Sequence record: MN894885.1
Reading direction: 5' to 3' (one strand)
Source: Escherichia phage Ec_Makalu_001
Length of the DNA stretch: 64,000 nucleotides
Below the pieces are notes generated by a model, which had not been told where the DNA came from, made no database searches, and saw only the letters and a program-made list of their open reading frames with translations. How positions within the stretch are numbered: the first letter of the stretch is position 1; each line of letters begins with the position of its first letter. Below are positions 1-64,000 of the stretch, piece after piece. The position numbers were made by a program, and so were the translations under genes.

Positions 1-878
1 CTTGTTGCAACTTCTACTGTTTCATCTTCGATCTGTTGATATAGTTTAGCAACACACCAGAATTTGGCTGTGTCATCGTAAGTAGCACTCTCTTTGAACA
101 GATGACCGTCTAGCATGATAGAAAATCCTTCCAGTGCTTCGCCGACCTCACTACCGATTAGAGTCGGTGACAGTTGTCCTTCGCGCTGCAAATACCAGTT
201 ATGTTTGATCGTCAATGTAGGCATACCGCTAGAATCGCCTACAATGTCCTCTGACACAACATAATTAAGTGAGATCTCATTACCTAGTGCCACGGTCTTT
301 GATTCCACCACATCCTGTTCTACGTTCATTGTTGCCAGCATGATTTTAGTCGATGCGCTATCGGCTGAATCTTCCGACTCACCCCACACTTTTACAGTAT
401 ACACGCCGTTTTTATCTGCTGTAAATTTTTGGATCGTAATATCCTGTGTTGTGTCTATAACTTCTTCGCCCTTACTCCAACTATAATGTAGTTCATAGTT
501 GTCTGCTGGAGTCTTCCCACCCGAAAATTTTACTGTTGCATGTAATTCTACGTTTGTTTGTGATGATACGTAGAATTGCTGCGGTTCGGTGATATTTACG
601 ATTAATTCAGCTTCTTCCATGAGGAAAACTTCAGATTCTACTGATTCCATCGTATCGGTATCTTGTACCGTTACTTTATAGCTACCCGCATTTTCACTTG
701 TTGCGTCTGCTACAGTTAGCGTAGCTGTGCTATTTTCATGCGGTTGGTCGTCTTTTGTCCATGTATATGTCAAATTGCTGGGTAATGGTTCGTCACCCGC
801 TACAGTCGCCGTTAAGGTGAAACCATCTCCAGCAAGAAAACATCTTTTGTTGGATTGTATTGATACTGTGAAAGCCAT
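1..878 (-). CDS. hoc: Hoc-like head outer capsid decoration protein with Ig-like repeats (partial; 3' end lies beyond window start)
   Basis: Manual minus-strand translation from ATG at 876-878 (MAFTVSIQSNKR...) spot-checked at both ends; remains open at position 1; N-terminus resembles T4 Hoc (MTFTVDI...); synteny hoc-inh-uvsW. Confidence 0.5.
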   Translation of the reverse strand, partial: MAFTVSIQSNKRCFLAGDGFTLTATVAGDEPLPSNLTYTWTKDDQPHENSTATLTVADATSENAGSYKVTVQDTDTMESVESEVFLMEEAELIVNITEPQQFYVSSQTNVELHATVKFSGGKTPADNYELHYSWSKGEEVIDTTQDITIQKFTADKNGVYTVKVWGESEDSADSASTKIMLATMNVEQDVVESKTVALGNEISLNYVVSEDIVGDSSGMPTLTIKHNWYLQREGQLSPTLIGSEVGEALEGFSIMLDGHLFKESATYDDTAKFWCVAKLYQQIEDETVEVAT

Positions 879-973
879 ATAAAGCCACTCCCATAGAAAA
901 TCCGAATTTAATTAATTGAAATAGTTGATTGCCATCAACCAGATAACCATTGCGAGATTCCAATACATGAGTA

Positions 974-1138
974 TTAGAATAGTGATGTAACGAGGCCGAA
1001 ATAGTATCGATCTCGTCTTGGTATTTGTTCTGTTATAAAGTCTGCTGTACTAACAACAATCTTTAACAGAAGTGGATGACCAACGGAGCCATAAACCGGA
1101 CCTTCTGTTTGATGTAATACATTGATTTTGTTAGACAT
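974..1138 (-). CDS. hypothetical small protein (54 aa)
   Basis: Manually found ORF below the 60-aa track cutoff; ATG at 1136-1138; position between hoc and inh. Confidence 0.25.
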   Translation of the reverse strand: MSNKINVLHQTEGPVYGSVGHPLLLKIVVSTADFITEQIPRRDRYYFGLVTSLF

Positions 1139-1216
1139 GTAGTATCCTCTTTTAATTGCATAACGGAACTACAATTAAAATTATAACAAATATTTCACAA
1201 CTTTTATCACCCAAAA

Positions 1217-1942
1217 TTACTTGAGTGTGTGGAATTGGCTATGTTTAGTCTCTCGCACCTTGACAGACCCATCGCGTTTGATATAATAGATCAGTGACTT
1301 GAGGGTGTCGTGTACATACGCGTGCGGGAAACGCTCTGGATACTTCTTCCAATCTGGAGTATTAACGATCCAGTCGAAAATCCACCACGGGCAGGAGTAG
1401 TAACCACGACCGCCACCGATCAAGCAAATGGTCGGACGGAAACCAGTAAGATCACAAAATGAATCAGTGTCATGTGCAGGAGAACGATGCTCTGCTTCGT
1501 CAGAGAAAATGTTTGCTACCGGAGATTCCACTTTAACTTCCGGTGCTTCTTCAACATCTGACTTAACTTCTTCGACCACTGGTTCAACTGCTGGAGATTC
1601 TTCTTTTGTTTCTTCAATGACGATCTCAGGTTCTTTCATTGCTTCAACCAGAGACGGATCAACTTCGTCGAATACCACTTTATCATCTGCGGTATCTGCT
1701 GCCAGAATAAGGTCGTTAATACTGGTTCCTTCTGCCGGAGTTTCTTCTTCCATTTCGGAAGCCAGTTTAGTTAATTCGGTTTCTACGAACTCGATCATGT
1801 TCTCTAGTGATAAAGTCTTTTTGACCTTGATATCAAATTGTTTTGCATAGTCTGCTAATTCTGTTTTAGCTGTTTTCTGTGCTTCTTTGTCGTCGGACGC
1901 CGCAATAGCGCGGAGTTCTTCGAAATATTCTTTATCAAACAT
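1217..1942 (-). CDS. acidic protein, possible Inh-like inhibitor of prohead protease
   Basis: 241-aa ORF; position between hoc and uvsW as for T4 inh; acidic central region; no strong motif recognised. Confidence 0.35.
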   Translation of the reverse strand: MFDKEYFEELRAIAASDDKEAQKTAKTELADYAKQFDIKVKKTLSLENMIEFVETELTKLASEMEEETPAEGTSINDLILAADTADDKVVFDEVDPSLVEAMKEPEIVIEETKEESPAVEPVVEEVKSDVEEAPEVKVESPVANIFSDEAEHRSPAHDTDSFCDLTGFRPTICLIGGGRGYYSCPWWIFDWIVNTPDWKKYPERFPHAYVHDTLKSLIYYIKRDGSVKVRETKHSQFHTLK

Positions 1943-1968
1943 GCTATTCTCCTGATTGGGGGTGTTTG

Positions 1969-1976
1969 TATAAATA
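1969..1976 (+). promoter_or_regulatory. T4-type late promoter motif TATAAATA upstream of uvsW
   Basis: Exact TATAAATA ~20 nt upstream of uvsW ATG. Confidence 0.5.
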
Positions 1977-1997
1977 TTTGTATACTGTATTTATTGA

Positions 1998-3515
1998 GTG
2001 AGGCTATTCGCTATGCAAGATATTAAAATTCACTTTCTGAACTACTCCCACGTTCAAATTGAATGTAGCGATTCAATTTTATTAGAAATGCGAGATTATT
2101 TTAGTTTTGAAGTCGAGGGAGCGCGGTTTCAAAAAAGATTTAAGTATGGCGGATGGGATGGGCGTATTCGTCTTTTAGATTACAATGGAAAGTTGCCAAT
2201 CGGACTAACTAAAACCGTTGGTATCTTCGCTAAAAATATGGGTTATTCTGTTTGGGTAGACCCTCGCTTATTCGAGAAAGAACAGGTTACAGAAGAAGAG
2301 ATCACAAAATGGTGTAACGACTTAGAATTATATTCCGGTGCTAACAGGATCACCCCGCATTGGTATCAATCAAAGGCTGTCTTTGAAGGTATTCATCATA
2401 AACGCCGTATGTTAGTTTTGCCTACGTCCGCTGGTAAATCTGCGATTGCTTGTATGTTGTCTCGCTGGTACTTAGAGAACTACGAAGGGAAAGTGCTGAT
2501 CATCGTTCCTACCACGTCTCTAGTGCTGCAAATGCGAGATGACTTTGTTGATTATCGCCAGTTTCCTTATGAAGCAATTCATACTATCATGAGCGGTACT
2601 AGTAAACACGTAGGTGATCGCCTGATCGTTGTTAGTACGTGGCAATCTGCATGTAAACAACCTCGTGAGTGGTTCCAACAATTCGGGATGGTTATTGTTG
2701 ACGAATGTCACAAGGCCACGGCTAAAAACCTGCTAAACATCGTTACTGATATGGATCATTGCCAATTTAAGATCGGTATGACTGGTTCCCCTCGTGACGG
2801 GAAAGCTAACATGATGCAGTATGTCGGGCTTTTCGGTGATATTTCTAAGATCGTGAGTATTGACCGCCTGATGGAAGAAGGTCAAGTGACAAAACTGAAA
2901 ATTAACTGTCTTTTTCTTCGTTATACCGATGAGGAATGTAGCGCGGTTAAGGGGAGAGAATATGCGGAAGAGATCAAGTATATTACATCTAACCCACGAC
3001 GTAATAAGTTTGCTTGCAATTTGGCGCTAAAACTCGCTAAGAAGGGCGAAAACGTATTCCTGATGTTCCGCAACACTAAGCACGGAAAACTTATGTATGA
3101 TGCGTTACAGAAGGTACATGACAAGGTTTATTATATTGACGGTGGAGTTAAGACAGAAGAACGTGATGAATTTAAGAAAATGGCGGAAGGTGACACCGGG
3201 ATCATTTGTGTTGCGTCTTATGGTGTGTTCTCTACTGGTGTTTCCATCAAGAACTTGCATCATGTTATTTTCGGTCATCCAGTGAAGGAATCAACCATCG
3301 TTCGTCAGAGTATCGGTCGTGCATTGCGTAAACATGGTTCTAAGGATATTGCTACCGTTTGGGATCTTATCGATCATTTGGCGGTGAAGACAAAGAGCAA
3401 GAATGCTAAGAAACAGTTTAGTCACCTTAATTATGCTCTTAAACACGCGCTTTTGAGGATACAGCTTTACAATACCGATAAATTTGAGTATGCCACGAAA
3501 ACCATCGAGATTTAA
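1998..3515 (+). CDS. uvsW: UvsW RNA-DNA and DNA-DNA helicase (SF2)
   Basis: 505 aa; strong similarity to T4 UvsW along whole length (Walker A LPTSAGKS, DECH box, helicase C motifs); TATAAATA late-promoter motif upstream. Confidence 0.9.
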   Translation: MRLFAMQDIKIHFLNYSHVQIECSDSILLEMRDYFSFEVEGARFQKRFKYGGWDGRIRLLDYNGKLPIGLTKTVGIFAKNMGYSVWVDPRLFEKEQVTEEEITKWCNDLELYSGANRITPHWYQSKAVFEGIHHKRRMLVLPTSAGKSAIACMLSRWYLENYEGKVLIIVPTTSLVLQMRDDFVDYRQFPYEAIHTIMSGTSKHVGDRLIVVSTWQSACKQPREWFQQFGMVIVDECHKATAKNLLNIVTDMDHCQFKIGMTGSPRDGKANMMQYVGLFGDISKIVSIDRLMEEGQVTKLKINCLFLRYTDEECSAVKGREYAEEIKYITSNPRRNKFACNLALKLAKKGENVFLMFRNTKHGKLMYDALQKVHDKVYYIDGGVKTEERDEFKKMAEGDTGIICVASYGVFSTGVSIKNLHHVIFGHPVKESTIVRQSIGRALRKHGSKDIATVWDLIDHLAVKTKSKNAKKQFSHLNYALKHALLRIQLYNTDKFEYATKTIEI

Positions 3516-3558
3516 TAAATAGGGGCTTTAATGCCCCTTTATTCTACGGAGATTAAAA

Positions 3559-3795
3559 ATGATTAGCTTTAAACGTTTTTTGGTTGAGGCCGCTATTGAC
3601 GGTTTCATGAGTAAGATTTATTCTTGTAATACTATCGAGGGATTGAATGAACTTGAGGCATATTATGAGAAGCGCAAGAAAGAAACAGAATTGAAACCTG
3701 CTGATGATATTTCGATCCGTGATGCCATCGCCGGACGCCGTAAGCAACTGGAGGCCGACAACGAGCCAGAAGAGGAGCCGGAAGAGGATTTTTAA
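3559..3795 (+). CDS. uvsW.1: UvsW.1-like small acidic protein
   Basis: 78-aa ORF immediately downstream of uvsW, separated by a stop codon and hairpin; position-based. Confidence 0.5.
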   Translation: MISFKRFLVEAAIDGFMSKIYSCNTIEGLNELEAYYEKRKKETELKPADDISIRDAIAGRRKQLEADNEPEEEPEEDF

Positions 3796-3858
3796 GATAT
3801 AAAAAAGCCCCATCAATGATGGGGCAAAATAAACCAATTAAAATCGGTTATCAACAAA

Positions 3859-4035
3859 TTACATTAACAGCATTGTTTGCTCTACGAGTTGTTCTTGTTC
3901 TTCGCCGTTCGCATCTTCACTAATCGAACGTTCTGTTACTAGCTGTAAGCAGTAGCCAGTGTGAACAACGCCGTTTTCTGTCTGGACGGCTAACGCATCC
4001 TCGACAGGTTGTTTACAACAAATACAGATTTTCAT
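3859..4035 (-). CDS. hypothetical Cys-rich small protein (58 aa)
   Basis: Manual ORF, ATG 4033-4035 with GGAGG RBS; downstream of uvsY on same strand; followed by a minus-strand hairpin plus T-run at ~3807-3825. Confidence 0.3.
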   Translation of the reverse strand: MKICICCKQPVEDALAVQTENGVVHTGYCLQLVTERSISEDANGEEQEQLVEQTMLLM

Positions 4036-4055
4036 AAAATTCCTCCTGCATGTAT

Positions 4056-4463
4056 TTAGCGACCAGATTCCAGCATACGCAATTCTATTGCATTCTTGAT
4101 CGCAAAGCCACGAGATTTAACGATATCAAGTGCGCGACCAGCGAAATCCATTACCATCTGGTAATATGCAATTTTCGTATCAAGTGGTAAGATCTCGTCA
4201 TCTGCTGCCATGACAACTTTCAATTCTGATTTCTCATACTCAGCGCGACACCAGTCATCACTACGGTTAGTGTAAAAGTCAAGACGATTTTTCATAGCCT
4301 TTTTCTTTTTAGCCTCAAGAGCAATCGTCTCTCGCTTCGCCTCGCTGTAAATCCTTAACCACTTTGAGTATACTACCGGATTATTCAGCGCCTCCCATTG
4401 CAACTTAGTCGCATCGATCTTCATGTCAGCTTCTAATTGTTCTTTCAAATCGTTTAGGTCCAT
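4056..4463 (-). CDS. uvsY: UvsY recombination mediator protein
   Basis: 135 aa; similarity to T4 UvsY (DLxxLxExL... KSRGFAIK motif); conserved position upstream of gene 25. Confidence 0.8.
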   Translation of the reverse strand: MDLNDLKEQLEADMKIDATKLQWEALNNPVVYSKWLRIYSEAKRETIALEAKKKKAMKNRLDFYTNRSDDWCRAEYEKSELKVVMAADDEILPLDTKIAYYQMVMDFAGRALDIVKSRGFAIKNAIELRMLESGR

Positions 4464-4510
4464 AATATCCCCTTATTCACACTAAGACCTATATCATATC
4501 ACACGCAAAA

Positions 4511-4909
4511 TCATTTTGCAAGTCTTATGCGTAGTTGTTCAAGATCATCTGGGTTATCTATTACTGAAAAGTAGATTGATACTATGATTGAATTATCGTC
4601 GTACTGCGGAGTTACTTCTACTGTCAGGTTTCGGACCCGTGGTTCATAGTTTCGGATTGCCTCATTAATGTTTTTTGATAAGGTATCCACTGTCAGTGGG
4701 TTCATGTTCTCAAACAGTGATTTATTGAGGTCACATCCAAACAGTGGATCAAATGGACGAGATCCCTTGCGAGTAGTCACGATCAGTAGAATAGAATCCT
4801 TAACCGCTTTAATTCCTATGTTCTTTTTAACGTCGTTATTCCACGATCTGGATATATTGAGATCCAAATCAGTATACATCTGATTAATTGTTGCCATGTT
4901 ATACCTCAA
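4511..4909 (-). CDS. 25: baseplate wedge subunit gp25
   Basis: 132 aa, same length as T4 gp25; strong similarity (TRKGSRPFDP.FGCDL, YFSVIDNPDD). Confidence 0.85.
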   Translation of the reverse strand: MRYNMATINQMYTDLDLNISRSWNNDVKKNIGIKAVKDSILLIVTTRKGSRPFDPLFGCDLNKSLFENMNPLTVDTLSKNINEAIRNYEPRVRNLTVEVTPQYDDNSIIVSIYFSVIDNPDDLEQLRIRLAK

Positions 4910-5535
4910 AGAATTTTAAGGAAACTGGATAGACCTGATAATGAATATACACCAGATTCCCCGCATTCGCATTTGATCGGTACTGCCAGCGTGATTTGAT
5001 TTCTTGTTAGCTCGTCGATCACTTCTTCCACTTTATCCGTGGTAAGCATATCCAACACGCGGTCAAAGTCCTGCGCGTTCAGGTCGTCTATATTGAATTG
5101 CTGATCGCCGATCACGATATATTCGATACATGCAATTACCATCTGCATAATATCAACATCTTCTGTAAACTTAGGTTGACGAAACTTGATTTTTACTTGT
5201 CCTAAGTCTAGAATATACGGTTCGACTTCTGGTATCTGTGTGCGTGAAACATCAAGAGAATATACTTTCTCTTTATTGCATACACCACACACCCAAGTAG
5301 CATCAATTTTCATCTTATTGAGGCTGTGACACCATAAGAGAAGAAAAATATATTCTGCTTCGCATTTCTCTAGCTCTAATGCATTGATCCCCGTACATTC
5401 GTATATAATCTCTATAACAACATCTGACAGCTTGCCAGTCTCTTTTGCTGCTACCAGTTTTTGAAATTCGCCGAAGGTGAAAGCACGGGCGTGTATCAAC
5501 TTTTCGCCTATTTGGATCTTGAAAAAGTATTGCAT
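4906..5535 (-). CDS. 26: baseplate hub subunit gp26
   Basis: 209 aa; ATGA overlap with gene 25; T4 synteny. Confidence 0.6.
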   Translation of the reverse strand: MQYFFKIQIGEKLIHARAFTFGEFQKLVAAKETGKLSDVVIEIIYECTGINALELEKCEAEYIFLLLWCHSLNKMKIDATWVCGVCNKEKVYSLDVSRTQIPEVEPYILDLGQVKIKFRQPKFTEDVDIMQMVIACIEYIVIGDQQFNIDDLNAQDFDRVLDMLTTDKVEEVIDELTRNQITLAVPIKCECGESGVYSLSGLSSFLKIL

Positions 5536-5577
5536 AATAAAACACCCTTTATAAACACATAGAATTATTTAGTATTT

Positions 5578-5585
5578 TATAAATA
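5578..5585 (+). promoter_or_regulatory. T4-type late promoter motif TATAAATA upstream of gene 51
   Basis: Exact TATAAATA ~20 nt upstream of ATG at 5606. Confidence 0.5.
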
Positions 5586-5605
5586 CCCGAAAGGGGGATT
5601 ATACC

Positions 5606-6376
5606 ATGAATATTATCCGAATAAAACTACCGGAAGGTGTACAGCGATTTAAACCATTCACGGTAAAAGATTATAGAGATTTCCTTCTGGTGTCAACTGA
5701 AATTAAGATGAATCCAGAAGAAGAACAAACTATACTGGATGAGCTACTAGAAGAAATATATCCAGACGTAGACCCTGCATTTCGTGAATATATTTTCCTG
5801 AACGTTTTTACTAGCTCAATAGGTAAAACAAAGATACCGCTTTGCTTTACTTGCCCGACTTGCAACAAAGAAAGAAAAATGTTGCTCAACTTACAGGTCG
5901 AAGCACTAAAACCAATCGTTCTGGAGGCCGCAGGGCTTAAAATAACTTTCCGGTATGTGAAACCATCAACCGACTATGCAAAAACGTTTCTAGATGCGAT
6001 AGAGCGTGTCTCTGATGGTGTTAATGATTATCTATGGACTGAATTACCGGAAGAAGTTAGAGATCAGGTTATCGATTCAATCTCATTTGCTGAATTTGAA
6101 GAAGTTGTTAAGCAGATGCACACGATCAAGATCGAACAAAAGATATCTTGCTGTGAAAGTCATGACCTGAAATACATAGGTCTTCTTCCATTATTCAAAT
6201 TGTTGTTGAATCCAGATGAGTTATTCATCTTTTATCGAATAAACCATCTATTGGCAAAATCAAATTATTCTATCAGTGATCTTATGGACATGTTACCCGT
6301 CGAGAGAAACATTGCACTGACACTGGTCGAGAAAGACGTAAAAGAGGCAAACAATGCAAAGAACGGGGTTTCCTAA
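5606..6376 (+). CDS. 51: baseplate hub assembly catalyst gp51
   Basis: 256 aa; divergent from 26; TATAAATA late promoter at 5578-5585; T4 synteny. Confidence 0.6.
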   Translation: MNIIRIKLPEGVQRFKPFTVKDYRDFLLVSTEIKMNPEEEQTILDELLEEIYPDVDPAFREYIFLNVFTSSIGKTKIPLCFTCPTCNKERKMLLNLQVEALKPIVLEAAGLKITFRYVKPSTDYAKTFLDAIERVSDGVNDYLWTELPEEVRDQVIDSISFAEFEEVVKQMHTIKIEQKISCCESHDLKYIGLLPLFKLLLNPDELFIFYRINHLLAKSNYSISDLMDMLPVERNIALTLVEKDVKEANNAKNGVS

Positions 6377-7463
6377 TGTCTCAATAAAACTTTATCAGGA
6401 TTATGAGGCATTTCTAAATCATCGCTTTATAGAATTGGGTGCTACCTTTGTTACAATGACTCTGCGTGATTCGATTCGTGGGGTGAACGAAGGATTGTTG
6501 CAATTCTATGATAATAAAGCGATGCATACAAAATTAAACGGGCGGGAGATCATTCAGATTTCGTTATCTACTGCCAACACAGATGAAGTGTTCAACCGAA
6601 TCTATGGGATCTCTCATAGTAATGTAACGATTGACCAAAAATCCGACAACATTTTAACATTCCAGTTAAAGAGCTATCACGAAACACTAAACCTTAAATT
6701 TTCTCGCGCATTGACAAATAACGCTGTTAATAACGTAACCAGTATGATTGATGCCATCTATAAGGAAGTCCCTTTATGGAAACCAGCTATAAAAGGTGAT
6801 AACGTTGTTATTCCTCGTTGTCCGTGGGTTAGTACCATAAATGACTATATGGATTTTGTGAGGGCATACGGGCAAAGCGTAGAAACCGAGTCTTTCGTGT
6901 ATTGTTGGGAAGATTTTGATGGTATAACTATAGCCGGACACGATACAATATTAAAAAATGAGCCAATACCAGCTATAATCTGTGAGCCTAGACTCATGGG
7001 GCAATTTATTGATATGTCACCTAATCTGATGGTTTTTAATTTCGAGTGGCAGACTAAGAGCAATGCTAAAGTTAAAAATTCATTTAACAATGTGACATAC
7101 ACGACTATTGATTTTGTTACTAAGCAGTATAATAAAATTGTTGTTGGTAACGGGGATAACATTGCTCATTTTGCACATGGTGGCGCTTATGGGGAGTTGA
7201 CTTATAAGAATGCATTTTTGGAAGGTTCTAAACTTGCCACAATAGAACAGTATGATTCATATGCTACCGCCGTGTGTCATGGTAATTTTTCATTGCGTCC
7301 TGGTATGGTAATTCGATTCTTTGACGAGAAGCAACAAGCACGCAATGATTTTATTGTTGACGAAGTGGTGCATGAAATTAGCCGAGAACAATCATTAACT
7401 CACCTGTATATGATCGGTAACAGCGAAGAATTACAGGAAGTCAAATTTGAAGGTAAGATATAA
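6354..7463 (+). CDS. 27: baseplate hub subunit gp27
   Basis: 369 aa; T4 synteny 51-27-28-29; size close to T4 gp27. Confidence 0.65.
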   Translation: MQRTGFPNVSIKLYQDYEAFLNHRFIELGATFVTMTLRDSIRGVNEGLLQFYDNKAMHTKLNGREIIQISLSTANTDEVFNRIYGISHSNVTIDQKSDNILTFQLKSYHETLNLKFSRALTNNAVNNVTSMIDAIYKEVPLWKPAIKGDNVVIPRCPWVSTINDYMDFVRAYGQSVETESFVYCWEDFDGITIAGHDTILKNEPIPAIICEPRLMGQFIDMSPNLMVFNFEWQTKSNAKVKNSFNNVTYTTIDFVTKQYNKIVVGNGDNIAHFAHGGAYGELTYKNAFLEGSKLATIEQYDSYATAVCHGNFSLRPGMVIRFFDEKQQARNDFIVDEVVHEISREQSLTHLYMIGNSEELQEVKFEGKI

Positions 7464-7981
7464 TGACAGAAACTAAACCTATGTTAAAATTTGTTGTTCC
7501 TGTAAAAACTTTAGAGATAAACGGGAAACATATCAAGATCCCAAAAATGGGTATTAAGCAACATCGATTATTAAAAGATGTTCGTAGCTGCGATGAAACA
7601 TTAAAGATTCTTCTTGATTCAATCTGCCCTGGGTTAAACGCTGCTGAGTCTGAATTGGTTATGCTTAATCTTTGTGCGTTTAATGGTAAATGTCTGGAAG
7701 AAAAAGACGGTCTTAAACTATCTGATGTGTATATTTGTACAGAAACTGAATTTGATTTAAATGGCAAAACATTTAAATTTAAAAATCCGATGTATACTTC
7801 TGACCCCATTATCGATGACGCTGATTTCTTGAGTCATCATTATCACGATCCTAGTGTAGACTTCCATGACTTCCCAGCTTTTATTATGGATTGGGCTACA
7901 GGATTAAGAAAAACTATTGCACTGGATACGCCGGAAGGTACTATCTATGGTGGAATTAACATATTGGATCGCCTATCATGA
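7463..7981 (+). CDS. 28: baseplate hub distal subunit gp28
   Basis: 172 aa; overlapping start/stop with gene 27; T4 synteny. Confidence 0.6.
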   Translation: MTETKPMLKFVVPVKTLEINGKHIKIPKMGIKQHRLLKDVRSCDETLKILLDSICPGLNAAESELVMLNLCAFNGKCLEEKDGLKLSDVYICTETEFDLNGKTFKFKNPMYTSDPIIDDADFLSHHYHDPSVDFHDFPAFIMDWATGLRKTIALDTPEGTIYGGINILDRLS

Positions 7982-9711
7982 ATGACGCATTAACATCATT
8001 TCGCGGGATGCGCAAGGAAGCGGAAGAAAATCCGATTGATAAACTTAACAAATTAGATAAACTTGATTCTATTGATAATTTGCAAGCCGCTACCGAATTG
8101 GTGGCGGAGACAGTAGAACAAAAATCTAATGAAGTTGTTGGTGCGGTAGAGGATAACACCGCAGCCAATGAATTAACGGCAGAGAATACACAATCTACCG
8201 CTGGCAATACCCAAAAAACTTATGAAGAATTGCAAAAACTCAATAATTTCTCTTCTCAGATGAATGAGAAATTACGTGGTTTTGGCGTTATGATGGAACG
8301 TAGATTTGGTGTTGTCAGTAAAATGGCGAGCGGTATTGGTGCGATTGAAGAAGCACTGAAAAAACCGGAACAACCGCAAACAATGCCATCACCTCAGCCA
8401 GTTTTGCCTACTGTACCGGAACAGCCTAATAATGACAACTATCAAGGTCTTCCAAAGAAAAAACCAGATGTTGATGACCGAAAGAAAAAGAACGCCACAG
8501 ATAAGCGTAATGCGGATTCTATGGAGAATCTTATTAAAGTTGTTCGTGGTGGATTTAAAGAAACCATAGGAATCTCTAATAAGGTCTTAGGGATGTTATT
8601 TAAGATCACCTTAACCGCAATGGCAGAAGCCGCAAAATGGGGTGCTATTTTGATGGGTATTGTTTTCGTCATTGATACCCTGATGGTTCATTTCAGATAT
8701 TGGAGCGATTTATTCGAAACAAAATTCGATGATTTTATGGATAAGGCCGGAGAATGGGCTGGACCAATTAGTGATATTCTAACAACTATTCGTCAAGTTC
8801 GAGATTATTGGTCTAAAGGCGAATATGGAGAATTAATTAAATCTCTTGTTATGGGTATTGGTGATGCATTCTATAAAACCTTTATCCAACTTGATCGAAT
8901 TATCACTACTGGTATTGCTAAAATTCTTCGCATGATTCCTGGTATGGGTGATTATGCCGATAAGTTAGAATATGGTGCTTTAAAATCTGCTGTCGCTCAA
9001 GGATATACGCCAAATGAAAGAGAACTCGAATTAATGGATAAGGTCGAGTCTGAACACGAAAAAGACAAGTATGGAGAGCGCACAGGGTGGACCGGAAAAG
9101 CCCGTGATATTGGCGAAGCTATCGGGGATTCTATTAAGGATAAAGTTAACGAAGGTCTTGTTAGTCTGGGTTGGCGAGATCAAAAGGATGTTGACGCAGA
9201 GAAGCGACAAGAAGAATTAAAGCGCGGAGAATATGAGTCTGTTTCTGCTGAACAACGATCTGCTAGTCGTAAACTTAGAATTAAAAGTGAGGGCGCGATC
9301 AACAATATTAATGAAGTTATGGAGAATTTGAGCGGTGACTATGACAAAGAAAGAATGGGAGAGTTGAAAAAGGATATTGATGTTTACCGTGAGAAAGTTC
9401 AAGATCCTACATTAGTTGAAAGTGATCGTTCTCAGTTAGAGCGTCTTATTGAAAAATTTGATGAGATGTATGCTGATAAAACTAAGGGTGTTGTGCAAAC
9501 ACAGCCAGTTCCTGCAACTGAAACGGAAACAGCAAAACAAGCGGAACGTACTGAACAAATGCAGAAACAAGCTGCAATCCAGCAACAAACGACAAATCAG
9601 ACCTCAAACGTAAATAATACACAAATTGTAACAAACAATAGAACTATTAAACAGGGTGCACCAACAACTAGAATTGATGCCCCAGGTACAATTAATATGG
9701 GGAACTTTTAA
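7978..9711 (+). CDS. 29: baseplate hub subunit / tail length determinator gp29
   Basis: 577 aa (T4 gp29 ~590 aa); coiled-coil-rich, Q/N-rich C-terminus; synteny. Confidence 0.7.
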   Translation: MNDALTSFRGMRKEAEENPIDKLNKLDKLDSIDNLQAATELVAETVEQKSNEVVGAVEDNTAANELTAENTQSTAGNTQKTYEELQKLNNFSSQMNEKLRGFGVMMERRFGVVSKMASGIGAIEEALKKPEQPQTMPSPQPVLPTVPEQPNNDNYQGLPKKKPDVDDRKKKNATDKRNADSMENLIKVVRGGFKETIGISNKVLGMLFKITLTAMAEAAKWGAILMGIVFVIDTLMVHFRYWSDLFETKFDDFMDKAGEWAGPISDILTTIRQVRDYWSKGEYGELIKSLVMGIGDAFYKTFIQLDRIITTGIAKILRMIPGMGDYADKLEYGALKSAVAQGYTPNERELELMDKVESEHEKDKYGERTGWTGKARDIGEAIGDSIKDKVNEGLVSLGWRDQKDVDAEKRQEELKRGEYESVSAEQRSASRKLRIKSEGAINNINEVMENLSGDYDKERMGELKKDIDVYREKVQDPTLVESDRSQLERLIEKFDEMYADKTKGVVQTQPVPATETETAKQAERTEQMQKQAAIQQQTTNQTSNVNNTQIVTNNRTIKQGAPTTRIDAPGTINMGNF

Positions 9712-10769
9712 TGAAAATTAGTGTTATCAATGATGCCGTTGATAGCTTTAAAGCGGGGGTTAAAACCTCCGCTGGTTTTACCTCAAAAAATAAAGGGAAA
9801 ACATTAACCGCTCAATTCCCCGCTGAACGTGCTAGCGGTAATGATGCTAGCGGTTATTATATCAACGACTTATATAATAATGGTCTGTTATTCACTGCAT
9901 ACGATTATACATCTCGTACTACCGGATCGTTGCGTGATTTCAGGAAAAAGAAAAATGTTGCTAGTGGTTTTGGTGGTAGCGTTAATATCGCTGGTTTTGA
10001 TTTAAATTTGGGTGGGAGAAATGCTGCATTTGACCGAGAGGCAATTGCTAATATTCTTCTTCCTCGTAGTCAATCTGACGTTGACGCTGCTAGCCATAAG
10101 TTTAATGATGTTGGTGAATCTGTTATTTCTCGCGGTGGTGGTACTTTAGGAGGTGCTCTTTCTAATATGGCATCTACTGCCGTTTTTGGTGGTATCGAAA
10201 GTATTACTGGTGGATATCTTGCCGATCACGGTGAACAGATTTATAATACTGCTCGAAGCATGTATGCTGGTGCTGACGCACGAACTAAAAACTACGTATG
10301 GCATCTAACCCCACGTAGTATTGAAGACCTTCGCAATATTCTAATCATATACGAAACGTTTTTAGAATTGTCTTATGGTTCTAGTGGTATTTCCAGCACC
10401 GCAAAAGAATTAAAAGCGGAAGTTGATGCGTGGTATAAAAATACACTATTGAGAAAATCCACCCCAGAGGAAGCGAAGAGAAACGATACTCTGTTTGAAG
10501 GGATCACCGATTTTCTATCAAACGTAATTACTGTATCTAACCCGACAATATGGATGATCTCTAACTTCGGCAAGCGTACATCGTTTGAAGGGCGTAGCGA
10601 TGCATTTGGTCCCGCTCAGATCTCAAGTGTACGTCTGGACAAGTCGCCTGATGGTAAGTTTAATGGCCTTGCTATTTCTCCTAACTTGCCGAGTACCTTT
10701 GTTCTGGAAGTATCATTTAGAGAGATCTTGACACTTTCCCGTGGTACTATATTTGGGAGTGCGGCATAA
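9711..10769 (+). CDS. 48: baseplate tail tube cap gp48
   Basis: 352 aa; ATGA overlap with gene 29; T4 synteny. Confidence 0.7.
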   Translation: MKISVINDAVDSFKAGVKTSAGFTSKNKGKTLTAQFPAERASGNDASGYYINDLYNNGLLFTAYDYTSRTTGSLRDFRKKKNVASGFGGSVNIAGFDLNLGGRNAAFDREAIANILLPRSQSDVDAASHKFNDVGESVISRGGGTLGGALSNMASTAVFGGIESITGGYLADHGEQIYNTARSMYAGADARTKNYVWHLTPRSIEDLRNILIIYETFLELSYGSSGISSTAKELKAEVDAWYKNTLLRKSTPEEAKRNDTLFEGITDFLSNVITVSNPTIWMISNFGKRTSFEGRSDAFGPAQISSVRLDKSPDGKFNGLAISPNLPSTFVLEVSFREILTLSRGTIFGSAA

Positions 10770-11701
10770 TGTTTGATTTAAATGACTTTAACGAACAAGC
10801 CGCTAACCTTGACTTTCAGCGATCTAACTTATTCAGCGTGGCATTTGCCACCACTCCAAGTAATAAGACACAAGCGATCCTAGAAAGTATGGGCGGTGCG
10901 GTATATGATATTATACCAAATGCATTAAATGACTATTTCGGGATTACTCGTGGTGATTATACTGACGCATTAACAAATCTTGCTGTACAGGGTGTTAGGC
11001 GTGCTGTTGATTCATCCGGTGTCAAAAAGTATCTTTTAGGTGCAATGTCATCCCGCGTAGTTCAATCTCTTCTGGGGCAATTTGATGTTGGTACATATGC
11101 GCTTGACTGGTTCAATATGGCATATAAGACAAGCGGTCTTCTGGTGTATGCTGTTAAGGTTCCAGAAAACAGATTGAATTATGAAATAGACCGTAACCAC
11201 AATGCGCCAAACATTCGAATTACCGGACGTGATTTTGATCCGCTTGTATTGAGCTTTAGAATGGACTCTAGCGCATCAAACTATAGAGCAATGCAGGATT
11301 GGGTTAACTCAGTAGAAGACCCAGTTACAGGGCTTCGTGCGCTTCCTGTTGACGTTGAAGCAGATATTCAGGTTAACTTACATAACCGAATGGGAGTTCC
11401 TCACACGATCATGATGTTTAATGGTTGTGTTCCTGTTGGTGTGAGTGCACCGGAATTAACCTATGAAAATAACAACGAAATTACAACATTCGATGTTACT
11501 TTTGCGTATAGGACTATGCAAACTGGTGCTGTAGGAGAGCAAGCCGCGCGAGAATGGATTGAGGATAAGGCAATAAACGCAATAACAAACACTTTCGGCA
11601 ACAATTTACTTGATAGTGGGTTATCTGCTGCTGGTAATGCTTTATCGCGTCTAAATGGCGTCGGTGGGCGTGTGGTGAATACTGTCACTAACTGGTTCTG
11701 A
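10769..11701 (+). CDS. 54: baseplate tail tube initiator gp54
   Basis: 310 aa; ATGA overlap with gene 48; T4 synteny; followed by terminator hairpin. Confidence 0.7.
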   Translation: MFDLNDFNEQAANLDFQRSNLFSVAFATTPSNKTQAILESMGGAVYDIIPNALNDYFGITRGDYTDALTNLAVQGVRRAVDSSGVKKYLLGAMSSRVVQSLLGQFDVGTYALDWFNMAYKTSGLLVYAVKVPENRLNYEIDRNHNAPNIRITGRDFDPLVLSFRMDSSASNYRAMQDWVNSVEDPVTGLRALPVDVEADIQVNLHNRMGVPHTIMMFNGCVPVGVSAPELTYENNNEITTFDVTFAYRTMQTGAVGEQAAREWIEDKAINAITNTFGNNLLDSGLSAAGNALSRLNGVGGRVVNTVTNWF

Positions 11702-11708
11702 TAAGCGA

Positions 11709-11737
11709 AAGGCGGGGACAATCACCCGCCTTTTTAT
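11709..11737. terminator. rho-independent terminator hairpin between convergent gene 54 and lipoprotein gene
   Basis: GGCGGG-loop-CCCGCC followed by T-run. Confidence 0.6.
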
Positions 11738-12219
11738 TTTGCTAAATCATTGCAATATTTTAGTGCCTTAGTTTGAAACTCTGCGCTGTTAAGTTCTTCA
11801 TAACGGTCATAATCACCGTTTAATGCTGCCTTTCTTGCTTCTTGTTCTATCTGCATGTCAGACATGATAATACAACGATCCCGCGCTTTCATCTTCTCAA
11901 GTTGTATAGACTCTTCTTGTTGCTTGCGCAATTCTTCTTGATGCTTCTTTTCTTCTCGTGCTTTCTCTTCCCGCGCTTCTTTGATTGCATCTTTGAACAT
12001 CTGCGTTTGTGGTGCTAAACCAACTTTAACGCGATCCACGTCTCGACGTTCCATTTTAGAAATAAAGCATGATTCGATCTGGTCATCGCTTGCATATGCT
12101 GCTTTACATTCACGAAGCAAGAAAACCGGATCTGATTTAGCATTCATCATAGCTTCCATGTTAGTACAACCAGTAAGCATGAATGCAGCCGCAAGACCAA
12201 TCAGTTTAATCATTTTCAT
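11734..12219 (-). CDS. putative lipoprotein (signal peptide with lipobox LTGC)
   Basis: 161 aa; N-terminus MKMIKLIGLAAAFMLTGC; charged coiled-coil-like remainder. Confidence 0.5.
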   Translation of the reverse strand: MKMIKLIGLAAAFMLTGCTNMEAMMNAKSDPVFLLRECKAAYASDDQIESCFISKMERRDVDRVKVGLAPQTQMFKDAIKEAREEKAREEKKHQEELRKQQEESIQLEKMKARDRCIIMSDMQIEQEARKAALNGDYDRYEELNSAEFQTKALKYCNDLAK

Positions 12220-13040
12220 TTAGTCACCTCACCGAAAATTGTAAATTGTCTACGATTCTCATCGCCGAAAGATTCTACTACGTCGTTTACCTTGATGCAA
12301 GTCCCGCGCGGTAAAATTACTTCACATTCGCAAGGATTCCATGCAATAGACCCAACAACAAAACCTTTATGATCTTTTACGTCAATTACCCATGATACAT
12401 TACAAGAATGTTGCATCTTTCCGGTCATTGATTCATATCGATTCTCACAATAAAGGCTAGTGCTGTTTGAAAGCCATCCTCCAAAGATGATCGGTGTCAT
12501 GCTGGTCGATACAAAGTTTTTAAAGGTAAATTCCTTATCTTCAATAATACGCTCTATTGTCTGAATGTCAAGATGTTGACCGCGATAAAGAGTACCGTTT
12601 AACTTTTCGGTTTTATCCATGACACAATCCATCAAATCGACAATCTCTGATATCTCATCGGTCATGTCTTCTTCCCCTAAGAGAGCACCATTTACCCATT
12701 CGTATTGTTCAGACACATAATCGCAGATTGCATTATATTCTGCTGGGGTTATGTTGTTATGTTTGTAATGTTTGAATACATTATCTCCAAAATCTTCGGA
12801 ATGTACTTCATACATCACATTAATGATTTTCTTGACAAATCCATAATCTTGCGTTTCTCGCTCAAGGAAACGGATAACTTTCACGTAATCATCAAAGTTA
12901 ATATGATCGCTGATCATTTCAGTGATCATGTAACCATTAATCCCCTCAATGCCATATGTTTCGATGTAATTATCCATACGTTCCATCATTGATTCGCGTG
13001 ATTCTTCTGAAAGGCGAAAATCCTGTAATTTCTTGAACAT
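12216..13040 (-). CDS. ADP-ribosyltransferase domain protein (Alt/Mod-like, short form)
   Basis: 274 aa; R-S-E triad pattern shared with adjacent Alt: LYRG, FVSTS, CECEVILPRG. Confidence 0.6.
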   Translation of the reverse strand: MFKKLQDFRLSEESRESMMERMDNYIETYGIEGINGYMITEMISDHINFDDYVKVIRFLERETQDYGFVKKIINVMYEVHSEDFGDNVFKHYKHNNITPAEYNAICDYVSEQYEWVNGALLGEEDMTDEISEIVDLMDCVMDKTEKLNGTLYRGQHLDIQTIERIIEDKEFTFKNFVSTSMTPIIFGGWLSNSTSLYCENRYESMTGKMQHSCNVSWVIDVKDHKGFVVGSIAWNPCECEVILPRGTCIKVNDVVESFGDENRRQFTIFGEVTK

Positions 13041-13059
13041 TTTAAACCTCCCATATAAC

Positions 13060-13093
13060 AGAAAACGGGGCTAGTATAAAACTAGTCCCCGTT
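13060..13093 (-). terminator. rho-independent terminator after alt
   Basis: Stem AACGGGGCTAGT / ACTAGTCCCCGTT with T-run on minus strand. Confidence 0.5.
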
Positions 13094-13119
13094 TGAGTCA
13101 ACCATTATTTCTTAAAAAA

Positions 13120-15171
13120 TTACATTTTAAATTTATCCGGCATAGCGTCTACAGACACAAGATCAGCGATAAGCTGACGTAGAGTTGCCTTATCTGCTTT
13201 CTTACGTTCGGTTTTAGCTTCGGTAATGAAGCTGGAGAAAGACAGGTCAGAAGCAGGTTTAACAACACCTTCACGGATGAATGCATCACCGTCCGCGATC
13301 ATCTCACCAGATTCTTGTAATGCTGCCAGTTCATTTTTGTTCATAATATGTGCCTCGATGTAATAAGTTTCTTGTGAATCCGTCGATGCCGTAGCACGAG
13401 TTACCGTATCAAAGGATAACACAACACCGCGAGGAAGTAAAATCTCGCATTCTTTGTAAGCAAATGCTTTGTTACCTACTGGCAATACAGGGATGTTTTC
13501 CGCGCCAGCAATGGAGAAAGCAACATTAGCGCCACCTTCACCGCGAGATCCAGCCATAGAATCAACACCAGCAACGGCACTAGCCACGTTTGCATTCCAT
13601 CCACCAAAAATATTAGGTGCAAGGGAAGTGCTCACATAGTTTTTAAAGTAAAACGCTTTTTGCTTACGTGCAGTTTCCCACATTTGAGAACGGAAGTCCA
13701 TACCACGATACAAGATAGTACCTGGATCAAGTTTAACACCATAGTTAGCAAATGCGTTATCCAGTGCATCACACATCTTGACCAATTCTTCTGGGTCTGC
13801 GATGCCTTCAAACTCTTCCAGCTTACGGTCGGTTAGGAAGTTGTTCATATTGATGTATGCTGCATCCGCATATTCGCTCAACACAAAACCTTCCGCGCCA
13901 GGCAGATCAAGATCAATATCTGCCATCATTTCACCCATGTTGCTAGCAATTGCTTCAAACATACCGGAAGCAACATTACGCAGGGCATCGGTTTTAATCT
14001 GCGTGATGTGACTACGCAGCATTTCAGCTTTTACATCTGCTGGCATAGACTGGTCGACGCGATCCATTGCTAGGGCGGTGATCTTGTTTTCAAACACTTC
14101 TTCATTCATGATTTCTTTTAAGCGTTTGATTGATGCTGCGATAACTTCCGCAGACAACGGATCATATTGATCCTGAACTTTTACCAGTTCGCTTACTGCG
14201 TATTTTGCATCGGCTTCGCTTTCAAAAATAGTACGCATGAAACCATAGCGAGTGATAATATCACTTGTCCAGTCATTCAGAGAACGGGCGGTTGAACGTT
14301 CTAAGGCTTGACGGTCAATCAGAGTATTAAACTGTTTCTTAGGTTCTGCTTCGGTGATATCTTCTTCCGGTTTAAGATTAATTTTTTCTGGATGATTCAC
14401 ATAGTCGCTGTTATAGGTCGCTTGAGTTTTCAGCATTTCTTCTTTAGTCAAACGAGATTTAGCCGCTACGCGTTGTTCTGCTTCCGCGTTTCGTTCTTCT
14501 TCTGACACAAGACTAGCCGCATACGCCTCATCTTTAGTCAGAGATTCACCAGTAGCCTTAGATACCCAGCGATCACCTAAATCACTTTCTACTTTAGTGA
14601 ACAGGGATTCATCGAGTTTAATCCCTTTAATCTTATCAATCGCCATCCCGCGACGTTTGACAACAACTAAAGCGATCTTTTTGCTGGTCATTACTTCCTG
14701 CTGGAATACTTCAAACTTCGGTGTACGACGCACCAAACGCTCTATAACGCGCTTAACCAGTTCGGTCTTACCTTTCATGCGGGATACGTTAAAACGGAAC
14801 ATAACAGCGTCTAATTGCGCTTTACGGGCTGTTTCCATAACCACATCAAAAGCACTTGACATAACTGCAATTGGGTTATCTCCTAGACCATTTTTAAGCT
14901 GTACAATACGACCGCTTTTGTTCATTTCGCACAGTACAACATGTGCGGTCTTGTCACCCATACGAATGATTTTAGGTGTTTTGTTGGTGAAGTTACAAAG
15001 ACGGACAATCACATCTTTATCGCGTGTCTGTACTGCAAAAAGCTGTTTAGGATTCTGCTTAGGCTTTAAGCACTGTACCGGAGCAATACTGCCAAAGTTT
15101 TCTTCCTCTTCCGTCAACAGCCATTTCTCGAAAGATTCAATCATTAGATCGTCGATTTCTAAGTTAAACAT
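13120..15171 (-). CDS. alt: Alt ADP-ribosyltransferase (packaged, RNA polymerase-modifying)
   Basis: 683 aa (T4 Alt 682 aa); motifs YRG / YVSTSL / ECEILLPRG; T4 synteny. Confidence 0.85.
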   Translation of the reverse strand: MFNLEIDDLMIESFEKWLLTEEEENFGSIAPVQCLKPKQNPKQLFAVQTRDKDVIVRLCNFTNKTPKIIRMGDKTAHVVLCEMNKSGRIVQLKNGLGDNPIAVMSSAFDVVMETARKAQLDAVMFRFNVSRMKGKTELVKRVIERLVRRTPKFEVFQQEVMTSKKIALVVVKRRGMAIDKIKGIKLDESLFTKVESDLGDRWVSKATGESLTKDEAYAASLVSEEERNAEAEQRVAAKSRLTKEEMLKTQATYNSDYVNHPEKINLKPEEDITEAEPKKQFNTLIDRQALERSTARSLNDWTSDIITRYGFMRTIFESEADAKYAVSELVKVQDQYDPLSAEVIAASIKRLKEIMNEEVFENKITALAMDRVDQSMPADVKAEMLRSHITQIKTDALRNVASGMFEAIASNMGEMMADIDLDLPGAEGFVLSEYADAAYINMNNFLTDRKLEEFEGIADPEELVKMCDALDNAFANYGVKLDPGTILYRGMDFRSQMWETARKQKAFYFKNYVSTSLAPNIFGGWNANVASAVAGVDSMAGSRGEGGANVAFSIAGAENIPVLPVGNKAFAYKECEILLPRGVVLSFDTVTRATASTDSQETYYIEAHIMNKNELAALQESGEMIADGDAFIREGVVKPASDLSFSSFITEAKTERKKADKATLRQLIADLVSVDAMPDKFKM

Positions 15172-15210
15172 TTTATATCCTCTAGTTGATAACCTATAAA
15201 CCTATATTTA

Positions 15211-15233
15211 TGAAAAAGGGGCTTAACGCCCCC
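15211..15233 (-). terminator. rho-independent terminator (GGGGC-TTAAC-GCCCC)
   Basis: Hairpin followed by T-run on minus strand; same hairpin core recurs at ~19234-19255. Confidence 0.5.
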
Positions 15234-15238
15234 ATTTA

Positions 15239-15451
15239 TTATAATGCACCATCGAGCAATTGCTCTAAGGTGTATCCTGAATAGTCTTTTTCAATCAGGA
15301 TATATTTTCCTACTCGTTTAATACAACCGCGCATTTCAACGTATTCTGCGTAGTTGATGGTGCGAGTTGTTCCATCTTCTAGTAAAGCAGTACCGATTTC
15401 GTTAATGCGGTCATAAGTTACGTCGGTAATGATGATTTCGATGTTAGCCAT
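15239..15451 (-). CDS. hypothetical protein (70 aa)
   Basis: ORF with RBS and upstream early promoter-like motif; hairpin terminator downstream at ~15211-15233. Confidence 0.4.
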   Translation of the reverse strand: MANIEIIITDVTYDRINEIGTALLEDGTTRTINYAEYVEMRGCIKRVGKYILIEKDYSGYTLEQLLDGAL

Positions 15452-15522
15452 TTGATACTCCTTAGTAGTTCGTTTCGGTATGGGTGTATTATGATATACA
15501 CCCTCTGTTATGTCAACAACTT

Positions 15523-15702
15523 TTAGAACATTTTTGAAATTAATTCTGCTTTGATTTCGCAGAGAACATCTAAAGATTTCTCGTCACCCGCTTTTGCTGC
15601 TTCTGCTTGCATTTTTGAAATGGCTTCAATGTCAGTGCAATTATAAGCCGCTTGAACTTTAGCGATTGCGATGATTGCCGATTCGATGGTTAAGTGTTTC
15701 AT
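15523..15702 (-). CDS. hypothetical protein (59 aa)
   Basis: Manual ORF below track cutoff; ATG 15700-15702 preceded by GGAGAATCA RBS and promoter 15735-15763. Confidence 0.35.
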   Translation of the reverse strand: MKHLTIESAIIAIAKVQAAYNCTDIEAISKMQAEAAKAGDEKSLDVLCEIKAELISKMF

Positions 15703-15734
15703 GTTTGATTCTCCTTTCGTTTCGGTATGTGTGC

Positions 15735-15763
15735 AGTACAGGGGATCGCCGATCCCCTGTCAA
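15735..15763 (-). promoter_or_regulatory. early sigma70-like promoter, palindromic spacer (TTGACA-GGGGATCGGCGATCCCC-TGTACT)
   Basis: Read on minus strand; -35 consensus, 17-bp inverted-repeat spacer with two GATC, weak -10. Confidence 0.45.
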
Positions 15764-15770
15764 CAACTTT

Positions 15771-16289
15771 TTAGTTATTTTTTAATTGCTCATCTTGCAA
15801 TAGGGCAATCACATGCTGGCGATGTTCTTCCGATTGAGGAACACCGAAAAAGTTTGTTTTGTAGAAATACTCTAATCGGTCTTCTCGTGTGCTCTCTTCC
15901 ATCATGATCGCGGGTAGTCCGAGATTTCGGAAACGTCGCTTTTCTGCTGGCGTAAAATCACTGTAATACAACATAGAATCATCATTACCAGCAATGCTAA
16001 ACTCATCCTTCATAAAGGAGAATATTGCGTTTAAACGCTGTTTACCGTCCACGATTTCGATCTCATAGCGAGAGCCATCATCAATCTTAGCCATTGCGAT
16101 AGCACCAACCGGAAAATCATTAATCAGGTTTTCGATAAACATACGTTTGTTTTCGGTGTCCCATACCAAAGGACGCTGATAATCTGGGTTCATGTTGATA
16201 TAGCCATCTTCTAACCACGCCTCATAAACAGAGATGACAAAGTTTTTAGTATTGGTATAGTAACGGCGTTTAGGCGTTAAACGGTTCAT
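15771..16289 (-). CDS. DUF262 / ParB-like (GmrSD N-terminal type) domain protein
   Basis: Motifs NPDYQRPLVW and IVDGKQRLNAI match the DUF262 signature (xQRxxxW ... DGQQR); start chosen at internal ATG 16287-16289 with AGGAG RBS, overlapping upstream stop. Confidence 0.55.
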   Translation of the reverse strand: MNRLTPKRRYYTNTKNFVISVYEAWLEDGYINMNPDYQRPLVWDTENKRMFIENLINDFPVGAIAMAKIDDGSRYEIEIVDGKQRLNAIFSFMKDEFSIAGNDDSMLYYSDFTPAEKRRFRNLGLPAIMMEESTREDRLEYFYKTNFFGVPQSEEHRQHVIALLQDEQLKNN

Positions 16290-16290
16290 G

Positions 16291-16623
16291 TTATAGTCTC
16301 CTGAATGGATCATCACGTAAATCAATATCTTTTAAGAACTCATCCCATGAATGGCGGATATTGTTCTTAATTCTCCAGATAAGCGCAGGGATTGAACGCT
16401 CTCCCATCTGGAAGTAAGGATCATATGATCCATATGCCCAATATGCTACTACAATTCCACAATCGGCGCAATAATATTCTATTTCACTTGCTGGCGACCA
16501 AAGTCCATCAATATGATCACGGATCTTGCTTTCGATGTTATGGCTATGGCAATCAGGGCAACGGATGCAATGACCTTGTTTATCGTAATTTGACGTTAGC
16601 GAATACTTAAACAATCTCATCAT
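16291..16623 (-). CDS. zinc-ribbon protein (CxxC...CxxC)
   Basis: 110 aa; CIRCPDCHSH ... CADCG; ATGA overlap with upstream gene. Confidence 0.45.
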   Translation of the reverse strand: MMRLFKYSLTSNYDKQGHCIRCPDCHSHNIESKIRDHIDGLWSPASEIEYYCADCGIVVAYWAYGSYDPYFQMGERSIPALIWRIKNNIRHSWDEFLKDIDLRDDPFRRL

Positions 16624-17336
16624 AGATCCTTATTGGCTTCAAATACTGCCTTTGCGAATCCTCGCGGGGTAAGTGACCTGATAGTCTTTGTTCTGGTTCC
16701 TTTCCCGCCTAGCTTAGAATGCTGTTTACTGTACCCTTTATTAATCTGCAACGGTTTCTTTTCTGGCATTATAAAGCCTTGTCCGGTCCATAAGCAAGTC
16801 TTTTTCGGGTACATATCACGGGCGGCAATATACTCAGGAAACGTAGGATGCTTATCATCTTCCGGCAAATAACCGCCATATTCCCACGGATGGAACATGT
16901 AATCAGGCTTACGCCACATGCTAGAGATAACGCTTACAGGATTCTCTATCATGTAGGGAACTCCTAGCCATTCACCCAAATAAGCGGTTATTTTAGCTGC
17001 CCTTACATCATGAACTTGAATTAATGGTCCTTGTTCTCGTTTCTTTCGTTCAAAGTGCGCAGCGCCACTAACAGCTAAATTGGTGCATGGTGGGAATGCA
17101 AAGATAATATCCGGTTTCCCCCATTCAAGGTCCATTGCTCTTTCCAGCCAATTTAAATCAATCCATGTGTTTACATATGTAATGTTTGGATGTTCAAATC
17201 GGGTATTATATTTTTTGTATGTACCGTGGTCGCCATCGTCAGCATTAAAGCAGATCACCTTATGACCTGCTTTAGCCCATTCTAACCCCATTATCCCCGA
17301 TCCGTCAAAGTTGCAGAATATTAATTTTTGTTTCAT
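16620..17336 (-). CDS. putative DNA (cytosine-5) methyltransferase-like protein (short)
   Basis: 238 aa; motif I-like FCNFDGSG, motif IV-like FAFPPCTNLAVSG (Pro-Cys), motif VI-like MIENP; no clear motif VIII/X. Confidence 0.4.
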   Translation of the reverse strand: MKQKLIFCNFDGSGIMGLEWAKAGHKVICFNADDGDHGTYKKYNTRFEHPNITYVNTWIDLNWLERAMDLEWGKPDIIFAFPPCTNLAVSGAAHFERKKREQGPLIQVHDVRAAKITAYLGEWLGVPYMIENPVSVISSMWRKPDYMFHPWEYGGYLPEDDKHPTFPEYIAARDMYPKKTCLWTGQGFIMPEKKPLQINKGYSKQHSKLGGKGTRTKTIRSLTPRGFAKAVFEANKDL

Positions 17337-17578
17337 ATACGCCCCTTTAACCCAACACAGATTTTAGAAGGTTCTTTGCCGTGCCACATTAAGTAAATTC
17401 CGTTAATGCGTCCTTGTTTTGTATATGATTCTTTTCTGATCTTCTTATAGTGTCGTGCTTCCTCAGCCGATTGTTTAGAATGTCGATCATAAAGGAAGAG
17501 GAACAAAGGCCAACCATTAGCGGCCTTAATGCAGTTATTCAAAAATTCCTTATTTCGTTTAATTAATTTTCTTTTCAC
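17333..17578 (-). CDS. hypothetical basic protein (81 aa)
   Basis: ATGA overlap on both sides; member of the coupled cassette. Confidence 0.4.
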   Translation of the reverse strand: MKRKLIKRNKEFLNNCIKAANGWPLFLFLYDRHSKQSAEEARHYKKIRKESYTKQGRINGIYLMWHGKEPSKICVGLKGRI

Positions 17579-17826
17579 GCTGCCCCCATTGGTTTGATAG
17601 TAACAGAATCTAAAAGACCTTTGTTAGCCAGTTCGCGGCAAGTTTTCAGATCCGCAACTTCCCAGCCAGCCGCAATAAGGTTATCAATGAGGCTGTTAGC
17701 AACTTCTTCGCTCATGAAAGAGCACTGTTTGCCGATGGTGTAGCGTACACGCTGTAATTTCAGTTTACGGAAGCCTTTAACGTTCAGGTCTTTAGCGATT
17801 TTCTTTGCGGTTTCGATGTTAGCCAT
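17575..17826 (-). CDS. hypothetical protein (83 aa), first gene of coupled cassette
   Basis: RBS GGAGAATCA; promoter 17867-17895 upstream. Confidence 0.45.
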   Translation of the reverse strand: MANIETAKKIAKDLNVKGFRKLKLQRVRYTIGKQCSFMSEEVANSLIDNLIAAGWEVADLKTCRELANKGLLDSVTIKPMGAA

Positions 17827-17866
17827 TGTTTGATTCTCCTAAGTGGTATCTCGTCTTGATGGTTGT

Positions 17867-17895
17867 ATTGTAGGGGAGTTATCCTCCCCTGTCAA
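17867..17895 (-). promoter_or_regulatory. early sigma70-like promoter, palindromic spacer (TTGACA-GGGGAGGATAACTCCCC-TACAAT); drives 5-gene cassette
   Basis: Minus-strand -35/-10 with 17-bp inverted-repeat spacer, A-rich UP region. Confidence 0.55.
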
Positions 17896-17909
17896 CACTT
17901 TTTATAAAA

Positions 17910-18077
17910 TTATTTGTTAATTTCTGGTGCGTTGCTAGGATAGTAACCTTCTTTAACTCCGAGGTATTTCGCAACCATCCCTACAATCTTCTGTGCTACT
18001 ACAATGTCAAATTTCAGATAATCTTCGCCGTGGGTTTCAATGATATATGCTTCACATGCTGCTTTAGTCTCGAACAT
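17910..18077 (-). CDS. hypothetical protein (55 aa), duplicate copy A
   Basis: Manual ORF MFETKAACEAYIIETHGEDYLKFDIVVAQKIVGMVAKYLGVKEGYYPSNAPEINK; near-identical to 21193-21360. Confidence 0.45.
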   Translation of the reverse strand: MFETKAACEAYIIETHGEDYLKFDIVVAQKIVGMVAKYLGVKEGYYPSNAPEINK

Positions 18078-18110
18078 TTTGATTCTCCTATTTCGTTTCG
18101 GTATGTGTGT

Positions 18111-18139
18111 ATTATAGGGGATCTCCCGATCCCCGTCAA
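18111..18139 (-). promoter_or_regulatory. early sigma70-like promoter, palindromic spacer (TTGACG-GGGATCGGGAGATCCCC-TATAAT)
   Basis: Minus-strand; consensus -10; two GATC in spacer. Confidence 0.55.
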
Positions 18140-18153
18140 CAACTTTTTTAAAA

Positions 18154-18435
18154 TTATTCGTGATTAGTTTCGATATTGTGCATTTTGCACCAGTTCAGCC
18201 AATCGCCAAGATCTTGATAGTTGATGCTTTTATCTGCTGCCATCGTTTTTGTCTTGATACCCATATGTGCGTTATGAGTAAGCATTTTTACAGTGAACTC
18301 AATTTTATCGCCTTTAGCTTTAACATCAACCAGTTTGGTCCACTGGCTACCAGCACCGCGAATGTTCATACCAACGATGTTTCCGATGTATGCTTCTTTG
18401 TTGTTCAGGATTTCGGTTGCTTTGATGAATTTCAT
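18154..18435 (-). CDS. hypothetical protein (93 aa)
   Basis: ORF with RBS and upstream promoter 18111-18139. Confidence 0.45.
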   Translation of the reverse strand: MKFIKATEILNNKEAYIGNIVGMNIRGAGSQWTKLVDVKAKGDKIEFTVKMLTHNAHMGIKTKTMAADKSINYQDLGDWLNWCKMHNIETNHE

Positions 18436-18505
18436 TTTTGATTCTCCAGTTCGTTTCGGTATGGGTGTATTATGCTATGTTCTTACTTTGGTGTCAACAA
18501 CTTTT

Positions 18506-18775
18506 TTAGATATTTTCAGAAATAAATTTTAAAACTTGACGTAAATGTTTCTCATCTTTGATAGTCGCCGGAAGTTCTTCTTTTACTTCCTGTGCAAGAT
18601 AGATATTTCCGTTCCAAGTGAAAGACCCGTCTTCGTTTACGCGATAGCTGAACATCCATTCGCAATCATTTTCGATTTCATATACACACAGAAGGGTGTA
18701 ATCTTCAAAGCTATTGATTTCAAGGTCGAAGCCGTGGCGTTTTGCAAAGTTGGTAGTGGTTTTAGTCAGTGCCAT
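18506..18775 (-). CDS. hypothetical protein (89 aa)
   Basis: ORF with GGAGAATCA RBS and upstream promoter-like motif. Confidence 0.45.
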   Translation of the reverse strand: MALTKTTTNFAKRHGFDLEINSFEDYTLLCVYEIENDCEWMFSYRVNEDGSFTWNGNIYLAQEVKEELPATIKDEKHLRQVLKFISENI

Positions 18776-18901
18776 TGTTTGATTCTCCTAAGTGGTATCT
18801 CGTTTCGATGGGTGTATTATGCTATAGGCGTGATCAGGTGTCAATGCCTTTTTTAAAATTTTATGCAATAAAAAAGCCGACACTAAGGTCGGCTAATAAA
18901 A

Positions 18902-19210
18902 TCATTTAGGCAAATAATCATTCAGTGCAATCCGGTCGGCATGTTCCGGCGTTACATCAATCGCAATCACTTTAACGCGTGCTTTCTTGCGACCTGGGTT
19001 TTCTCGTAACCAGTGCTCATGACCGTGAACATTTTTATACTGCGATGCTTCTTCGAAGGTACGGATCGGACCAGGGTAATCAGCGTAAAGGATCTCTAGG
19101 TCATCGGTGATGTAAAAATATACGTTGTAATTACTGTTCTCTAGCTTAAGCAGAGACTTTCGGAACATTGGGAGATTTTCGCGGGTAAATTCAAAAGTAA
19201 TATCTTTCAT
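18902..19210 (-). CDS. HxHW-family small protein (paralogue A)
   Basis: Start chosen at ATG 19208-19210 with RBS; motif HGHEHW ... VIAIDV. Confidence 0.4.
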   Translation of the reverse strand: MKDITFEFTRENLPMFRKSLLKLENSNYNVYFYITDDLEILYADYPGPIRTFEEASQYKNVHGHEHWLRENPGRKKARVKVIAIDVTPEHADRIALNDYLPK

Positions 19211-19233
19211 AGTATTATCCTCAATAGTTGGAT

Positions 19234-19255
19234 GAAAAGGGGGCTTAACGCCCCA
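19234..19255 (-). terminator. rho-independent terminator (repeat of GGGGCTTAACGCCCC hairpin)
   Basis: Hairpin followed by T-run on minus strand. Confidence 0.5.
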
Positions 19256-19259
19256 TATA

Positions 19260-19547
19260 TTAAAACAGTCCTTCCTGTACACCGTAGTAGAGTTCGTCGC
19301 TGATAATTTCATTAATGCGACGGTGTGCATATTCCTGATTTGCGAAGTTGTCAGCAAGTTCTACTTTAGTTTCACCGTCATGAGTCCATTTAGTGATAAC
19401 TTTACCATCTGCAAATTTGAAGTTGAACTCTTTAGCTACTGCATCGCGTACCAGACGTGCGAACTTGTTGTTACGGATTGCATTATCGGTTTCGTGTGCA
19501 GCGTGAGCAAATTTGTTAACTTTCAGAGTGATAGTGATGTATGCCAT
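19260..19547 (-). CDS. hypothetical protein (95 aa)
   Basis: ORF with GGAGAATCA RBS; hairpin terminator downstream. Confidence 0.45.
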   Translation of the reverse strand: MAYITITLKVNKFAHAAHETDNAIRNNKFARLVRDAVAKEFNFKFADGKVITKWTHDGETKVELADNFANQEYAHRRINEIISDELYYGVQEGLF

Positions 19548-19630
19548 AATTTGATTCTCCTAGTTAGAAAGTGTATCTCGTTTCGATGGGTGTATTATGC
19601 TATACACCCGATCTTATGTCAACACTTTTT

Positions 19631-19909
19631 TTATAAAATAATTTTTTGATATTTTTCTATGATGTTTGTGTAATCCACATCAACCGCTATCACCGTTGCT
19701 TCGAATCCACCGTTTAGCCAATGGCTATGGTCATGATCGTGAAAGAAACCAAGACCAGTACGAAGACCTTCTTTATATTCGGCGCGTACATTTAGATCAT
19801 CATCGATAAACAGATAAAACCATGAATTTTTACTAGGATTGATGATACAACCTTTCAGATTAGGGAGAATATCACGACTAAGAATAAACTTATCACCTAC
19901 TTTGAACAT
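19631..19909 (-). CDS. HxHW-family small protein (paralogue B)
   Basis: Start at ATG 19907-19909 with GAGGA RBS; motif HDHSHW ... VIAVDV. Confidence 0.45.
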   Translation of the reverse strand: MFKVGDKFILSRDILPNLKGCIINPSKNSWFYLFIDDDLNVRAEYKEGLRTGLGFFHDHDHSHWLNGGFEATVIAVDVDYTNIIEKYQKIIL

Positions 19910-19913
19910 AATA

Positions 19914-20234
19914 TTAGTCCTCACTTATAAGGTCAAACCAATTGTTTTTCGCATAATGCTTAATGCGTGCTTGATCTGCTTCCGCTGGTGATAGATTCCA
20001 TGCAACCACTACAACTTCTGACGCGTCGTCATCCGTTTCTGATACCCAATGATTGTGATTCATACAGTTATTTGCGATCGAGTGAGCAAATGATTTCATC
20101 ACTGGAGACGTATAATCATAGTAACGGATTTTCAGATTTTCATCAACATACAAGTAGATCGTATAAGGTTTATATTCAGTAACCAGTAACAGACAGTTAC
20201 GCAATTCTGGGAAAATCTTTTTAGTTAATTTCAT
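19914..20234 (-). CDS. HxHW-family small protein (paralogue C)
   Basis: Start at ATG 20232-20234 with GAGGA RBS; motif NHNHW ... VVVVAW. Confidence 0.4.
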   Translation of the reverse strand: MKLTKKIFPELRNCLLLVTEYKPYTIYLYVDENLKIRYYDYTSPVMKSFAHSIANNCMNHNHWVSETDDDASEVVVVAWNLSPAEADQARIKHYAKNNWFDLISED

Positions 20235-20235
20235 T

Positions 20236-20454
20236 TTATAATCCTCGGTCGCGGCTATAGTACACGGTACGCCATACAATTTCATGTTTCGTGTCGCTCC
20301 AGCACACGATCTCATTTACTCTTAAATCTTTGTTATCAACAAAAGATGAACATTGTGACGCTTCTTTCATCATTTTATCTGCTGTTTTCTCATCAAATAC
20401 AGCACAGATTTCTTTATACACTCGATAATCTTTGAATTGACTCTGGATACCCAT
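20236..20454 (-). CDS. hypothetical protein, paralogue of 20414-20671
   Basis: Shared pattern QFKDYRVYKEICAVFDEKTADKMMKEASQC vs KFKDYKAYQQILRVYDAEFAEKMMEDASKC; start assigned to internal ATG. Confidence 0.35.
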   Translation of the reverse strand: MGIQSQFKDYRVYKEICAVFDEKTADKMMKEASQCSSFVDNKDLRVNEIVCWSDTKHEIVWRTVYYSRDRGL

Positions 20455-20671
20455 AATTAACACCATTCCAACCAATTGTTTTTGAGAAAACGTTTATCCA
20501 CTGTTGAGTGTAGCATGTTTCTTTCCATGATACAATACGAGTAGAATAATGGTTTTTGTTTCCAGAAAAGGACGGGCATTTTGATGCATCTTCCATCATC
20601 TTTTCGGCGAACTCCGCGTCATATACCCGCAGGATCTGTTGATATGCTTTATAATCTTTAAATTTGCTCAT
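20414..20671 (-). CDS. hypothetical protein, paralogue of 20236-20454
   Basis: 85-aa ORF; tandem paralogue pair. Confidence 0.4.
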   Translation of the reverse strand: MSKFKDYKAYQQILRVYDAEFAEKMMEDASKCPSFSGNKNHYSTRIVSWKETCYTQQWINVFSKTIGWNGVNYGYPESIQRLSSV

Positions 20672-20936
20672 AATTGTTAACTACCTTATCAGCTTCTTTT
20701 ATTGTTTTTACATCAACTGCGATAATCCGTAAAGGTTCGTCGAAGGTCCACCAGTGGTCATGAATATCAGCTTGTGATTTATCACCAAAGGAATCACGAA
20801 TATCATTTTTACATTTATAGCTAATATGGCCTTCATAGTCAACATAAAGGTAATTATCGAAAATCGGCGTTTTTAAGATCATACCGAAAAATCTTTCTTT
20901 GTGTGTCTTATCCAGTGTTGCAGTAATTCGCATCAT
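20658..20936 (-). CDS. HxHW-family small protein (paralogue D)
   Basis: 92 aa; motif HDHWW ... IIAVDV; GAGGA RBS. Confidence 0.45.
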   Translation of the reverse strand: MMRITATLDKTHKERFFGMILKTPIFDNYLYVDYEGHISYKCKNDIRDSFGDKSQADIHDHWWTFDEPLRIIAVDVKTIKEADKVVNNYEQI

Positions 20937-20948
20937 AATATATTCCTC

Positions 20949-21128
20949 TTAGAAAGGGATGGTCATTTCTTGAGCTTGTACATTCTCGTTAGGATTAAAC
21001 TTCATCCAACCGATATTGTCTACCAGCATATGTACATTTTTATCATATCCTACGTGAGTAGTCAACACTAAATGTGCTTTGCCTTCAACGATGATTTCCA
21101 TGTACTTCTGAACTTCGATAGCTTTCAT
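20949..21128 (-). CDS. hypothetical protein (59 aa)
   Basis: Manual ORF below track cutoff; GGAGAATCA RBS; promoter-like motif upstream. Confidence 0.3.
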   Translation of the reverse strand: MKAIEVQKYMEIIVEGKAHLVLTTHVGYDKNVHMLVDNIGWMKFNPNENVQAQEMTIPF

Positions 21129-21192
21129 TTTGATTCTCCGTTTGTTTTCTTGATGGGAGTATCTTACTACTCCCTTTAATCATTGTCAACTA

Positions 21193-21360
21193 TTATTTGT
21201 TAATTTCTGGTGCGTTGCTCGGATAGTAACCTTCTTTAACACCCAGATATTTTGCAACCATTCCGGTGATCTTCTGTGCTACTACGATATCGAATTTCAG
21301 GTAGTCTTCACCGTGGTTTGCTACAATGTATGCTTCGCATTCTGCTTTAGTCTCGAACAT
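21193..21360 (-). CDS. hypothetical protein (55 aa), duplicate copy B
   Basis: MFETKAECEAYIVANHGEDYLKFDIVVAQKITGMVAKYLGVKEGYYPSNAPEINK; start at ATG 21358-21360 with GGAGAATCA RBS; promoter 21395-21423. Confidence 0.45.
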   Translation of the reverse strand: MFETKAECEAYIVANHGEDYLKFDIVVAQKITGMVAKYLGVKEGYYPSNAPEINK

Positions 21361-21394
21361 TTTTGATTCTCCTATATCTCGTTGGTATGTGTGT

Positions 21395-21423
21395 AGTATA
21401 GGGGATCTGCGATCCCCTGTCAA
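21395..21423 (-). promoter_or_regulatory. early sigma70-like promoter, palindromic spacer (TTGACA-GGGGATCGCAGATCCCC-TATACT)
   Basis: Minus-strand; upstream of duplicate copy B. Confidence 0.5.
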
Positions 21424-21428
21424 CAACT

Positions 21429-21723
21429 TTATAATGCTTTATACGCGTATTTCATAAATTTGTCTGCCACTTCATTGGCATGTTCAGATTCTACGCCTGA
21501 TTCGAGAACAATAGCTAGGTCGGTTTCGTCATTCCCGCCGTACCAATGATTTGATGTTCGATTTTTTTCAATTGGAAATTGGTCACTTTTATCTGTGCGA
21601 CAAAATACATCTAAATGCTCGTCGATGTAAAAGATCCAATCTTCATAAAGAATAACGGTATTAGCAAGATTTTTATTGCCTTCAACGAAAGGTTCCGCGA
21701 CAAATAGCTTAGTTTGTTCCATA
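21429..21723 (-). CDS. HxHW-family-like small protein (paralogue E, divergent)
   Basis: Motif YIDEHL ... SNHWYGG ... LAIVLE; start at ATG 21721-21723 with GAGGA RBS. Confidence 0.35.
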
Positions 21724-21738
21724 GTAATTTCCTCAAAA

Positions 21739-21930
21739 TTATACAGTTTCGTAAACTTCCCAATGTTCAGCGCCAACACGCTTAACGAAAAGGTTTTCTT
21801 TGATGTTATTCATAAACGTCTGGATGGATTTAATGCGGTTTGAAGGTTTCCATTCTTCGTTGGCATTGCGTCGATACATCATAACATTACCAGTTCGCTT
21901 ATATTCAGCAACCATTTTAAGACCACACAT
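21739..21930 (-). CDS. hypothetical protein (63 aa)
   Basis: ORF with GAGGA RBS. Confidence 0.3.
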   Translation of the reverse strand: MCGLKMVAEYKRTGNVMMYRRNANEEWKPSNRIKSIQTFMNNIKENLFVKRVGAEHWEVYETV

Positions 21931-21987
21931 AATATTATCCTCAATTTGTGGGAGAGTATTACCCCTCCCAATGATTGTTATGTTATA

Positions 21988-22308
21988 TCACACAAAATGG
22001 CGTGTCAATGCTTCTTTTGCGGTTCCGCTAAGACTTTCAATCTCGCCTGGCATAACATCAACCGCCAGAACTTCTACAACATCTTCGGACCCTAACCAGT
22101 GAGTATGGCCTTTGTAGAACTTGATAACCAGACCACCTTCCTCGTCCCATTTAACGCTATCGCTAGCCCACCACACATCACCGTCGATAAAGTTGATGTA
22201 AAGCACACTACGCCACATTGAATTAATTACTTTCAATACTGCGCCTTTCATCTCTTCCACGGTATGGTCTTCCATTTTGAAGACCTCACCTACCTGAACT
22301 TTTGCCAT
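21988..22308 (-). CDS. HxHW-family small protein (paralogue F)
   Basis: 106 aa; motif GHTHW ... VLAVDV; GAGGTGA RBS. Confidence 0.45.
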   Translation of the reverse strand: MAKVQVGEVFKMEDHTVEEMKGAVLKVINSMWRSVLYINFIDGDVWWASDSVKWDEEGGLVIKFYKGHTHWLGSEDVVEVLAVDVMPGEIESLSGTAKEALTRHFV

Positions 22309-22325
22309 TTAGTCACCTCTCTTTA

Positions 22326-22505
22326 TTACATAACAATCACGCCAGCCGTTGAAAGTTGATGTTTCAACTGAGCATTTTCTGCTACCGTCAAATCAATGAT
22401 TTCTTGTGACGCTGCAATCATATATCCATTGGTGATATTGTTTTGCATCAGTTCAATGGTCTCTTCGTTGTAGCGGATTTTAGCGATGATTTCGTTGAAG
22501 TTCAT
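22326..22505 (-). CDS. hypothetical protein (59 aa)
   Basis: Manual ORF below track cutoff; promoter 22540-22569 and GGAGAATCA RBS. Confidence 0.3.
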   Translation of the reverse strand: MNFNEIIAKIRYNEETIELMQNNITNGYMIAASQEIIDLTVAENAQLKHQLSTAGVIVM

Positions 22506-22539
22506 GTTTGATTCTCCTAGTTCGTTTCGGTATGTGTGT

Positions 22540-22569
22540 ATTATAGGGGAGTTTAACCTCCCCTGTCAA
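22540..22569 (-). promoter_or_regulatory. early sigma70-like promoter, palindromic spacer (TTGACA-GGGGAGGTTAAACTCCCC-TATAAT)
   Basis: Minus-strand; 18-bp inverted-repeat spacer. Confidence 0.5.
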
Positions 22570-22577
22570 CAACTTTT

Positions 22578-22889
22578 TTAAAGTTTTTCCATGATAACGG
22601 TCATAATTACATCTTCTGCGCGAGCGGTCAGATTATCAGCGTCAGTATGTGGGCGGTTGGTTGTTACAGAGATAACACCGTTGCGCACTGGTTTGATATT
22701 GATATCAAGATGATCCGCGAAACGTTCGCCAGTTACAGAATGAATTTTGGTGTTAAATTCTTTTGCCAGTGCCTTGCGAACTTCACGAATCAGGATAGCG
22801 TTTTTCAGTTGGTTCTCCGCGCTCATGGTCTTCTGAGTGTTCATGGTTCCGTCGAAGTCAATCATTGGCAGCGTTACGATGTATTTCAT
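22578..22889 (-). CDS. hypothetical protein (103 aa)
   Basis: ORF with GGAGAATCA RBS; promoter 22935-22963. Confidence 0.45.
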   Translation of the reverse strand: MKYIVTLPMIDFDGTMNTQKTMSAENQLKNAILIREVRKALAKEFNTKIHSVTGERFADHLDINIKPVRNGVISVTTNRPHTDADNLTARAEDVIMTVIMEKL

Positions 22890-22934
22890 TTTTGATTCTC
22901 CGTTTAAGAAAGTGTGTTTCGTTTTGATGTGTGT

Positions 22935-22963
22935 AGTATAGGGGATACGTGATCCCCTGTCAA
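22935..22963 (-). promoter_or_regulatory. early sigma70-like promoter, palindromic spacer (TTGACA-GGGGATCACGTATCCCC-TATACT)
   Basis: Minus-strand; upstream of 103-aa gene. Confidence 0.5.
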
Positions 22964-22976
22964 CAACTTTTTTGAA

Positions 22977-23453
22977 TTATTTTTCTTGATGCTCGCGCTC
23001 GTACTTTTCGAAATAAAATTCTACTGGCTGGTCATGAATTGACAGCAAGCCAAAGCGTTTAGCCGCTCGCAATCCCATATTGCGCTGAATGTACTTCTGG
23101 AAGTTCTCGCGTATACACTTACGCCAGTATTCTAAGCCCATACAGCTTTTATAAAGATTGCATTGCACACACGCCGGATTCATGTTATCAAGTATATCAT
23201 GCTCCGGTTTATGCATTCCTACAACCTTATACTTCCACGATCCATCATCGTTACGGGCAATGCGACCATTTTCATCATAGACTACTTTTGAGCGTCGTAA
23301 TACTGGTTTGATGTGGTCTGCGTGCCAGCGATCCCCTAGTTCCTCACCACAATAGGCACAACGTCCACCGTATTTCATTTTCAGGATCTGGCGTTGCTCT
23401 TTCTTTGACAATTTTTTAGGTTTAGGGGCTTTCGCCCCTTCATTATCACACAT
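22977..23453 (-). CDS. HNH endonuclease
   Basis: 158 aa; CAYCGEELGDRWHADHIKPV ... N ... CVQCNLYK (Cys4 / H-N-H pattern). Confidence 0.6.
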   Translation of the reverse strand: MCDNEGAKAPKPKKLSKKEQRQILKMKYGGRCAYCGEELGDRWHADHIKPVLRRSKVVYDENGRIARNDDGSWKYKVVGMHKPEHDILDNMNPACVQCNLYKSCMGLEYWRKCIRENFQKYIQRNMGLRAAKRFGLLSIHDQPVEFYFEKYEREHQEK

Positions 23454-24948
23454 CGAATACCTCTTTTACTGTATTTGCAGTGGTCTTGTCGTAGCGAATA
23501 CGTTTGATGATTGGGAGAAATAAAGAGAACTCCGGTTCATCTTCTTTACGTGATTTGCTGCGAATGTACCCGTTGCATGTCATCTCAATGACTTTTCCAA
23601 TCAGGTTATGACGGTCAGCCCATAACATTTCTCGGTCGAGTTCATTTCGACGATCGAACGGAATTACACGTTCAATACCATCATCATCTTTTTCGGTTGT
23701 GGTGTCGGTCAATCCCGATCCGGTGTTAGTCGTCATTCGTCCGCACGCACTACGGACAGTAAAACCGCCTACCTTGTTAGGATCTTTACTATGCGGATAT
23801 ACATCAACAATTTCCGCGTCGAAGTCAATCACTTCTTTAAATTTAACCTGATCTTTACTGCGACGATCTTCAAATACACCATGTAAATTTTTAAGGATAA
23901 TACCTTCCAATCCCATGTTTACATAGCGATGATATACTTCGCGAGCTTCATCGATATTGTTAACTACAGTGTTTTCGATTATCTGAACACGAGGATCGTT
24001 AAGTTCTTCAACAATCTGTTTTAGTTCTTCGAATCGATCTTTATATTGCTTCGTTGCTTTCTCGTTTCCGTAATACACATCACGGTCGATAACATCCCAG
24101 ACAGTGTAAACAATACATTGGGCTTCTTCTTTTGGAATAGTTCCTTTCAGTGATTTGTTGAGGATACCATTTCCGGTCTGACGGTCTGCAACAACGGATT
24201 CTTTCACTGCTTCCGCTACTGGCGTTAATGGCATTTCCTCTTCTTCAAATATCCATGATAGAGTACCATCATAAACGCTCTCAACGAAGTTCTGCGCTGG
24301 TGTTTGAGAAAGGGTAGGCATATATACCAACTCACCATCTAAAACAATTCCACGGCCTCGTAGACGCTCTAAAACAGCAAACAAATCATCCAGCCCCTGA
24401 TAGGTATTACCTGAACGGGTATAGATTGCTAATGTTTCTCCGTCAATATCAGCCATACCACGAGCGCCATCGCTTTTAAGTTGTGCATACGCCGGATATT
24501 TGATATTGGCAATAGTCTTATCAGAACATGACGATGCAAGGTGGCAAGGTTGCTGAGGAATCAGCTTCTTCCATACCTTGTTTGCGGTGGTAGCGGAACA
24601 ACCGCATTCCAGATCACGATTCAGGACCATCATTGCAACTTTAGCATCATCTTCTGACAAGCAAGTCAGAGTATCGGTAACTAGCTGTAATGCAGCATTA
24701 CCAGTTACTTGACGCGTGGCAAGTTTATTTTTAAAGACCTGTAATGCACCGGATAAAGACAATACAGACGAATAGCGAGACGGTTTATCGTATTTCTTTA
24801 CGCCAAACGTAACCTGCTTGCAATATGCCAGATAAAAGCATTCTTTCAGCGTTTCATTGCTTGCAGATTCTTTCAGGATCTTTTCTTTCAGCGATGTTTT
24901 GTCAGTGGCTGCAAGCTGATTAATGATATTAAGAATTGACATTTTCAC
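23446..24948 (-). CDS. 30: ATP-dependent DNA ligase gp30
   Basis: 500 aa; similarity to T4 DNA ligase incl. FPAYAQLKSDGARG (KxDG adenylation motif) and DGELVY. Confidence 0.9.
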   Translation of the reverse strand: MKMSILNIINQLAATDKTSLKEKILKESASNETLKECFYLAYCKQVTFGVKKYDKPSRYSSVLSLSGALQVFKNKLATRQVTGNAALQLVTDTLTCLSEDDAKVAMMVLNRDLECGCSATTANKVWKKLIPQQPCHLASSCSDKTIANIKYPAYAQLKSDGARGMADIDGETLAIYTRSGNTYQGLDDLFAVLERLRGRGIVLDGELVYMPTLSQTPAQNFVESVYDGTLSWIFEEEEMPLTPVAEAVKESVVADRQTGNGILNKSLKGTIPKEEAQCIVYTVWDVIDRDVYYGNEKATKQYKDRFEELKQIVEELNDPRVQIIENTVVNNIDEAREVYHRYVNMGLEGIILKNLHGVFEDRRSKDQVKFKEVIDFDAEIVDVYPHSKDPNKVGGFTVRSACGRMTTNTGSGLTDTTTEKDDDGIERVIPFDRRNELDREMLWADRHNLIGKVIEMTCNGYIRSKSRKEDEPEFSLFLPIIKRIRYDKTTANTVKEVFDV

Positions 24949-25408
24949 CTCGTTTTGTTAAACGTTCACGAATATCGTTTAGGATACTACAAAATTCCGA
25001 TTCGGTCAATATGGTCTTTAACGGATCAGTTCCACCTATGCTATGACGCAATTTCTTATTTCCGGTAGCGAGCAATGCTTTACAAAAATCTGGGTTATTT
25101 CGTGCCATCGTAACAAATGCCAGATGTACCAGTCTGTAATAATGCTCACTCATTCGATGAATCGGGCGACCCTGAAAATATAGCATGTGATTCTCTATCT
25201 TTTCAGTCCTTCCGGTTCTTTTTGCTTTGCAGCCGTGCATCAAAAAGATTTCTCTTTGTCTCTGAGGGTTCTTAAATCTTAGCCCCTGTAAAAATCCTTC
25301 TGTGCTGTTAATATCGCAACCAAATAGACGGAATGGCCTTTTATTGAAATTACTCAACTCGCCAGATGGATAAGGTCCACCCGCATAGATATCAATTTCA
25401 GAAGTCAT
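24929..25408 (-). CDS. NADAR / YbiA-like domain protein
   Basis: 159 aa; pattern resembling E. coli YbiA family (SNF...F, EGFLQ, ALLATGNKKL). Confidence 0.45.
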   Translation of the reverse strand: MTSEIDIYAGGPYPSGELSNFNKRPFRLFGCDINSTEGFLQGLRFKNPQRQREIFLMHGCKAKRTGRTEKIENHMLYFQGRPIHRMSEHYYRLVHLAFVTMARNNPDFCKALLATGNKKLRHSIGGTDPLKTILTESEFCSILNDIRERLTKRGENVNS

Positions 25409-25562
25409 TGAAACTAATCTCGCTAATCAGAGAGAACGGATCATAATCGTCATGAGGAATATCGATAGTAATCGAGTGAGGATTTACCCATACACCAAAC
25501 TGGTCTTCTTCGGTGAATACTTCGGTATGGATTTCGTGGATGTTTACATTCATAGTTTTCAT
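25398..25562 (-). CDS. hypothetical protein (54 aa)
   Basis: Manual ORF below track cutoff; AGGAA RBS; overlaps start of downstream NADAR-like gene. Confidence 0.3.
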   Translation of the reverse strand: MKTMNVNIHEIHTEVFTEEDQFGVWVNPHSITIDIPHDDYDPFSLISEISFNDF

Positions 25563-25645
25563 AATAAAAATTCCTTAATAATCAATAACTTACAAAATCA
25601 TATAGCCAAAATATAGGCGGGATTATTTCCCGCCGTTTAAACTCA

Positions 25646-25969
25646 TTAACCGTAAACTACCACAATATTCTGTTTGTGTGTTACAGTCCATTTCAGGTCG
25701 ATCTCTTCTTCCTTCTTAACGCCGTTAATAACGTCTGGATGAGGAACTTTATTCATCTTGCCGTGTGGCAGTAGAACAGTTTTACCCAGCAATTCTTTAT
25801 CTACAGTTTCACCAATATCAATAATCTTACCTACCAGCGGAATCTCGCCCATAGTGCGCTTTTGCTCAATAATGATCCCCATAGAGCTTTTTACTTCGGT
25901 TCCTGCGCTTTCTGCTTTAGCTTCGATAATTACATAATCACCAAGTGCTTTAGGAGTTTTAACGGTCAT
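25646..25969 (-). CDS. 31: co-chaperonin gp31 (GroES-like)
   Basis: 107 aa; similarity to T4 gp31 (GDYVII, VPHPDV); synteny with cd and pseT. Confidence 0.75.
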   Translation of the reverse strand: MTVKTPKALGDYVIIEAKAESAGTEVKSSMGIIIEQKRTMGEIPLVGKIIDIGETVDKELLGKTVLLPHGKMNKVPHPDVINGVKKEEEIDLKWTVTHKQNIVVVYG

Positions 25970-26009
25970 AATTTCTTACCTCTTCAAATCAATACAGTTT
26001 AATGATGAA

Positions 26010-26330
26010 TTATTTATAAATTTCGACGATCTGCGCTGGAGTCAGCCCGTCTACATTAATCAGACTATCAAGCCCAAAACTACGGAAACCTTCAACTGCA
26101 ATTTCATATACTGGCAAAGATGTTTCTGATTCTTTACGCGGTTTTTCTACATTAGGAACTAACCATTTTTCGTATGTTTCAAAAGGCATCAGTACCGGAT
26201 CTCGCGTGGCGATCATCTCGCGGACAGTACCATCTTTCTTAGTAAACTGCAAAGAGTGAGTACCGACCGAAAACATTTTCTTTAGTGCTTCACGAAGTGC
26301 GATAATATCAATTTGTTCAGTCATTATCAA
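26010..26330 (-). CDS. hypothetical protein (106 aa; 31.1 position)
   Basis: ORF between cd and 31. Confidence 0.4.
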   Translation of the reverse strand: MIMTEQIDIIALREALKKMFSVGTHSLQFTKKDGTVREMIATRDPVLMPFETYEKWLVPNVEKPRKESETSLPVYEIAVEGFRSFGLDSLINVDGLTPAQIVEIYK

Positions 26331-26844
26331 TACCCTTCAAATCAGTCAGTAATGCTTTTGGAATACGCGTAACCGTAATGTCAGCTTTATCCAAAATATC
26401 AGCCCAATCACGCCCACCATTTCGATCATATGTGTCGCAATAGTATAGATGTTTAATTCCACTGTTTGCAATTGCTTTAGCGCAATCTGGACACGGTGAA
26501 GCCGTACACCACATACTAGCTCCTTCAATCGATACACCGCTACGGGCAGCAAACAAAATAGCATTTAATTCAGCATGGATCTCGTTTTTCTGTGACCATG
26601 CACTATGCTCTGGTCGTTTTTCTGGGATCATTTTACCTTCATCATCCAGCCAACCGCTTTTATGTGCATGACAGCTACAGTTTTCTTGTCCTGCTGGAGT
26701 ACCATTAAATCCAGTAGAAATGATTCGCCCGTCTTTTTCAATTAGTGCGCCTACCTTCCACGAAACACATTTAGAGTTCTTTGCGATCAGGTAGGCGATC
26801 TGCATGTAAGTTTGTGATAACATAATATAATCCTCACATATCAA
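26317..26844 (-). CDS. cd: dCMP deaminase
   Basis: 175 aa; zinc-binding deaminase motifs CSCHAH/HAELNA and SPCPDCAKAI. Confidence 0.85.
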   Translation of the reverse strand: MICEDYIMLSQTYMQIAYLIAKNSKCVSWKVGALIEKDGRIISTGFNGTPAGQENCSCHAHKSGWLDDEGKMIPEKRPEHSAWSQKNEIHAELNAILFAARSGVSIEGASMWCTASPCPDCAKAIANSGIKHLYYCDTYDRNGGRDWADILDKADITVTRIPKALLTDLKGIDND

Positions 26845-27048
26845 TTAACCGTATACGCGAAAGTATTCTACTGACCCGTCGCTATACTGTTTTACATTGA
26901 ATGTATTCACACCATGATTATTTCTCATGATGACATATAAACTACGACGTTCATCGCTAAACGGCATAACTGGTGCTGGTTCAATGTCAACATTAAAACC
27001 ACGTTTAGCAAGTGCTTCGCCTAATTTCTTGATTTTATCGGTAAACAT
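26845..27048 (-). CDS. hypothetical protein (67 aa)
   Basis: ORF abutting cd and pseT. Confidence 0.35.
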   Translation of the reverse strand: MFTDKIKKLGEALAKRGFNVDIEPAPVMPFSDERRSLYVIMRNNHGVNTFNVKQYSDGSVEYFRVYG

Positions 27049-27926
27049 TAAAAGTCTCCGTAGTTAACCTGAAAACATTCTACACCGATTGTGCGGTACA
27101 TGTCAACCACTTGGTCACGGTCATCCACTGCCAAAACAACATGATAACGTGGTGCAATTTCCGAGAAAAAGATCTCTTTCTTCACTTCATGATCTGGACG
27201 TCGATCATTAGTTTCACGCTGGAAGTGATCGCTAGGTTCAATACCCTGTTCACGCAACCATTGCAGCGTATCTTCTTCGCAAACATCCTCACGCCCTGAG
27301 CATGTAATGATACGATAACCATTATCACGATACAGTTTAAGCATTTCGATCACTTGCGGACGCGGTTTATCTTCTTTGACCTTTGTCCAGTCAAACGGAT
27401 GACGACCGCCCTTATCCGCTAATGTTCCATCAATATCAAAGATCACTGCCTTTGGCAGCATGGTATTCGGTTTGTATACTTCTTGACCCATATATTCCTG
27501 CATCAGATAAAATTGGTTACGCAAATGAGATAGCGGAATTGCTTTCTCGCCGCGATAGAAATTACGTTTCTTTAGTGTCTCAAACGGTTCATTGAACACT
27601 TGTTCAGTATACACCGCATTAAATTCTTTTGCAAGTTCTTTGTAGAATACACGATGTTTTTCTTTCAGGTTGGTATCAGAGATAATGATACTCAATCCGC
27701 GTGATAGAGTCTCGCGAGCAATCATTCTCTGAACAGACTCTACCAGCTTTTCCTTTTCCTTAGTATATTTGTATTTCAAAGGTGAGTCAACACCAAACAA
27801 CATAAGACGAAGATCATCACGATTCACATTACGATAATTACTAAACCGTTTACACGTTTCCATAGCCCATGTAGTTTTACCGGACCCAGAACAACCAACG
27901 GTTAAAATCACTTCACATTTCGGCAT
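27048..27926 (-). CDS. pseT: polynucleotide 5'-kinase / 3'-phosphatase
   Basis: 292 aa; strong similarity to T4 Pnk (P-loop GCSGSGKTTWA; phosphatase motif VIFDIDGTLA; C-terminus GVECFQV). Confidence 0.9.
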   Translation of the reverse strand: MPKCEVILTVGCSGSGKTTWAMETCKRFSNYRNVNRDDLRLMLFGVDSPLKYKYTKEKEKLVESVQRMIARETLSRGLSIIISDTNLKEKHRVFYKELAKEFNAVYTEQVFNEPFETLKKRNFYRGEKAIPLSHLRNQFYLMQEYMGQEVYKPNTMLPKAVIFDIDGTLADKGGRHPFDWTKVKEDKPRPQVIEMLKLYRDNGYRIITCSGREDVCEEDTLQWLREQGIEPSDHFQRETNDRRPDHEVKKEIFFSEIAPRYHVVLAVDDRDQVVDMYRTIGVECFQVNYGDF

Positions 27927-28378
27927 TATTTCTCCTTCGGTTTACACCGTTCCTCATTGAGTTCTTTGCGATAATAACACATGATCAACTTACTTTCAAG
28001 TGTATATCTCTTAATATCAGCCAACCAGACTCTAAATTTTTGGGAGTCCTCCCATGACATAGAAACTCTAGGCTTACCGTCTATTGTATCCACATTCAGG
28101 TCAATGTCAACTTTTTCTATTGGTGCTGGTAGTGGTGGATGTAATTTCGGTTCCTGTGAATAATGGTCCAGTGTACACGAAGAAAGAGCAAATACAATAG
28201 GCACAGCGAAGACATGGATTATGGCGGTCTGAAAATTCTTATGTGTTTTCTTAAATATCCAGTGTATCACGAAAATTGAAAACACCATCAGGATAATAAT
28301 GCTTGCACCTATCCACAGATAATCAACCAGATTAAAATTGCTTATCTGCTCTTGCGTAGGCAATATTTCTATGCTCAT
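27926..28378 (-). CDS. membrane protein (one N-terminal TM helix)
   Basis: 150 aa; hydrophobic segment LWIGASIIILMVFSIFVIHWIF. Confidence 0.45.
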   Translation of the reverse strand: MSIEILPTQEQISNFNLVDYLWIGASIIILMVFSIFVIHWIFKKTHKNFQTAIIHVFAVPIVFALSSCTLDHYSQEPKLHPPLPAPIEKVDIDLNVDTIDGKPRVSMSWEDSQKFRVWLADIKRYTLESKLIMCYYRKELNEERCKPKEK

Positions 28379-28698
28379 TTAGTAGCCTCCTTTAATTCTT
28401 CGGTAAACTCCTTAAATGAGTCATTAAGCTGTTTCTCTACCAACTTGGGTTTTTGTGCTACTACATAGCCTCGTGTAGCGTCTTTCATTGCTTTGTTTTG
28501 TTCTTCTGCAAACTTAGTTCTTATTCCGTACATATCCTTTTGTAGTGAGTCTACGACCTTCATCTTTTCATCTGTCTTTTTCTTATACTCTGTAAATTCC
28601 TGATTCAGTCGATCTACCTCCTTTTTATTTTCCCACCACATATTGCCACCTACCCCCAGCAACACAGATATGATAACAATGTATATCAGCTTTGACAT
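28375..28698 (-). CDS. membrane-anchored coiled-coil protein
   Basis: Start assigned to internal ATG 28696-28698 (MSKLIYIVIISVLLGVGG...). Confidence 0.4.
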   Translation of the reverse strand: MSKLIYIVIISVLLGVGGNMWWENKKEVDRLNQEFTEYKKKTDEKMKVVDSLQKDMYGIRTKFAEEQNKAMKDATRGYVVAQKPKLVEKQLNDSFKEFTEELKEATK

Positions 28699-28742
28699 AT
28701 TACCCCCAACGACAAAAGGCGGGGAACTAGCCCCGCTTATTA

Positions 28743-29912
28743 TTACCAATCAATCTTATCAGCCGGAATAAGTTTCTTATAATTCCGTAGATAGTAAGTT
28801 TTCATTGAATCCAGAATACGGTCATAATCAAGGCCATCAAATGCAATCATCAGACACATGAAAATATATGCTTGTGCATCACCATGTTTACGTGATTCGA
28901 TAGTCGCATTTGATGCATATGTCTTTCTGTCTTCTCCAGCGTGTGCGTTATAAAATTCTGTTGCTGTCGTGAAGGCATTGCGAAGAATAGACCTGAATGC
29001 TTCCTCGAATAGCTCGATTCGTTCCAGTGCTCCCGGTTCGCCTTCATATGCAGCACGCAAATCATCGGTTTCGCTTTCTACGACATAGTAGATCAAGTTA
29101 TTAGGAAACATCGATGTATTTTTAATGTTATGCACACCAATATACCATTCACTTTTCACCTTGAACATCTGTCCGTCTTTGGTTCGTGCAACAATTCCTT
29201 CGATACCTTCTGCGGTCCGAACTTCGTCAAGAATATTGCCAAAACGCGCTGAATCAACCTGTAACGCATTTACCAGATGAGGACGTAGGATTGCGTCAGC
29301 AAATAGCATTTGATGCGGTACGTACTCTCCTGTGACGTTATGGCGTACATTCAGAAGTGTTAGCGACGGTTCAGAATATTCTACAACAATTCGGTTGCTG
29401 GGTGCTGTATATTCAAAGTTGAAAGTATAATCAGATCCAATATCGGCGATCTTAGCACGTAGTTCCGCATACTTCTCTGAATACAGAAGACCGTTTGCTC
29501 TCTCTGCCTGGCTTGAGTACAAGGCCGCTTTAGACTTCAACTGAACATAGCCGTTATCAATGTATGTGCTTACTAGACTACCGTCCATTTTGTCCATGAC
29601 CATTTCCACATCTTCCGGCTTAAAGCGAGCGCGATCATTCTCGCCTAAATTAAAAAACTTCTCCATAGGACGAGATGCAATGCGGACCGGACGACCTTTA
29701 TCGTCAATTTCAAACATGATCCCGCGACACTCTAACGCATCTGGTTTATTCCACATTTCCGGTTTGCTCAAGTACAGATAGCTAAAAATGCGCATACGGG
29801 TTTGCATCGCCGTAATTTCATCTTTGTAATAGAACGTATCAGATCCGTCACATAGTGCCATCAGATTTTTGAACAATGCTAAAACTTTTTTGTTGTTTTC
29901 TTTTGTTGACAT
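28743..29912 (-). CDS. rnlA: RNA ligase 1
   Basis: 389 aa; strong similarity to T4 Rnl1 (DALECRGIMFE, RIASRPMEKFFNL, KxDGSLVS). Confidence 0.85.
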   Translation of the reverse strand: MSTKENNKKVLALFKNLMALCDGSDTFYYKDEITAMQTRMRIFSYLYLSKPEMWNKPDALECRGIMFEIDDKGRPVRIASRPMEKFFNLGENDRARFKPEDVEMVMDKMDGSLVSTYIDNGYVQLKSKAALYSSQAERANGLLYSEKYAELRAKIADIGSDYTFNFEYTAPSNRIVVEYSEPSLTLLNVRHNVTGEYVPHQMLFADAILRPHLVNALQVDSARFGNILDEVRTAEGIEGIVARTKDGQMFKVKSEWYIGVHNIKNTSMFPNNLIYYVVESETDDLRAAYEGEPGALERIELFEEAFRSILRNAFTTATEFYNAHAGEDRKTYASNATIESRKHGDAQAYIFMCLMIAFDGLDYDRILDSMKTYYLRNYKKLIPADKIDW

Positions 29913-30309
29913 AATTTGTGTTCCATTCTGGTTTAAATTTGGTGATCAAAACAGGTTCTTCGATATCGGCAGTGCTTATAATATCCTTACCCGTTGGATT
30001 CTCAATATATAACTCAAAGCACTGGCGGTAATAGAATGTTACTGTCTTACCTTCCTCTAGCGCCTTATGAATATTCTTACTCTTGCGAGTATCCGCTGTT
30101 GGTGTTTGTCTGTTAATGCTAGTCCGATAATAATTGATCCTCTTTCTGAGATTGACAGTCTGACCAATGTATACCAGTTCATCATCAACCGCAATAGCGT
30201 AAAGAACGTTTAAACGGTTCTTCTGAGGAGGCAGAATCACATCACCATCTTTACACTCTAAACATGAATATTTAACGAATCCATAGTTTTCTATTAGCTC
30301 ATTAACCAT
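29848..30309 (-). CDS. denA: endonuclease II (GIY-YIG family)
   Basis: 153 aa; near-identical core to T4 DenA (NVLYAIAVDDELVYIGQTVNLRKRINYYRT). Confidence 0.85.
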   Translation of the reverse strand: MVNELIENYGFVKYSCLECKDGDVILPPQKNRLNVLYAIAVDDELVYIGQTVNLRKRINYYRTSINRQTPTADTRKSKNIHKALEEGKTVTFYYRQCFELYIENPTGKDIISTADIEEPVLITKFKPEWNTNYVNKRKQQKSFSIVQKSDGTM

Positions 30310-30359
30310 TATCCTTTCCTCACGTCACAACAAAGGCGGGATTTCTCCCGCCCACCTTA

Positions 30360-30758
30360 TTAACTTTCCAGAATATCGCGAGCTTCGTTACGCTCCTTGA
30401 TGATTTTCAGGACAAATTCCAGTTTTTCTTTGTTTAGTGTTCCGTTTTCCATTGCTTCTTTGACGGTAAACACTCCGCCACCTTGCCCGTATACAGTGAC
30501 AGTGATTTCACCTAACATCGTGGTATGAAAACCTCCAATTTTCGGTGATTCGAAAGAAACAATTACCTCGCGGACAGTATTACCGTCGTTGATTTCTGAG
30601 AGGGTAATGTCGTTTTTGTAGGCGGTTGCTTTAACCATACGGATCAACATAGTCTGATCTGGGGAGATGGTCATTTTGTCCATTGCATGTTGCAATGCAG
30701 CGTAACCGAAAACTTTAACGAAGTCCAGAACGTCTTTGCGAGTTTGAAATTTAATCAT
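30360..30758 (-). CDS. hypothetical protein (132 aa)
   Basis: ORF with RBS; promoter-like motif upstream; hairpin terminator downstream. Confidence 0.45.
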   Translation of the reverse strand: MIKFQTRKDVLDFVKVFGYAALQHAMDKMTISPDQTMLIRMVKATAYKNDITLSEINDGNTVREVIVSFESPKIGGFHTTMLGEITVTVYGQGGGVFTVKEAMENGTLNKEKLEFVLKIIKERNEARDILES

Positions 30759-30828
30759 CTTGATACTCCTTAGTTGTTTTGGGATGGGAGTATCTTACTA
30801 CTCCCGTGATATGCTGTCAACTGCTTTT

Positions 30829-30978
30829 TTATGCAACCGCAAACATCAACATTTGAACATTCTTGGCTGTCTGGCTTTCAAAGTTCTGACATTCTTTGAT
30901 AATGTCCTCTACTTTCTCGCCGGAGATCTCCGCGTAAGTTTCGATTGCCATTTTCAGTACCGCGTCAAAGTTGTTCAT
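30829..30978 (-). CDS. hypothetical protein (49 aa)
   Basis: Manual ORF; GGAGAATCA RBS; promoter-like motif upstream. Confidence 0.25.
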   Translation of the reverse strand: MNNFDAVLKMAIETYAEISGEKVEDIIKECQNFESQTAKNVQMLMFAVA

Positions 30979-31045
30979 TTGATTCTCCTTAAAGTGTATT
31001 TCGTTTCGATGGGGGTATATTACTACCCCCGTTTCATGCTGTCAA

Positions 31046-31264
31046 CTACTTTTTAATGACAAGTTCGAATTTTGCTACCTTGCGTCCTCGTTTATTGAAA
31101 GCAACCCACGGACGGTTTTCAATGTAGAACAATTCTTCGCCAATAATGAATACTGGCTGATTGTAAAGGCGACCCATCAGGTCACGCTGGCGAATGGTAT
31201 TAGATTCGTATACTTCGCCTACTACAAAGTGCTTGCTGATAGAGTCGGTGCAAGTAAATTTCAT
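31046..31264 (-). CDS. hypothetical protein (72 aa)
   Basis: ORF with GGAGAATCA RBS and promoter-like motif. Confidence 0.4.
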   Translation of the reverse strand: MKFTCTDSISKHFVVGEVYESNTIRQRDLMGRLYNQPVFIIGEELFYIENRPWVAFNKRGRKVAKFELVIKK

Positions 31265-31333
31265 TTTGATTCTCCTTTGTTTCGTTTCGATGGGAGTATC
31301 TTACAACTCCCAATATTCAGTGTCAACTGCTTT

Positions 31334-31552
31334 TTACTTGTTGTATTCATTCCACCAACGAGTAAGTTTATCGATTATTTTTGTGTTTCTATCCAATTTC
31401 TCCCACCGTTTACGCGGGTTTATAAGCCGGAATAGGTAGGGTGTACTTGTTAAGTGAACTCGGTCAAAATAATGGTTGATAAGCTGGCATTCAATTCTCA
31501 ATTTCATCTTTTTACGATGAAAATATGCAATTACTTGTTCTTCTGTTTCCAT
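31334..31552 (-). CDS. hypothetical protein (72 aa)
   Basis: ORF with RBS and promoter-like motif. Confidence 0.35.
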   Translation of the reverse strand: METEEQVIAYFHRKKMKLRIECQLINHYFDRVHLTSTPYLFRLINPRKRWEKLDRNTKIIDKLTRWWNEYNK

Positions 31553-31652
31553 ATGTTCCTCCGTTTCGATGCGTGCATTATGCTATGGCAAGATCCGATT
31601 GTCAACACCCAATAACAAAAAAGTCGCCACTATGGGCGACTTAGGTTAAACA

Positions 31653-32129
31653 TTAATCATGACCGTGGTTGGCAAGATCCGCTCGTGTCTTATCTTTGTG
31701 ATTTCCTACGTCAAAGACACGATAGCCGTTTTCTCGGAGAACTTTAATCACTTCTGGGTTATCCTCAAAGACTCCCACCACTTCATCTTTATCAAATGAT
31801 TTAATTACCTCTAATTTGATGTGATAGTCTTTACGGGAATCGGTACGGCCTCTCATAAAGATTTTATCAAAACGCACCCCGTTAGAAATTAACCAATCAA
31901 TTGTTTCCATGTAAGCATGTGAACTTCGTCCGGTGAGGATGTAAATCAAATGACCGTTGTCCGAAAGAGCATTGATAACACGAATTACATCGTAAATGGG
32001 GGAATCTCCCCCACATGCCTTGTTATATTCGATCCATGACTCGACTTTATCAAGATTTTCGGTTGGCATCTTTGCTAGTCGATGCGTTGGATCTGTGATC
32101 GTAAAATCTAAATCGACAAAATATATCAT
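31653..32129 (-). CDS. HAD-like phosphatase
   Basis: 158 aa; N-terminal DxD-type motif FVDLDFTIT and GR-type motif ILTGRS; coupled to nrdB. Confidence 0.45.
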   Translation of the reverse strand: MIYFVDLDFTITDPTHRLAKMPTENLDKVESWIEYNKACGGDSPIYDVIRVINALSDNGHLIYILTGRSSHAYMETIDWLISNGVRFDKIFMRGRTDSRKDYHIKLEVIKSFDKDEVVGVFEDNPEVIKVLRENGYRVFDVGNHKDKTRADLANHGHD

Positions 32130-33286
32130 AGATATTTCCCGAATCGGTTGTAGTCGTCGTCTGTTAAATCGGTATTAACCTGAGATACCAGATACATAAT
32201 CTCTACTTCTTGCGCCGCGTTTTGAACTTCGTCAGAGTTTAACCACTTACGCATCCACGGTAAAGGATGACGACGAACACTAAACGGGCTTTTCAGTCCG
32301 GCAGCACGCATACGGGAATCTGCCAGGTATTCTACATAGGTTTTCAGAATTTCCGGTGACAGGTTAGGAATTGCCCCCATTGCGAATAAGTGATCTACCC
32401 ATTCTTTTTCTTGCTCGACAACATCCAGAAAGATTTTCGTTGCTTCGTCTTCAAGTTCTTCCGCAATCTGTTTCCACTCATCACCATCAGCCCCCGTTTG
32501 CCATTGACGAATAATGTATTGTGTTCCTTTTAAGTGAAGTTGTTCATCACGCGCAATAAATTTCATGATCTTCGCGTTACCTTCCAGTAAACCACGTTCG
32601 GCAAAGCTGAAAGTACATGCAAAGGACACATAAAAACGGATTGCTTCCAAAGCATTAACGCAGTGTGCACACAGATAAATCGACGCCATCAGATCTCGTT
32701 TTGTATCTTCAAAAACTCTTCTTGCATCATCTAATGCTGTCTGGTCGTCTCGTTCTTCCCAATAGCGGAGATCTTCTTTTGCGTTCTCATACTTACGAAT
32801 CCAATAAAGAACATCATCATAATATTGCCCGATAGATTCCGCTCGCTTCATGATAGCAGGGTTATCGATGATCTGGTCAAACTCACTAGCCGGATCAATG
32901 AAACAGTTACGCATAATGTGAGTATAACTGCGGCTATGAATTGTCTCGCTGAATGTCCAGGTTTGTAACCATGTATCGAGAGTTGGATCAGATACAATTG
33001 GACCAAATGCTGCGGACGGTGCGCGACCTTGAATAGAATCAAGTAATGTCTGATACTTCAAGTTTTCTGTAAAGAAACGTTTTTCAACATCGCCCATATT
33101 CAGATATTGAATGCGGTCGGTTGCAAGTGAAATCTCTTCTGGACGCCAGAAAAATGACAGAGATTTTTCAATTAATTCTTCAAATACTTGATGACGCTGA
33201 ATGTCATAGCGAGCAATCCCTAAATCACTACCCAGAAACATTGGTTCGTTCATAATATCAACATGTTCGCGGTTAAATACGCTCAT
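32126..33286 (-). CDS. nrdB: ribonucleotide reductase small subunit (class Ia beta)
   Basis: 386 aa; di-iron ligand regions and C-terminal tail typical of NrdB; uninterrupted ORF. Confidence 0.9.
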   Translation of the reverse strand: MSVFNREHVDIMNEPMFLGSDLGIARYDIQRHQVFEELIEKSLSFFWRPEEISLATDRIQYLNMGDVEKRFFTENLKYQTLLDSIQGRAPSAAFGPIVSDPTLDTWLQTWTFSETIHSRSYTHIMRNCFIDPASEFDQIIDNPAIMKRAESIGQYYDDVLYWIRKYENAKEDLRYWEERDDQTALDDARRVFEDTKRDLMASIYLCAHCVNALEAIRFYVSFACTFSFAERGLLEGNAKIMKFIARDEQLHLKGTQYIIRQWQTGADGDEWKQIAEELEDEATKIFLDVVEQEKEWVDHLFAMGAIPNLSPEILKTYVEYLADSRMRAAGLKSPFSVRRHPLPWMRKWLNSDEVQNAAQEVEIMYLVSQVNTDLTDDDYNRFGKYL

Positions 33287-33301
33287 TAATTCACCTCACT
33301 A

Positions 33302-33469
33302 TCACTTTTTAATACAAAAGAACTTAGTATTTCTGTTTATGTCTCTATCCTGTTGCAATTCCTGCATGGCTTCAAAACAACTTTGATGTGATGAAAACTC
33401 TACGCTGGTAACAGTTCCTTTATTATATACCCCGACACTAACGGAAAGCAATAACCATAATGTAGCCAT
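33302..33469 (-). CDS. small hydrophobic-N-terminus protein (55 aa), tandem paralogue 1
   Basis: Manual ORF MATLWLLLSVSVGVYNKG...; TAATG start/stop overlap with paralogue 2. Confidence 0.35.
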   Translation of the reverse strand: MATLWLLLSVSVGVYNKGTVTSVEFSSHQSCFEAMQELQQDRDINRNTKFFCIKK

Positions 33470-33642
33470 TAGTTCACCTTCTGCTTTTCAATGCAATACA
33501 GATTCATAAAGCGTTTATTGTCTTCGCGGATAATCTCGCGAGCTTTAACGCAATCCTGCTTTGTTGCAAACTCAATGCTTGACATATTTCCGTAATTATA
33601 CATTGAATTGCTTATTGCAATCAATAACCATACAGTAGCCAT
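33469..33642 (-). CDS. small hydrophobic-N-terminus protein (57 aa), tandem paralogue 2
   Basis: Manual ORF MATVWLLIAISNSMYNYG...; TAATG overlap with upstream 76-aa ORF. Confidence 0.35.
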   Translation of the reverse strand: MATVWLLIAISNSMYNYGNMSSIEFATKQDCVKAREIIREDNKRFMNLYCIEKQKVN

Positions 33643-33872
33643 TATCCGACAACCTCAAAACATTTATCATCAGGAAGAATAGCCCATTCTACGCCGTATT
33701 CATCCTTAACGTAGTAGCAAGTCCCATCATGTCGAGCATCATATTCATCACCGACAACAAAGCTATCAGCTAGCTCAAAATCTACAGCAACACATTTTAA
33801 TTTTGCCATAATAAAATCCTCATTTGTTTTTGATGGTTGCATTATAGCGGGGATTTCTCCCCGCGTCAACAC
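33642..33872 (-). CDS. hypothetical protein (76 aa)
   Basis: ORF with promoter (TTGACG - palindromic spacer - TATAAT) at ~33845-33875. Confidence 0.4.
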   Translation of the reverse strand: MLTRGEIPAIMQPSKTNEDFIMAKLKCVAVDFELADSFVVGDEYDARHDGTCYYVKDEYGVEWAILPDDKCFEVVG

Positions 33873-33877
33873 TTATT

Positions 33878-36121
33878 TTACAGTTTGCAAGATGAACATT
33901 CGCTAGCGTCTTCCGTACCATCAGCACCATCACGCACGTTAGCGTAATACAGTGTCTTGAGGCCGTAATATTGAGCAAACAGCATATCATCTAACACATC
34001 AGCAATATCGACTTTACCAGTCTTATAAGTGCTTGGATCGTAGGATGTATTGGAACTAATCGCCTGATCTACAAACTTCTGCATGATCGCTGCCAGTGTC
34101 AGATAAGGTTTGTTACCTTTCTTGATCAGTGTCCAAAGCAGGTCAATAACATCAGCATTATTCTCTACGTTCGGAATAACCTGATTAAATTGTCCTTCCT
34201 TTGATCCTTTAACCGATACAATCCCGCGAGGCGGTTCTATTCCATTGGTGCTATTAGATACCTGAGAAGACGACTCACAAGGCATCAGCGCCGATAGTGT
34301 ACTGTTACGAATGCCATATTTTTTCAGGTCTTCGCGCAGTTCTTCCCAATCCATCTCATACACCGGGTCAACCAGTTCATCTACTGTCTTTTTGTACCAG
34401 TCAATAGGAAGTTCACCGCGACCATAACGTGTTTCGTGCATCAGTTCGCAAGCGCCCTTCTCTTTTGCTAGCTGCACACTAGCTTTAATCAGAGCATATT
34501 GCAAGCGTTCAAACGTTTTATGCGTAAACTCGTTAGCGTCTTCATATGTGAAGAAATTATCCGCCAGATATGATGCAAAGTTAGTCACACCAACACCCAG
34601 AGAGCGACGTTTCTTAGCTGTCAGTGCTTGTTTTACAGGATAATCCTGATAATCTAACAGGTTATCAAGTGCACGCACCATAACCATAGCGATCCGCTCT
34701 ACTTCTTCCATGTTTTCGATATCGAAATTACCTAAAACATATGCTGCCAAAGTGCATAGGCTGATCTCTGAATCATCACGACCCATCGGTTTTGTCGGCA
34801 GAGCGATTTCACAACACAGGTTAGATTGTTTAATCGGTGCTACATTACGAATAAACGCCCCGTGATTGTTCATGTTGTCTGTGAACGCTGGATAGATTCG
34901 ACCAGTGTTAAAACGTTCAATTGCCACCGCTAAAAACAGGTCTTCGGCTTTAACACGAGTTTTACGAACACTCGGATCTTTTTCCAGTTTTTCATAAAGC
35001 TGGCGGAATCCTTCCTCATCTCGGAAGTACAGATCCCACAACAAGCCACCCGCAACATCTGGACTAAACAGAGTAATGTAATCACGTTTAAGGAATCGCT
35101 CTACCATCAGGTTATTAATCTGTACGCCGTAATCAAGATGACGAATGCGGTTATCTTCTACCCCTTTGTTGTTCTTCAACACAATAAGACTTTCAAACTC
35201 TAAATGCCACATTGGGTAATAGAGAGTCGCCGCCCCGCCACGAATACCGCCTTGTGAGCATGACTTAACGGCAGTCTGAAAATGTTTCCAGAATGGGATA
35301 ACGCCAGTATGACGAACTTCACCATGCCCGATCTTAGATCCTTCCGCTCGAATCATACCAGCATTGATACCGATACCAGCACGCTTACTAATATACTTGA
35401 TGATTGCATTTGCTGTTTCGTTGATGCCCTGCAATGAGTCATCACTTTCAATCACCACACACGAACTAAATTGTCGTGTTGGAGTACGCACACCAGCCAT
35501 AATCGGAGTAGGCAGAGAAATTTGCTTATTCGCAACAGCATTATAAAAATCAATCACATGTTCAAGTCGATTTTCTGTCTCTTCTTGATGTAAGCACATA
35601 CCGATCAGCATATAAGCAAATTGCGGTGTTTCAATGATTTTCTTAGTGCTGCGATCCTGAACAAGATATTTCTCTTTTAACTGCATTGCACCAGCATAGG
35701 TCATTTTAAAGTCAAGTTTATGGTCGATGAATTTCTCCAGATATTCCACTTCTTCACGGGAATACTTTTGCAGAATTTCGCGATCATATTTTCCGGTTGC
35801 AATATTACGCTCAATATGGCTGTAAAAATCAATTGGTTGGAATTGACCGTATACTGATTTACGAAGCGCGAACATTGCAAGGTTACTTGCTACATATTGA
35901 TAATCAGGTGTTTCTACAGTAATGTTATCTGCGGCGACCTTAATCAATACTTTCTGGATATCGTTAGTAGACATACCTTCTGTCAGAAGTGGTTCAACCA
36001 TATCAAACAATTCATATGGATCAACGTTATGACCTTCGGCTGCCGCTTCCAGAATTTTCATTACTTTTTCTCTTTCAAACGGAACAGTCAGACCGGAAGA
36101 CTTAACAACATTTTTAATCAT
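33878..36121 (-). CDS. nrdA: ribonucleotide reductase large subunit (class Ia alpha)
   Basis: 747 aa; catalytic NLCCEIALP region, C-terminal CSSC-type tail. Confidence 0.9.
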   Translation of the reverse strand: MIKNVVKSSGLTVPFEREKVMKILEAAAEGHNVDPYELFDMVEPLLTEGMSTNDIQKVLIKVAADNITVETPDYQYVASNLAMFALRKSVYGQFQPIDFYSHIERNIATGKYDREILQKYSREEVEYLEKFIDHKLDFKMTYAGAMQLKEKYLVQDRSTKKIIETPQFAYMLIGMCLHQEETENRLEHVIDFYNAVANKQISLPTPIMAGVRTPTRQFSSCVVIESDDSLQGINETANAIIKYISKRAGIGINAGMIRAEGSKIGHGEVRHTGVIPFWKHFQTAVKSCSQGGIRGGAATLYYPMWHLEFESLIVLKNNKGVEDNRIRHLDYGVQINNLMVERFLKRDYITLFSPDVAGGLLWDLYFRDEEGFRQLYEKLEKDPSVRKTRVKAEDLFLAVAIERFNTGRIYPAFTDNMNNHGAFIRNVAPIKQSNLCCEIALPTKPMGRDDSEISLCTLAAYVLGNFDIENMEEVERIAMVMVRALDNLLDYQDYPVKQALTAKKRRSLGVGVTNFASYLADNFFTYEDANEFTHKTFERLQYALIKASVQLAKEKGACELMHETRYGRGELPIDWYKKTVDELVDPVYEMDWEELREDLKKYGIRNSTLSALMPCESSSQVSNSTNGIEPPRGIVSVKGSKEGQFNQVIPNVENNADVIDLLWTLIKKGNKPYLTLAAIMQKFVDQAISSNTSYDPSTYKTGKVDIADVLDDMLFAQYYGLKTLYYANVRDGADGTEDASECSSCKL

Positions 36122-36132
36122 ATTACCTCACT

Positions 36133-36435
36133 TCATATATCAAGCGTATTTTCTGGAGTATCGCCGAAAACTCTATTAACGAGATCCGCCAATACTTCAC
36201 CGTGGCATTTCTTAGGGTAGCAAGTACAACCTAAGCGCATATGTCTTAATACTTCTAAATGCGCCCGTGTTATCTCACCATTTCGAATCTTATTATACAA
36301 CCACTCTTTGTATAATGCAATAGCTTTCTCTCGTCCGTATTCTTTGGCGGTGTATGGATTTCCCCACATAGTACCACGCTGAATATTAACATCAAAATCG
36401 CTATTGTATTTGTTTACAACGCGGCATATTTTCAT
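36133..36435 (-). CDS. hypothetical protein (100 aa)
   Basis: ORF between td and nrdA; Cys/His cluster CTCYPKKCH. Confidence 0.4.
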   Translation of the reverse strand: MKICRVVNKYNSDFDVNIQRGTMWGNPYTAKEYGREKAIALYKEWLYNKIRNGEITRAHLEVLRHMRLGCTCYPKKCHGEVLADLVNRVFGDTPENTLDI

Positions 36436-36471
36436 TTGATACTCCTTGCGGGGATTCCTCCCCGCATTTGT

Positions 36472-37704
36472 TTATACTGCCATTTGAGCGGTGATTGCCG
36501 GATGGCTTTGATAGTTGTGAATTTTAAAGTCTTTCGGAGTTTTTGTCAATACCTCATCTAAAGATTTAAATTCCGGCAACTCAATTGTTGGTTTATCAAA
36601 CGGAACACGGCTTAACTGTTCCATCACTTGGTCAAAGTGATTTTTGTAAATGTGAGTATCTCCGCCGGAGAAAATCAGTTCTCCTACTTCGAGATCACAC
36701 ATTTTCGCTATGATGTGAGTTAACAGCGCATAGCTGGCGACGTTAAAGGGCAAGCCCAAAAAGCTGTCTACGCTTCGCTGAAACCACATACAAGACAGTT
36801 TACCCTCATTGACATAGAATTGCACGAACGGATGACATACACCTAATACAGCATTATGTGTTCCTTGTACGTTCCATGAGTCAATGATGATACGTCGATC
36901 CGTTGGATTGTTTTTAATTTGTTCAATCACGTTTTGTAACTGGTCTTCCCAAATCTTCGGGCGATAGACATATTCTTCATCGTCTTTAGTGCTCGATGTG
37001 TCTATGTCCATACTAGCAAAGATCGTGGTATCTGGCGCTAAAATATCCCCGCCTAGATAATCACTATCAAGCAGATAACCGAAATAACCATCATCTACCC
37101 ATTCCTGGAATCCCCACAAGCAATATGCATCATTAACAAAATTAGATTGAGTCTTCCAGTGGTCTGCTACTAAGAATTGATTATATTCAGAATCAAACTC
37201 TTCATAACGCATACCACGCCAGATAGCACATAAACGGTCTTCTGTGTCGTTGGTTGGCGTAAAGTCTTCTACCCACGGGTGTTTAAATGTATGTGTATAT
37301 TTGCTCTTAACGCGCTTAATTTTGATTTCACCGTGTGGATGAATCGGTTTGCGTCGCCACGCCATACCATACATATTGCCGACATTATAACCATTGAATC
37401 GCAAGGGATTCTTTTCTTTCATATCAAGACAGTTGCCGCGCCAAATATCAAATGCTTCCTCGTCAAACTTTCCGCGTGTAATTTCCTGTAAGCGACGGCG
37501 GTCAAGTGATCCCTCCATAAACCATAGCAATTCGCCAATTACAGAGGCTGTAGCCATCTTTTTAGTGGTCAGTAATGGGAAACCCTTGCTTAAATCAATT
37601 CGCATCTCTGTGCCGAATTTAGAGAGCGTACCTACCCCCGTTCGGTCTTCACGAGGCCAGCCATTATCAAGAACATCACGCAATAGTTTCAAATATTCTT
37701 TCAT
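36472..37704 (-). CDS. td: thymidylate synthase with large internal insertion
   Basis: 410 aa; N- and C-terminal thirds align to ThyA/T4 Td (DRTGVGT, catalytic Cys in LGVCHPFVQFY, LGLPFNVASYALL, C-terminus PKDFKIHNYQSHPAITAQMAV); ~120 extra residues between WRRKP and DRRIIIDSWN. Confidence 0.8.
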   Translation of the reverse strand: MKEYLKLLRDVLDNGWPREDRTGVGTLSKFGTEMRIDLSKGFPLLTTKKMATASVIGELLWFMEGSLDRRRLQEITRGKFDEEAFDIWRGNCLDMKEKNPLRFNGYNVGNMYGMAWRRKPIHPHGEIKIKRVKSKYTHTFKHPWVEDFTPTNDTEDRLCAIWRGMRYEEFDSEYNQFLVADHWKTQSNFVNDAYCLWGFQEWVDDGYFGYLLDSDYLGGDILAPDTTIFASMDIDTSSTKDDEEYVYRPKIWEDQLQNVIEQIKNNPTDRRIIIDSWNVQGTHNAVLGVCHPFVQFYVNEGKLSCMWFQRSVDSFLGLPFNVASYALLTHIIAKMCDLEVGELIFSGGDTHIYKNHFDQVMEQLSRVPFDKPTIELPEFKSLDEVLTKTPKDFKIHNYQSHPAITAQMAV

Positions 37705-37945
37705 CCCACATCACCTTTTTCTTATTGATTGCTTTCTTACGCAGTTTTGCTACTGTCTCGTCAATATCGATAAAGACAACGCCACGGTCGAATATAGTAG
37801 CAGGTCTTGAGATATCGCTATTTTCTTGCACAGGAAGCCATGATGCGCTCGCTTCATCATAGAGATATTGTAAACCGTAATAATCTACGGCTACTGCGTA
37901 GTTTTCACTGGTAGCCGTCCATAATTGAATAATACCGACTTTCAT
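37676..37945 (-). CDS. hypothetical protein (89 aa from internal ATG)
   Basis: ORF overlapping td start; start assigned at ATG 37943-37945. Confidence 0.3.
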   Translation of the reverse strand: MKVGIIQLWTATSENYAVAVDYYGLQYLYDEASASWLPVQENSDISRPATIFDRGVVFIDIDETVAKLRKKAINKKKVMWDERIFETIA

Positions 37946-38037
37946 TATTGTTCCCGTCCGCAATGTAAACACCGACTACCAGCAAACATCAAAGATTCAC
38001 CACAATGTTTGCACTCATAATCTGTAAGAATTTTCAT
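37945..38037 (-). CDS. mini zinc-ribbon protein (30 aa)
   Basis: Manual ORF MKILTDYECKHCGESLMFAGSRCLHCGREQ; tightly spaced between frd stop and next gene. Confidence 0.25.
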   Translation of the reverse strand: MKILTDYECKHCGESLMFAGSRCLHCGREQ

Positions 38038-38038
38038 G

Positions 38039-38608
38039 TTACGCCTTCTTACGTTCTAAAATTTGTTCGCTGATCAGGTAATTATCAAGGAAGTAATTAT
38101 GTTCTTCTTTGGTTACAAAGTCAAAATACAATTCCTGAATCATTTCCTTAGAGATACCAACATCATATTCAAATGGATCGTTGATCCCTGAACGCTGAAC
38201 ATACGTTAACACAATACGGTCCGCAAAGTCAACCGCTTTTTCAATCAGGGAAGGTCCTCCGATAACACTTACCAAACCTTGCGTTTTCTCCAGGACTTTT
38301 AACAGATCCTTTAATTCAATTCCAGTATACACATTAGGCTGGTCGCCGTTTTTGGCTTTCGGTGTCGGCTTGCTGGCATCGGTACTAATAACCACATTAA
38401 GACGACCTTCCAGTGCTTTAGGGAGACTTTCAAAGGTATTACGTCCCATTACAACCGCCGCAAGATCAACATCTCCCATAGTGCGCATTTTAAAGTTTTC
38501 CATGTCCTTTTTGATTGGACGACCCCACGGTAAACCGCCTTTAAAACCAAAAGCCCAATTTTCATCTGACATTTTAGTGTCACCAATCGCAAATACACAT
38601 TGAATCAT
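38039..38608 (-). CDS. frd: dihydrofolate reductase
   Basis: 189 aa; DHFR motifs (N-terminal AIG, GGLPW, VMGRNTFESLP). Confidence 0.85.
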   Translation of the reverse strand: MIQCVFAIGDTKMSDENWAFGFKGGLPWGRPIKKDMENFKMRTMGDVDLAAVVMGRNTFESLPKALEGRLNVVISTDASKPTPKAKNGDQPNVYTGIELKDLLKVLEKTQGLVSVIGGPSLIEKAVDFADRIVLTYVQRSGINDPFEYDVGISKEMIQELYFDFVTKEEHNYFLDNYLISEQILERKKA

Positions 38609-38623
38609 AATATAAATCTCCCA

Positions 38624-38953
38624 TCAAATCAGTTTGAAATAGTTTTCGTTTACATTTTCTTCTGTGATTGCTGTCTTAAATTCTTGACCGTTATCCGGTG
38701 TGATGAAATAACGGTCAGAATAATCACGAAAACGTTTTAAGTGAGATACCCCAACATTAACACCATTTTCCCAAAAACGAAAGGTAATCATTTTTGGTTC
38801 ATATCGATAGTCGCTGGTTAACACAGTGCCATCACCGCGACGGGCTTCATAAACCATAATACATTCACGGTTAGCGGCTTTAATACATTCTTCAATAGTG
38901 CCACATGCGATAATACTTACTGTTTCATCTACGATTTGTTCTACAGTCCACAT
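38624..38953 (-). CDS. hypothetical protein (109 aa)
   Basis: ORF with promoter-like motif at ~38960-39010. Confidence 0.4.
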   Translation of the reverse strand: MWTVEQIVDETVSIIACGTIEECIKAANRECIMVYEARRGDGTVLTSDYRYEPKMITFRFWENGVNVGVSHLKRFRDYSDRYFITPDNGQEFKTAITEENVNENYFKLI

Positions 38954-39008
38954 AATATAATCCTCACTTTGTTTCGATGTTTGTATTATACATCATCTGT
39001 GTTCGGCG

Positions 39009-39338
39009 TCAACCTTTTTGTTCCATGAAAAGCGGTGCTGTTTCTTCTTTCAGTTTAATAACTAGCGCGGAAACTTCATCAAGAAAATCTTTTTCCATAT
39101 GAGCAAGCAATGATTTAGAATCTTTGATAACTTTCAAAGAATATTCACTTAGATTTCCTTTTCCTAACAATAATGCAGGGTACACACTATGCGGTATCTC
39201 GATTTCATGATATTCACTCATAGTATAATATTTGTGAATTTTTAAATCTATATTTCTTCGTTGTACGTCTACATCAGCAATGACATACAGAAGTTCGATT
39301 TTATCACTTTTCTGGGAAAGGGTAGCATTCAAAAACAT
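39009..39338 (-). CDS. hypothetical protein (109 aa)
   Basis: ORF with promoter-like motif at ~39345-39400. Confidence 0.4.
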   Translation of the reverse strand: MFLNATLSQKSDKIELLYVIADVDVQRRNIDLKIHKYYTMSEYHEIEIPHSVYPALLLGKGNLSEYSLKVIKDSKSLLAHMEKDFLDEVSALVIKLKEETAPLFMEQKG

Positions 39339-39383
39339 TGTTAATCCTCCGTTGTTTCGATGAGTTCATTATACACTATTGGG

Positions 39384-40607
39384 TTACGCTGTCAACTCTT
39401 TTTCAAAAGATTTTACGATATACATGATAGTGCTCAATTCAGACGGCGCTACTGTTTCGGTGTAGCCATCCGGCATATCTTCTTTCGAGATATAGGAAGT
39501 CTTGCCTTTCATCGCTTCCTTGATCTTGTTCTCTAATTCTAAGATCTTTTGACCGTCTTGTAAAGTCAATTCATAAAAGATCTCGTGACCGAACTTTGAA
39601 ACACGAGATTGGTTTCTCATGCGCTCATGTGTTTCTTTGTTTGTTATTCCAAATTTCACGCCAACAAAGGAATCATTGTTGGTTAATTTCTGTATATAAA
39701 GAGTTCCTGTCTTTAATGCCTGATAACCATGCTTAGAACACAACGGGCAGCGTGTTCCGCGATTAACAAAATTATCAATAGTTACATCCCATTCATGGTT
39801 ACGTTCGCATGTCAGAAGTATTCTTGTTAATGCACCTTTCCACTTTCCTGAAATCCCAATAAATTTTAGTCTGTTGGTTTCGCATATTTTTTCAATTTGT
39901 TTTAATCGGTCACTTTTTGTTATTGGTGCTGTTCCGCTACATTTGCGACACCGACGACCTAGTTTGAACTTATCATAACTTTGTTCGTAAATGTGATTAT
40001 TAGGACACTCAAATTTAAGTTTAGTTTTTGTTCCTCTCCATTCCCCAATTATACCCAAAAATTTATAATCTCCTTTATTTTCATTTATATAAGATAAGGA
40101 ATCTTCTTTATCATGCATCTTGCCCCCGTTACATAAAGGACATCTTGTTTTTTGATGAATGAAATCTGTATATGTTGGTTGGTATGTGTGTCCGTTTGTA
40201 CAGTTCATAATGAGTCTTGTTCTGCTATTTTTATACTCCCCACCAACAAAACCAACAAATACATCGTTTGTTTCTTGTTTTATTCTTTCTATCACATTGT
40301 TTGGGTTTAATCTTTGAGAATCAACCACACATTTCTTACACGAAACTTTTTTCCTGATATTTGCTAGAGTTGATGTGTATTCATGCTTGTTATTACATAA
40401 TATAAGAGCTTTTGTTTTGAGACCAGACCATTCTCCAACAAACCCCATGAAAGAATAACCAACTTCCAAACATGAATTTTTTACAACATTTTCCCAATAG
40501 AAGGGAGTTTTCGTGTTTCCTTTTATTTCTATACGAATCTCATGTGCTTGACGTACTAACATATTTTTATCCTCCGTTGTTTCGATGTGTGTATTATACA
40601 TTACCAC
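39384..40607 (-). CDS. protein with four tandem zinc-ribbon modules and C-terminal GIY-YIG-like (T5orf172-type) domain; putative homing-endonuclease-like
   Basis: 407 aa; four ~55-aa repeats each F/I-x-G-x-x-G-E/K-W ... C-x-x-x-H ... C-x-x-C; C-terminus LYIQKL...VGVKFGITNKETHERMRNQ. Confidence 0.45.
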   Translation of the reverse strand: MVMYNTHIETTEDKNMLVRQAHEIRIEIKGNTKTPFYWENVVKNSCLEVGYSFMGFVGEWSGLKTKALILCNNKHEYTSTLANIRKKVSCKKCVVDSQRLNPNNVIERIKQETNDVFVGFVGGEYKNSRTRLIMNCTNGHTYQPTYTDFIHQKTRCPLCNGGKMHDKEDSLSYINENKGDYKFLGIIGEWRGTKTKLKFECPNNHIYEQSYDKFKLGRRCRKCSGTAPITKSDRLKQIEKICETNRLKFIGISGKWKGALTRILLTCERNHEWDVTIDNFVNRGTRCPLCSKHGYQALKTGTLYIQKLTNNDSFVGVKFGITNKETHERMRNQSRVSKFGHEIFYELTLQDGQKILELENKIKEAMKGKTSYISKEDMPDGYTETVAPSELSTIMYIVKSFEKELTA

Positions 40608-40648
40608 ATCAGCACGTCAACACCTTTTTCATAAAATTTTAGGCAATA

Positions 40649-40672
40649 AAAAAGCCTCCCCGAAGGGAGGCT
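40649..40672 (-). terminator. rho-independent terminator after gene 32
   Basis: GCCTCCC-CGAA-GGGAGGC followed by T-run on minus strand. Confidence 0.6.
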
Positions 40673-40682
40673 TTAAAATTCA

Positions 40683-41630
40683 TTACATCGCTAACAGAGA
40701 ATCCAGGTCATCCAGATCAGAAGCGGAGGAAGTACCGCCACTCAGGTCCAGAGATGCCATCAGGTCATCAGCGGAAGAATCTAACGCCGTGCTAGCGGCG
40801 GTAGTACCAGCGTCGAATGCATTCATCTGTGCGTCAAAATCGTCAAGCTGGCTGTTAATCGCTGCCGCAGCACTGGAAGCCGCAGCACCAGCTACCATAG
40901 ACACGCCCATAGTTTTCTTAAATTTGGTTTCCAGTTCGTCAAACGGTTTAAACTGGCTAGGTGCTACAATCTCACCCAAATCAACCATGTTTTCCATCAG
41001 ATATTTCTGGTATGCTTCGTCTTCAATTTTCGGAAGCTGTGATTGCTGCATGAAACGAGAATCATCATAGTTCTGGTGTTTATCAACCTTCTTAGCTTTC
41101 AGGAGGAAGTTAGCGCCAGAGAACACACAAGTTACATCTACCGGAACTTCGCCCATGTCGGTATTCACGTTCACCATCGCAACGATCTTATCATAAATTT
41201 TCTGACCGAAGCGGAATTTAAATACCTTGCCTTCGTTTTCTGGTGCTTGAGGATCTTTCAGTACCAGAATGTTTGCGTAGTAAGACGCTTTACGCTTAAT
41301 CAGTTGCCATTCGGTTTTATCGGTATTGTACAAATCTTTTTCGTTAATATATTTGCACACAGGGCAAGAATCAAAATCACCGTGGGTGCTGGAGCAGTTT
41401 TCCCAATACCATTTTCCATTAACTTTGAAGGAATGGTTTACCAGTTTCACAATCGGCAGACCGTCTTCTGTCTTAGACGGCAGGAAGCGAATCAGGGCTT
41501 CACCGTTACCTGCTGCATCAGTCTTAATCTTCCACTCTTTCGGGTCTTCTTTGGAGAAACCGTTGCCACCTTTCAGTGCGGCCAGTTGAGCTTGCAGTTT
41601 GGAAGAATCTTGGCGTTTAAACATATTCAC
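40683..41630 (-). CDS. 32: single-stranded DNA-binding protein gp32
   Basis: 315 aa; strong similarity to T4 gp32 ([22 protein letters not shown], acidic C-terminus). Confidence 0.9.
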
Positions 41631-41642
41631 TATTCCTTCTTT

Positions 41643-41690
41643 TGATTAATTTACGAGACTATTATACAGATTTAAATTTACTTGTCAACT
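41643..41690 (-). promoter_or_regulatory. sigma70-like promoter upstream of gene 32 (TTGACA-16 bp-TATAAT)
   Basis: Minus-strand reading TTGACAagtaaatttaaatctgTATAAT; coordinates approximate. Confidence 0.45.
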
Positions 41691-42365
41691 ATTTGTTTCG
41701 GCTTTTAATTGAGATATTTCTTTACACTCTTTAACGACTTTAACAAATAATGCTCTTGCTTTTGCGGCGTCAATAACAAGTAGTTTCTTGTACGCCTTCA
41801 TTTTAACACTATAAGTTTGCCAAATCAAGTCTTTGGCTACCTTGTCGTGTTCGTCGATTATATTTAGAAAGCTATCTAACAACATAAACGACTCAAACGA
41901 TATAATCCGATTTTGCAGTAGTTTAAAGATACCGCTAGTTTCGGTTGCGGGATTGTATGTAATTAGCTCTTTAAGAGTAACCCCGCGTTTCTCGGAGAAG
42001 TATACCAGACTTTTAATGTCATCGTCAAATCGTGTTGCCGCATCGGTTATCTTTCCTATGTATTCCATATAAAAGCCGTATGCGTCAACATCAGTGATTT
42101 CACCTACCCATGCATCGGTATTAGCTACCAGATTGCTTAGGAATAGGAAGTATAATTCTCTTAGATTGTACTTTTCCGCTAATTTCGCGAAATAATACTT
42201 ATCTCTGCGTTTATTGAATGCGGCATCAGATAACCGCATCCTCCAATTGTATTTTACGCAATCATAACGCCCGTTCATATGAGCTTTCATCATGCAATAT
42301 AACATATACACAGATTTAGCATTAATTCGCATATCTGGATCTGGAGGAAGACGGTTTCTGATCAT
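41685..42365 (-). CDS. 59: helicase loader gp59
   Basis: 226 aa; similarity to T4 gp59 (KSVYMLYCMMKAHMNGRYD, KYNW.MR.SDAA..KRRDKY). Confidence 0.85.
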   Translation of the reverse strand: MIRNRLPPDPDMRINAKSVYMLYCMMKAHMNGRYDCVKYNWRMRLSDAAFNKRRDKYYFAKLAEKYNLRELYFLFLSNLVANTDAWVGEITDVDAYGFYMEYIGKITDAATRFDDDIKSLVYFSEKRGVTLKELITYNPATETSGIFKLLQNRIISFESFMLLDSFLNIIDEHDKVAKDLIWQTYSVKMKAYKKLLVIDAAKARALFVKVVKECKEISQLKAETNS

Positions 42366-42374
42366 ACATACCCC

Positions 42375-42644
42375 TTAAATATCGAGAGTGTTGGTCGGTT
42401 CGTCGATCACTCCCTTCCTGAGCGTTCTATTTACTATACATTCTTGTGTGATCTTGTCAATAATGGACACCGGAATATACTTCTGATAGTGACCATATTC
42501 GATAGAGTTTTCCTCTACAAACTGCGTTGTCGCTTCAAGATAAGTCAATCCCTCTTCAACAACCAGTTTTTCGATTGCAAGACCGTTTGCTGTTTTGTTC
42601 GCGGCTTTTACCGCATGTTCATTAAGCATTGAACACCCGATCAT
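42375..42644 (-). CDS. possible gp33 late transcription accessory protein (position-based)
   Basis: 89 aa; position between 59 and rnh region as in T4; no motif confirmed. Confidence 0.3.
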   Translation of the reverse strand: MIGCSMLNEHAVKAANKTANGLAIEKLVVEEGLTYLEATTQFVEENSIEYGHYQKYIPVSIIDKITQECIVNRTLRKGVIDEPTNTLDI

Positions 42645-42897
42645 AGAGTTCTACCGCTTCGTCGCGTTCTGCTTCGAAGGTTTCGCGCTGTTGCTGGTGA
42701 TATAGTTTAAACAGAATACCCCACATTTTACCATCTACGCCTAATTCTTCTTTAGCACGCTGTTTGATCTCTTTGATCTTATCGCCGTATGCTTCTTGAA
42801 TGGTTTTCTGATCGCTGGCTTCTTTAATCAGTTGTGCCAGGGTATTTCCGTGCACTGCTTCGTCAAATACTACTTTTTCTTTTTTCTGTTCAGTCAT
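42622..42897 (-). CDS. possible DsbA dsDNA-binding protein (position-based)
   Basis: 91 aa; size and position as T4 dsbA; no motif confirmed. Confidence 0.3.
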   Translation of the reverse strand: MTEQKKEKVVFDEAVHGNTLAQLIKEASDQKTIQEAYGDKIKEIKQRAKEELGVDGKMWGILFKLYHQQQRETFEAERDEAVELYDRVFNA

Positions 42898-42901
42898 AAT
42901 A

Positions 42902-43501
42902 TTAACCCTCTTTAGTCATTAATTGAAAACCACGTTCAGCTTTTGAGATTTCGCTAGGACGTAAATCATCATCTACATATTCTAGCATCATTTCTCTGAT
43001 AATGTCAAGTGCTTTTTCATCACCTGATTTTAACTCGAACTCAAGTTCATAATGAGCAGTGTCGCCCAATCCTTCGCCTACTTTGCCATAATAGAAAGTG
43101 TCTTTGCACATTTCCACTATACCACAACCCATATCTAGAGTCAATGACTTGCGATATGTCATTACTTGCATTATTGTAGTGATATAGTCTGAGTTTACCC
43201 CTAGACTATCAATAAAATGGACGAACTCATCCCAATTTGAAAATGTCATTTCCTCGCGGTTGAATAGTCCAGATTCATTATCACCCATTTTGACCATGAT
43301 CTCTGATTTTCTACAGTCAAGTCGTGCATAAATTCCTTTTTGACGTAGCGCATGGTCTTCGGTATCATAATAAAATTCGTGTTTTAATATGTTATCTCGA
43401 TCTACGATATTATAACCGTCATACATTGCCACCCACAAATCACAGATGGTTTCGACGCCAATTTGTGAGTGTGCATAGTATTTTAACTCAAGTTCTTTCA
43501 T
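42902..43501 (-). CDS. CYTH-like (triphosphate tunnel metalloenzyme) domain protein
   Basis: 199 aa; N-terminal ExExK (ELELK), later acidic strand YELEFELK; absent from the canonical T4 dsbA-rnh interval. Confidence 0.4.
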   Translation of the reverse strand: MKELELKYYAHSQIGVETICDLWVAMYDGYNIVDRDNILKHEFYYDTEDHALRQKGIYARLDCRKSEIMVKMGDNESGLFNREEMTFSNWDEFVHFIDSLGVNSDYITTIMQVMTYRKSLTLDMGCGIVEMCKDTFYYGKVGEGLGDTAHYELEFELKSGDEKALDIIREMMLEYVDDDLRPSEISKAERGFQLMTKEG

Positions 43502-43511
43502 GTGTCAACCC

Positions 43512-44459
43512 TTAGAACTCACCAATTTTCTGCAACATTTTAACTAGCGCATTTGTTACAAAATAGTTATAAATTTTACCGCGTGGTGCTGGTTTAGATT
43601 TTTCCCATGCTAACAAAATTTCATATTCGATGTTATCAGGAATAAATTCAAAATCAATAAGTTCGCGGTTTTCGTCAAAGCGTCGTGCTTCTTCCTCTGT
43701 CATCAAAGACTTTGGATCTTCGGCATCGAAAATTTGCTCTAACCATTTGGTTGCAATTGGTTTAGCTCGTTCCCCTTCCAGCCGTGAGATAATGAAATCA
43801 CTACGGCACTTGATAGAAGCTACACCGTCTTTTGCGTCACCCTTAACACATTTTACCATAAGGTCTTTGTAAGGACTACCATATTTGCATTTCTTCCATG
43901 CTTTCTGTACTGGTGCCCACTGTTTCACATTTTTGTATTTGTGCAACTGTGTGTAGTCACCATCGCCGGAGTTGATTAGCACCTGGCGACCTTCTACAGA
44001 AAACTTTTTAGTTAACACAGCGATTATATCATCTGCCTCAACTTTGTCAACCTTAATAACGTGATAAGGCATGTTCTCTTTAAACTCTTCGGTGATCTTA
44101 TTGATTGCAGCAAAGATCATCTCCCAATCACGCGGATCTGCGTCTCGCTTTTCCTTACGGTTACGCTTGTAATAAGGTGCGATATCACGTCGCCAGTAAC
44201 CTTTGCTAGAGTCAAAGGCAAGTACCGTAATCGGGTATTGCTCTTTGAATTTTGTCATATTATAACGCATGGTGTCAAGGATAAGATGACGAATCATACC
44301 TTCGCTAATCGGATCTTCCGGCTTAAATGTATGAGAGATAGTAGCAATCATAAGCTGCGACATATCAATCAAATGCACACCTTCCGGCAGTTTATCTTCT
44401 GGATCGTCGAAGAAATCATTAAGTGTAGCGGTAGTTTTTGTAAACGGGTTATACGTCAT
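43512..44459 (-). CDS. rnh: RNase H / flap endonuclease
   Basis: 315 aa; similarity to T4 RNase H (GYWRRD..YYKRNR, DGDYTQL, KPAPRGKIY). Confidence 0.85.
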   Translation of the reverse strand: MTYNPFTKTTATLNDFFDDPEDKLPEGVHLIDMSQLMIATISHTFKPEDPISEGMIRHLILDTMRYNMTKFKEQYPITVLAFDSSKGYWRRDIAPYYKRNRKEKRDADPRDWEMIFAAINKITEEFKENMPYHVIKVDKVEADDIIAVLTKKFSVEGRQVLINSGDGDYTQLHKYKNVKQWAPVQKAWKKCKYGSPYKDLMVKCVKGDAKDGVASIKCRSDFIISRLEGERAKPIATKWLEQIFDAEDPKSLMTEEEARRFDENRELIDFEFIPDNIEYEILLAWEKSKPAPRGKIYNYFVTNALVKMLQKIGEF

Positions 44460-44461
44460 AA

Positions 44462-44674
44462 TTAAGTTCTCTCCACTCTCACAACAACATATTCGCCAAA
44501 CGAGTTAGATACTTCACGGTCATACCCGTATTTCTCCATAACTCGCAGAATTGCATTGTTTAATTCAGCACGGAAATAATTGTAATCCTTATCTGGGATT
44601 CTGTCAACTATCCATTTTGCACCGTCTGACAAATCAACTTTAACCATAATATCATCCTCTTTTGTTTCTATCAA
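44462..44674 (-). CDS. hypothetical protein (70 aa)
   Basis: ORF abutting rnh start. Confidence 0.4.
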   Translation of the reverse strand: MIETKEDDIMVKVDLSDGAKWIVDRIPDKDYNYFRAELNNAILRVMEKYGYDREVSNSFGEYVVVRVERT

Positions 44675-44683
44675 GCCTCATTT

Positions 44684-44691
44684 TATAAATA
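44684..44691 (+). promoter_or_regulatory. T4-type late promoter motif TATAAATA upstream of gene 34
   Basis: Exact TATAAATA ~28 nt upstream of ATG at 44720. Confidence 0.55.
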
Positions 44692-44719
44692 TGAACATAC
44701 TATAAAAGGAGACCCAATA

Positions 44720-47700
44720 ATGGCAGATTTTTCTCAACATTTCAAGGCCACATTTGGCTTTGACGCTGGTAATGAAAAGGTCGTCAATGTAGCATTGGCT
44801 GATAAGAATGTCAACACCGATGCGGTCAACGTTGAATTTTTCAATTACCATAATGGTATTACTCAGTATGACACAACTCGCGGTTATGATCAATACGGAA
44901 CTACAATCTATCAAAACCGTCCGTATTATGCAAAAGAAGATATCACAAAGCCAGCAGGTGATTTTGACCCGACTAAATGGCAAGCACTGCGCACGGACCC
45001 ACGTTGGGATTATATTGCAGCAACTTCCGGTGATACTCCTTTAAAGTCTGGTGATTATATCGCAGCAGATGGTCAATTTGCAAACTTGACTTTCTCTATG
45101 CCAACTAAACCAGCAGAGGGAGACACTATAACAGTAAAAGATATCGGTGGCAAGTGTGGTGTTAACGAATTATCGTTCTTGAGTTCAGGACATGAGTTTT
45201 ACCATAACGGTAATGTGTATAACCGAAAATGGTATTGCACTACCCCGTATGCAATGAACTATTTCATCTTTGTTCGTAATCGTTGGCATGTTTATCAGAC
45301 AGGAACAGAGCCACGCGGTGTGTACGCACAGCCAGCGATTGATGCTATTCAAATGCAGAATGGTGACCAGGTATTTCGTCGTAGTTCGTTGGGTAATATT
45401 ACCTTAGTGCTTCCTAAGTTTGCCAACAATGGCGACATGATCCAGACTACAGACCTTGACGGATTAACCGCAACCAACCACGTTACGGTTAAAGTTCATG
45501 AGCACGCAGAAGAACAATCAATTGGCACGTCCGGTCTAAAAGAGATTATCGGTAAGCGTAGCGGTCATGGTGTATTCATCTTTGACAAGACGGAAAACTT
45601 ATGGCGTTTGTGGGATGGTGATCAGTCTGTTCGTCTTAAACCGATCATCGATGACACTCGCTTGCAACCTAATAGCTATGTTGCTGTATTTGGTGATCGT
45701 GATGTTACTCTGACGCTGCCGACCAATGTCGAGCCGGGTGATCGTATTCAAGTTTCTATGCAGTATATGAACGGAAACCAGAATTGCCGTATTATCACCG
45801 CCACAGAGGATACAAAAATCCTTATGCAGAAAAACATGGTTCAGTTTCCTAAGCGTAGCGAGTACCCATTCAATGGGACCGATACATGGACGGGAGTATC
45901 TGAATTGTCTTTCAACGCTGCAAATGATTATGTACCTTATCTGGAGTTCTCTTATTCAGAAGGTGATGATGGTAAGAAATACTGGTTGGTGGCACATGCT
46001 CACCCGATTGTAGAACGAGTAGATCCGACTCGTAAAGATCGTGTTGGTGTAATTGCACTGGCTACCCAGACTGAAACGAATAAAAACCATGAAGAGAATC
46101 CTAGCGACGAAGTTGCGGTGACTCCAAAGGTTCTGGCTAATAAAACAGCCAACGAAACTAGACGCGGTATTGCTCGCATTGCGACTCAAGCGGAAACGCA
46201 TCAAGATACTGGTTCTATCTTCCTGGATGATGTTATCGTTACGCCTAAAAAGTTAAATGATTGTGTTGCTACCGAAGCCCGTCGTGGCGTGATGGAAATT
46301 GCAACCCAGCACGAAACAAATGAAGGTTTAGACGATACCCGCGCTATTACTCCTAAGAAATTAGAAGAACGTCGCGCTTCCGAAGATCTCGCTGGTATTG
46401 CTGAAATTGTTCAGGCTGGCGGTAGTGCTGCCGCTCGACGTGGCGAAGCTGGTACAGGGATCTATAACATCAACGACCATGTTAAAATTGTTACGCCACA
46501 AAACATCAACGAAGTCAAGGCGACCGAAACTTCCCGTGGTGTTGGCTATCTGGCAACTGACGCGGAAGTGCAAGGGGCTACAGAATCAACCCCGCAAGAT
46601 GCTTTACTAATCACGACTCGCACGCTAACGAAACGTACTGCTACCGAATCGCGCACTGGTATCGCTGAAATTGCAACTCAGGAAGAAACAAACTTAGGTC
46701 AAAGTGATAACCATATCATCACGCCTAAAAAGCTGCATACTCGCCGCGCAACGGAAACTTTACATGGTTTAGCAGAAATTGCAACTCAGCCGGAATTTGA
46801 CGCAGGTCTTGACGATGCTCGCATTTCTACCCCATTGAAGATTAAAACCTTCTTTGAGAATGCACAGCGTTTGAAAGTAGATCCGACTCAGGGGCTTAAC
46901 CTTACTGGTGATTTGTGGCAAGGTATCATGATTCGCGGTCTGGATGCAACAGAAGACACAAAAGGTGTCGCTAAAGTTGCTACTACTCAGCTTACTGACG
47001 CTGGTCAAGATGATACTACAATCATCACTCCTAAAAAGCTGCAAGGCAAAAAGGCCACCGAAGGTAAAGAAGGTATTATCCGAGTTGGTACTCAAGCCGA
47101 AACCGTGGCTGGTACACTGGCTAATGTAGCAATTTCTCCGAAGAACTTCAAATATGTTGTTCAGACAGAGGATACATGGAAAGCAACCGAAGCTCGTCGT
47201 GGTTTCTTGAAAGTTGCTACTCAGGAAAACTGTTTTGTTGGTGACAATCTGCAAGGTTCTACTCAAGAACTAGGAAACTACCAGCATGACGGAATTGCTG
47301 TTACTCCGAAAGGATTAAACTACGCACTTGCTAATTTCTTGCCTAAGATGGCAACCGCTCAGAATAGTTTGAAATTGGGTAACGTAGAGGCCGCTAAATG
47401 GGCGCGTAGAGACATTGACCAGACCATAGAGAGCAATTACACGTTTAATAAAAACGTTAACGTGAAGGGCGATTTAGAGTGCTTAAAATCAGGTTCCTTT
47501 GAAACTCTGTATGTGACTAAGAACTCTACTGATGATCCGAGTAATGGTCATCTGGTGTTGGGTGAGCGTGGAGTTGACGGTCACACCGGAATTACTCTGC
47601 ATGGCACAACCGCATCGGAAGGCATGAAAAACTCCTGGTCTATTATCGTTGGTGGTACTGGAACGGCGCAAGCAGTTAATAGTGGCGCTATCGCTTTCGG

Positions 47701-48460
47701 TCAAATCAATGATGGTGGAGTCGTCGAGCATTACGCCTTTGCTATGGAACACAATGGCGACGCGACAGCATATAGAGACTTTATTGCAGGTCGTAACCTG
47801 TATGCGAAACAAGGCGGTTTATACATTGTTGACCAGTCTAATCCGGCAATGACTCGTTCCCCAGATGGTATGCTGAATATCGGTCACGGTGGAAGTGTTA
47901 ACATCAAGGCAGGTTCTCAAACGTTAACTACAGAGATCGCCGGACAGAAATATCAGATCGTACACGCAGGAAACGCCGACGAAGTTCTTAACCGTCGGTT
48001 TGTTAAGAATGCTGGCGATACAATGGTCGGTAAGCTGACTATGGATAATGCGCCTATTGTTTCTGTTAAACATGAAGCTAGCGCGGCAACCGCTCCGGCA
48101 ATTGGTAACATCGGTTTCTGGAATATGCGAGTTACTACCCAGAACATCAAAGAAACTTATCCAGAGAAGAAAAACGGTACTCTGATGCAATGGGGTACTG
48201 ACGCGGACGGGCTTACCCAGCTTTGGTCCCCTGATGGTACTCATAAACATTATATCCGTTCCGGTACTGGTGGTCAATGGACCGCATGGGGTGAAATTTA
48301 CACCAAACAGAATAAGCCTACCGCTCAGGAAATCGGGGCGGTAGTTGCAGAAGGTGGTTTAATGAACTCTATGACGGTTCGTGATTGGATTAAAGTTGGT
48401 AATGTTAAAATCATCGCCAATAATCTGACTCGTACCGTAGACTTTATCTGGGAAGACTAA
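44720..48460 (+). CDS. 34: long tail fibre proximal subunit gp34
   Basis: 1246 aa; MADFSQHFKATFGFDAGNEK N-terminus; repeated TPKKL..ATE..GIAEIATQ.E motifs; TATAAATA late promoter at 44684-44691. Confidence 0.8.
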   Translation: MADFSQHFKATFGFDAGNEKVVNVALADKNVNTDAVNVEFFNYHNGITQYDTTRGYDQYGTTIYQNRPYYAKEDITKPAGDFDPTKWQALRTDPRWDYIAATSGDTPLKSGDYIAADGQFANLTFSMPTKPAEGDTITVKDIGGKCGVNELSFLSSGHEFYHNGNVYNRKWYCTTPYAMNYFIFVRNRWHVYQTGTEPRGVYAQPAIDAIQMQNGDQVFRRSSLGNITLVLPKFANNGDMIQTTDLDGLTATNHVTVKVHEHAEEQSIGTSGLKEIIGKRSGHGVFIFDKTENLWRLWDGDQSVRLKPIIDDTRLQPNSYVAVFGDRDVTLTLPTNVEPGDRIQVSMQYMNGNQNCRIITATEDTKILMQKNMVQFPKRSEYPFNGTDTWTGVSELSFNAANDYVPYLEFSYSEGDDGKKYWLVAHAHPIVERVDPTRKDRVGVIALATQTETNKNHEENPSDEVAVTPKVLANKTANETRRGIARIATQAETHQDTGSIFLDDVIVTPKKLNDCVATEARRGVMEIATQHETNEGLDDTRAITPKKLEERRASEDLAGIAEIVQAGGSAAARRGEAGTGIYNINDHVKIVTPQNINEVKATETSRGVGYLATDAEVQGATESTPQDALLITTRTLTKRTATESRTGIAEIATQEETNLGQSDNHIITPKKLHTRRATETLHGLAEIATQPEFDAGLDDARISTPLKIKTFFENAQRLKVDPTQGLNLTGDLWQGIMIRGLDATEDTKGVAKVATTQLTDAGQDDTTIITPKKLQGKKATEGKEGIIRVGTQAETVAGTLANVAISPKNFKYVVQTEDTWKATEARRGFLKVATQENCFVGDNLQGSTQELGNYQHDGIAVTPKGLNYALANFLPKMATAQNSLKLGNVEAAKWARRDIDQTIESNYTFNKNVNVKGDLECLKSGSFETLYVTKNSTDDPSNGHLVLGERGVDGHTGITLHGTTASEGMKNSWSIIVGGTGTAQAVNSGAIAFGQINDGGVVEHYAFAMEHNGDATAYRDFIAGRNLYAKQGGLYIVDQSNPAMTRSPDGMLNIGHGGSVNIKAGSQTLTTEIAGQKYQIVHAGNADEVLNRRFVKNAGDTMVGKLTMDNAPIVSVKHEASAATAPAIGNIGFWNMRVTTQNIKETYPEKKNGTLMQWGTDADGLTQLWSPDGTHKHYIRSGTGGQWTAWGEIYTKQNKPTAQEIGAVVAEGGLMNSMTVRDWIKVGNVKIIANNLTRTVDFIWED

Positions 48461-48493
48461 TTAAAGGGGGCGAAAGCCCCCTATGGGGTTATT

Positions 48494-49633
48494 ATGACAC
48501 AAGAGATAGAATTACGCAACACTGGAATTAGGTTTGCGCATTTCGATGAGGACTCCGCGACATTTACCAGCATTTCAGAAAACAACTCTGTGATGTATAA
48601 GCTGGAAGTGCGCGGATCTAATGCGGATTCTACCAAACCAGCAAGGATTAGATTTAATGGAGTGGAGATCGTTGGTACTGGCTATGAAAATGGCCTAAAT
48701 TTTAAAGTTCTTACTCCAACTGGACAACTACACGAAGAAAAGGTATTCTATGGTCGCGGTGCTGTTTTGGCAATGCGTGATTATCTTTCTTTGCTGAAAG
48801 GTGACTATATCATTGCGATGGCAACGCATGGAGAATTGTTTGCAGATCCGGTAAGTGATGTTGTATTTTCTAAGCTGGGATCTGTATCATTCCCGAATCA
48901 CATTTTGTTACAGCAAATGCCTCGTGTATCCTATGCAGCAATTTATTCTACGAAAATGGGTAAAATTGTGTGCGAAGGTATGCAAGCGACCCACGGGGAA
49001 GGACAAGATTCATCTATACAAATTGAGAAAGTCTATGATACTATAGATGATCTTGCTATAACAGGAACACCACAACGATTTTTAGATTATCCGGTTGAGT
49101 ATGTTAGCGAAGATGCCGAACATTTCGAGCTAATACAATGGCCTCACGATGAGATCAGCGCCCCACTTGAGGATTTTAACATAAAGGCAGGTGACAAACT
49201 ATCAATATCCTTTGAATTGTTCCGTGATAGTGCCGCAGCCGCAGCCAACGTAACAGCGCGTTTCTATCACAACTACTTCACCGATGGACAATATAAAACT
49301 GGTGTTCGATACAATGCCAGCAAAAAAGATCAATGGGAAAAGTTTGAAGCCGTCTATACCGTACCGGAAGGAGTTGATAGTGTAGTAACTGGTTGTATCA
49401 GATATCCAACCAACTCAAATGAAGGTATTGTTAAAATTAGAAACATACTAATAACGCCGATCAGTGGAGTCGTCAAAACTACTGGTCCTACTTCATTTGG
49501 TGTTAATGGTGTTAGAACAACTCATATTCAGGATAACGGTGATTTTACTAACCCTGTAATGAGTCTTCTTAAGCTGCCTAGAGACAATAAACATATCACA
49601 TCCAACAACTTTAAAGAGTTCGATGTTGATTAA
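48494..49633 (+). CDS. 35: long tail fibre hinge connector gp35
   Basis: 379 aa; position between 34 and 36. Confidence 0.6.
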   Translation: MTQEIELRNTGIRFAHFDEDSATFTSISENNSVMYKLEVRGSNADSTKPARIRFNGVEIVGTGYENGLNFKVLTPTGQLHEEKVFYGRGAVLAMRDYLSLLKGDYIIAMATHGELFADPVSDVVFSKLGSVSFPNHILLQQMPRVSYAAIYSTKMGKIVCEGMQATHGEGQDSSIQIEKVYDTIDDLAITGTPQRFLDYPVEYVSEDAEHFELIQWPHDEISAPLEDFNIKAGDKLSISFELFRDSAAAAANVTARFYHNYFTDGQYKTGVRYNASKKDQWEKFEAVYTVPEGVDSVVTGCIRYPTNSNEGIVKIRNILITPISGVVKTTGPTSFGVNGVRTTHIQDNGDFTNPVMSLLKLPRDNKHITSNNFKEFDVD

Positions 49634-49643
49634 CATTTTTTAC

Positions 49644-49674
49644 AAGCCGATCCATGTGGTCGGCTTTATTTTTA
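49644..49674 (+). terminator. rho-independent terminator after gene 35
   Basis: AGCCGA-loop-TCGGCT followed by TTTATTTTT. Confidence 0.55.
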
Positions 49675-49794
49675 TACAGTTGGTTAAAATGTAACCAAAA
49701 CGAAGAAAGATCTTTAGAATAATAGAAAATTTGTTTCGGTTAAAAATTAGTCAGTGCCTACGGCACGTCGCGAAGCGATATTTTGTTAACATTC

Positions 49795-49802
49795 TATAAA
49801 TA
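49795..49802 (+). promoter_or_regulatory. T4-type late promoter motif TATAAATA upstream of gene 36
   Basis: Exact TATAAATA ~33 nt upstream of ATG at 49836. Confidence 0.55.
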
Positions 49803-49835
49803 CTCGGAACTATAACTAATTTTTGAGGTTACTTT

Positions 49836-51326
49836 ATGGCAGATTTGAAATATGGATCTACTGTAGGTGGATCTCCCATTTGGACGCAAGGAAACTTGAC
49901 GATCCAGCCAGCGGGGGATCAGCTTTTCTACAAAGGTCATAAAATCTATACCGCTTTTGATAGACCTTCGGCTACCGATTTTGATGCTGTTAGTGCATCC
50001 GAAGGTGGCACATTTCAAAAGCAAGTTCATTTCGAGGAAGGTTTAAGCGTAGGTAGCGCATCGGCTGGAGAAACCAAAAAGAATGGTATCTTTAAAGGTC
50101 AGAGTGACGCTGCTAATTTTGACGGTGTAAGCTGGGGTTTGCATTCATGGAAGTCAATCGGCTTTGTTAATGCCCGTGATGGCGTTATCATGGCTTATAT
50201 TGACACCACAACGGGCGAATTTAAGTCTAAAGGGACTATCGAAGGGACAACCATTAAAGACACAGGTCAACGCGTCTATAGCCCTGTTAATAAACCAACG
50301 AATAATGATTTAGATTTGGTGTCTCGTCGCGGTGATACCCTCACAGGAACATATAATTTAAACACTGTCACTGTTAAACTATCGGTTGATTCGAAATTAA
50401 TTGCAAGGGAACGTGATTTAATTAATTTTGATGCGACTAAGATCTATTATGGTAACGTTCTTGATACGTTGGTATTCCGAAGTAAAGATGAGCCTACCAT
50501 TTTTGTTAATGGCAAAGAAGGTCGTTTTTATCACACCAACAATAAACCAACTAAAGCCGATGTGGGACTAGGCAATGTCACCAATGATGCACAGGTTAAA
50601 CGTGCTGGTGATATTATGGAAGGTAACTTGCAAGCGCCTAGAATGTTGGCGACAAACGATCCTGCTGGTCCGAATGAATTGGTTCGTTTGAGCTACTTTG
50701 AGAGAAAATCAATGGTAGCAAATCCAACCATCATAGGAAACGTTGATTGGAACACTCTTATTAATCGCGGTATCTATCGTGTGGAAAATGCGGGATCAGG
50801 TACTAATAAACCGTCTGATAGCTATTATAACGGCGTTTTGATGGTATACCGACCAGAAGATGCGGTCGGTACTCGTCGAATTGTTCAGGTGTATTATCCT
50901 GAATCTATTGACCATCCGATGTGCTGGCGTTCTTGTTCTAATGAATCGTGGACTGCATGGAACTATGTGGATCACCGTAAATTAGCCGATATTCGCTATG
51001 TTAACGTAACTGGAGATACCATGACAGGGCCGTTAACTGTTCCGGCTGCAAATGGCGTTAGAACGGCTAGAGGTGCATATAATGGTGATAACTACTATGC
51101 TGGGTTAAATAGTGCCGATGGCACGGCTATGATTCACCGTATCAGCGATATTAAAGCCACCGAAAAATTGGGGATCACCCACGACTCAAAGGTCGTGTTT
51201 TTCCGTTCTAGAAACAATACTCAAACCGTGGATCGCTATCAGCTTTATCATGAAGGTAATAAACCTACTCCGGCTGATGTTGGTGCGGTTCCACTTAATG
51301 CGGTGATTGATTTTGGTACTTTCTAA
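49836..51326 (+). CDS. 36: long tail fibre distal connector gp36 (enlarged)
   Basis: 496 aa; N-terminus MADLKYGSTVGGSPIWTQGN resembles T4 gp36 MADLKVGSTTGGSVIWHQGN; TATAAATA late promoter at 49795-49802. Confidence 0.7.
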   Translation: MADLKYGSTVGGSPIWTQGNLTIQPAGDQLFYKGHKIYTAFDRPSATDFDAVSASEGGTFQKQVHFEEGLSVGSASAGETKKNGIFKGQSDAANFDGVSWGLHSWKSIGFVNARDGVIMAYIDTTTGEFKSKGTIEGTTIKDTGQRVYSPVNKPTNNDLDLVSRRGDTLTGTYNLNTVTVKLSVDSKLIARERDLINFDATKIYYGNVLDTLVFRSKDEPTIFVNGKEGRFYHTNNKPTKADVGLGNVTNDAQVKRAGDIMEGNLQAPRMLATNDPAGPNELVRLSYFERKSMVANPTIIGNVDWNTLINRGIYRVENAGSGTNKPSDSYYNGVLMVYRPEDAVGTRRIVQVYYPESIDHPMCWRSCSNESWTAWNYVDHRKLADIRYVNVTGDTMTGPLTVPAANGVRTARGAYNGDNYYAGLNSADGTAMIHRISDIKATEKLGITHDSKVVFFRSRNNTQTVDRYQLYHEGNKPTPADVGAVPLNAVIDFGTF

Positions 51327-51330
51327 TTTT

Positions 51331-51355
51331 AGCGGGGATTCTCTCCCCGCTTTTC
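51331..51355 (+). terminator. rho-independent terminator after gene 36
   Basis: GCGGGGA-TTCTC-TCCCCGC followed by TTTT. Confidence 0.6.
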
Positions 51356-51396
51356 TAAATAATATTATTCTAATAACCGTTTAAGGATTTTATAAA

Positions 51397-54339
51397 ATGG
51401 CAGATTTAAGCAGAATCCAATTTAAACGTACTAGCACTAAAGGCCGTCGACCTGATGCTGGTACGATGAATCCGGGGGAATTGGCAATCAACCTTGCGGA
51501 TCAATATCTTCTTACTAAAAATGATTCCGGCGCTATTATCAATTTAAGTTGTCCTCCGGTTTATGACCGTGATGTTACAATGGCGGGTAAGGTTAAAGGA
51601 AATAATTATATTTTAAGTAAAACCGCCAATTATCTGGAAGACCAGACAGCGAGAGATCTTAACTACTTTGGTGCTTTCCGTACCAATAGTCTAGATGGAC
51701 TCATGGATCTAACCCTTAACGTTCCTCACTCTTCCGGTAAAGCGCATGGTCGAGGATTTACTTTCCGTTATGGGACTGGCGGATCTCGTGTTGAAACCTA
51801 TGGTTTTGATGTTCAGGGACAAAAAGCATTTAGTTATAAAATGTATCATGAAGGGGATAAACCGACTCCCTCAGAATTGAACGTTTATAGCAAACAAGAA
51901 GTTGACCGTATGTTTGTTAAAACCGTTAAACTTGCTACAGTTCCTGTTGATATCGTTGACGGTTATTTTAAATTAGCAACTGCATTGATTCCGCAAAACG
52001 GTCGTAGTGTATTTTTCCGTATTCATGGTGGTAACGGATATAACGTTACTGCATACGATCAAGTTGATATTGTAGAAATTGTTATTCGCAGTGGAAATAA
52101 TCGTCCTAAAGGTGTTAACGTTATTGCATACCGCCGAAATACAAACAAAGCATTTGATGTTTTGGCTGTTAATACTTCTGGTGATAACTATGATATCTAC
52201 GTGAAATATCAGCGTTACACTGATAACGTTATTGTTGAATTTGGTAAAAGTGTTGATGTTGATCTGGTGGTTCATGACGTTCCAGACTTTGTTGTTGATC
52301 GTCCTGTTGGTGATAATGTTATTGGCGGTCGCGCGGTAACTCTTTTTAACACCGAAAACAAACGAGGTGTGTTGAGTTTTGACGATAACACACAAAATAG
52401 TTATGATATTGTTCACTTGAGTAATGATAAAGGTACTGGAAGGAAATATATTCGTAAATTCCGTAGTAACTATAATGAAATGATCTGGCATGAGACGGTT
52501 CAAGGTTCCAGTTATCGACTCGCCACGGGTAGTACAGATGCTCAGGAAATTATAACTATTGAATCTAGTAGCTCAATTGCTGGAACTCATAAAGGTAATA
52601 TTATTTCTGGTCGTATGCTGTTAAATGGCGGATCTAATGCCATTACACTACGCCGACCTGCTGGTCAGTCTAATCATATCGCTTTTCAGGATAACCGCAC
52701 CGGAGATATTACTCGTCAAGGATGGATCGGTTATGCAAACGCTGATACTAACGTTTTTGAATGGTATAGTGATGTAGGCGGTAGTTCTATTCGTCAACAT
52801 ATTGACGGCCAGATAGAACTTCAAACTGGCAATATGAAGCGAGTTTATACTAACGCTCAATTCATCTCAATGAATAGCGACGCCTACCGTATGCTCTATG
52901 GTAATTATGGTGCATTCTGGCGTAATGACGGCGTTAAAGTTTATCTTCTTTCTACTGCCGAAAATGATAAATTGGGCGGATGGAATACTTATCGTCCATT
53001 CATTTATGATTTAACTTCCGGTAACGTTCAATTAGGTGGTGATGGTAACGAAGATGCATTAACTTTAGAATGTGCTTCTCGTGCCGCTCGCTTTAGTAAT
53101 GACGTTTACATTAAGAAAGGGCTTTTGACTTTCGACGCTGGGCGCGCTGGGTCTCGCGATTATATTCGATTTAATCATTGGGGTGATAGCAATAATGCTC
53201 GTGATAACGTTTTGTACATAGAAGATAGTCAAGGCCGACATTTTAGCACAGAACGTGCGATGGGTACTGGTGCTCTTAAAGCATACTTCTTAGGCGATCT
53301 TGAAGTCGGTGGTAAGTTTACTTGGGGTAAAAATACAGCTACATCTAGCTTTAATATTCGTGCATGGGGTAGTGATTCTCGTAAGCAAGTATTAGAATGC
53401 GCGGATGAAAGTGGTTGGCATTGGTATACCCAGCGACCGGGCGGTCCGGGTACTTCGGCAATTGAGTTTGCCATCAACGGTACTGTTAAGCCTCAAGCAA
53501 TTCATACTGGCGGCAATATTCTTTTGAACGGTGCCGATATTGAATTTCGTCGCACCGGTAATAAGCATTTGTGGTTTAGAGATCCAGACGGTTTAGAGTT
53601 AGGCTTGATGTACTGCGATGATGCTGGTGCTATTCGCTTCCGTGGTCAGAAACAAGCCCAGACGTGGAAATTTGCAGATAAAATGATCCAGTTGGAATCT
53701 GGTACTGTATCTGGTGGCGGTAATGGCCTGATTCGTGGTGAAGTTGCTGGCGGTAGTTGGGCTAGCTGGCGTGACCGTCCTGCTGGTCTTATGGTTGGGT
53801 GTCCTCAATCCGTTGACTCGGCACATAACGTATGGAAAGCGACGCATTGGGGTAAATATCATATCGCAGCAATGGGTGTACATGTTCCTAGTGGTACTAT
53901 TACCAATGCTTTAGCTCGCCTAAACGTTCATGACGCCAACTTTGACTTTAGCGCCTCCGGTGACCTGTCGGTAGGTCGTAATGGTTCGTTTAACGATGTT
54001 TATATTCGTTCTGATGCTCGCCTTAAAATCAACAAAGAAGAGTATAAAGAGAATGCCACCGATAAAGTTAATCGCTTGACGGTATACACCTATGACAAGG
54101 TTAAATCTTTAACCGACCGTACTGTCATTGCTCATGAAGTTGGTATTATTGCTCAGGAACTTGAAAAAGAATTGCCGGAAGCAGTAACAACTTCTAAGGT
54201 CGGCGATCCTGATAAGCCAGAAGAGATCTTAACAATTTCTAACTCTGCTGTCAACGCTCTTTTAATTAAGGCGTTTCAGGAAATGAGCGAAGAATTGAAA
54301 GCCGTTAAAGCTGAACTAGCGGAACTTAAAAAGAATTAA
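51397..54339 (+). CDS. 37: long tail fibre distal subunit gp37 with C-terminal intramolecular chaperone-like domain
   Basis: 980 aa; position after 36; C-terminal ~120 aa (SDARLKINKEEY...VGIIAQELEKELPEAV...coiled-coil) resembles the self-cleaving chaperone domain of endosialidase/T5 pb1-type fibres. Confidence 0.7.
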   Translation: MADLSRIQFKRTSTKGRRPDAGTMNPGELAINLADQYLLTKNDSGAIINLSCPPVYDRDVTMAGKVKGNNYILSKTANYLEDQTARDLNYFGAFRTNSLDGLMDLTLNVPHSSGKAHGRGFTFRYGTGGSRVETYGFDVQGQKAFSYKMYHEGDKPTPSELNVYSKQEVDRMFVKTVKLATVPVDIVDGYFKLATALIPQNGRSVFFRIHGGNGYNVTAYDQVDIVEIVIRSGNNRPKGVNVIAYRRNTNKAFDVLAVNTSGDNYDIYVKYQRYTDNVIVEFGKSVDVDLVVHDVPDFVVDRPVGDNVIGGRAVTLFNTENKRGVLSFDDNTQNSYDIVHLSNDKGTGRKYIRKFRSNYNEMIWHETVQGSSYRLATGSTDAQEIITIESSSSIAGTHKGNIISGRMLLNGGSNAITLRRPAGQSNHIAFQDNRTGDITRQGWIGYANADTNVFEWYSDVGGSSIRQHIDGQIELQTGNMKRVYTNAQFISMNSDAYRMLYGNYGAFWRNDGVKVYLLSTAENDKLGGWNTYRPFIYDLTSGNVQLGGDGNEDALTLECASRAARFSNDVYIKKGLLTFDAGRAGSRDYIRFNHWGDSNNARDNVLYIEDSQGRHFSTERAMGTGALKAYFLGDLEVGGKFTWGKNTATSSFNIRAWGSDSRKQVLECADESGWHWYTQRPGGPGTSAIEFAINGTVKPQAIHTGGNILLNGADIEFRRTGNKHLWFRDPDGLELGLMYCDDAGAIRFRGQKQAQTWKFADKMIQLESGTVSGGGNGLIRGEVAGGSWASWRDRPAGLMVGCPQSVDSAHNVWKATHWGKYHIAAMGVHVPSGTITNALARLNVHDANFDFSASGDLSVGRNGSFNDVYIRSDARLKINKEEYKENATDKVNRLTVYTYDKVKSLTDRTVIAHEVGIIAQELEKELPEAVTTSKVGDPDKPEEILTISNSAVNALLIKAFQEMSEELKAVKAELAELKKN

Positions 54340-54379
54340 GGAAACTCCCAGGGAAGGGAACTACTAAGGAGAAACGGCT

Positions 54380-54619
54380 ATGGTCTATAATATCGTCATT
54401 GGTGCTTTGTCTAATTTCGGAATGAAATTATTGTCAAAGTTAATTAGTGAAAAGATGCTCACTAAAATTTTCTTCTATTGCGCTCGTCGTCTTGCGGCTT
54501 ATACCAATACGCCAATTGATGATCGTTTTGTGGAAGAACTTTATAAGGAGTTTAATAAAGATCAGTCGGAAGATAGTAACGAGCAAGATAAACCTAGTGA
54601 TAGTCAACTACCTAAATAA
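54380..54619 (+). CDS. hypothetical protein (79 aa), hydrophobic N-terminus
   Basis: ORF between 37 and t; no similarity to gp38 recognised. Confidence 0.35.
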   Translation: MVYNIVIGALSNFGMKLLSKLISEKMLTKIFFYCARRLAAYTNTPIDDRFVEELYKEFNKDQSEDSNEQDKPSDSQLPK

Positions 54620-54652
54620 GAGTACACTGTCATAGTTATCTTAGGGCATTAT

Positions 54653-55309
54653 ATGCAAGTTTCTGAAAAAGGGAAAGACTTTGCTATCTCAAATGTCCTG
54701 CGCGCTATTTTCACAACTAAAAGCACGGAGTTGCTCGTACTTCGTGTTTTTGCTGCCGTCGTGTTGTCCATATTAGCATTTGTCGTTTATAGTAAAAACG
54801 AGTTATTCGCGCTTTATAAAGAGACTCGTTATGAGACTTATGCTCACATTCTCCAGGTAGAGAAAGACCGCAATTTTGATAATGCAGCACAGGAGCAGTT
54901 ACAGATAGTTCATGTATCGGCTGATGCCGATTTTTCTGCTGTTTTTAGTTTTCGTCCGAAAAACCTAAACTATTTTGTTGATTTGGTGGCATATGAAGGA
55001 AAGCTACCGCATACAATCGATGAAAAAAATTTAGGCGGATTCCCTATCAATAAAACGAGTGAAGAATATCGTAGGCATCTTTTAGGTAAATCCTATTTTA
55101 CCGATAAAGATTTCCAGTATATTCCATCGAGGGAGAAAAAATTAGAGAATATTGATATAGGGTTTATGTATTCTTGTCCTATATTCAATCTCGATAATGT
55201 CTATTCTGGTAGTATTGCCATTTCATGGAAGAATAAACCAGATATTGATATCGAGAATTTAGATACTCTTTGTAATCAATCTGCCAGAATCCTCGGAAGG
55301 ATTAGATAA
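54653..55309 (+). CDS. t: holin (T-type)
   Basis: 218 aa, same length as T4 T; strong similarity (ETRYETYAHIL, QIVHVSADADFSAVFSFRPKNLNYFVDLVAYEGKLP, CNQSARILGR). Confidence 0.85.
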   Translation: MQVSEKGKDFAISNVLRAIFTTKSTELLVLRVFAAVVLSILAFVVYSKNELFALYKETRYETYAHILQVEKDRNFDNAAQEQLQIVHVSADADFSAVFSFRPKNLNYFVDLVAYEGKLPHTIDEKNLGGFPINKTSEEYRRHLLGKSYFTDKDFQYIPSREKKLENIDIGFMYSCPIFNLDNVYSGSIAISWKNKPDIDIENLDTLCNQSARILGRIR

Positions 55310-55313
55310 CTTA

Positions 55314-55347
55314 AAGGGGAAGCCTTTCGGCCTCCCCTTCTTTTTTA
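55314..55347. terminator. terminator hairpin after holin t (possibly bidirectional)
   Basis: GGGGAAGCC-TTTC-GGCCTCCCC followed by T-run; convergent genes on both sides. Confidence 0.55.
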
Positions 55348-55593
55348 TTGGCGCATAGAATCCCCTGAATCACATTTTGACGCTGTATGATGAAAACAGG
55401 TAGCGTACCAGTCATCGGCTTGTTTGTCTTCGTCAGAAAACGCGTAATTTCGTTGTATGCCGTTTTCTACTTTGACCAGTGCAATAGCTGTTTCTGGAAG
55501 ATCGATCAATCGGACAAAATCACCATCTTCCCACTCTACACGAGCAATATCATAGCCCATCTCAAAGTATACAATCGCTTGTTCTAGTTTCAT
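55345..55593 (-). CDS. hypothetical protein (82 aa)
   Basis: ORF. Confidence 0.35.
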   Translation of the reverse strand: MKLEQAIVYFEMGYDIARVEWEDGDFVRLIDLPETAIALVKVENGIQRNYAFSDEDKQADDWYATCFHHTASKCDSGDSMRQ

Positions 55594-55922
55594 TTTGGAA
55601 ACTTCCCGTAAATGTTTTCTGCCAGCTTACGTGCATCGATGATAATGTCATTCATGCTATGCCCGTAGTGTTCAGCCATTGACATAATACAATCAACAAA
55701 GAAATTATATCGGCAACGATTCAAGATTTGCTCTTTGCTGTAAACTTCATACTTGACGGTCGCGTGTACTTTCTCGATTGCCTTAATCGCTGTATTGACT
55801 TCACTGATAATGGTTTTCGCATTGTATGCACCACGACGGATCAGGATTTGAGTCAATTCTCTTGCAATATCTTGCATTTCTTCATATTCATGTTCAAGCA
55901 TAATTAACCTCTCAAAATACAA
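55590..55922 (-). CDS. hypothetical protein (110 aa)
   Basis: ORF, ATGA-coupled to downstream gene. Confidence 0.4.
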   Translation of the reverse strand: MYFERLIMLEHEYEEMQDIARELTQILIRRGAYNAKTIISEVNTAIKAIEKVHATVKYEVYSKEQILNRCRYNFFVDCIMSMAEHYGHSMNDIIIDARKLAENIYGKFPK

Positions 55923-55925
55923 TAA

Positions 55926-56258
55926 TTACAGATGAAACCCTGTTACGATCACCGCGTCGATCATACCGCTAGGGATAAACGGTTCACCCTCTTTTATCTC
56001 AACTTTGAATTGATGCCATTTCGCTAATACTTCTTCCGGTACACCCAGCGATTCGGCATCTGCTTTAGTTTCATCCATAATCCAGCTAGGCTGCATGAGA
56101 GCATAGTTTACATAGTCCATTTCTGGGGTCATGTCATCAATGTTAATATATTTGCAGTTGACGCGTTTCAGAATTTCAAATTCTTTTTCATCAACCTGTA
56201 TCATGTATAATTCAGTAGTTTCTGGAATCAGTTCCCACACAATCAGTACATTTTTCAT
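55926..56258 (-). CDS. hypothetical protein (110 aa)
   Basis: ORF. Confidence 0.4.
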   Translation of the reverse strand: MKNVLIVWELIPETTELYMIQVDEKEFEILKRVNCKYINIDDMTPEMDYVNYALMQPSWIMDETKADAESLGVPEEVLAKWHQFKVEIKEGEPFIPSGMIDAVIVTGFHL

Positions 56259-56266
56259 AGTTCACC

Positions 56267-56635
56267 TCACTTAACAAAGATTTTCTTTAATGCTTTCAGG
56301 ATCGTTGCTTCCGGCGCTTCTTCCGGTGGAGGAAGCAATTCTACCACTTCCTCTTCCAACTCGATATAGTCTACCAGATATTCTACATAGAATGCAAGTG
56401 CTTCCATGAAATTAGATGCTACATCCGATTCACCACAAGCGCCTACATGCATTGTATAAACGTCACTGCGATCAAGTTTGTGGATGCTTCCCAGATAGTT
56501 CCGGTTATACCAGACTTCCCACACTTTCAGTTTTCCGGTTTTGGTTGCTGTCTTATAATCTGTTTCGTAGTGGTGCAGTTGACGTTGCAGATCATTGATA
56601 ATAACACATTTTTCGTAATTGTTTTGAATTTCCAT
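56267..56635 (-). CDS. hypothetical protein (122 aa)
   Basis: ORF. Confidence 0.4.
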   Translation of the reverse strand: MEIQNNYEKCVIINDLQRQLHHYETDYKTATKTGKLKVWEVWYNRNYLGSIHKLDRSDVYTMHVGACGESDVASNFMEALAFYVEYLVDYIELEEEVVELLPPPEEAPEATILKALKKIFVK

Positions 56636-56645
56636 GATGTAATCC

Positions 56646-56837
56646 TCACTTATCGTTAAGAAGTTCTAAAACTTTCTGTCGTACTTTGTCAATATTAGTT
56701 GACTCAAATACTGTACGGTATCCACAACTTTGACCGTATGATCGAGAGCAATCCCCGTATCCCCATTGTTCAACCTGATAGTATTCAAGGAATGGGTGTT
56801 GCCGAACTATGATACCATCGCGATTAAAAATTACCAT
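56646..56837 (-). CDS. hypothetical protein (63 aa)
   Basis: ORF. Confidence 0.3.
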   Translation of the reverse strand: MVIFNRDGIIVRQHPFLEYYQVEQWGYGDCSRSYGQSCGYRTVFESTNIDKVRQKVLELLNDK

Positions 56838-56860
56838 AATATAATCCTCACGTCAACAAA

Positions 56861-57139
56861 CTATTTTCGGTTATACTTCTGCCACTTTCGGTAATACTGC
56901 TTGTAATGTTGTTTAATGTTTGGCGGTTCGTCACTATACATGTTATCAACCATCATGTCAATAAGACCCTCCGGTGTTTGATAGCTCCCCGCTCGAATAA
57001 GTTCCTTAATTAAAAGATCTTGCGTCGCTTTATACTCTACAATAACAACTGTCTTTTCTGCCTTTCCAATTCCGATCCGGTCGTTAGCTCTCATAGCATC
57101 CCACCAGTCTTTTTTAAACTTCATGTTATTGAATTGCAT
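56861..57139 (-). CDS. hypothetical protein (92 aa)
   Basis: ORF. Confidence 0.4.
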   Translation of the reverse strand: MQFNNMKFKKDWWDAMRANDRIGIGKAEKTVVIVEYKATQDLLIKELIRAGSYQTPEGLIDMMVDNMYSDEPPNIKQHYKQYYRKWQKYNRK

Positions 57140-57150
57140 AATTTAACCTC

Positions 57151-57909
57151 TTACTTGCAAACGTATTGATCTACATCAATTGCGCCACCGAATGTAGGAT
57201 GACGTTTTTCAAATCGAATCGTTCCGTCGTTTGGTTCGAAAACGGAGTATTCATATAGATCTTTCTTGCCAACATTCTTATAAAACCCGCCTTTAGTCAT
57301 AACGGTTTCTTGTACGTTTGCTTTGTGTACATTGTATTCATCAATGTACACAAAATCAACCATCTTCCCATTTTTAATAGTTACTTTAAGATCCCCTGGC
57401 TGGTTTCCATATTTTGCATACAGTGGAGATTCTTTAATTTTGGTGGAAATTCCATCTTTCATACTCCACTCATAACGAACGGTGCATTGATAGGTAAAAG
57501 TTTCGACCTTCGGTTCTTCCACCACTTTTTCTTCCTGTTTCGGTTGTTCTTCTTCAATCTTCGCAGAAGTCTCTGAATCGCTTTCTGACGCGGTTTCTTC
57601 TTTAGGTAATACATTCATTAAGTTTTGGATTTGAGCGTTATATACAGCCTCCAGTGGCTGAATCTGCCCGATATTGATCATTGTATCACGAACAGTTTTA
57701 TTCCAGTTGCGTTGCTCTTGTTTCAGAGACGGATCAATCTTAACAGCCTTAACATATACTTCATGAAGTTTAGAATCAAGTGCGGAGATTGACTCGTTAG
57801 CACAAATAAACTTCTCTGATTTGGTAGTAGCCTTAGTGCAATCAAAGGACGCAGCATTAGCACCGATGGCAGTAGCAGAAAGAAAGATAGCAGCGATAAT
57901 GTTTTTCAT
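57151..57909 (-). CDS. secreted protein with N-terminal DUF1311 / LprI-like (lysozyme-inhibitor-like) domain
   Basis: 252 aa; signal peptide MKNIIAAIFLSATAIGANA; pattern C..A....E.FIC....L..LD..L..VY ... EQRNW; promoter-like motif upstream. Confidence 0.45.
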   Translation of the reverse strand: MKNIIAAIFLSATAIGANAASFDCTKATTKSEKFICANESISALDSKLHEVYVKAVKIDPSLKQEQRNWNKTVRDTMINIGQIQPLEAVYNAQIQNLMNVLPKEETASESDSETSAKIEEEQPKQEEKVVEEPKVETFTYQCTVRYEWSMKDGISTKIKESPLYAKYGNQPGDLKVTIKNGKMVDFVYIDEYNVHKANVQETVMTKGGFYKNVGKKDLYEYSVFEPNDGTIRFEKRHPTFGGAIDVDQYVCK

Positions 57910-57979
57910 AATATATTCCTCAATGTCTTGTCTTGATGGGAGTATCTTACTACTCCCTTAATCCGGTGTCAACTACTTT

Positions 57980-58135
57980 TTAAATTTCTTCTACAGTAAA
58001 GTCTTCAATGTTGTTGTGCTCGGAGAACGTTGCCAGACCAGCATTCCATGCATCATCCTCAGAGAAGAATACACCGTAACGTTCATATCCTTTAGCGCCT
58101 TCAAATTTAATCATTAATTTGTGAGTATGTTTCAT
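57980..58135 (-). CDS. hypothetical protein (51 aa)
   Basis: Manual ORF; GGAGAATCA RBS; promoter 58167-58195. Confidence 0.3.
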   Translation of the reverse strand: MKHTHKLMIKFEGAKGYERYGVFFSEDDAWNAGLATFSEHNNIEDFTVEEI

Positions 58136-58166
58136 TTTGATTCTCCATCGTTGTCTTGATGAGTTT

Positions 58167-58195
58167 AGTATAGGGGATCACCGATCCCCTGTCAA
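58167..58195 (-). promoter_or_regulatory. early sigma70-like promoter, palindromic spacer (TTGACA-GGGGATCGGTGATCCCC-TATACT)
   Basis: Minus-strand; upstream of 51-aa gene. Confidence 0.5.
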
Positions 58196-58204
58196 CAACT
58201 ATTT

Positions 58205-58417
58205 TTAATTTTTACCCACGCGTAAATTAATGCGCATTTTCTGCATAGCCATGATCTGGTTTACTGCTTCTTCTTTACGCTCTTTCGTGATAATGTGACC
58301 AGATTCCGCAAACGCTTCCGCAACTTCTTCTACGATCTCGCGAACTTGAGAACGTCCAAAGATGCGATTTCCTTCGTAGCTCATAAACTCTGTTACTACT
58401 TGCTCAATAGATTTCAT
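58205..58417 (-). CDS. hypothetical protein (70 aa)
   Basis: ORF with RBS and promoter-like motif. Confidence 0.4.
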   Translation of the reverse strand: MKSIEQVVTEFMSYEGNRIFGRSQVREIVEEVAEAFAESGHIITKERKEEAVNQIMAMQKMRINLRVGKN

Positions 58418-58482
58418 GTGATTCTCCTTTCGTTTGGTATGGGAGTATCTTACTACTCCCTTTTCTTTACGTCAACTGGTTT

Positions 58483-58724
58483 TTAGAAATTTTTCGCTTC
58501 TTCTTCGGTCATCATAACCGAGCATTCGTGCATAACTTTGAAAACCGGGTCAATCATGTCGAATGCTTCGCGGGACAGTTTACGAGAAGCGATTTTGATT
58601 GCTTCTACGTCTTCTACTACAGGAACAAAAACAGTTTTCAGTTCATCGAGCACAGCAGCTTCTTTTTCATTCAGGAAGATCCCAGCGTCGTACAGTGCAA
58701 CTTCGATAACATTAACTTTAACCA
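58483..58724 (-). CDS. hypothetical protein (80 aa from internal ATG)
   Basis: Start assigned at ATG 58722-58724 with GGAGG RBS. Confidence 0.4.
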
Positions 58725-58788
58725 TTTTTATTTCCTCCAGTTCGTTTCGGTATGGGAGTATAATACTACCGATGACCTTTGGCGTCAA

Positions 58789-58989
58789 CTAGTTTTTATT
58801 ATTTTCGTGAAAATTTTTCGTCGCCTCATGTGCTTTTCGCTGGGCTTCTTGTTGTGCTTGCTGGCGTGCTGCCTCTTGTGAAGCCATAACGGAAGCATTT
58901 GCAGCAGTTACAGCCGCTACCATCGCTGCGGTATTAGCATTTACAGTACATGCACTAGCCAGCAAAGCAATTGCAATCATTTTCTTCAT
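58789..58989 (-). CDS. small secreted protein (66 aa) with signal peptide
   Basis: MKKMIAIALLASACTVNA...; Q/A-rich mature part. Confidence 0.4.
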   Translation of the reverse strand: MKKMIAIALLASACTVNANTAAMVAAVTAANASVMASQEAARQQAQQEAQRKAHEATKNFHENNKN

Positions 58990-59171
58990 AGTTTCCCCTT
59001 TAGGTTATCTTCGACCTTCATCCATTCCGAGTATTCTTGCGCAGCTACTTTCGGATTTAGTCCGTCTTCGTACATTGCATCGAGTAATTCTTCGTCGGTG
59101 GGCTTATACCCTAGATAAGCCTCCACCTGATTTTTCCAAATTTTATACCAGTTCATATTATCACCAATCAA
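58986..59171 (-). CDS. hypothetical protein (61 aa)
   Basis: ORF, ATGA-coupled. Confidence 0.35.
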   Translation of the reverse strand: MIGDNMNWYKIWKNQVEAYLGYKPTDEELLDAMYEDGLNPKVAAQEYSEWMKVEDNLKGKL

Positions 59172-59433
59172 GAGCGCGTGTCTCTGCGTCTTCCCATGCT
59201 TGATCCATTACAGCCTTAAAAACATACTCTAAGGTATCATCTTTAGAGAATCCGAAGACTTTAGACGGAATATCTTCGATTGCCACTCCCGCAACTTCTG
59301 CATTACGCGCTTGGCAATAATGCAACTCTAAGTTATCGAGATAGCGACCGCCTAATTTCTCCATATCGTCCCAGCATTTCCAATAACCGACTTTATCGGC
59401 AATTGCTAACACTTTGCTGTTTTTGTTGCTCAT
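59161..59433 (-). CDS. hypothetical protein (90 aa from internal ATG)
   Basis: Start assigned at ATG 59431-59433 with GGAGAATCA RBS. Confidence 0.4.
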   Translation of the reverse strand: MSNKNSKVLAIADKVGYWKCWDDMEKLGGRYLDNLELHYCQARNAEVAGVAIEDIPSKVFGFSKDDTLEYVFKAVMDQAWEDAETRALDW

Positions 59434-59499
59434 CTTTGATTCTCCTTTTGTTTGGTGTGGGAGTATTTTACTACTCCCTTGTTCTGGTGTCAATAGACT

Positions 59500-59706
59500 T
59501 TATTTGATTATTTCAAATTTTGCTACCGGGTCGCCGTTTCTTTTGTTGGCAGTAAGTTGTTGCTTGTCAAAGTAAAACCAAATATAGTCACCATGAACTA
59601 CATCAAATGTATTTCCGCTATTGTCCGTGAATACATCAACATCATAATCACACCCGACACTAAAGCTATAATTGATGTGGTCGGTTTCAATGCAACGTAC
59701 TTTCAT
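59500..59706 (-). CDS. hypothetical protein (68 aa from internal ATG)
   Basis: Start assigned at ATG 59704-59706 with RBS. Confidence 0.35.
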   Translation of the reverse strand: MKVRCIETDHINYSFSVGCDYDVDVFTDNSGNTFDVVHGDYIWFYFDKQQLTANKRNGDPVAKFEIIK

Positions 59707-59817
59707 TTTTTGATTCTCCTGTTGTTTCAGTTTGGGTGTATTATGCAATGTTTGATTATGGGAGTCAACAACTTTTCAAATAAAAAAGCCGACCACAAGG
59801 ATCGGCTTAATAATCAA

Positions 59818-60213
59818 TTACTTACTAAATTTCTTTTTGGCTTCGTCTACTGCATGAGATGCTAGTACCGCTGCCGCATGTGCACTTTTATCTGTGTTAC
59901 AGAGAACACCCAGATAAACATCACGCCAAAGTTTAATCATCTCGTAGATCATATCAATATCATTTTCTTGTTTGTTGGCGATGCTATTCGTCGTTATCTG
60001 GTAAGGCAACGGCTTGATCTGTACTGGTTCCGCCATCGGGCTAATCGGTTTCGGATCGGTCATAATAGGTGCTGTTGTCGGTGATGTTTTCCATACGCCA
60101 TTATCCCACGGTTTAATCGTTGTATCGTACAGTTTATAAGGATTTTTGTCTGGATTAACCATCCATGCATGATGATTACCCAAACCATTTGCAGTGATGC
60201 GTCGTTCAGTCAT
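59818..60213 (-). CDS. hypothetical protein (131 aa)
   Basis: ORF downstream of 52 operon. Confidence 0.4.
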   Translation of the reverse strand: MTERRITANGLGNHHAWMVNPDKNPYKLYDTTIKPWDNGVWKTSPTTAPIMTDPKPISPMAEPVQIKPLPYQITTNSIANKQENDIDMIYEMIKLWRDVYLGVLCNTDKSAHAAAVLASHAVDEAKKKFSK

Positions 60214-60216
60214 AAT

Positions 60217-60420
60217 TTATTTCCTCTCTGATAATTCTTTCATCAAGCTGTCGATCTTTGCTCTGTGTTCTGGCGTGTTTGTCATCTCTGCTAATTTGCT
60301 CAGAGATTCACTGGTGATCCGGTTGGATTCTTCCAGTGTTTCAACGACCATTGGCACAATCTTTTTATTTTTGTACACAAATGCAATATAACCTCCTTCT
60401 GGATACTCTTTCATAATCAA
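60217..60420 (-). CDS. hypothetical protein (67 aa)
   Basis: ORF coupled to gene 52. Confidence 0.4.
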   Translation of the reverse strand: MIMKEYPEGGYIAFVYKNKKIVPMVVETLEESNRITSESLSKLAEMTNTPEHRAKIDSLMKELSERK

Positions 60421-61796
60421 CCCTTCTTAAGTTCTTTAAGATCTTTCTTATATTCCTTCATTGCGGTCGTCTTTGTCCAATACTCATATTCACTATGATG
60501 TTTATCGGCATCTTTGACCAGTCGATCATACTCTTCTTGGGTAACGCTGTACAATGGCATAGAAACTAGCTTATCGGCGTATGGACGCAGTTTTTCATGT
60601 CCATTGATGGATTGCATTACCTCGGACTTTTTCTTTCCCTGTAGCTCGATTTCGCCCTTAATTACGCGATCGATAAATTCTGCTTTAGCCATTGCATAAT
60701 TGTATGCTTCCAGTGTTTCGGCTTGCATCAATTCAATGCGTTTATCTACATAGCCTAATCGGATTTCGACGAATCGACGGATCAGATCGCTCGCTTTCTC
60801 GAATACTTCAACTAAACCACGTTCGTTAACTACTACGATATTTTGGGCTACTAACTGCGTTAGTTTAAAATCCTTCATGATTTGCTCATGTCGAGCGGAT
60901 TCATCTTCGCTTTTGAAATAATCGCGTTTCAGTGTTACTTCAAATCTGAATCCATCCTTAGAGCAACGGTCATTATACGATACAATCAGATCTTTTTCTT
61001 CCAGTGCATCCAGTACCGCTACATATTCTTCACGGTCGAACTTATAAGGAACTTCTGATATTGTCAGCTTAGTCTTGCCGTTTAGTTCATATGTACCCTC
61101 AAGAATCACACCATCGCGATCATCTCGCGGGATAACTTTACCCGTGAATTTCGGGAATTGAACAGTAGGTTCTTTATCCAGTTTTCCGGCAAGTGCTAGC
61201 TCTGTGCATTCGATGAGGCTTTCCAGTGAATGCGGTAAAATGTCAGTTTTATACCCGGTAGCAATACCACTAATACCATTAGCCAATACCATTGGTACAA
61301 CTGGCAAGTAGAATGCTGGCGGGATGTGTTCCAGATCTTCGTGCTTAGGTGCGCAATTCATATCTTTATAGATTTTAAAGAAGTTTTCATGCACACGAGC
61401 AAAGATATAACGTGCTGCCCCCGCTTTCTGGACTAAACGCGATCCAAAGTTACCTTGACCGTCAAGCAGGGGAGTATTATTGCTCCATGTATTCGCCATG
61501 AGTGATCCGGCTTCGACCGCGTTAGTTTCGCCGTGGTGATACCCCAACTCAGCAACACCAGATCCAATATCTGCCATCTTACGGAATTTCTTACGGTCGC
61601 CTTTACTCTTTTGTAAAGCACATTCCATAACAAAGCGTTGCACTGGTTTAAGCCCATCTACTAATTGAGGAATCCCGCGTTCCTCGGCAGAATAGATCGC
61701 ATATTCCTTAGCTTCATTGTGTACAATGCTTTCAAGGCTACGGTAAGTAATTGTGTTTATAATTTGACTAATTTTATCCATCTTCACCTCATACAC
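60417..61796 (-). CDS. 52: DNA topoisomerase II medium subunit gp52
   Basis: 459 aa; strong similarity to T4 gp52 (DGLKPVQRFV, LGYHHGE, LLDGQGNFGSR, ARYIFAR, HIPPAFYLP). Confidence 0.9.
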   Translation of the reverse strand: MYEVKMDKISQIINTITYRSLESIVHNEAKEYAIYSAEERGIPQLVDGLKPVQRFVMECALQKSKGDRKKFRKMADIGSGVAELGYHHGETNAVEAGSLMANTWSNNTPLLDGQGNFGSRLVQKAGAARYIFARVHENFFKIYKDMNCAPKHEDLEHIPPAFYLPVVPMVLANGISGIATGYKTDILPHSLESLIECTELALAGKLDKEPTVQFPKFTGKVIPRDDRDGVILEGTYELNGKTKLTISEVPYKFDREEYVAVLDALEEKDLIVSYNDRCSKDGFRFEVTLKRDYFKSEDESARHEQIMKDFKLTQLVAQNIVVVNERGLVEVFEKASDLIRRFVEIRLGYVDKRIELMQAETLEAYNYAMAKAEFIDRVIKGEIELQGKKKSEVMQSINGHEKLRPYADKLVSMPLYSVTQEEYDRLVKDADKHHSEYEYWTKTTAMKEYKKDLKELKKG

Positions 61797-62151
61797 GCTT
61801 ACAAATCACATTCTTGACTTTATCAGATTTATCAGCCCAATCCAATAGCCATTTTAACGGAAGGATGGAAACAATAAACGGGGCAGCAATCAAAGCAAAC
61901 ATGATACACCGGATAATCAGGAAAACGCAAGTAACAAAGCTAGCGATAGTGATCCCGACAAAACAAAATACCATAGAAAACAGAGTAATGATATAGAAAG
62001 GCCAGAATACCCACTCCCGCATCTTAACGCCTTTGTATTCCCTGAATTGCTTAAAGTCTACAAACAATTCGCGGATAGACGCATACAGAACAGAAAAATC
62101 ATCTTTCATTGCTCTGAATGAGCAATCTTCTATTTTAGAATGACCTAGCAT
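61789..62151 (-). CDS. membrane protein (two predicted TM helices)
   Basis: 120 aa; hydrophobic stretches WVFWPFYIITLFSMVFCFVGITIASFV and IMFALIAAPFIVSILPL. Confidence 0.45.
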   Translation of the reverse strand: MLGHSKIEDCSFRAMKDDFSVLYASIRELFVDFKQFREYKGVKMREWVFWPFYIITLFSMVFCFVGITIASFVTCVFLIIRCIMFALIAAPFIVSILPLKWLLDWADKSDKVKNVICKRV

Positions 62152-62153
62152 TA

Positions 62154-62447
62154 TTAACCGCCTTTCATCATTGATACTGGAATTGTTTTCTGGTTTGTGT
62201 ATAGGTGTCCTACTTCAAATTTTTCTTGAATCACCACAACGTTACAATATCCGCTGTCTTTAAGTTTTCTGATAATGTCTCGCTTTTGTTCGTCGGTGAT
62301 AGGATTGACGGTTCGAACAAGTTCACCGCAAATAATAGCACCATCTTTACAATTACCAGTAACTTTCATGCTACGACCGTGAACAACAACCACATCACCG
62401 TAAATCACATTTTCGTCGTCGTATTTGGTAATAATCGTGACCGTCAT
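62154..62447 (-). CDS. hypothetical protein (97 aa)
   Basis: ORF. Confidence 0.4.
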   Translation of the reverse strand: MTVTIITKYDDENVIYGDVVVVHGRSMKVTGNCKDGAIICGELVRTVNPITDEQKRDIIRKLKDSGYCNVVVIQEKFEVGHLYTNQKTIPVSMMKGG

Positions 62448-62492
62448 AATATATTCCCTCTAAGAAAGGCCGCGCAAAGCGGCCTACGTTGA

Positions 62493-62816
62493 TTATTGTT
62501 CTACAGTATAACCGTTGTTTTCAAGCCATGCAATAACAATCTTTTCGCCAATTTCATCGAGCATTTCATCAGCGCCATATTCTTTAATGAAAGTCGATGG
62601 ATCATTATTGCTTACTACATGCTGAATAACAACATGTTCAGGGATTGCGTCTAACAGTTCATCATGGTCATACTCGTTAGCAATATCTTCAACGGTAACA
62701 TTATTAGCCAGATCCACATCGTCTAAAGTCACCGTAACGCGATGAGATGGATATAATACCTGTTCTACTTCAACATGTGCACTTTCGCAAGTAACCTTCA
62801 TATCAATCATAATCAA
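62493..62816 (-). CDS. hypothetical acidic protein (107 aa)
   Basis: ORF. Confidence 0.4.
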   Translation of the reverse strand: MIMIDMKVTCESAHVEVEQVLYPSHRVTVTLDDVDLANNVTVEDIANEYDHDELLDAIPEHVVIQHVVSNNDPSTFIKEYGADEMLDEIGEKIVIAWLENNGYTVEQ

Positions 62817-62824
62817 TTCCTCTG

Positions 62825-63826
62825 TTAGTAATGGCTAAAACCTTCGGTTACATCTTCAACCACATAGTAACGATGACAGCGCATTTTGGCATTCGCATAA
62901 TCTTTCGGGATACTTACAACGTGACGCGGGTCAACTTTACATTTAATGATTCGGCCTCGTCCACCGCCATAGTGTGGAATATAGTGTTTCGCTGCAACGT
63001 GGAGGCCATTAGAGCAAGTGCGATCATCATCTGGGTCCACGTCTTTACGCTTCATTTTAACCGTGCGCCCTGGGCTATTATCAAACGTATGCGTAAAGAA
63101 ATCTTTATAATCAACATCAACACGTTTCCATGCATAGAAACAACCATCTTCCCCGATCTCAATGTCGTTGTGCTCTAAGAAGTCAAACAGACGATCTACC
63201 GCCTTAAGGCTAGGATTCTTCTTGCACTTCTCAAAGAAGTTCAGATAGTGCGTATATGGCTTATTCTCTTTAATCGACTCAACAACTCGACGAGTCAGAT
63301 TATTATCAAGAACAATATTATGATAATACACAATACCATTTTCGATACGGAAAGCGCCGTGATAATATACTTCAACCGCTTTCTTAATGTCAATCAGCGT
63401 AATAGCTTTGATGAAATCATTTTGTTTAATCGCTTCCAGTGCTTCATTAAAGTTAACATGTGATGGGTCAGCAGTATAAACAATGTCACCACATGTAATA
63501 GTAATGAATTTAGATGAGGCTATTGCTACGATTTTTGAGGAAGTGGTCACGGGCTTTTTTGCGCGTTCACCGCCTTTTCCTTTACTGGTTTTACGGCGTG
63601 CTTTACGGTTTTCCAGTGCCTTGCGACCTTCCGCTACTGCGTCTTTCTGAATCAGTAATACACGGGAGGCAGTGCGACGAGATACACCAAATGCTGCCGC
63701 AAGTGCTTCGCGGGTAGTAAACTTACCTTCGCCCCACTGTTTAGCCAGTTTGATTTGTTTCGCAGAGTCTAGGCATTGAACGTTACGGTCAGAGACGGTG
63801 ATTTTTGCTTTAGTCATAGTATTCAT
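62825..63826 (-). CDS. putative DNA-binding protein with N-terminal helix-turn-helix
   Basis: 333 aa; HTH-like segment TTREALAAAFGVSRRTASRVL; Cys/His-containing C-terminus. Confidence 0.4.
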   Translation of the reverse strand: MNTMTKAKITVSDRNVQCLDSAKQIKLAKQWGEGKFTTREALAAAFGVSRRTASRVLLIQKDAVAEGRKALENRKARRKTSKGKGGERAKKPVTTSSKIVAIASSKFITITCGDIVYTADPSHVNFNEALEAIKQNDFIKAITLIDIKKAVEVYYHGAFRIENGIVYYHNIVLDNNLTRRVVESIKENKPYTHYLNFFEKCKKNPSLKAVDRLFDFLEHNDIEIGEDGCFYAWKRVDVDYKDFFTHTFDNSPGRTVKMKRKDVDPDDDRTCSNGLHVAAKHYIPHYGGGRGRIIKCKVDPRHVVSIPKDYANAKMRCHRYYVVEDVTEGFSHY

Positions 63827-63879
63827 TCCTCTATTAGTGGGCGACTATCGCCGCCCGATTCACAACATTATACCCGAAT

Positions 63880-64000
63880 TATTTTGCTTCGACAACCTTG
63901 CGGATCGTGCGGTCTGATACATTATAGATTCGTGCCAGTTCGCCTTTAGTCAAGCCGCGAGCGTATTGTTTACGGATGGTTTCTTTCTGGATAGCGGTCA
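63880..64000 (-). CDS. HTH-domain protein (partial, C-terminal 39 codons; 5' end beyond window)
   Basis: Manual translation ...LTKGELARIYNVSDRTIRKVVEAK*; HTH-like. Confidence 0.3.

What the first reader, a model, noticed from the sequence alone, without database searches (positions are those of the whole stretch)
33302..33872. Tandem small paralogues with hydrophobic N-termini between nrdA and nrdB, linked by TAATG overlaps
Two manually found ORFs (55 and 57 aa; MATLWLLLSVSV... and MATVWLLIAISN...) are clear tandem duplicates, each starting on the stop codon of the gene before it. They sit where T4-like phages carry the nrdA-nrdB spacer genes. Their N-termini look like a single transmembrane or signal segment, suggesting small membrane-associated peptides co-expressed with ribonucleotide reductase.
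Basis: seen in the sequence. Interest (0 to 1): 0.4.

Follow-up and report, generated by a model that had tools for sequence, protein, structure and literature searches.

The report
Duplicated small early phage genes
Two small neighbouring genes between the two ribonucleotide reductase genes of an RB49-like E. coli phage are real, conserved tandem duplicates that are already annotated as hypothetical proteins, and they most likely encode small soluble proteins rather than membrane or secreted peptides.

Summary
On the minus strand, a 57-aa ORF (33642..33469) and a 55-aa ORF (33469..33302) are 38% identical (E 7e-16). Each starts in a TAATG overlap with the stop codon of the gene before it.

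The window is a Krischvirus (RB49-like), 99.9% identical to phage Ec_Makalu_002. These ORFs are RB49p232 and RB49p231, annotated as hypothetical proteins in about 50 genomes, and both belong to phrog_5579.

They are under purifying selection in the annotated frame (dN/dS 0.05 and 0.28, against more than 0.8 in the other two frames).

The membrane/signal-peptide reading is not supported:
- There is no positive N-terminal region, and hydrophobicity is well below the transmembrane range.
- The hydrophobic segment is the best conserved part of the family.
- AlphaFold2 (pLDDT 91) makes it the first strand of a compact β-β-α-β fold.

The family also has two invariant cysteines.

A perfectly conserved early promoter/stem-loop cassette (PeSL) drives a third small ORF, the two paralogues and probably nrdB. 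The spacer is plastic: relatives carry two copies, one copy or none, and some have methyltransferase or homing-endonuclease insertions. Function is unknown; the best guess is a dispensable early host-modulating or counter-defence mini-protein. This is ordinary for T4-like phages.

The parts
33878..36121 (-). nrdA, the large subunit of class Ia ribonucleotide reductase (747 aa). It is the gene upstream of the cassette.
   Evidence: ORF list. Annotated as nrdA in RB49 and Ec_Makalu_002. dN/dS of the 3' 600 nt is 0.017.
33841..33869 (-). PeSL-type early promoter with an embedded stem-loop. The -35 box TTGACG is at 33869..33864. The stem GCGGGGA (33864..33858), loop GAAA and stem TCCCCGC (33853..33847) follow. 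The -10 box TATAAT is at 33846..33841, giving a 17-nt spacer. AT-rich sequence lies just upstream.
   Evidence: The pattern occurs 3 times in the window against 0.21 expected. It is the best promoter match in the region, 11 of 12. The hairpin is present in the minimum-free-energy fold. It is 29/29 identical in all 17 Krischvirus loci examined. GenBank HE978309 (GEC-3S) annotates a promoter here. It matches the published RB49/phi1 PeSL design, TTGACA-N17-TATAAT with a G(n)-loop-C(n) stem (PMC2839356, PMC4122927).
33642..33809 (-). ORF3, a 55-aa acidic small protein (MAKLKCVAV...; the RB49p233 homologue). It is the first gene of the cassette. Its Shine-Dalgarno sequence GAGGA is at 33821..33817.
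   Evidence: phrog_16302, E 1.2e-40. dN/dS 0.178 in frame against about 1.5 in the other frames. Annotated in relatives.
33469..33642 (-). p57, the upstream paralogue (57 aa; the RB49p232 homologue). Its ATG overlaps the TAA of ORF3 (TAATG).
   Evidence: phrog_5579, E 2e-23. dN/dS 0.047. AlphaFold2 β-β-α-β model with pLDDT 91.3.
33302..33469 (-). p55, the downstream paralogue (55 aa; the RB49p231 homologue). Its ATG overlaps the TAA of p57 (TAATG). An AAGGTG Shine-Dalgarno sequence lies 5 nt upstream of the ATG.
   Evidence: phrog_5579, E 6.9e-23. dN/dS 0.278. The BFVD model of the orthologue superposes on the p57 model, TM 0.84-0.87, rmsd 1.6 Å.
32126..33286 (-). nrdB, the small subunit of ribonucleotide reductase (386 aa). 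It starts 15 nt after the p55 stop, behind a GAGGTGA Shine-Dalgarno sequence. It is the last member considered of the same probable transcription unit.
   Evidence: Annotation. dN/dS of the 5' 600 nt is 0.054.

Best explanation
p57 and p55 are two old tandem duplicates of an accessory phage gene belonging to the uncharacterised family phrog_5579.

**Expression.** They are transcribed early in infection from a PeSL, a consensus sigma-70 promoter with a built-in stem-loop just downstream of nrdA. They lie on one mRNA with a third small ORF upstream and probably nrdB downstream. TAATG stop/start overlaps couple their translation to the preceding gene.

**Protein.** Each product is a small soluble cytoplasmic β-β-α-β domain of about 55 residues.
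- The hydrophobic N-terminus is the first, buried β-strand. Because it is apolar on both faces, it probably also forms a dimer interface.
- Two invariant cysteines sit at the start of the helix and in the last strand. The topology suggests they lie close together.

**Role.** The genes are dispensable and are gained, fused and lost by recombination in a plastic spacer. The most likely role is that of a typical early phage mini-protein: binding and modulating a host protein, for host takeover or counter-defence. The faster-evolving downstream copy would then be a diverged specificity variant.

**Shown:** gene reality, paralogy, conservation, promoter motif, dispensability, predicted fold and lack of membrane features.

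**Inferred:** early timing, co-transcription with nrdB, dimerisation, cysteine proximity and the host-binding role.
For: **Paralogy**
- 38% identity, E 7e-16, and a shared PHROG.

**Coding and selection**
- dN/dS is 0.047 for p57 and 0.278 for p55 in frame, against 0.8-3.4 in the other frames. nrdB scores 0.054.
- The ORFs are annotated in all relatives.

**Fold**
- AlphaFold2 on a 52-sequence alignment gives pLDDT 91.3 and pTM 0.73, with strands at 5-11, 20-25 and 46-52 and a helix at 28-41.
- A shallower alignment gave the same topology.
- The BFVD model of the paralogue agrees.

**Family signature**
- C31 is invariant. W5, L7, G18, F25 and C50 are at least 90% conserved.
- 50 of 52 members have exactly two cysteines.

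**No membrane features**
-.

**Promoter cassette**
-; literature definition.
- In phage Delraymugoa a methyltransferase cassette is bracketed by two copies of this same PeSL.

**Dispensability and plasticity**
- JSE, AV108 and FL15 have neither copy.
- FL20 and G37-3 have one hybrid copy.
- A metagenome contig carries a 44-aa in-frame fusion.

**Independence from ribonucleotide reductase**
- Homologues occur in an Autographiviridae phage with no annotated reductase, in an Erwinia jumbo phage, and in small-ORF clusters of metagenomic phages.
Against: - The host-binder role is a class-level inference from size, early promoter and dispensability.
- Exactly two invariant cysteines are more typical of a disulfide in an exported protein, or of a metal or redox site, than of a plain binder.
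- Small residues at the positions equivalent to -3 and -1 after the hydrophobic run (S-x-G or S-x-S) would fit a signal-peptidase site.
- Model coordinates could not be inspected, so the cysteine distance and the strand order are not verified.
- A 40%-identical homologue in another metagenomic contig also sits directly upstream of nrdB. A link to the reductase is therefore not fully excluded.
Confidence: 0.6

Rival explanations
1. One reading: the products are small membrane-anchored or secreted peptides. The N-terminal hydrophobic segment would be a transmembrane helix or a short Sec signal peptide. The two invariant cysteines would form a disulfide in the periplasm.
For: - The N-terminal runs are apolar: MATLWLLLSVSVGVY and MATVWLLIAIS.
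- Small residues follow in an S-x-G or S-x-S arrangement that fits the -3/-1 rule (seen in the alignments).
- The family has exactly two invariant cysteines.
Against: - There is no positively charged N-terminal region. p57 and p55 have no K or R there; only 8 of 52 family members do, and 7 of 52 carry acidic residues.
- The 19-residue Kyte-Doolittle maxima are 1.07 and 0.61. The family median is 0.94, and only 1 of 52 members reaches 1.6.
- The hydrophobic run would give a signal peptide of only 13-17 residues.
- The segment is the most conserved part of the family.
- It is modelled at pLDDT about 90 as a β-strand inside the domain.
Confidence: 0.13
2. The products are accessory factors of the phage ribonucleotide reductase. 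A small cysteine-pair redox protein or a metal/cofactor-maintenance partner of NrdB would play this role, in the way YfaE, NrdH or NrdI serve bacterial reductases.
For: - The genes lie between nrdA and nrdB and are probably co-transcribed with nrdB.
- A 40%-identical homologue lies directly upstream of an nrdB in an unrelated metagenome contig.
- The family has two invariant cysteines.
Against: - Krischviruses JSE, AV108 and FL15 keep nrdA and nrdB but lack both paralogues.
- Homologues occur far from any nrd gene. One is in Enterobacter phage SDFMU_EhYP, which has no annotated reductase. Others are in Erwinia phage Hallingskeid and metagenomic contigs L006 and L010.
- There is no CXXC motif and no Pfam match to thioredoxin, glutaredoxin, ferredoxin or flavodoxin families.
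Confidence: 0.1
3. The ORFs are non-functional leftovers. They would be chance ORFs or decaying duplicates kept only because they lie in the leader of the nrdB transcript.
For: - The genes are dispensable in nature.
- The downstream copy evolves about six times faster at non-synonymous sites than the upstream one.
- Fused and truncated versions exist.
Against: - The dN/dS of p57 (0.047) is as low as that of nrdB (0.054), and p55 is still at 0.278, while the off-frames are at or above 0.8.
- The family is conserved across unrelated phage groups, with 54 cluster representatives at E up to 1e-3 in 1.84 billion proteins.
- It gives a confident, consistent fold.
Confidence: 0.04

Closest known systems
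RB49p232 / RB49p231 (hypothetical proteins of Escherichia phage RB49, NC_005066) and their orthologues in Krischvirus genomes; PHROG family phrog_5579
   Same: These are the same genes. They have the same position between RB49p233 and nrdB and the same 1-nt overlaps. Protein identity is 96-100% for p57 and 84-98% for p55. Both window proteins match phrog_5579 end to end.
   Different: Nothing substantive differs. The family has no assigned function, no Pfam entry and no solved structure. The fold, the invariant residues and the copy-number variation described here are additions, not contradictions.
PeSL + ORFan cassettes of RB49/phi1 (Arbiol et al. 2010, PMC2839356; Comeau et al. 2014, PMC4122927)
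   Same: - It has a near-consensus sigma-70 promoter (TTGACG-N17-TATAAT) with a G(n)-loop-C(n) stem between the boxes and AT-rich sequence upstream.
- A Shine-Dalgarno sequence and an ATG lie downstream.
- It is followed by small genes of unknown function.
- The locus differs between close relatives by insertions and deletions, including a cassette bracketed by two PeSL copies.
   Different: - This PeSL lies between two core genes (nrdA and nrdB), not in one of the large hyperplastic regions.
- The loss of p57 and p55 is explained by recombination between the two paralogues or by replacement next to a homing endonuclease, not by PeSL-PeSL exchange.
- The two papers do not mention this particular locus.
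T4 nrdA-nrdB spacer (mobE homing endonuclease and nrdB.1)
   Same: It is the same intergenic position between the two reductase genes. Several Krischviruses also carry an HNH or homing endonuclease gene there.
   Different: - The paralogue-family profile finds no match in the T4 region.
- nrdB.1 aligns neither to ORF3 nor to the family profile.
- T4 has no tandem pair.

Membership tests
phrog_5579 (phage protein family of unknown function) | A significant full-length match to the family profile. | tested here: met
   p57 scores E 2e-23 (residues 2-53 on profile positions 1-52 of 52). p55 scores E 6.9e-23. 45 of the 52 distant homologues also match.
PeSL regulatory cassette (Arbiol 2010) | Near-consensus sigma-70 -35 and -10 boxes with a 17-nt spacer. 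| tested here: met
   TTGACG-17-TATAAT at 33869..33841, 11 of 12 matches. Published consensus.
PeSL regulatory cassette (Arbiol 2010) | A stable G(n)-loop-C(n) stem-loop between or overlapping the promoter boxes. | tested here: met
   GCGGGGA-GAAA-TCCCCGC. The hairpin is present in the minimum-free-energy and centroid folds. A 7-bp perfect stem was found.
PeSL regulatory cassette (Arbiol 2010) | Association with insertions and deletions of small accessory genes, with cassettes bracketed by PeSL copies. | tested here: met
   The Delraymugoa methyltransferase gene is flanked by two copies of this PeSL. The spacer content varies among relatives.
PeSL regulatory cassette (Arbiol 2010) | Measured promoter and terminator/attenuator activity. 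| not testable with these tools
   This needs reporter fusions or transcript mapping. The published assays used other PeSLs.
Sec signal peptide / single-pass membrane anchor | A positively charged N-terminal region before the hydrophobic core. | tested here: not met
   p57 and p55 have no K or R there. Only 8 of 52 family members do, and 7 of 52 carry D or E.
Sec signal peptide / single-pass membrane anchor | A hydrophobic core long enough for a signal peptide (about 10-15 residues) or a membrane helix (about 19 residues at a Kyte-Doolittle mean of at least 1.6). | tested here: not met
   The 19-residue Kyte-Doolittle maxima are 1.07 and 0.61. The family median is 0.94, and 1 of 52 members reaches 1.6. 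No dedicated predictor (SignalP, TMHMM) was available.
Sec signal peptide / single-pass membrane anchor | Small residues at -3 and -1 of a possible cleavage site. | tested here: inconclusive
   S11-x-G13 or S11-x-S13 follows the hydrophobic run and S11 is conserved. The same residues fit the end of a β-strand and a turn in the model.
T4 nrdA-nrdB spacer genes (mobE, nrdB.1) | Sequence homology to the T4 genes. | tested here: not met
   The family profile has no hit in T4 135000-146000. BLASTP and hhalign against nrdB.1 are negative.
Ribonucleotide reductase helper proteins (YfaE, NrdH, NrdI, thioredoxin/glutaredoxin) | A match to the corresponding Pfam domain, or a CXXC or cluster-binding motif. 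| tested here: not met
   Neither paralogue nor any of the 52 family members gives a credible Pfam hit. The two cysteines are about 19 residues apart, not CXXC.

The most novel reading that the evidence does not exclude
phrog_5579 could be a functionally new class of early phage mini-proteins. In this reading the all-apolar first strand drives homo- or heterodimerisation (p57 with p55). The four invariant cysteines of a dimer would then build a redox-active or metal/iron-sulfur site. That site would be used either to inactivate a host defence or stress sensor, or to tune nucleotide metabolism next to the reductase genes. Nothing found here excludes this, and nothing found here specifically supports it beyond the strict two-cysteine signature and the strand's composition.
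Probability: 0.08. Interest if true: 0.55.

Novelty: already known. Interest (0 to 1): 0.18.

Why it matters
It matters little as a discovery. The ORFs have been annotated since the RB49 genome was deposited, and clusters of small accessory genes behind early promoters are the norm in T4-like phages.

The useful outcomes are corrective and descriptive:
- The hydrophobic N-terminus should not be taken for a membrane segment.
- The family now has a confident fold and a sharp signature, WLL...S.G.YN.G...F...C...C.
- The nrdA-nrdB spacer of Krischviruses is a compact natural series for testing what these mini-proteins do. It offers two, one, fused or zero copies, with or without methyltransferase and homing-endonuclease insertions.

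Tried and rejected
1. **Dependence between ORF3 and p57.** ORF3 is broken in FL20, G37-3 and AV108, which all lack p57. It is intact in all 15 loci that have p57. However, JSE, FL15 and metagenome contig L030 lack an intact p57 and keep ORF3 intact. It is not a rule, and the genomes are not independent. I kept it only as a passing note.
2. **Long multi-repeat proteins as domain fusions.** P0021 (775 aa, 8 matches) and P0035 (351 aa, 5 matches) hit the family profile. They look like translated tandem-repeat DNA and lack the W and second-cysteine signature. I set them aside.
4. **Sequence-based function.** Pfam on the two proteins and on all 52 family members, and a profile search of PDB sequences, returned nothing credible.
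5. **Wider genomic context.** The search for related loci with the family alignment failed for lack of a conserved stretch. With p55 alone it found only two IMG/VR loci. Several distant homologues sit on contigs under 1 kb.
6. **Homology to the T4 spacer genes.** Negative.
7. **Literature.** No paper in the library names these ORFs or the PHROG. The PeSL papers do not discuss this locus. A search for Krischvirus transcriptomes returned nothing relevant.

Full report
**What is in the sequence**

All genes in this part of the window are on the minus strand. In order they are:
- nrdA (36121..33878);
- a 68-nt intergenic region;
- a 55-aa ORF that I call ORF3 (33809..33642);
- a 57-aa ORF, p57 (33642..33469);
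- a 55-aa ORF, p55 (33469..33302);
- after 15 nt, nrdB (33286..32126).

The plus strand reads CATTA at 33467-33471 and at 33640-33644. p57 and p55 align end to end with 38% identity and 69% similarity, E 7e-16.

The mechanical ORF list starts ORF3 at a GTG at 33872. That codon lies inside the promoter described below. The ATG at 33809, behind GAGGA, is the start used in nearly all related records.

**Where the window comes from, and whether the ORFs are known**

The 751-bp stretch around the finding matches 58 phage records at 91.6-99.9% identity. All those fetched are Krischvirus (RB49-like Straboviridae), and the best is Ec_Makalu_002 at 99.9%.

In RB49 the three small ORFs are RB49p233, RB49p232 and RB49p231. 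They have the same one-base overlaps and are annotated as hypothetical proteins. The same is true in every other record fetched.

Both paralogues match phrog_5579 and ORF3 matches phrog_16302; both PHROGs have unknown function. There is no Pfam match. As sequence features these genes are already known.

**Are they real genes?**

I extracted the ORFs from the window and 14 related loci and computed Nei-Gojobori dN/dS over all pairs of distinct sequences.

| Region | dN/dS in the annotated frame | dN/dS in the two other frames |
|---|---|---|
| p57 | 0.047 | 1.39, 3.39 |
| p55 | 0.278 | 0.83, 0.94 |
| ORF3 | 0.178 | 1.53, 1.60 |
| nrdA (3' 600 nt) | 0.017 | 4.37, 2.27 |
| nrdB (5' 600 nt) | 0.054 | 2.31, 1.43 |

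p57 is as constrained as nrdB. p55 evolves about six times faster at non-synonymous sites than p57 but is still under purifying selection.

Shine-Dalgarno sequences precede ORF3 (GAGGA, 7 nt before the ATG), p55 (AAGGTG, 5 nt) and nrdB (GAGGTGA, 4 nt). p57 has only a GAGG 10 nt upstream, so it probably relies on termination-reinitiation at the TAATG (the coupling is an inference).

**The wider family**

A profile of the two paralogues and their close relatives was run against 1.84 billion cluster representatives. It found 54 proteins at E up to 1e-3, nearly all 50-70 aa long.

Their alignment shows one invariant cysteine (C31). W5, L7, G18, F25 and a second cysteine (C50) are at least 90% conserved. 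Of the 52 aligned members, 50 have exactly two cysteines, both in these columns.

In cultured phages outside Krischvirus, homologues occur in three places:
- Enterobacter phage SDFMU_EhYP (Autographiviridae), as an unannotated ORF between the AAA ATPase and the DNA polymerase. That genome has no annotated ribonucleotide reductase.
- The 366-kb Erwinia phage Hallingskeid, among tRNAs and small ORFs.
- More weakly, an Acinetobacter siphovirus.

Metagenomic homologues lie in runs of small ORFs next to GIY-YIG or Dam genes. One 40%-identical homologue lies directly upstream of an nrdB. Each of these other loci has a single copy, so the tandem pair is specific to Krischvirus.

**Membrane or signal segment?**

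The evidence is against it.
- Neither paralogue has a basic residue before the hydrophobic run. Only 8 of 52 family members do, and 7 of 52 have an acidic one.
- The apolar runs are 15 and 11 residues. The best 19-residue Kyte-Doolittle means are 1.07 and 0.61, and only 1 of 52 family members reaches the customary 1.6.
- The segment is the most conserved part of the family. This is unusual for a signal peptide.
- AlphaFold2 with the shallow alignment gave a β-β-α-β topology at pLDDT 69.5. With the 52-sequence alignment it gave the same topology at pLDDT 91.3 and pTM 0.73. The strands are at 5-11, 20-25 and 46-52 and the helix is at 28-41, and the first ten residues have a mean pLDDT of 90.
- The separately computed BFVD model of the p55 orthologue superposes with TM 0.84-0.87 and rmsd 1.6 Å.

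Two points remain in favour of export. The S-x-G or S-x-S after the run would satisfy the -3/-1 rule, and a strict cysteine pair is typical of a periplasmic disulfide. No dedicated predictor was available. I give the exported or membrane reading about 0.13.

**What the fold says**

Two inferences follow from the topology, neither verified on coordinates.
- Strand 1 is apolar on both faces, so the free face of the three-stranded sheet probably packs against a partner (a dimer or a target).
- C31 (first helical turn) and C50 (near the end of strand 3) should be neighbours.

**Transcription context**

Just downstream of the nrdA stop lies TTGACG-cggggagaaatccccgc-TATAAT (33869..33841).
- It is a near-perfect sigma-70 promoter with a 17-nt spacer.
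- The spacer forms a 7-bp G/C stem with a GAAA loop.
- AT-rich sequence lies upstream, and the ORF3 Shine-Dalgarno sequence and ATG lie downstream.

This is the design published for the promoter-early stem-loop (PeSL) cassettes of RB49 and phi1. Those were shown experimentally, for other copies, to act as strong early promoters and as terminators or attenuators, and to mediate shuffling of small accessory genes (PMC2839356; PMC4122927).

The 29-nt element is identical in all 17 related loci examined, although the surrounding DNA differs by about 5%. The GEC-3S record annotates it as a promoter. The window contains at least six more elements of this design.

The likely unit is therefore PeSL-ORF3-p57-p55-nrdB, transcribed early by host RNA polymerase. 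The timing and the extent of the transcript are inferred.

**A plastic spacer**

Among Krischvirus records the nrdA-nrdB interval occurs in several forms.

| Form | Content of the interval | Examples |
|---|---|---|
| a | ORF3-p57-p55 (the majority) | RB49, Ec_Makalu_002, the window |
| b | Form a plus a DNA methyltransferase cassette between nrdA and ORF3, bracketed by two copies of the PeSL | Delraymugoa (cassette and both PeSL copies read in sequence); Aragogtheria and KMB43 (methyltransferase annotated); LF73P4 (unannotated record with the same split match) |
| c | Form a plus an HNH or homing endonuclease gene between p55 and nrdB | G5211 and SSG23 (gene annotated); G2494, SFHK24, PTE-Eco09 and phiS (inferred from matches that stop at the same point before nrdB) |
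| d | One hybrid copy, with the first codons of p57 joined to the body of p55 | FL20, G37-3 |
| e | A 44-aa in-frame fusion lacking the helix and C31 | one metagenome contig |
| f | Neither copy; ORF3 followed by a homing endonuclease | JSE, AV108, FL15 |

The paralogues are therefore dispensable for a Krischvirus that keeps nrdA and nrdB. They are removed by recombination between their similar 5' ends or by replacement.

T4 carries mobE and nrdB.1 in the same interval, and nothing there is related to these ORFs.

**Most likely mechanism**

Taken together, p57 and p55 are best read as diverged duplicates of a small, soluble, early-expressed accessory protein. Such proteins are what T4-like phages use to bind and modulate host proteins. 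The faster-evolving copy may be a specificity variant.

I put about 0.6 on this overall picture. Confidence is high for gene reality, solubility, accessory status and the promoter. It is low for the specific role.

A reductase-helper role gets about 0.1. The main objections are that phages with nrdAB lack the genes and that a phage without an annotated reductase has one. A non-functional remnant gets about 0.04, because of the selection data.

**Verdict**

The membrane or signal interpretation is not supported. The arrangement is typical of T4-like phage accessory regions. Interest is low.

Noticed in passing
window 58195..58167, 22963..22935, 22569..22540, 21423..21395, 18139..18111, 17895..17867 (minus strand): Six more PeSL-type elements: TTGAC(A/G), a G-rich/C-rich hairpin, then TATAAT, TATACT or TACAAT. 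Five of them cluster at 17.8-23 kb, which suggests a hyperplastic region of small early genes there.
   Followed up: partly
L003 (Escherichia phage Delraymugoa OR896825) 1110..2074; also Aragogtheria, KMB43, LF73P4: In Delraymugoa a DNA (cytosine) methyltransferase gene is inserted between nrdA and ORF3, bracketed by two near-identical copies of the nrdA-ORF3 PeSL. This is a textbook PeSL cassette insertion at this exact site. Aragogtheria and KMB43 annotate the same methyltransferase, and the unannotated LF73P4 record shows the same split match.
   Followed up: partly
L017 1679..2218 (G5211), L014 1679..2218 (G37-3), L028 801..1475 (SSG23), L025 1785..2432 (JSE), L030 1732..2271: HNH or homing endonuclease genes sit immediately upstream of nrdB in many Krischviruses, echoing mobE in T4. 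In JSE, AV108 and FL15 the endonuclease is present and both paralogues are absent.
   Followed up: partly
L013 1336..1501 (FL20), L014 1334..1501 (G37-3), L026 2532..2735 (AV108): ORF3 is disrupted by a frameshift or a stop codon in three genomes that lack p57. It is intact in all 15 loci that have p57. It is also intact in JSE, FL15 and contig L030, which lack an intact p57. This may be coincidence or joint decay of the cassette.
   Followed up: partly
L020 1140..1328 (GEC-3S HE978309): ORF3 carries a 21-nt in-frame tandem duplication (…DARRDEYDARHD…).
   Followed up: no
L011 2501..2671 (Enterobacter phage SDFMU_EhYP OQ884031, record 2644..2814): An unannotated 56-aa member of the family (MNTVWLLIAISSGSYNRGNVSSVEF…) lies in a 1.1-kb unannotated gap between the AAA ATPase and DNA polymerase genes of an Autographiviridae phage.
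   Followed up: partly
window 36472..37704 (minus strand): The thymidylate synthase ORF is 410 aa but covers the whole 266-position Pfam profile in one stretch. It therefore carries roughly 144 extra residues inside the domain. JSE annotates a td gene of similar length.
   Followed up: no
window 33624..33595 (minus strand): A second promoter-like site (TTGATT-18-TATAAT, 10 of 12) lies inside the 5' part of p57. It may be chance, because the region as a whole has fewer promoter-like matches than shuffled sequence.
   Followed up: no
P0021 (775 aa) and P0035 (351 aa) from the representative-library search: Two long proteins made of 8 and 5 tandem repeats of about 54 aa match the family profile. 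They look like translated repetitive DNA rather than true multi-domain relatives.
   Followed up: no

Follow-up and report, generated by a model that had tools for sequence, protein, structure and literature searches.

An in-frame endonuclease-like domain, probably defunct and reduced, in the thymidylate synthase of Escherichia phage Ec_Makalu_001

Introduction

The td gene of Escherichia phage Ec_Makalu_001 (MN894885.1) lies within the 64,000-nucleotide stretch of DNA analysed here (the window) and encodes a ThyA-type thymidylate synthase with 146 more residues than the E. coli enzyme. An earlier note, made from the letters of the window, ascribed the extra length to an in-frame insertion of about 120 residues between the WRRKP and DRRIII segments and suggested either a domain added to the enzyme or an in-frame mobile element that had become fossilised. 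This raises the question of what the segment is, whether it stays in the enzyme and whether it still serves a purpose. Full-text searches of the openly accessible literature returned no description of the td insert.

Results

The td gene encodes an apparently intact enzyme with a 125-residue insert

Analysis of the gene revealed a single continuous open reading frame of the 410 residues already noted, on the minus strand, which had been left unstated. The gene was divided into the following features:

36472..37704, minus strand: td, coding sequence of the ThyA-type thymidylate synthase, 410 codons plus stop (open reading frame list and Pfam PF00303)
37330..37704, minus strand: N-terminal ThyA core, aa 1-125, ending with the outgoing strand of the native hairpin, WRRKPIHPHG (alignment to E. 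coli ThyA)
36955..37329, minus strand: inserted domain, aa 126-250 (125 aa), a putative reduced core copy of a phage endonuclease-like family (family HMM, tblastn and AF2)
36472..36954, minus strand: C-terminal ThyA core, aa 251-410 plus stop (alignment to E. coli ThyA 110-264)
36835..36837, minus strand: codon for Cys290, the catalytic nucleophile, which corresponds to Cys146 in E. coli (motif position and invariant alignment column)

Td residues 2-410 matched positions 1-266 of the 266-position PF00303 profile with an E-value of 1.5e-84, above the curated cut-off. Alignment to the solved E. coli ThyA paired Td 1-82 with residues 1-82 and Td 254-410 with residues 110-264; WRRKP, PHGE, DQLQNV and DRRIII lie at positions 116, 123, 254 and 269, and Cys290 sits within LGVCHPF. 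The N- and C-terminal parts thus match ThyA, catalytic cysteine included, as had been claimed. We also checked the ThyA catalytic, dUMP and folate set (E. coli numbering R21, E58, W80, R126, R127, C146, H147, R166, S167, D169, N177, H207 and Y209), and all catalytic and dUMP-binding residues were present in Td. In the N-terminal core R21, E58, W88, Y112, W116 and R117 are invariant in 22 ThyA proteins, and in the C-terminal core R270, C290, H291, R310, S311, D313, N321, H351 and Y353 are invariant in the ThyA alignments, with R271 nearly so. From this conservation and a dN/dS of 0.03-0.05 in the core, Td looks intact as a working thymidylate synthase. The annotated gene of Ec_Makalu_002 is 99.7% identical to Td, the td gene of RB49 is homologous, and the frd-td-nrdA-nrdB array was identified in 58/58 Krischvirus genomes and one distant T4-like contig. 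A gene for an endonuclease-like protein with a CapR domain is located 1.7 kb upstream of td.

Matching WRRKPIHPHG to WRAWPTPDG and IWEDQ to RHIDQ of E. coli ThyA placed the insert between the equivalents of G106 and R107, at the tip of hairpin 101-109. It spans aa 126-250, inside the interval noted earlier; about 21 of the extra residues fall outside it (aa 65-87, +8; aa 88-109, +10; and elsewhere). Its composition was as described, rich in Trp, Tyr and Asp (W+Y+F 16.9%, net charge -11), and its GC content of 0.41 compared with 0.41-0.44 in the rest of td carries no foreign base-composition signature. The earlier note had named a sequencing frameshift as another source of the extra length. Alignment with related td genes showed no frameshift: all 58 Krischvirus (RB49-like) records carry full-length td, at 1221, 1224, 1233 or 1236 nt, with RB49 also at 1233 nt. 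Since all length variants differ by whole codons and 58 independent genomes agree, the insert is not a sequencing artefact, and the frameshift was rejected.

The extra segment has no features of an intein or intron

Because T4 td has a group I intron and inteins are known from phage nucleotide-metabolism enzymes, the segment could in principle be an unrecognised intein or in-frame intron that is removed before the enzyme works. We consider this barely credible. A search of Rfam at the gathering threshold gave no match anywhere in the 64-kb window, including to the group I intron model Intron_gpI, and no Hint or intein Pfam domain was matched in short or long inserts. The junctions (...PHG|E... 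and ...RPKI|WEDQ...) showed no conserved Cys, Ser or Thr nucleophile and no His-Asn among 22 aligned insert-bearing proteins, which agrees with the reported lack of intein-like boundaries, and the long inserts of other ThyA proteins were likewise devoid of intein or intron features. Furthermore, in the predicted models the two ends of the insert pair into a beta-stalk that extends the native hairpin, and selection is seen at the protein level, with indels in codon multiples only. It had also been claimed that neither td nor nrdB contains a group I intron or homing endonuclease. The intron half stands, given the continuous reading frames (nrdB, 32126..33286, is uninterrupted) and the null Rfam result; the endonuclease half stands for a separate gene only, as the insert itself appears to descend from such a protein.

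The insert is predicted to fold as its own domain

AF2 modelling of full-length Td (pLDDT 94.2, pTM 0.92) and of the insert alone (pLDDT 92.8) predicted with high confidence that the insert forms its own folded domain on a two-stranded stalk, which answers a check proposed in the earlier note. The following parts were distinguished:

37093..37248, minus strand: helical part of the insert, aa 153-204 (AF2 helices 153-169, 181-193 and 199-204; conserved-column table)
37180..37191, minus strand: loop aa 172-175, SEYN (alignment of ten Krischvirus Td proteins; pLDDT)
37012..37077, minus strand: beta-hairpin, aa 210-231, YLLDSDYLGGDILAPDTTIF (AF2 strands 210-213 and 228-231; column table)
36946..36972, minus strand: returning stalk strand, aa 245-253, YVYRPKIWE, paired with aa 119-130 in the model (AF2 strands 119-130 and 245-253)

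The helical part retains the hydrophobic residues of the endonuclease-like family described below (W162, M165, V179, W183 and the Phe of SNF) together with the Asp of NDA and L-W-G-F-Q-E-W. The SEYN loop is the sole low-confidence stretch of the insert, where the pLDDT of 10-residue blocks falls to 75 for full-length Td and to 68 for the insert modelled alone, and is absent from JSE, GEC-3S, JK32 and Phi1 among the ten aligned proteins. The hairpin is a degenerate form of the family motif L-D-K-D...Y-S-P-x-T-C-x-F...N, and the V-x-R-P-x-I motif of the returning strand is common to nearly all insert-bearing ThyA proteins.

The insert belongs to a family of putative homing endonucleases

A family HMM built solely from 51 free-standing proteins, with ThyA inserts left out, matched Td aa 125-245 at 35.8 bits (E 1.4e-10), and this was its sole match among the 408 open reading frames of the window. 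With the same HMM, scores were 112-156 bits for long ThyA inserts, 45-138 for mid-size ones and 22-44 for other short forms, and a Klebsiella phage insert used as tblastn query matched the insert region of Krischvirus td at E 2e-11. Long ThyA inserts were matched by the PHROGs families phrog_2081, 953, 374 and 3377, annotated 'HNH endonuclease' (E 1.7e-33 for phrog_2081, up to 1e-8). Scored directly against PHROGs, the Krischvirus insert gave a weak match to phrog_2081 alone (E 0.38), and its link to the family became clear only via the longer inserts. A Foldseek search of viral models returned insert-bearing ThyA and proteins named 'HNH homing endonuclease'. No match was obtained in a Pfam scan of the Krischvirus insert or in an NCBIfam scan of the long inserts and free-standing relatives, and a PDB sequence profile search with the domain alignment gave glutamate-receptor matches at chance level only. 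Taken together, homology of the insert to a family of putative homing endonucleases annotated 'HNH endonuclease' is well supported by these sequence comparisons. The two earlier suggestions both hold, the added domain through its separate predicted fold and the fossilised mobile element through the match to the family HMM.

Relatives were found by tblastn in 1153 phage records. The free-standing members are proteins of 170-300 aa in which a beta-rich N-terminal part (F-x-x-T-G-Y ... K-D ... G-V-G-Y-x-G) precedes a helical-plus-hairpin core with invariant R-C-Y, D-K-D, Y-S, T-C and N, often followed by a C-terminal NUMOD-like, AP2 or HTH module. An I-HmuI NUMOD-like domain was identified at the C-terminus of 14/60 free-standing members (residues 206-247 of P0233, E 1.2e-8; the Sophrita protein, E 9e-8), and this predicted modular architecture matches that of homing endonucleases. 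Free-standing genes lie between nrdA and nrdB, between ribonucleotide reductase and dUTPase genes, or beside primase or DNA polymerase, where homing endonuclease genes are usually located. Two peptide patterns from long inserts, run against 185,579 bacterial and archaeal reference genomes, identified one locus, in Fictibacillus, and no ThyA-embedded copy; because these patterns are narrow, this offers no more than a weak hint that the family is confined to phages.

ThyA inserts of different sizes share one site

Most ThyA proteins have a hairpin of only 2-30 aa at the insert site. Fuller in-frame copies of 170-285 aa occupy this hairpin in 67 or more diverse ThyA clusters. In a tree of the ThyA core, Krischvirus Td falls within a clade whose members all carry inserts of 124-265 aa, beside 245-aa forms, and this placement indicates that the Krischvirus short form is a reduction of a longer insert. 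Other ThyA lineages are reduced to different sizes (141 and 170-195 aa). Outside the main clade, ThyA proteins with an insert are interspersed with others that have none. In one case P0024, with a 278-aa insert, and P0056, which has none, have cores that are 91-93% identical and collinear flanking DNA; that such related phages differ in carriage, like the scatter in the tree, would be indirect evidence of homing.

We also weighed the opposite direction, in which the domain arose as an elaboration of ThyA and was later released as free-standing genes. The number of ThyA-embedded copies is in its favour, as they make up 67/146 of the best representatives, although the ranking used a ThyA-insert profile that biases the top of the list towards ThyA copies. 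The family as a whole, however, reaches 9703 representatives at E<=1e-3. Among the best 146, those outside ThyA are mostly short, and in free-standing members the domain is joined to NUMOD-like, AP2, HTH and GIY-YIG modules. These data, the scatter of insert-bearing proteins and the short hairpin of most ThyA proteins make a ThyA origin highly improbable.

The Krischvirus insert has lost family residues and positive charge

In the family HMM, the window insert spans positions 48-176 of 241, compared with 4-203 for long ThyA inserts. The C-terminal module is missing, and the conserved N-terminal columns are gaps or mismatches. The family residues R, C, K, Y, S, C and N, conserved at 92-100% in free-standing proteins and 57-96% in long inserts (68-96% for those of the hairpin motif), are replaced or deleted in Krischvirus. 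R and C are missing from the window Td, which has S214 in place of K, L222 in place of Y, A223 in place of S, T227 in place of C and Asp in place of N, so that D213, D215 and T226 are the only survivors of the polar motif, while the column table shows the hydrophobic core residues retained. The charge has also switched: the Krischvirus insert has a pI of 4.8 and a net charge of -15 in its globular part, compared with a pI of mostly 8.3-9.6 for long inserts and a median of 9.1 for free-standing proteins.

Within Krischvirus, one recombinant block was identified directly beside the insert:

36649..36939, minus strand: mosaic block, aa 256-352, directly downstream of the insert (Krischvirus alignment, dS)

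In JSE, GEC-3S, KFS-EC and Skers this block is swapped for a divergent allele with about 44 amino-acid differences and saturated dS, compared with a dS of 0.1-0.3 in the flanks. Such a block and the homology to putative homing endonucleases could point to an insert that is still an active site-specific endonuclease, making Td a bifunctional protein that spreads its own allele. The loss of the invariant polar residues and of both flanking DNA-binding-type modules speaks against this, as does the strongly acidic character of the domain. The insert is also fixed, being present in 58/58 genomes, which leaves the genus without an empty target site. We hold continued cutting to be very improbable.

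The insert has a dN/dS of about 0.21 compared with 0.03-0.05 in the enzyme core, and its indels are whole-codon only, values that indicate that it is still under purifying selection. That selection could be read as a sign of new use, with the insert kept because it might offer a docking surface to other members of the phage dNTP-synthesis complex, regulate Td or act as a DNA-mimicking decoy. The short form persists, in the same gene order, in lineages that are just 51-62% identical overall, the acidic switch is consistent across the Krischvirus group, the LWGFQEWVD motif is conserved in ThyA-embedded copies and not in free-standing ones, and the pTM of the full model suggests a fixed orientation to the core. 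However, non-synonymous change is 4-5 times faster in the insert than in the core, with insert identity down to 39% where the core is at 63-65%; the varied sizes of the reduced forms look like repeated erosion, not convergence on one unit; and no search indicated a partner or ligand. New use is an unlikely explanation, though one to be kept in view.

Discussion

The data are best accommodated if the insert is a defunct endonuclease domain in a working, unspliced Td, reduced from a complete in-frame module, which we judge to be probable. An ancestor in the ThyA lineage would have gained a complete endonuclease-like module in frame at the tip of the hairpin (E. coli 101-109), an insertion that we attribute to homing by a protein that presumably had nuclease activity. 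Because the ends of the module meet, they would have formed a two-stranded stalk, and the enzyme could tolerate the module without intron or intein splicing; Td would thus be translated as one unspliced chain of 410 aa. In the Krischvirus lineage a module of about 245 aa would then have been cut back to about 125 aa. The beta part at its N-terminus and the DNA-binding part at its C-terminus would have gone, together with its positive charge and most of the invariant polar residues, with the hydrophobic scaffold left. The present-day insert is most likely no longer a nuclease or DNA binder. It may have been retained because clean deletions seldom occur and misfolding of the insert would harm an essential enzyme.

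Homing endonuclease genes are not known to persist in essential genes other than via self-splicing introns or inteins, or intergenically. In Td a module of the free-standing type appears to sit unspliced within the polypeptide of an essential enzyme, and dozens of divergent phage thymidylate synthases share the hairpin site, with contents that range from near-complete copies down to the 125-residue relic. We tentatively propose that the long inserts (about 245-285 aa) may represent a fourth lifestyle of homing endonucleases in essential genes, in which a complete, in-frame and unspliced module still cuts insert-less thyA and copies itself in, and of which Krischvirus Td would be the eroded end state, its acidic scaffold perhaps reused for docking or as a decoy; we regard this as possible and somewhat less than likely. 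The inserts offer a natural size series in which tolerance, decay and perhaps reuse of a selfish element inside a protein can be followed, and a site on the ThyA surface with room for up to about 285 residues would be useful for protein engineering. The insert also explains the 'hypothetical protein' labels that several genome records put on these long genes, such as those of Klebsiella phage phiKp_21 and Krischvirus Whisky, Cognac and Brandy.

Several known systems resemble Td in part. The group I intron of T4 td encodes I-TevI, a GIY-YIG endonuclease, and is spliced from the mRNA. Krischvirus td shares with it the colonisation of the same gene by a homing-endonuclease element in a T4-type phage; unlike T4 td, it has no intron, the element is of a different protein family and the extra sequence is kept in the predicted mature protein. 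Mini-inteins are likewise in-frame, endonuclease-bearing insertions in conserved enzymes from which the endonuclease was then eroded, whereas the Td insert has no Hint domain, no junction nucleophiles and no predicted excision, and would be a permanent surface appendage. The nrdA gene of Aeromonas phage Aeh1 is reportedly split by the free-standing endonuclease gene mobE with the enzyme still functional (work of Friedrich and colleagues from 2007). There too an endonuclease gene of the free-standing type has invaded the coding sequence of a phage nucleotide-metabolism enzyme, but the product is two separately translated pieces, whereas Td is one polypeptide with an internal endonuclease-like domain.

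Two other ThyA elaborations bear comparison. Lactobacillus casei ThyA has a 50-residue insert that our alignment places about 15 residues upstream of the Td site, before G-x-x-Y-G, and identity of the two sites was rejected on this alignment. Both inserts add residues to the same variable, surface-exposed region of the ThyA small domain, but the L. casei insert has no endonuclease homology. Many ThyA proteins of 299-304 aa carry a hairpin extension of 25-33 aa, two strands with no domain, at the exact site entered at its tip by the large inserts; these extensions are more likely a native extended hairpin that the inserts entered than insert remnants.

The closest known counterparts are the IPA-HNH genes of ICP1-like phages, which are putative homing endonucleases (Barth, Dunham and Seed 2023, PMC10448857), and the PHROG families 2081/953/374/3377. 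Like the family described here, these proteins have an atypical N-terminal domain that is missed by Pfam HNH models, followed by a C-terminal AP2 or NUMOD-like module, and their genes are free-standing neighbours of essential genes such as those for DNA polymerase and ribonucleotide reductase. In ICP1, a member of our family directly follows the gene for DNA polymerase, a position that fits the published gp59; Pfam identified no AP2 domain in it. Our family and the IPA-HNH class are probably the same or close to each other. The IPA-HNH genes are separate, whereas the Td module is an in-frame fusion within the enzyme and, in Krischvirus, appears stripped of its flanking modules and polar residues.

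An in-frame insertion in thymidylate synthase

The window belongs to a Krischvirus (RB49-like, T4-type) coliphage, and Ec_Makalu_002 is 99.7% identical to it over 2.2 kb around td. The gene array comprises frd, small ORFs, td, a DUF4326 gene, nrdA and nrdB, with td located as follows.

36472..37704, minus strand: td, thymidylate synthase (ThyA-type), 410 aa

The Pfam thymidylate synthase model matched Td residues 2-410 over the entire profile (E 1.5e-84). Alignment to the solved ThyA paired Td residues 1-82 with E. coli ThyA 1-82 and residues 254-410 with 110-264, and all catalytic and substrate-binding residues were invariant. Pairing of 'WRRKPIHPHG' with 'WRAWPTPDG' and of 'IWEDQ' with 'RHIDQ' placed the insert at aa 126-250 (125 residues), at the tip of the hairpin made by E. 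coli ThyA residues about 101-109; the other ~21 extra residues are small expansions outside it. The earlier note had described a 410-aa ORF with an in-frame insertion of ~120 aa, and no group I intron in td or nrdB, and this description held: the td ORF is continuous, the nrdB reading frame is uninterrupted, and no Rfam match was reported at the gathering threshold in the whole 64-kb window. Removal of the insert by splicing seems very unlikely. An artefact as the source of the extra length was ruled out, as td of RB49 is also 1233 nt and the gene is full-length in 58/58 Krischvirus records at 1221, 1224, 1233 or 1236 nt, such that every variant differs by whole codons.

Structure prediction, proposed in that note as a check, supported a folded insert. 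An AlphaFold2 model of Td built on a 46-sequence alignment gave a mean pLDDT of 94.2 and a pTM of 0.92, with every segment at least 50; the insert modelled alone reached pLDDT 92.8 and is thus predicted to be a folded domain. In the Td model, strands at aa 119-130 and 245-253 lengthen the native hairpin into a stalk, which bears three helical segments (153-169, 181-193 and 199-204) together with a small beta-hairpin (strands 210-213 and 228-231). The sole soft spot of the insert was the loop around aa 170-176, from which four residues (SEYN) are missing in 4 of the 10 Krischvirus genomes compared.

Relationship to an endonuclease-like family

The insert alone matched nothing in Pfam and gave a weak PHROGs match to phrog_2081, 'HNH endonuclease' (E 0.38); its link to an endonuclease-like family came from homologues found with the whole protein. 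Searching 5.8 billion proteins with Td revealed a long ThyA series of 401-418, 469-476 and 505-613 aa, including a 517-aa protein of Klebsiella phage phiKp_21 named 'hypothetical protein'. The extra residues were all at the same hairpin and could be aligned with each other and with the window insert. These long inserts (about 242-285 aa) matched phrog_2081 at E 1.7e-33 and also phrog_953, 374 and 3377, all 'HNH endonuclease'; no Pfam or NCBIfam family was matched.

When one long insert was compared with 50,697 phage genomes by tblastn, 1153 records matched, among them the Krischvirus td genes (E 2e-11). Free-standing matches included a gene between nrdA and nrdB in Escherichia phage VEcB (matches of this type are about 220-270 aa), one in Bacillus phage Sophrita flanked by dUTPase and a gene for ribonucleotide reductase, genes adjoining or overlapping primase annotations in Vibrio phages, one about 700 bp upstream of a thymidylate synthase gene in Vibrio phage 11895-B1, and one immediately after DNA polymerase in ICP1. 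An HMM of 241 positions, built solely from 51 free-standing proteins, matched window Td at aa 125-245 (E 1.4e-10), its sole match among 408 window ORFs. A Foldseek search of viral structure predictions with the insert model recovered insert-bearing ThyA, 'HNH homing endonuclease' and 'homing endonuclease' proteins.

In the smallest free-standing members (167-180 aa), an N-terminal part rich in beta structure (F-x-x-T-G-Y ... K-D-P ... G-V-G-Y-x-G) is joined to a core whose pattern is nearly invariant, W-x-x-M-x-x-R-C-Y ... Y ... V ... W ... F-x-x-F-x-x-D ... L-D-K-D ... Y-S-x-x-T-C-x-F ... N. A C-terminal I-HmuI NUMOD-like domain was present in 14 of 60 members, and others carried NUMOD1, AP2 or HTH modules, resembling modular homing endonucleases in which a nuclease domain is paired with DNA-binding modules. 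The family fits the 'IPA-HNH' class described in ICP1-like phages by Barth, Dunham and Seed, with an N-terminal domain too divergent for Pfam HNH_3, recognised by profile-profile search alone and followed by AP2; as its authors note, experiments have yet to verify homing for the ICP1 genes (PMC10448857). The family and this class may be identical, although Pfam found no AP2 in the ICP1 family member. In P0182, a 700-aa metagenomic protein outside the window, a GIY-YIG nuclease domain precedes four tandem repeats of the module's helical half (K-T-P-I-Y-x-x-W ... C-x-R-W-x-x-F ... P-Y-S-K-x-N-C-x-W), an arrangement suggesting that the half module can serve in repeated form as a DNA-binding unit.

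Distribution of the ThyA insertion

An insert profile searched against 1.84 billion cluster representatives matched 9703 proteins at E<=1e-3 and 2240 at E<=1e-10. ThyA sequence flanked the domain, or adjoined it in fragmentary proteins, in 67 of the 146 best of the 9703 matches (typically 450-580 aa in total), a proportion biased upwards by a profile made from ThyA inserts. That the family arose within ThyA, as such a count might suggest, seems very unlikely.

Isolated phages with a long-insert ThyA are the jumbo phages KP13-7, UE-S1 and ph0011 and the phiKp_21 record; jumbo phages Muenster and CMSTMSU have ThyA cores 61-65% identical, without an insert. In a neighbour-joining tree of 138 cores, one clade was insert-bearing throughout (124-137, 141-142, 170-195 and 225-265 aa), with the Krischvirus group nested in it beside 245-aa forms. 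Outside that clade, ThyA proteins with inserts of 253-281 aa were scattered among insert-less ones. The clearest case was a pair of proteins from phage contigs sharing gene order, P0024 with a 278-aa insert and P0056 without, whose cores are 91-93% identical; their DNA is collinear at 77-81% identity except at one place, where 850 nt in one stand in for 92 nt in the other. The insert is also shared, at 55% identity, by a third relative, P0025, with a core 79-85% identical, so that insert presence is out of step with the core tree. Such a pattern is compatible with gain or loss of the insert through recombination, as a mobile element would be expected to show, and is short of proof of homing. 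Several records, among them those of phiKp_21, Escherichia phage ph0011 and Krischvirus Whisky, Cognac, Brandy and pEJ01, name long td genes 'hypothetical protein'; automatic annotation scores are presumably lowered by the insert.

Reduction and decay of the Krischvirus copy

Compared by sequence, the Krischvirus insert reads as a reduced, decayed version of the module. The free-standing HMM covered about positions 4-203 of 241 in the long inserts (112-156 bits), compared with 48-176 in the window insert (35.8 bits; 22-34 bits in its closest relatives), where neither the N-terminal beta part nor the C-terminal segment is left. The polar residues R, C, K, Y, S, C and N, 90-100% conserved in free-standing proteins and 57-96% in long ThyA inserts, were deleted or replaced in the Krischvirus insert (K by S214, Y by L222, S by A223, C by T227 and N by D); the hydrophobic or structural residues W162, M165, V179, W183, F, D, L, G, W, T226 and F229 were kept. 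The isoelectric point was 4.8, versus a median of 9.1 for free-standing proteins and mostly 8.3-9.6 for long inserts, and the globular part has a net charge of -15. It is very unlikely that an insert which retains the scaffold and has lost these residues is still active as a nuclease. A short form with the same gene order is likewise found in a T4-like contig of 169 kb, the Td of which has only about 51% identity, indicating that the reduction is old.

Across ten Krischvirus genomes the pooled dN/dS of the insert was about 0.21 (individual pairs 0.15-0.32, from small per-pair counts, 4-11 for non-synonymous and 6-12 for synonymous differences), and that of the Td N-terminal core and C-terminal tail 0.03-0.05. 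The insert is not drifting freely. Its selection and conservation are compatible with the main alternative, a new role gained by the acidic scaffold, which we regard as unlikely. We consider it probable that Td is a single unspliced chain, a normal ThyA carrying an endonuclease-like relic with its DNA binding and cleavage features lost. An endonuclease-like module would have entered ThyA in frame at the hairpin tip, where its ends could pair as a stalk, so that neither intron nor intein was needed, and would since have been deprived of features expected for DNA binding or cleavage. Translation would yield one unspliced chain working as a normal ThyA; no catalytic or substrate-binding residue varies, and strong purifying selection acts on the core. 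The insert probably persists because clean deletion is rare and misfolding harmful to an essential enzyme.

Neighbouring features

A recombinant block (36649..36939, td aa 256-352) covers the Td catalytic centre and starts five codons past the insert. In JSE, GEC-3S, KFS-EC and Skers it is replaced by an allele that differs at about 44 amino acids and whose synonymous divergence is saturated, between flanks nearly identical to the window (dS 0.1-0.3), and a metagenomic relative, P0002, has a third allele. No donor of the block was found, the best matches being no more than 69-79% identical. Three further ORFs were noted.

36133..36435, minus strand: DUF4326 gene, 100 aa (Pfam E 6.5e-23), between nrdA and td
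39384..40607, minus strand: CapR-type ORF, 407 aa, four CapR homology domains (E 1.3e-29) and a DUF4379 treble-clef zinc finger
29848..30309, minus strand: marginal GIY-YIG ORF, 153 aa, 22.7 bits (cut-off 22.6)

The DUF4326 gene is present in a few Krischvirus genomes (Makalu_002/003, SSG23, SFHK24, E26 and LF73P4) and at the same position in L014, a distant T4-like contig; RB49 and about 50 further genomes of the genus lack it. The CapR-type ORF, whose position in RB49 is annotated as an 'endonuclease' gene, is a homing-endonuclease-like gene 1.7 kb upstream of td, of a family different from that of the insert. The GIY-YIG ORF overlaps the start of the adjoining 389-aa ORF (28743..29912) and is perhaps a small endonuclease gene of the seg-like type. 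The gap between nrdA and nrdB (33287..33877, about 590 nt), where T4 and some other phages have a homing endonuclease gene, contained no ORF of at least 90 aa and no Rfam match.

Comparison with known systems

The insertion site belongs to the variable 'small domain' region of ThyA; by alignment, the 50-residue insert of L. casei ThyA presumably lies at a different site. A full-text literature search, largely of journals open without subscription, found no description of the Td insert. The Krischvirus copy itself would be a relic, and of greater interest is the broader pattern, in which many phage ThyA proteins hold apparently complete, unspliced endonuclease-like modules at a single hairpin. 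I-TevI and its intron in T4 td share the host gene and the theme, but Krischvirus td is without splicing. Inteins are alike in their in-frame position and erosion, whereas the Td insert has no splicing domain. The closest precedent known to us is Aeromonas phage Aeh1, in which the free-standing endonuclease gene mobE reportedly divides nrdA into two genes; in Td, the outcome is a single polypeptide.

Follow-up and report, generated by a model that had tools for sequence, protein, structure and literature searches.

A probable T5orf172-class homing endonuclease gene with four zinc modules beside gene 32 of an RB49-like phage

The T5orf172-class homing endonuclease genes (HEGs) of ICP1 (such as gp174 and gp165), T5-like, Plateaulake and VpaJT-like phages encode N-terminal zinc modules and a C-terminal T5orf172 nuclease domain (Netter 2021, PMC8096241; Barth 2023, PMC10448857). 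The N-terminal part is built from repeated domains of the CapR/DUF723/DUF4379 type in ICP1, T5-like and other phages (PMC8096241; PMC10448857), and zinc-finger domains occur in 87% of 229 T5orf172 HEGs surveyed, many of them repeated (PMC10448857). The ICP1, T5-like, Plateaulake and VpaJT-like genes are free-standing, lie beside essential replication genes, and exchange arrays and nucleases relative to one another. T4 itself has no T5orf172 genes, according to Barth et al. (PMC10448857).

Three further systems bear on this architecture. CapR of PLE, a Vibrio cholerae phage satellite, is a stand-alone repressor with a single PF21817 module and no nuclease; it cannot bind DNA without its metal ligands, all four Cys being needed in vitro and in vivo, and zinc-dependent, sequence-specific DNA binding has been shown only for this protein (PMC8096241). 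Odn of ICP1 (gp88) joins a C-terminal T5orf172 nuclease to an N-terminal sequence-specific DNA-binding domain (PMC8263062). It is a proven nuclease that is inactivated by E180A (Glu to Ala), and it lacks the helix 1 His/Tyr but keeps the Arg and the Glu (PMC8263062). Odn carries RepA_N instead of zinc modules and serves as a domesticated anti-satellite defence, not as a homing element. The T4 enzymes SegG, other Seg proteins and I-TevI have the catalytic fold of the GIY-YIG superfamily, and a free-standing gene lies beside gene 32 in T4 as well. Seg and I-TevI proteins show a beads-on-a-string modularity that includes a zinc finger (PMC2988022).

Here we analyse a gene with these features in a 64,000-nt stretch (the window) of Escherichia phage Ec_Makalu_001 (MN894885.1), an RB49-like, T4-type coliphage (Krischvirus) with 97% DNA identity to Krischvirus GEC-3S. 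We read it as a free-standing T5orf172-class HEG, with a probability of roughly 0.7. The gene is a divergent member of an endonuclease class described in 2021–2023, and a real but fairly ordinary mobile element rather than a new kind of system. The first-pass annotation had considered the architecture possibly undescribed, but zinc-finger repeats followed by T5orf172 are typical of this class (PMC8096241; PMC10448857). It had correctly noted that the domain order is the reverse of that in I-TevI and Seg proteins, whose nuclease is N-terminal with canonical GIY...YIG motifs; here the nuclease is C-terminal and the second motif reads KFG. Compared with the ICP1 and T5-like HEGs, this gene resides in a T4-type myovirus, its nuclease subfamily is divergent, falling below the Pfam thresholds of the published survey, and its expression is apparently driven by an early promoter.

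Table 1 Features of the endonuclease locus in the window. Ligand positions (C71–C290) are counted in the 407-aa numbering.
Feature	Position	Strand	Basis or remark
Endonuclease CDS	39384..40562	-	392 aa + stop; ATG, GGAGGA RBS, relatives' annotation, homologue starts
Zinc module 1 (CapR-homology/DUF4379 treble-clef type)	40320..40493	-	Ligands C71, H75, C90, C93
Zinc module 2	40122..40298	-	Ligands C136, H140, C156, C159
Zinc module 3	39930..40100	-	Ligands C201, H205, C220, C223
Zinc module 4	39729..39902	-	Ligands C267, H271, C287, C290; best Pfam CapR stretch (residues 236-291)
Putative T5orf172/MUG113-type GIY-YIG nuclease domain, C-terminal (117 aa)	39387..39737	-	Relatives, consensus, fold, invariant residues
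Sigma-70-type early promoter of the endonuclease gene (predicted)	40593..40620	-	TTGACG-16-TATAAT, 11/12 matches
Leader/RBS repeat CATCGAAACAACGGAGGAT, upstream copy	40569..40587	-	Exact-copy search
Intrinsic terminator of gene 32	40651..40674	-	10-bp stem, then T run; directly upstream of the promoter
Promoter of the downstream 109-aa ORF	39368..39395	-	TTGACA-16-TATAAT, 12/12 matches
Leader/RBS repeat CATCGAAACAACGGAGGAT, downstream copy	39344..39362	-	Serves ORF 39009..39338

The neighbourhood includes gene 32, gene 59, frd, td and nrdA. The gene had been placed between frd and gene 32, and it does lie directly downstream of gene 32 (40683..41630), but it does not adjoin frd (38039..38608), from which two 109-aa ORFs separate it. 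T4 segG occupies a different position, on the opposite flank of gene 32, with gene 59 as its other neighbour (PMC2988022). The open reading frame 39384..40607 on the minus strand is real and present in the program-made ORF list. Translation almost certainly begins at the ATG at 40562 (M16, giving 392 aa) and not at the GTG at 40607, because a GGAGGA RBS sits 7 nt 5′ of this ATG, the -10 box (40593-40598) of the promoter serving the gene lies downstream of the GTG, 1179-nt CDSs are annotated at this gene in the GEC-3S, G37-3, AV108 and Skers records, and homologues begin with MLVRQ. No paralogue of the protein was found in the 64-kb window by tblastn.

All four zinc modules claimed at first reading are present, each with the Cys/His/Cys/Cys arrangement C-x3-H...C-x2-C. 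A module does span about 55 aa, as had been stated for the repeat, but the period is 65–66 aa owing to a linker of about 10 aa. In the full protein, Pfam detects the CapR homology domain PF21817 in four stretches (E 1.3e-29, 102.6 bits against a cutoff of 24.2) and PF14311 (DUF4379; E 2.5e-11, 44.1 bits against a cutoff of 24.5), scores that place the zinc repeat far beyond chance. When the four modules are aligned to one another, F, G, G, T, C, H, C and C are invariant, and 34 homologues preserve the ligand columns with little or no variation. The PF21817 module is homologous to that of PLE CapR, but the CHCC set differs from the CxxC...CxC of CapR (PMC8096241), the first zinc knuckle being C-x3-H where the described CapR set is all Cys. 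A Foldseek search of the PDB with the full-length model (pTM 0.35, beads on a string) returned only noise, and no solved CapR-type structure. By homology to CapR, the four modules probably bind zinc and DNA.

The nuclease assignment of the C-terminal domain is carried by relatives, family consensus and fold only. Neither the full protein nor the isolated 117-aa domain matches PF10544, PF13455 or PF01541 at E<10 in Pfam, NCBIfam yields no nuclease family for either, and none of the three Pfam families is among the precomputed domains of 59 close homologues (0/59). Searches of PDB sequences with phmmer and a family profile gave nothing meaningful, and a word-indexed homologue search with the domain gave only eight close matches, all without annotation. 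Because the domain has no Pfam match of its own, a naive Pfam scan would have dismissed the T5orf172/GIY-YIG likeness proposed in the first-pass annotation. Its relatives and the family consensus do match. Among 1.84 billion representatives, phmmer found 439 relatives of the domain, C-terminal in every one, with E values of 1e-9 to 1e-18 in the set scanned. When 53 diverse C-terminal domains were scanned alone, 28 matched MUG113, 15 matched T5orf172 and two matched GIY-YIG. Against PF10544, whose cutoff is 20 bits, the majority consensus of the family (alignment A4) reaches 30.5 bits and covers profile positions 1-98 of 101; against PF13455, with a cutoff of 22.3, it reaches 29.9 bits. PHROG 681 names the family 'endonuclease', near-identical proteins in GenBank/RefSeq are labelled 'endonuclease' or 'putative GIY-YIG nuclease family protein', and the domain matches phage 184E37.3a of the Barth study at E 7e-17.

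The AF2 model of the C-terminal domain is compact and confident (pLDDT 96.1, pTM 0.87). Its beta-beta-alpha-beta-alpha-alpha topology is that of the GIY-YIG fold, in which a motif-bearing beta hairpin is followed by alpha-beta-alpha-alpha, and its BFVD matches carry the names homing endonuclease, GIY-YIG and T5 Orf172. Eight residues (Y289, K303, G305, R314, E344, G366, E369 and T370, 392-aa numbering) are invariant in 129 sequences; Y289, R314, E344 and E369 are also invariant in the 53 diverse sequences. From motif order and secondary structure, rather than residue-level superposition, Y289, R314 and E369 probably correspond to Y6, R27 and E75 of I-TevI and to E180 of Odn. The KFG in place of YIG counts against the nuclease assignment, and it forms part of a subfamily signature, KFGIT ... 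PDGYTET. Taken together, sequence comparison and modelling support placing the domain in the T5orf172/MUG113 branch of the GIY-YIG superfamily, as a divergent subfamily.

The gene is bracketed by regulatory repeats. The gene 32 terminator, annotated in GEC-3S and G37-3, and the endonuclease promoter, annotated in GEC-3S, together resemble a promoter-early stem-loop (PeSL) element (PMC2839356); the upstream flank has both stem-loop and promoter, and the downstream flank has a promoter and leader repeat without a stem-loop. The -35 box of the downstream promoter falls in the final codons of the endonuclease ORF, and T4 seg and mob genes likewise have a neighbour's promoter embedded in the endonuclease ORF (PMC2988022). 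Only two exact copies of CATCGAAACAACGGAGGAT occur in the 64 kb, against 0.03 expected, and the downstream one is identical to the sole copy at the empty site of MIZ6. A third, diverged copy of TATAAT-N5-CATCGAAACAACGGAGGAT precedes the next ORF, and members of the promoter-leader motif family number 11 across the window, where 0.55 would be expected. We considered the 19-nt flanking direct repeat as a target-site duplication and rejected this, since it belongs to a genome-wide promoter/leader family and is present in one copy at the empty site. With a predicted sigma-70-type promoter, the endonuclease gene is probably expressed early.

Comparison across related phages shows the gene to be polymorphic at one exact site. 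In 58 Krischvirus records, the site is intact and empty in 23 and interrupted at the start codon in 35, with divergence right after ATGTT; the insertion junctions were read in MIZ6 and FL04. The allele of the window occurs in seven records at ≥97% identity. These seven, together with six other alleles (FL04, Cognac, Phi1, W115, kaaroe and RB49), make up the 13 occupied records inspected, all of which encode a T5orf172/CapR-type endonuclease. The six other alleles keep the nuclease domain, with 85-94% DNA identity over their last 320-355 nt, and four of them keep the first ~27 nt, but their zinc arrays (3-5 modules each) are unrelated and defy alignment at the DNA level. Dozens of metagenomic variants are likewise nearly identical over the 3′ ~75 codons.

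The gene body is more conserved than its surroundings, being 99-100% identical in GEC-3S, G37-3, AV108 and Skers against 94-97% in the flanks. The backbone of the window, which has an extra orf109a and a DUF4326 ORF, is closer to the endonuclease-free phage SSG23. The contrast between body and flanks, and the pairing of this allele with an SSG23-like backbone, indicate horizontal exchange of the gene apart from the sequence around it. Whether orf109a is present, between the same promoter-leader repeats, does not depend on the endonuclease, and in many phage lineages the endonuclease family occurs in several copies and with a patchy distribution. The single exact presence/absence site and the conserved body bear out the homing-endonuclease behaviour beside gene 32 that had been suggested.

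In the mechanism we favour, the four CapR-type modules, arranged like beads on a string, would jointly read a long DNA target, and the C-terminal domain would cut nearby DNA with a conserved Tyr/Arg/Glu centre and a divalent metal. During mixed infection, a relative without this allele would be cut in the neighbourhood of gene 32, the promoter and orf109. The break would be repaired by recombination with an endonuclease-carrying genome, which would transfer the gene and so bias its inheritance. The cassette sits precisely on the start codon of the ORF that follows it. It uses the predicted early promoter, leader and RBS of that ORF and brings a replacement promoter, leader and RBS at its own 3′ end, which would keep the downstream neighbour expressed.

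Some features count against this homing reading, including the apparent early sigma-70 promoter, whereas HEG-specific promoters of T4 are middle or late and never early (PMC2988022), and the unrelated zinc arrays at one site, which run contrary to homing in a simple 'one site, one enzyme' form. It also counts against homing that the sequence does not allow a cleavage site or target to be named. An Odn-like domesticated competition nuclease would accommodate the promoter and the arrays: a constant T5orf172 chassis at a fixed, early-expressed locus would exchange its zinc arrays, so that each lineage cuts different foreign DNA from co-infecting relatives, satellites or host elements. The constancy of the nuclease domain in the six other alleles and in the metagenomic 3′ ends is in keeping with this, and there is precedent for T5orf172 with a swapped DNA-binding domain (PMC8263062; PMC10448857). 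However, 23 of the 58 relatives have no gene here, as expected of a dispensable selfish element, array swapping is already reported as normal evolution of T5orf172 HEGs (PMC10448857), and no target or satellite is known for Krischvirus. PADLOC matched no family at E<=1, leaving the defence-nuclease alternative of the first-pass annotation without support. We consider domestication unlikely. Similarly doubtful is a specificity-swapping locus, in which the near-invariant nuclease domain, with the neighbour's promoter, and the conserved 5′ end would frame exchanged and duplicated arrays of 3-5 modules. Were this so, the population would hold a repertoire of early-expressed nucleases with varied targets for competition between phages or with satellites, unlike classical T4 homing enzymes.

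The flanking repeats, found genome-wide, could allow homologous recombination to move the cassette with no nuclease involved (PMC2839356), and this too counts against homing. In its strict form, the cassette would spread only by recombination at the PeSL-like promoter/leader repeats, the nuclease being uninvolved and having another role or none. The bracketing of the gene by TATAAT-N5-CATCGAAACAACGGAGGAT, the excess of motif copies and the independent coming and going of orf109a fit such a process, and PeSL-flanked ORFs form recombination mini-circles in RB49 and phi1 (PMC2839356). Catalytic residues that are invariant over 129 diverged members nevertheless imply selection on nuclease activity, and the multi-copy, patchy family is HEG-like. 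Repeat recombination is moreover compatible with homing, as the mechanisms are not exclusive; as the sole explanation we find it improbable. It is more improbable still that the protein has lost nuclease activity and, like CapR, binds DNA as a regulator to repress or adjust transcription around gene 32. CapR did arise as a repressor from HEG zinc domains of this type (PMC8096241), and the sequence of the domain falls below the Pfam nuclease models, but CapR wholly lacks the T5orf172 domain, which here is full-length and confidently folded with an invariant Tyr/Arg/Glu/Glu set.

The locus extends the range of this class, since it shows T5orf172/CapR-type endonucleases to be common among phages of a T4-type lineage (35 of 58 Krischvirus records interrupted at this site, with such a gene in all 13 of these inspected). 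The published survey applied Pfam thresholds, which this divergent subfamily escapes; for annotation, the lesson is that a nuclease domain missed by a direct Pfam scan can be recovered with a family consensus or a structure model. Natural alleles that combine one nuclease domain with many zinc arrays, in easily crossed coliphages, may also offer an experimental system for studying how GIY-YIG-type enzymes are directed to their targets by arrays of several zinc modules.

The closest named relatives are RB49p240 and phi1 ORF240, alleles at the same locus with nuclease domains 80-86% identical in amino acids, and T5p137, which shares the C-terminal domain behind two CapR modules and is 34% identical over 244 aa (E 3e-39). 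Their zinc arrays differ from that of the window, with five or two modules. The three proteins are without experimental characterisation, and ORF240 is absent from the homing endonuclease list of a 2010 comparison of RB49 and phi1 (PMC2839356). We rejected T5p137 as the name-giving T5 ORF172; it too fails to match PF10544, and the kinship is one of subfamily only. The GenBank note of T5p137 reads 'similar to phage RB49 RB49p240 protein'.

The open reading frame (ORF) recognized at 39384..40607 in the first-pass annotation is present in the ORF list. The gene's promoter (TTGACG-16-TATAAT, 40620-40593) has its -10 box downstream of this ORF's GTG start. An ATG at 40562 has a GGAGGA ribosome-binding site (RBS) 7 nt upstream, and in four near-identical database genes the annotated length is 1179 nt. 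Together these point to a protein that most likely starts at this ATG and is 392 aa long. Four Cys/His/Cys/Cys modules are indeed present, with a period of 65-66 aa rather than the ~55 aa originally claimed. Alignment of the four modules leaves F, G, G, T, C, H, C and C invariant, the last four being the predicted zinc ligands. Two Pfam families, PF21817 (CapR homology domain, E 1.3e-29) and DUF4379 ("probable treble clef zinc finger", E 2.5e-11), each match four stretches of the protein, and PHROG 681 ("endonuclease") matches it at E 1e-99.

Features of the endonuclease region and predicted zinc ligands of the endonuclease protein
Feature	Position	Strand	Remark
CYTH-domain ORF	42902..43501	-	
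Gene 32	40683..41630	-	gene order in window
orf109a	39009..39338	-	109 aa; unrelated to the other 109-aa ORF
orf109b	38624..38953	-	109 aa; unrelated to the other 109-aa ORF
frd	38039..38608	-	gene order in window
Thymidylate synthase	36472..37704	-	410 aa
DUF4326 ORF	36133..36435	-	100 aa; between nrdA and td
TATAAT-N5-CATCGAAAC(A/G)A sites, e.g.	18800, 19578, 22919, 31001, 31282, 31561	-	
TATAAT-N5-CATCGAAAC(A/G)A sites, e.g. (further)	33825, 38969, 39352, 40577, 58151	-	
Zinc module 1	C71/H75/C90/C93		407-aa numbering
Zinc module 2	C136/H140/C156/C159		407-aa numbering
Zinc module 3	C201/H205/C220/C223		407-aa numbering
Zinc module 4	C267/H271/C287/C290		407-aa numbering

The C-terminal segment had been likened to the T5orf172/GIY-YIG superfamily, a resemblance supported by Pfam matches of relatives, a consensus, the fold and invariant residues. 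The direct Pfam scan proposed for PF10544 and GIY-YIG was negative: neither the full protein nor the isolated 117-aa domain matched GIY-YIG, T5orf172 or MUG113 at E<10. The 59 homologues retrieved by a word-indexed search had none of these domains among their precomputed matches, and the PDB held no sequence match. Searched exhaustively with phmmer, 1.84 billion representatives yielded 439 proteins with the C-terminal domain, which is C-terminal in every case. Scans of 53 diverse domains in isolation gave 28 matches to MUG113, 15 to T5orf172 and 2 to GIY-YIG; for full-length relatives (n = 129) the counts were 49, 20 and 2. The majority consensus of the domain alignment matched PF10544 end to end (30.5 bits, gathering score 20 bits; profile positions 1-98 of 101) and PF13455 at 29.9 bits. 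AlphaFold2 on the same alignment gave a beta-beta-alpha-beta-alpha-alpha topology (pLDDT 96.1, pTM 0.87), and Foldseek against BFVD retrieved phage proteins with the UniProt names CapR-homology, homing endonuclease, GIY-YIG and "T5 Orf172 DNA-binding domain". Y289, K303, G305, R314, E344, G366, E369 and T370 (392-aa numbering) are invariant across 129 sequences; they provide the strand-1 Tyr, helix-1 Arg and acidic residues that an active GIY-YIG-type centre should have, and are putative equivalents of residues in I-TevI and Odn. In the second motif, KFG stands in place of YIG. The T5orf172 domain of ICP1 Odn is a demonstrated nuclease, in which E180A abolishes cleavage (PMC8263062). In all, 274 phage records contain this domain subfamily, among them T5-like, jumbo, Vibrio and Aeromonas phages.

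As the first-pass annotation remarked, the domain order is opposite to that of I-TevI and Seg proteins; its suggestion of an undescribed architecture does not stand. Netter et al. (2021) showed that a satellite repressor, CapR, binds DNA through a four-Cys zinc finger and is homologous to N-terminal domains of ICP1 proteins whose C-terminal domain is T5orf172; they suggested that these ICP1 proteins are homing endonucleases (PMC8096241). Barth et al. (2023) surveyed 229 T5orf172 homing endonuclease genes. In 87% of them a CapR, DUF723 or related DUF zinc-finger domain precedes the nuclease, frequently more than once ("beads on a string"), and recombination between arrays and nuclease domains is modular; according to these authors, T5orf172 genes are absent from T4 (PMC10448857). 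Zinc modules followed by T5orf172 are thus standard for the class, of which this endonuclease is a divergent new member. Its nuclease subfamily would have escaped the Pfam-threshold screen of that survey. Near-identical proteins are labelled "endonuclease" in RefSeq (GEC-3S, RB49, Phi1) or "putative GIY-YIG nuclease family protein" (Skers). T5p137 of phage T5 has two CapR modules and the same C-terminal domain (34% identity, E 3e-39), and its GenBank note reads "similar to phage RB49 RB49p240 protein".

Over 38-42 kb the window shares 97% identity with Enterobacteria phage GEC-3S, and 58 Krischvirus records (RB49-like, Straboviridae) match this region. The minus-strand order is RNase H, CYTH-domain ORF, dsbA, gene 33, gene 59, gene 32, endonuclease ORF, orf109a, orf109b, frd, a small ORF, td and nrdA. 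In the endonuclease-free phage MIZ6, a single early promoter comes after the gene 32 terminator, and then the leader CATCGAAACAACGGAGGAT, an RBS and the orf109a ATG; in the window these same elements, from terminator to RBS, precede the endonuclease ORF instead. A second promoter (TTGACA-16-TATAAT, 12/12 matches) lies in the 3′ end of the endonuclease ORF, its -35 box within the last codons, and a second, identical leader/RBS precedes orf109a. The proposed comparison across related phages, run as a census with the 191-nt empty-site sequence, found this site uninterrupted in 23 of 58 records; the other 35 diverge directly after the ATGTT of the start codon. Insertion thus took place exactly at the start codon of the neighbouring gene, whose expression signals the element restores, on the principle of the promoters embedded in T4 seg and mob genes (PMC2988022).

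The repeated leader is not a target-site duplication, as the window has TATAAT-N5-CATCGAAAC at 11 places (0.55 expected), with a third copy ahead of orf109b. In the form TATAAT-N5-CATCGAAAC(A/G)A, an early promoter with a conserved leader, it marks 11 minus-strand sites. It is probably the early promoter/PeSL (promoter-early stem-loop) family of RB49-type phages. The same repeats bracket orf109a, which is present in the window, MIZ6, SSG23, FL04 and Cognac and absent from GEC-3S, G37-3, AV108, Skers, RB49, Phi1, W115 and kaaroe, independently of the endonuclease.

Seven records carry the window allele at ≥97% protein identity. Identity to GEC-3S, G37-3, AV108 and Skers is 99-100% over the gene body (39750-40500) and lower in the flanks, at 94-97% (40500-41000) and 94% (39250-39500). 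All four lack orf109a and the DUF4326 ORF, both of which endonuclease-free SSG23 shares with the window at 97-99% identity. The endonuclease has therefore been exchanged independently of the backbone. Other alleles at this site, in FL04, Cognac, Phi1, W115, kaaroe and RB49, encode 338-485 aa with 3-5 zinc modules. Their DNA homology to the window covers the last 320-355 nt (nuclease domain, 85-94% identity), with the first ~27 nt also kept in four of the six; their zinc arrays cannot be aligned to the window at the DNA level. Many metagenomic variants are almost identical over the last ~75 codons. The window has no paralogue of the gene; relatives have up to three copies per genome. Adjacent, near-identical zinc modules of the FL04 allele (locus L003, 2430-2830) hold two copies of ...YKTRILEICETENLIFLGFVGEWKGC..., and all three modules of the W115 allele (locus L007, ORF 1546-2562) are alike, which indicates recent tandem duplication inside the arrays.

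Exchange independent of the backbone and a single insertion site in 35 of 58 records support the original homing-endonuclease idea, and we favour a free-standing T5orf172 homing endonuclease (probability about 0.7). The putative early product would bind zinc and read an extended DNA site through its four modules, and the GIY-YIG-type domain would cut a co-infecting relative without this allele near gene 32; the cut genome would acquire the cassette through repair. A rather unlikely alternative is an Odn-like nuclease domesticated for competition, its specificity being swappable. Arbiol et al. proposed that ORFs of RB49 and phi1 are shuffled by recombination at early promoter/PeSL elements (PMC2839356); spread purely through promoter-repeat recombination seems improbable, and such recombination is compatible with homing. 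We consider a nuclease-dead CapR-like regulator least probable of all, given the invariant catalytic residues.

The DUF4326 ORF, whose SSG23 copy is 99-100% identical, is a second small indel cassette near the endonuclease gene. In Skers (MW748999; locus L013, 7335-7931), an HNH homing endonuclease is annotated where T4 has segG, between genes 32 and 59, so both sides of gene 32 are endonuclease insertion sites in the genus. Residues 2-410 of the thymidylate synthase cover the whole 266-position ThyA Pfam profile, so the protein contains an insert of about 140 aa; annotations in RB49, GEC-3S and other Krischviruses show this long form as well. Within td, 36500..37000 is mosaic, with 79-87% identity to GEC-3S and Skers and 96-98% to G37-3, AV108 and SSG23. 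The CYTH-domain gene, annotated as adenylate cyclase in one record, contains a stretch (43000..43500) 66-90% identical to GEC-3S, G37-3, Skers and SSG23, with flanks at 95-100%, and 97-98% identical to AV108; it looks like a local replacement or fast-evolving patch.
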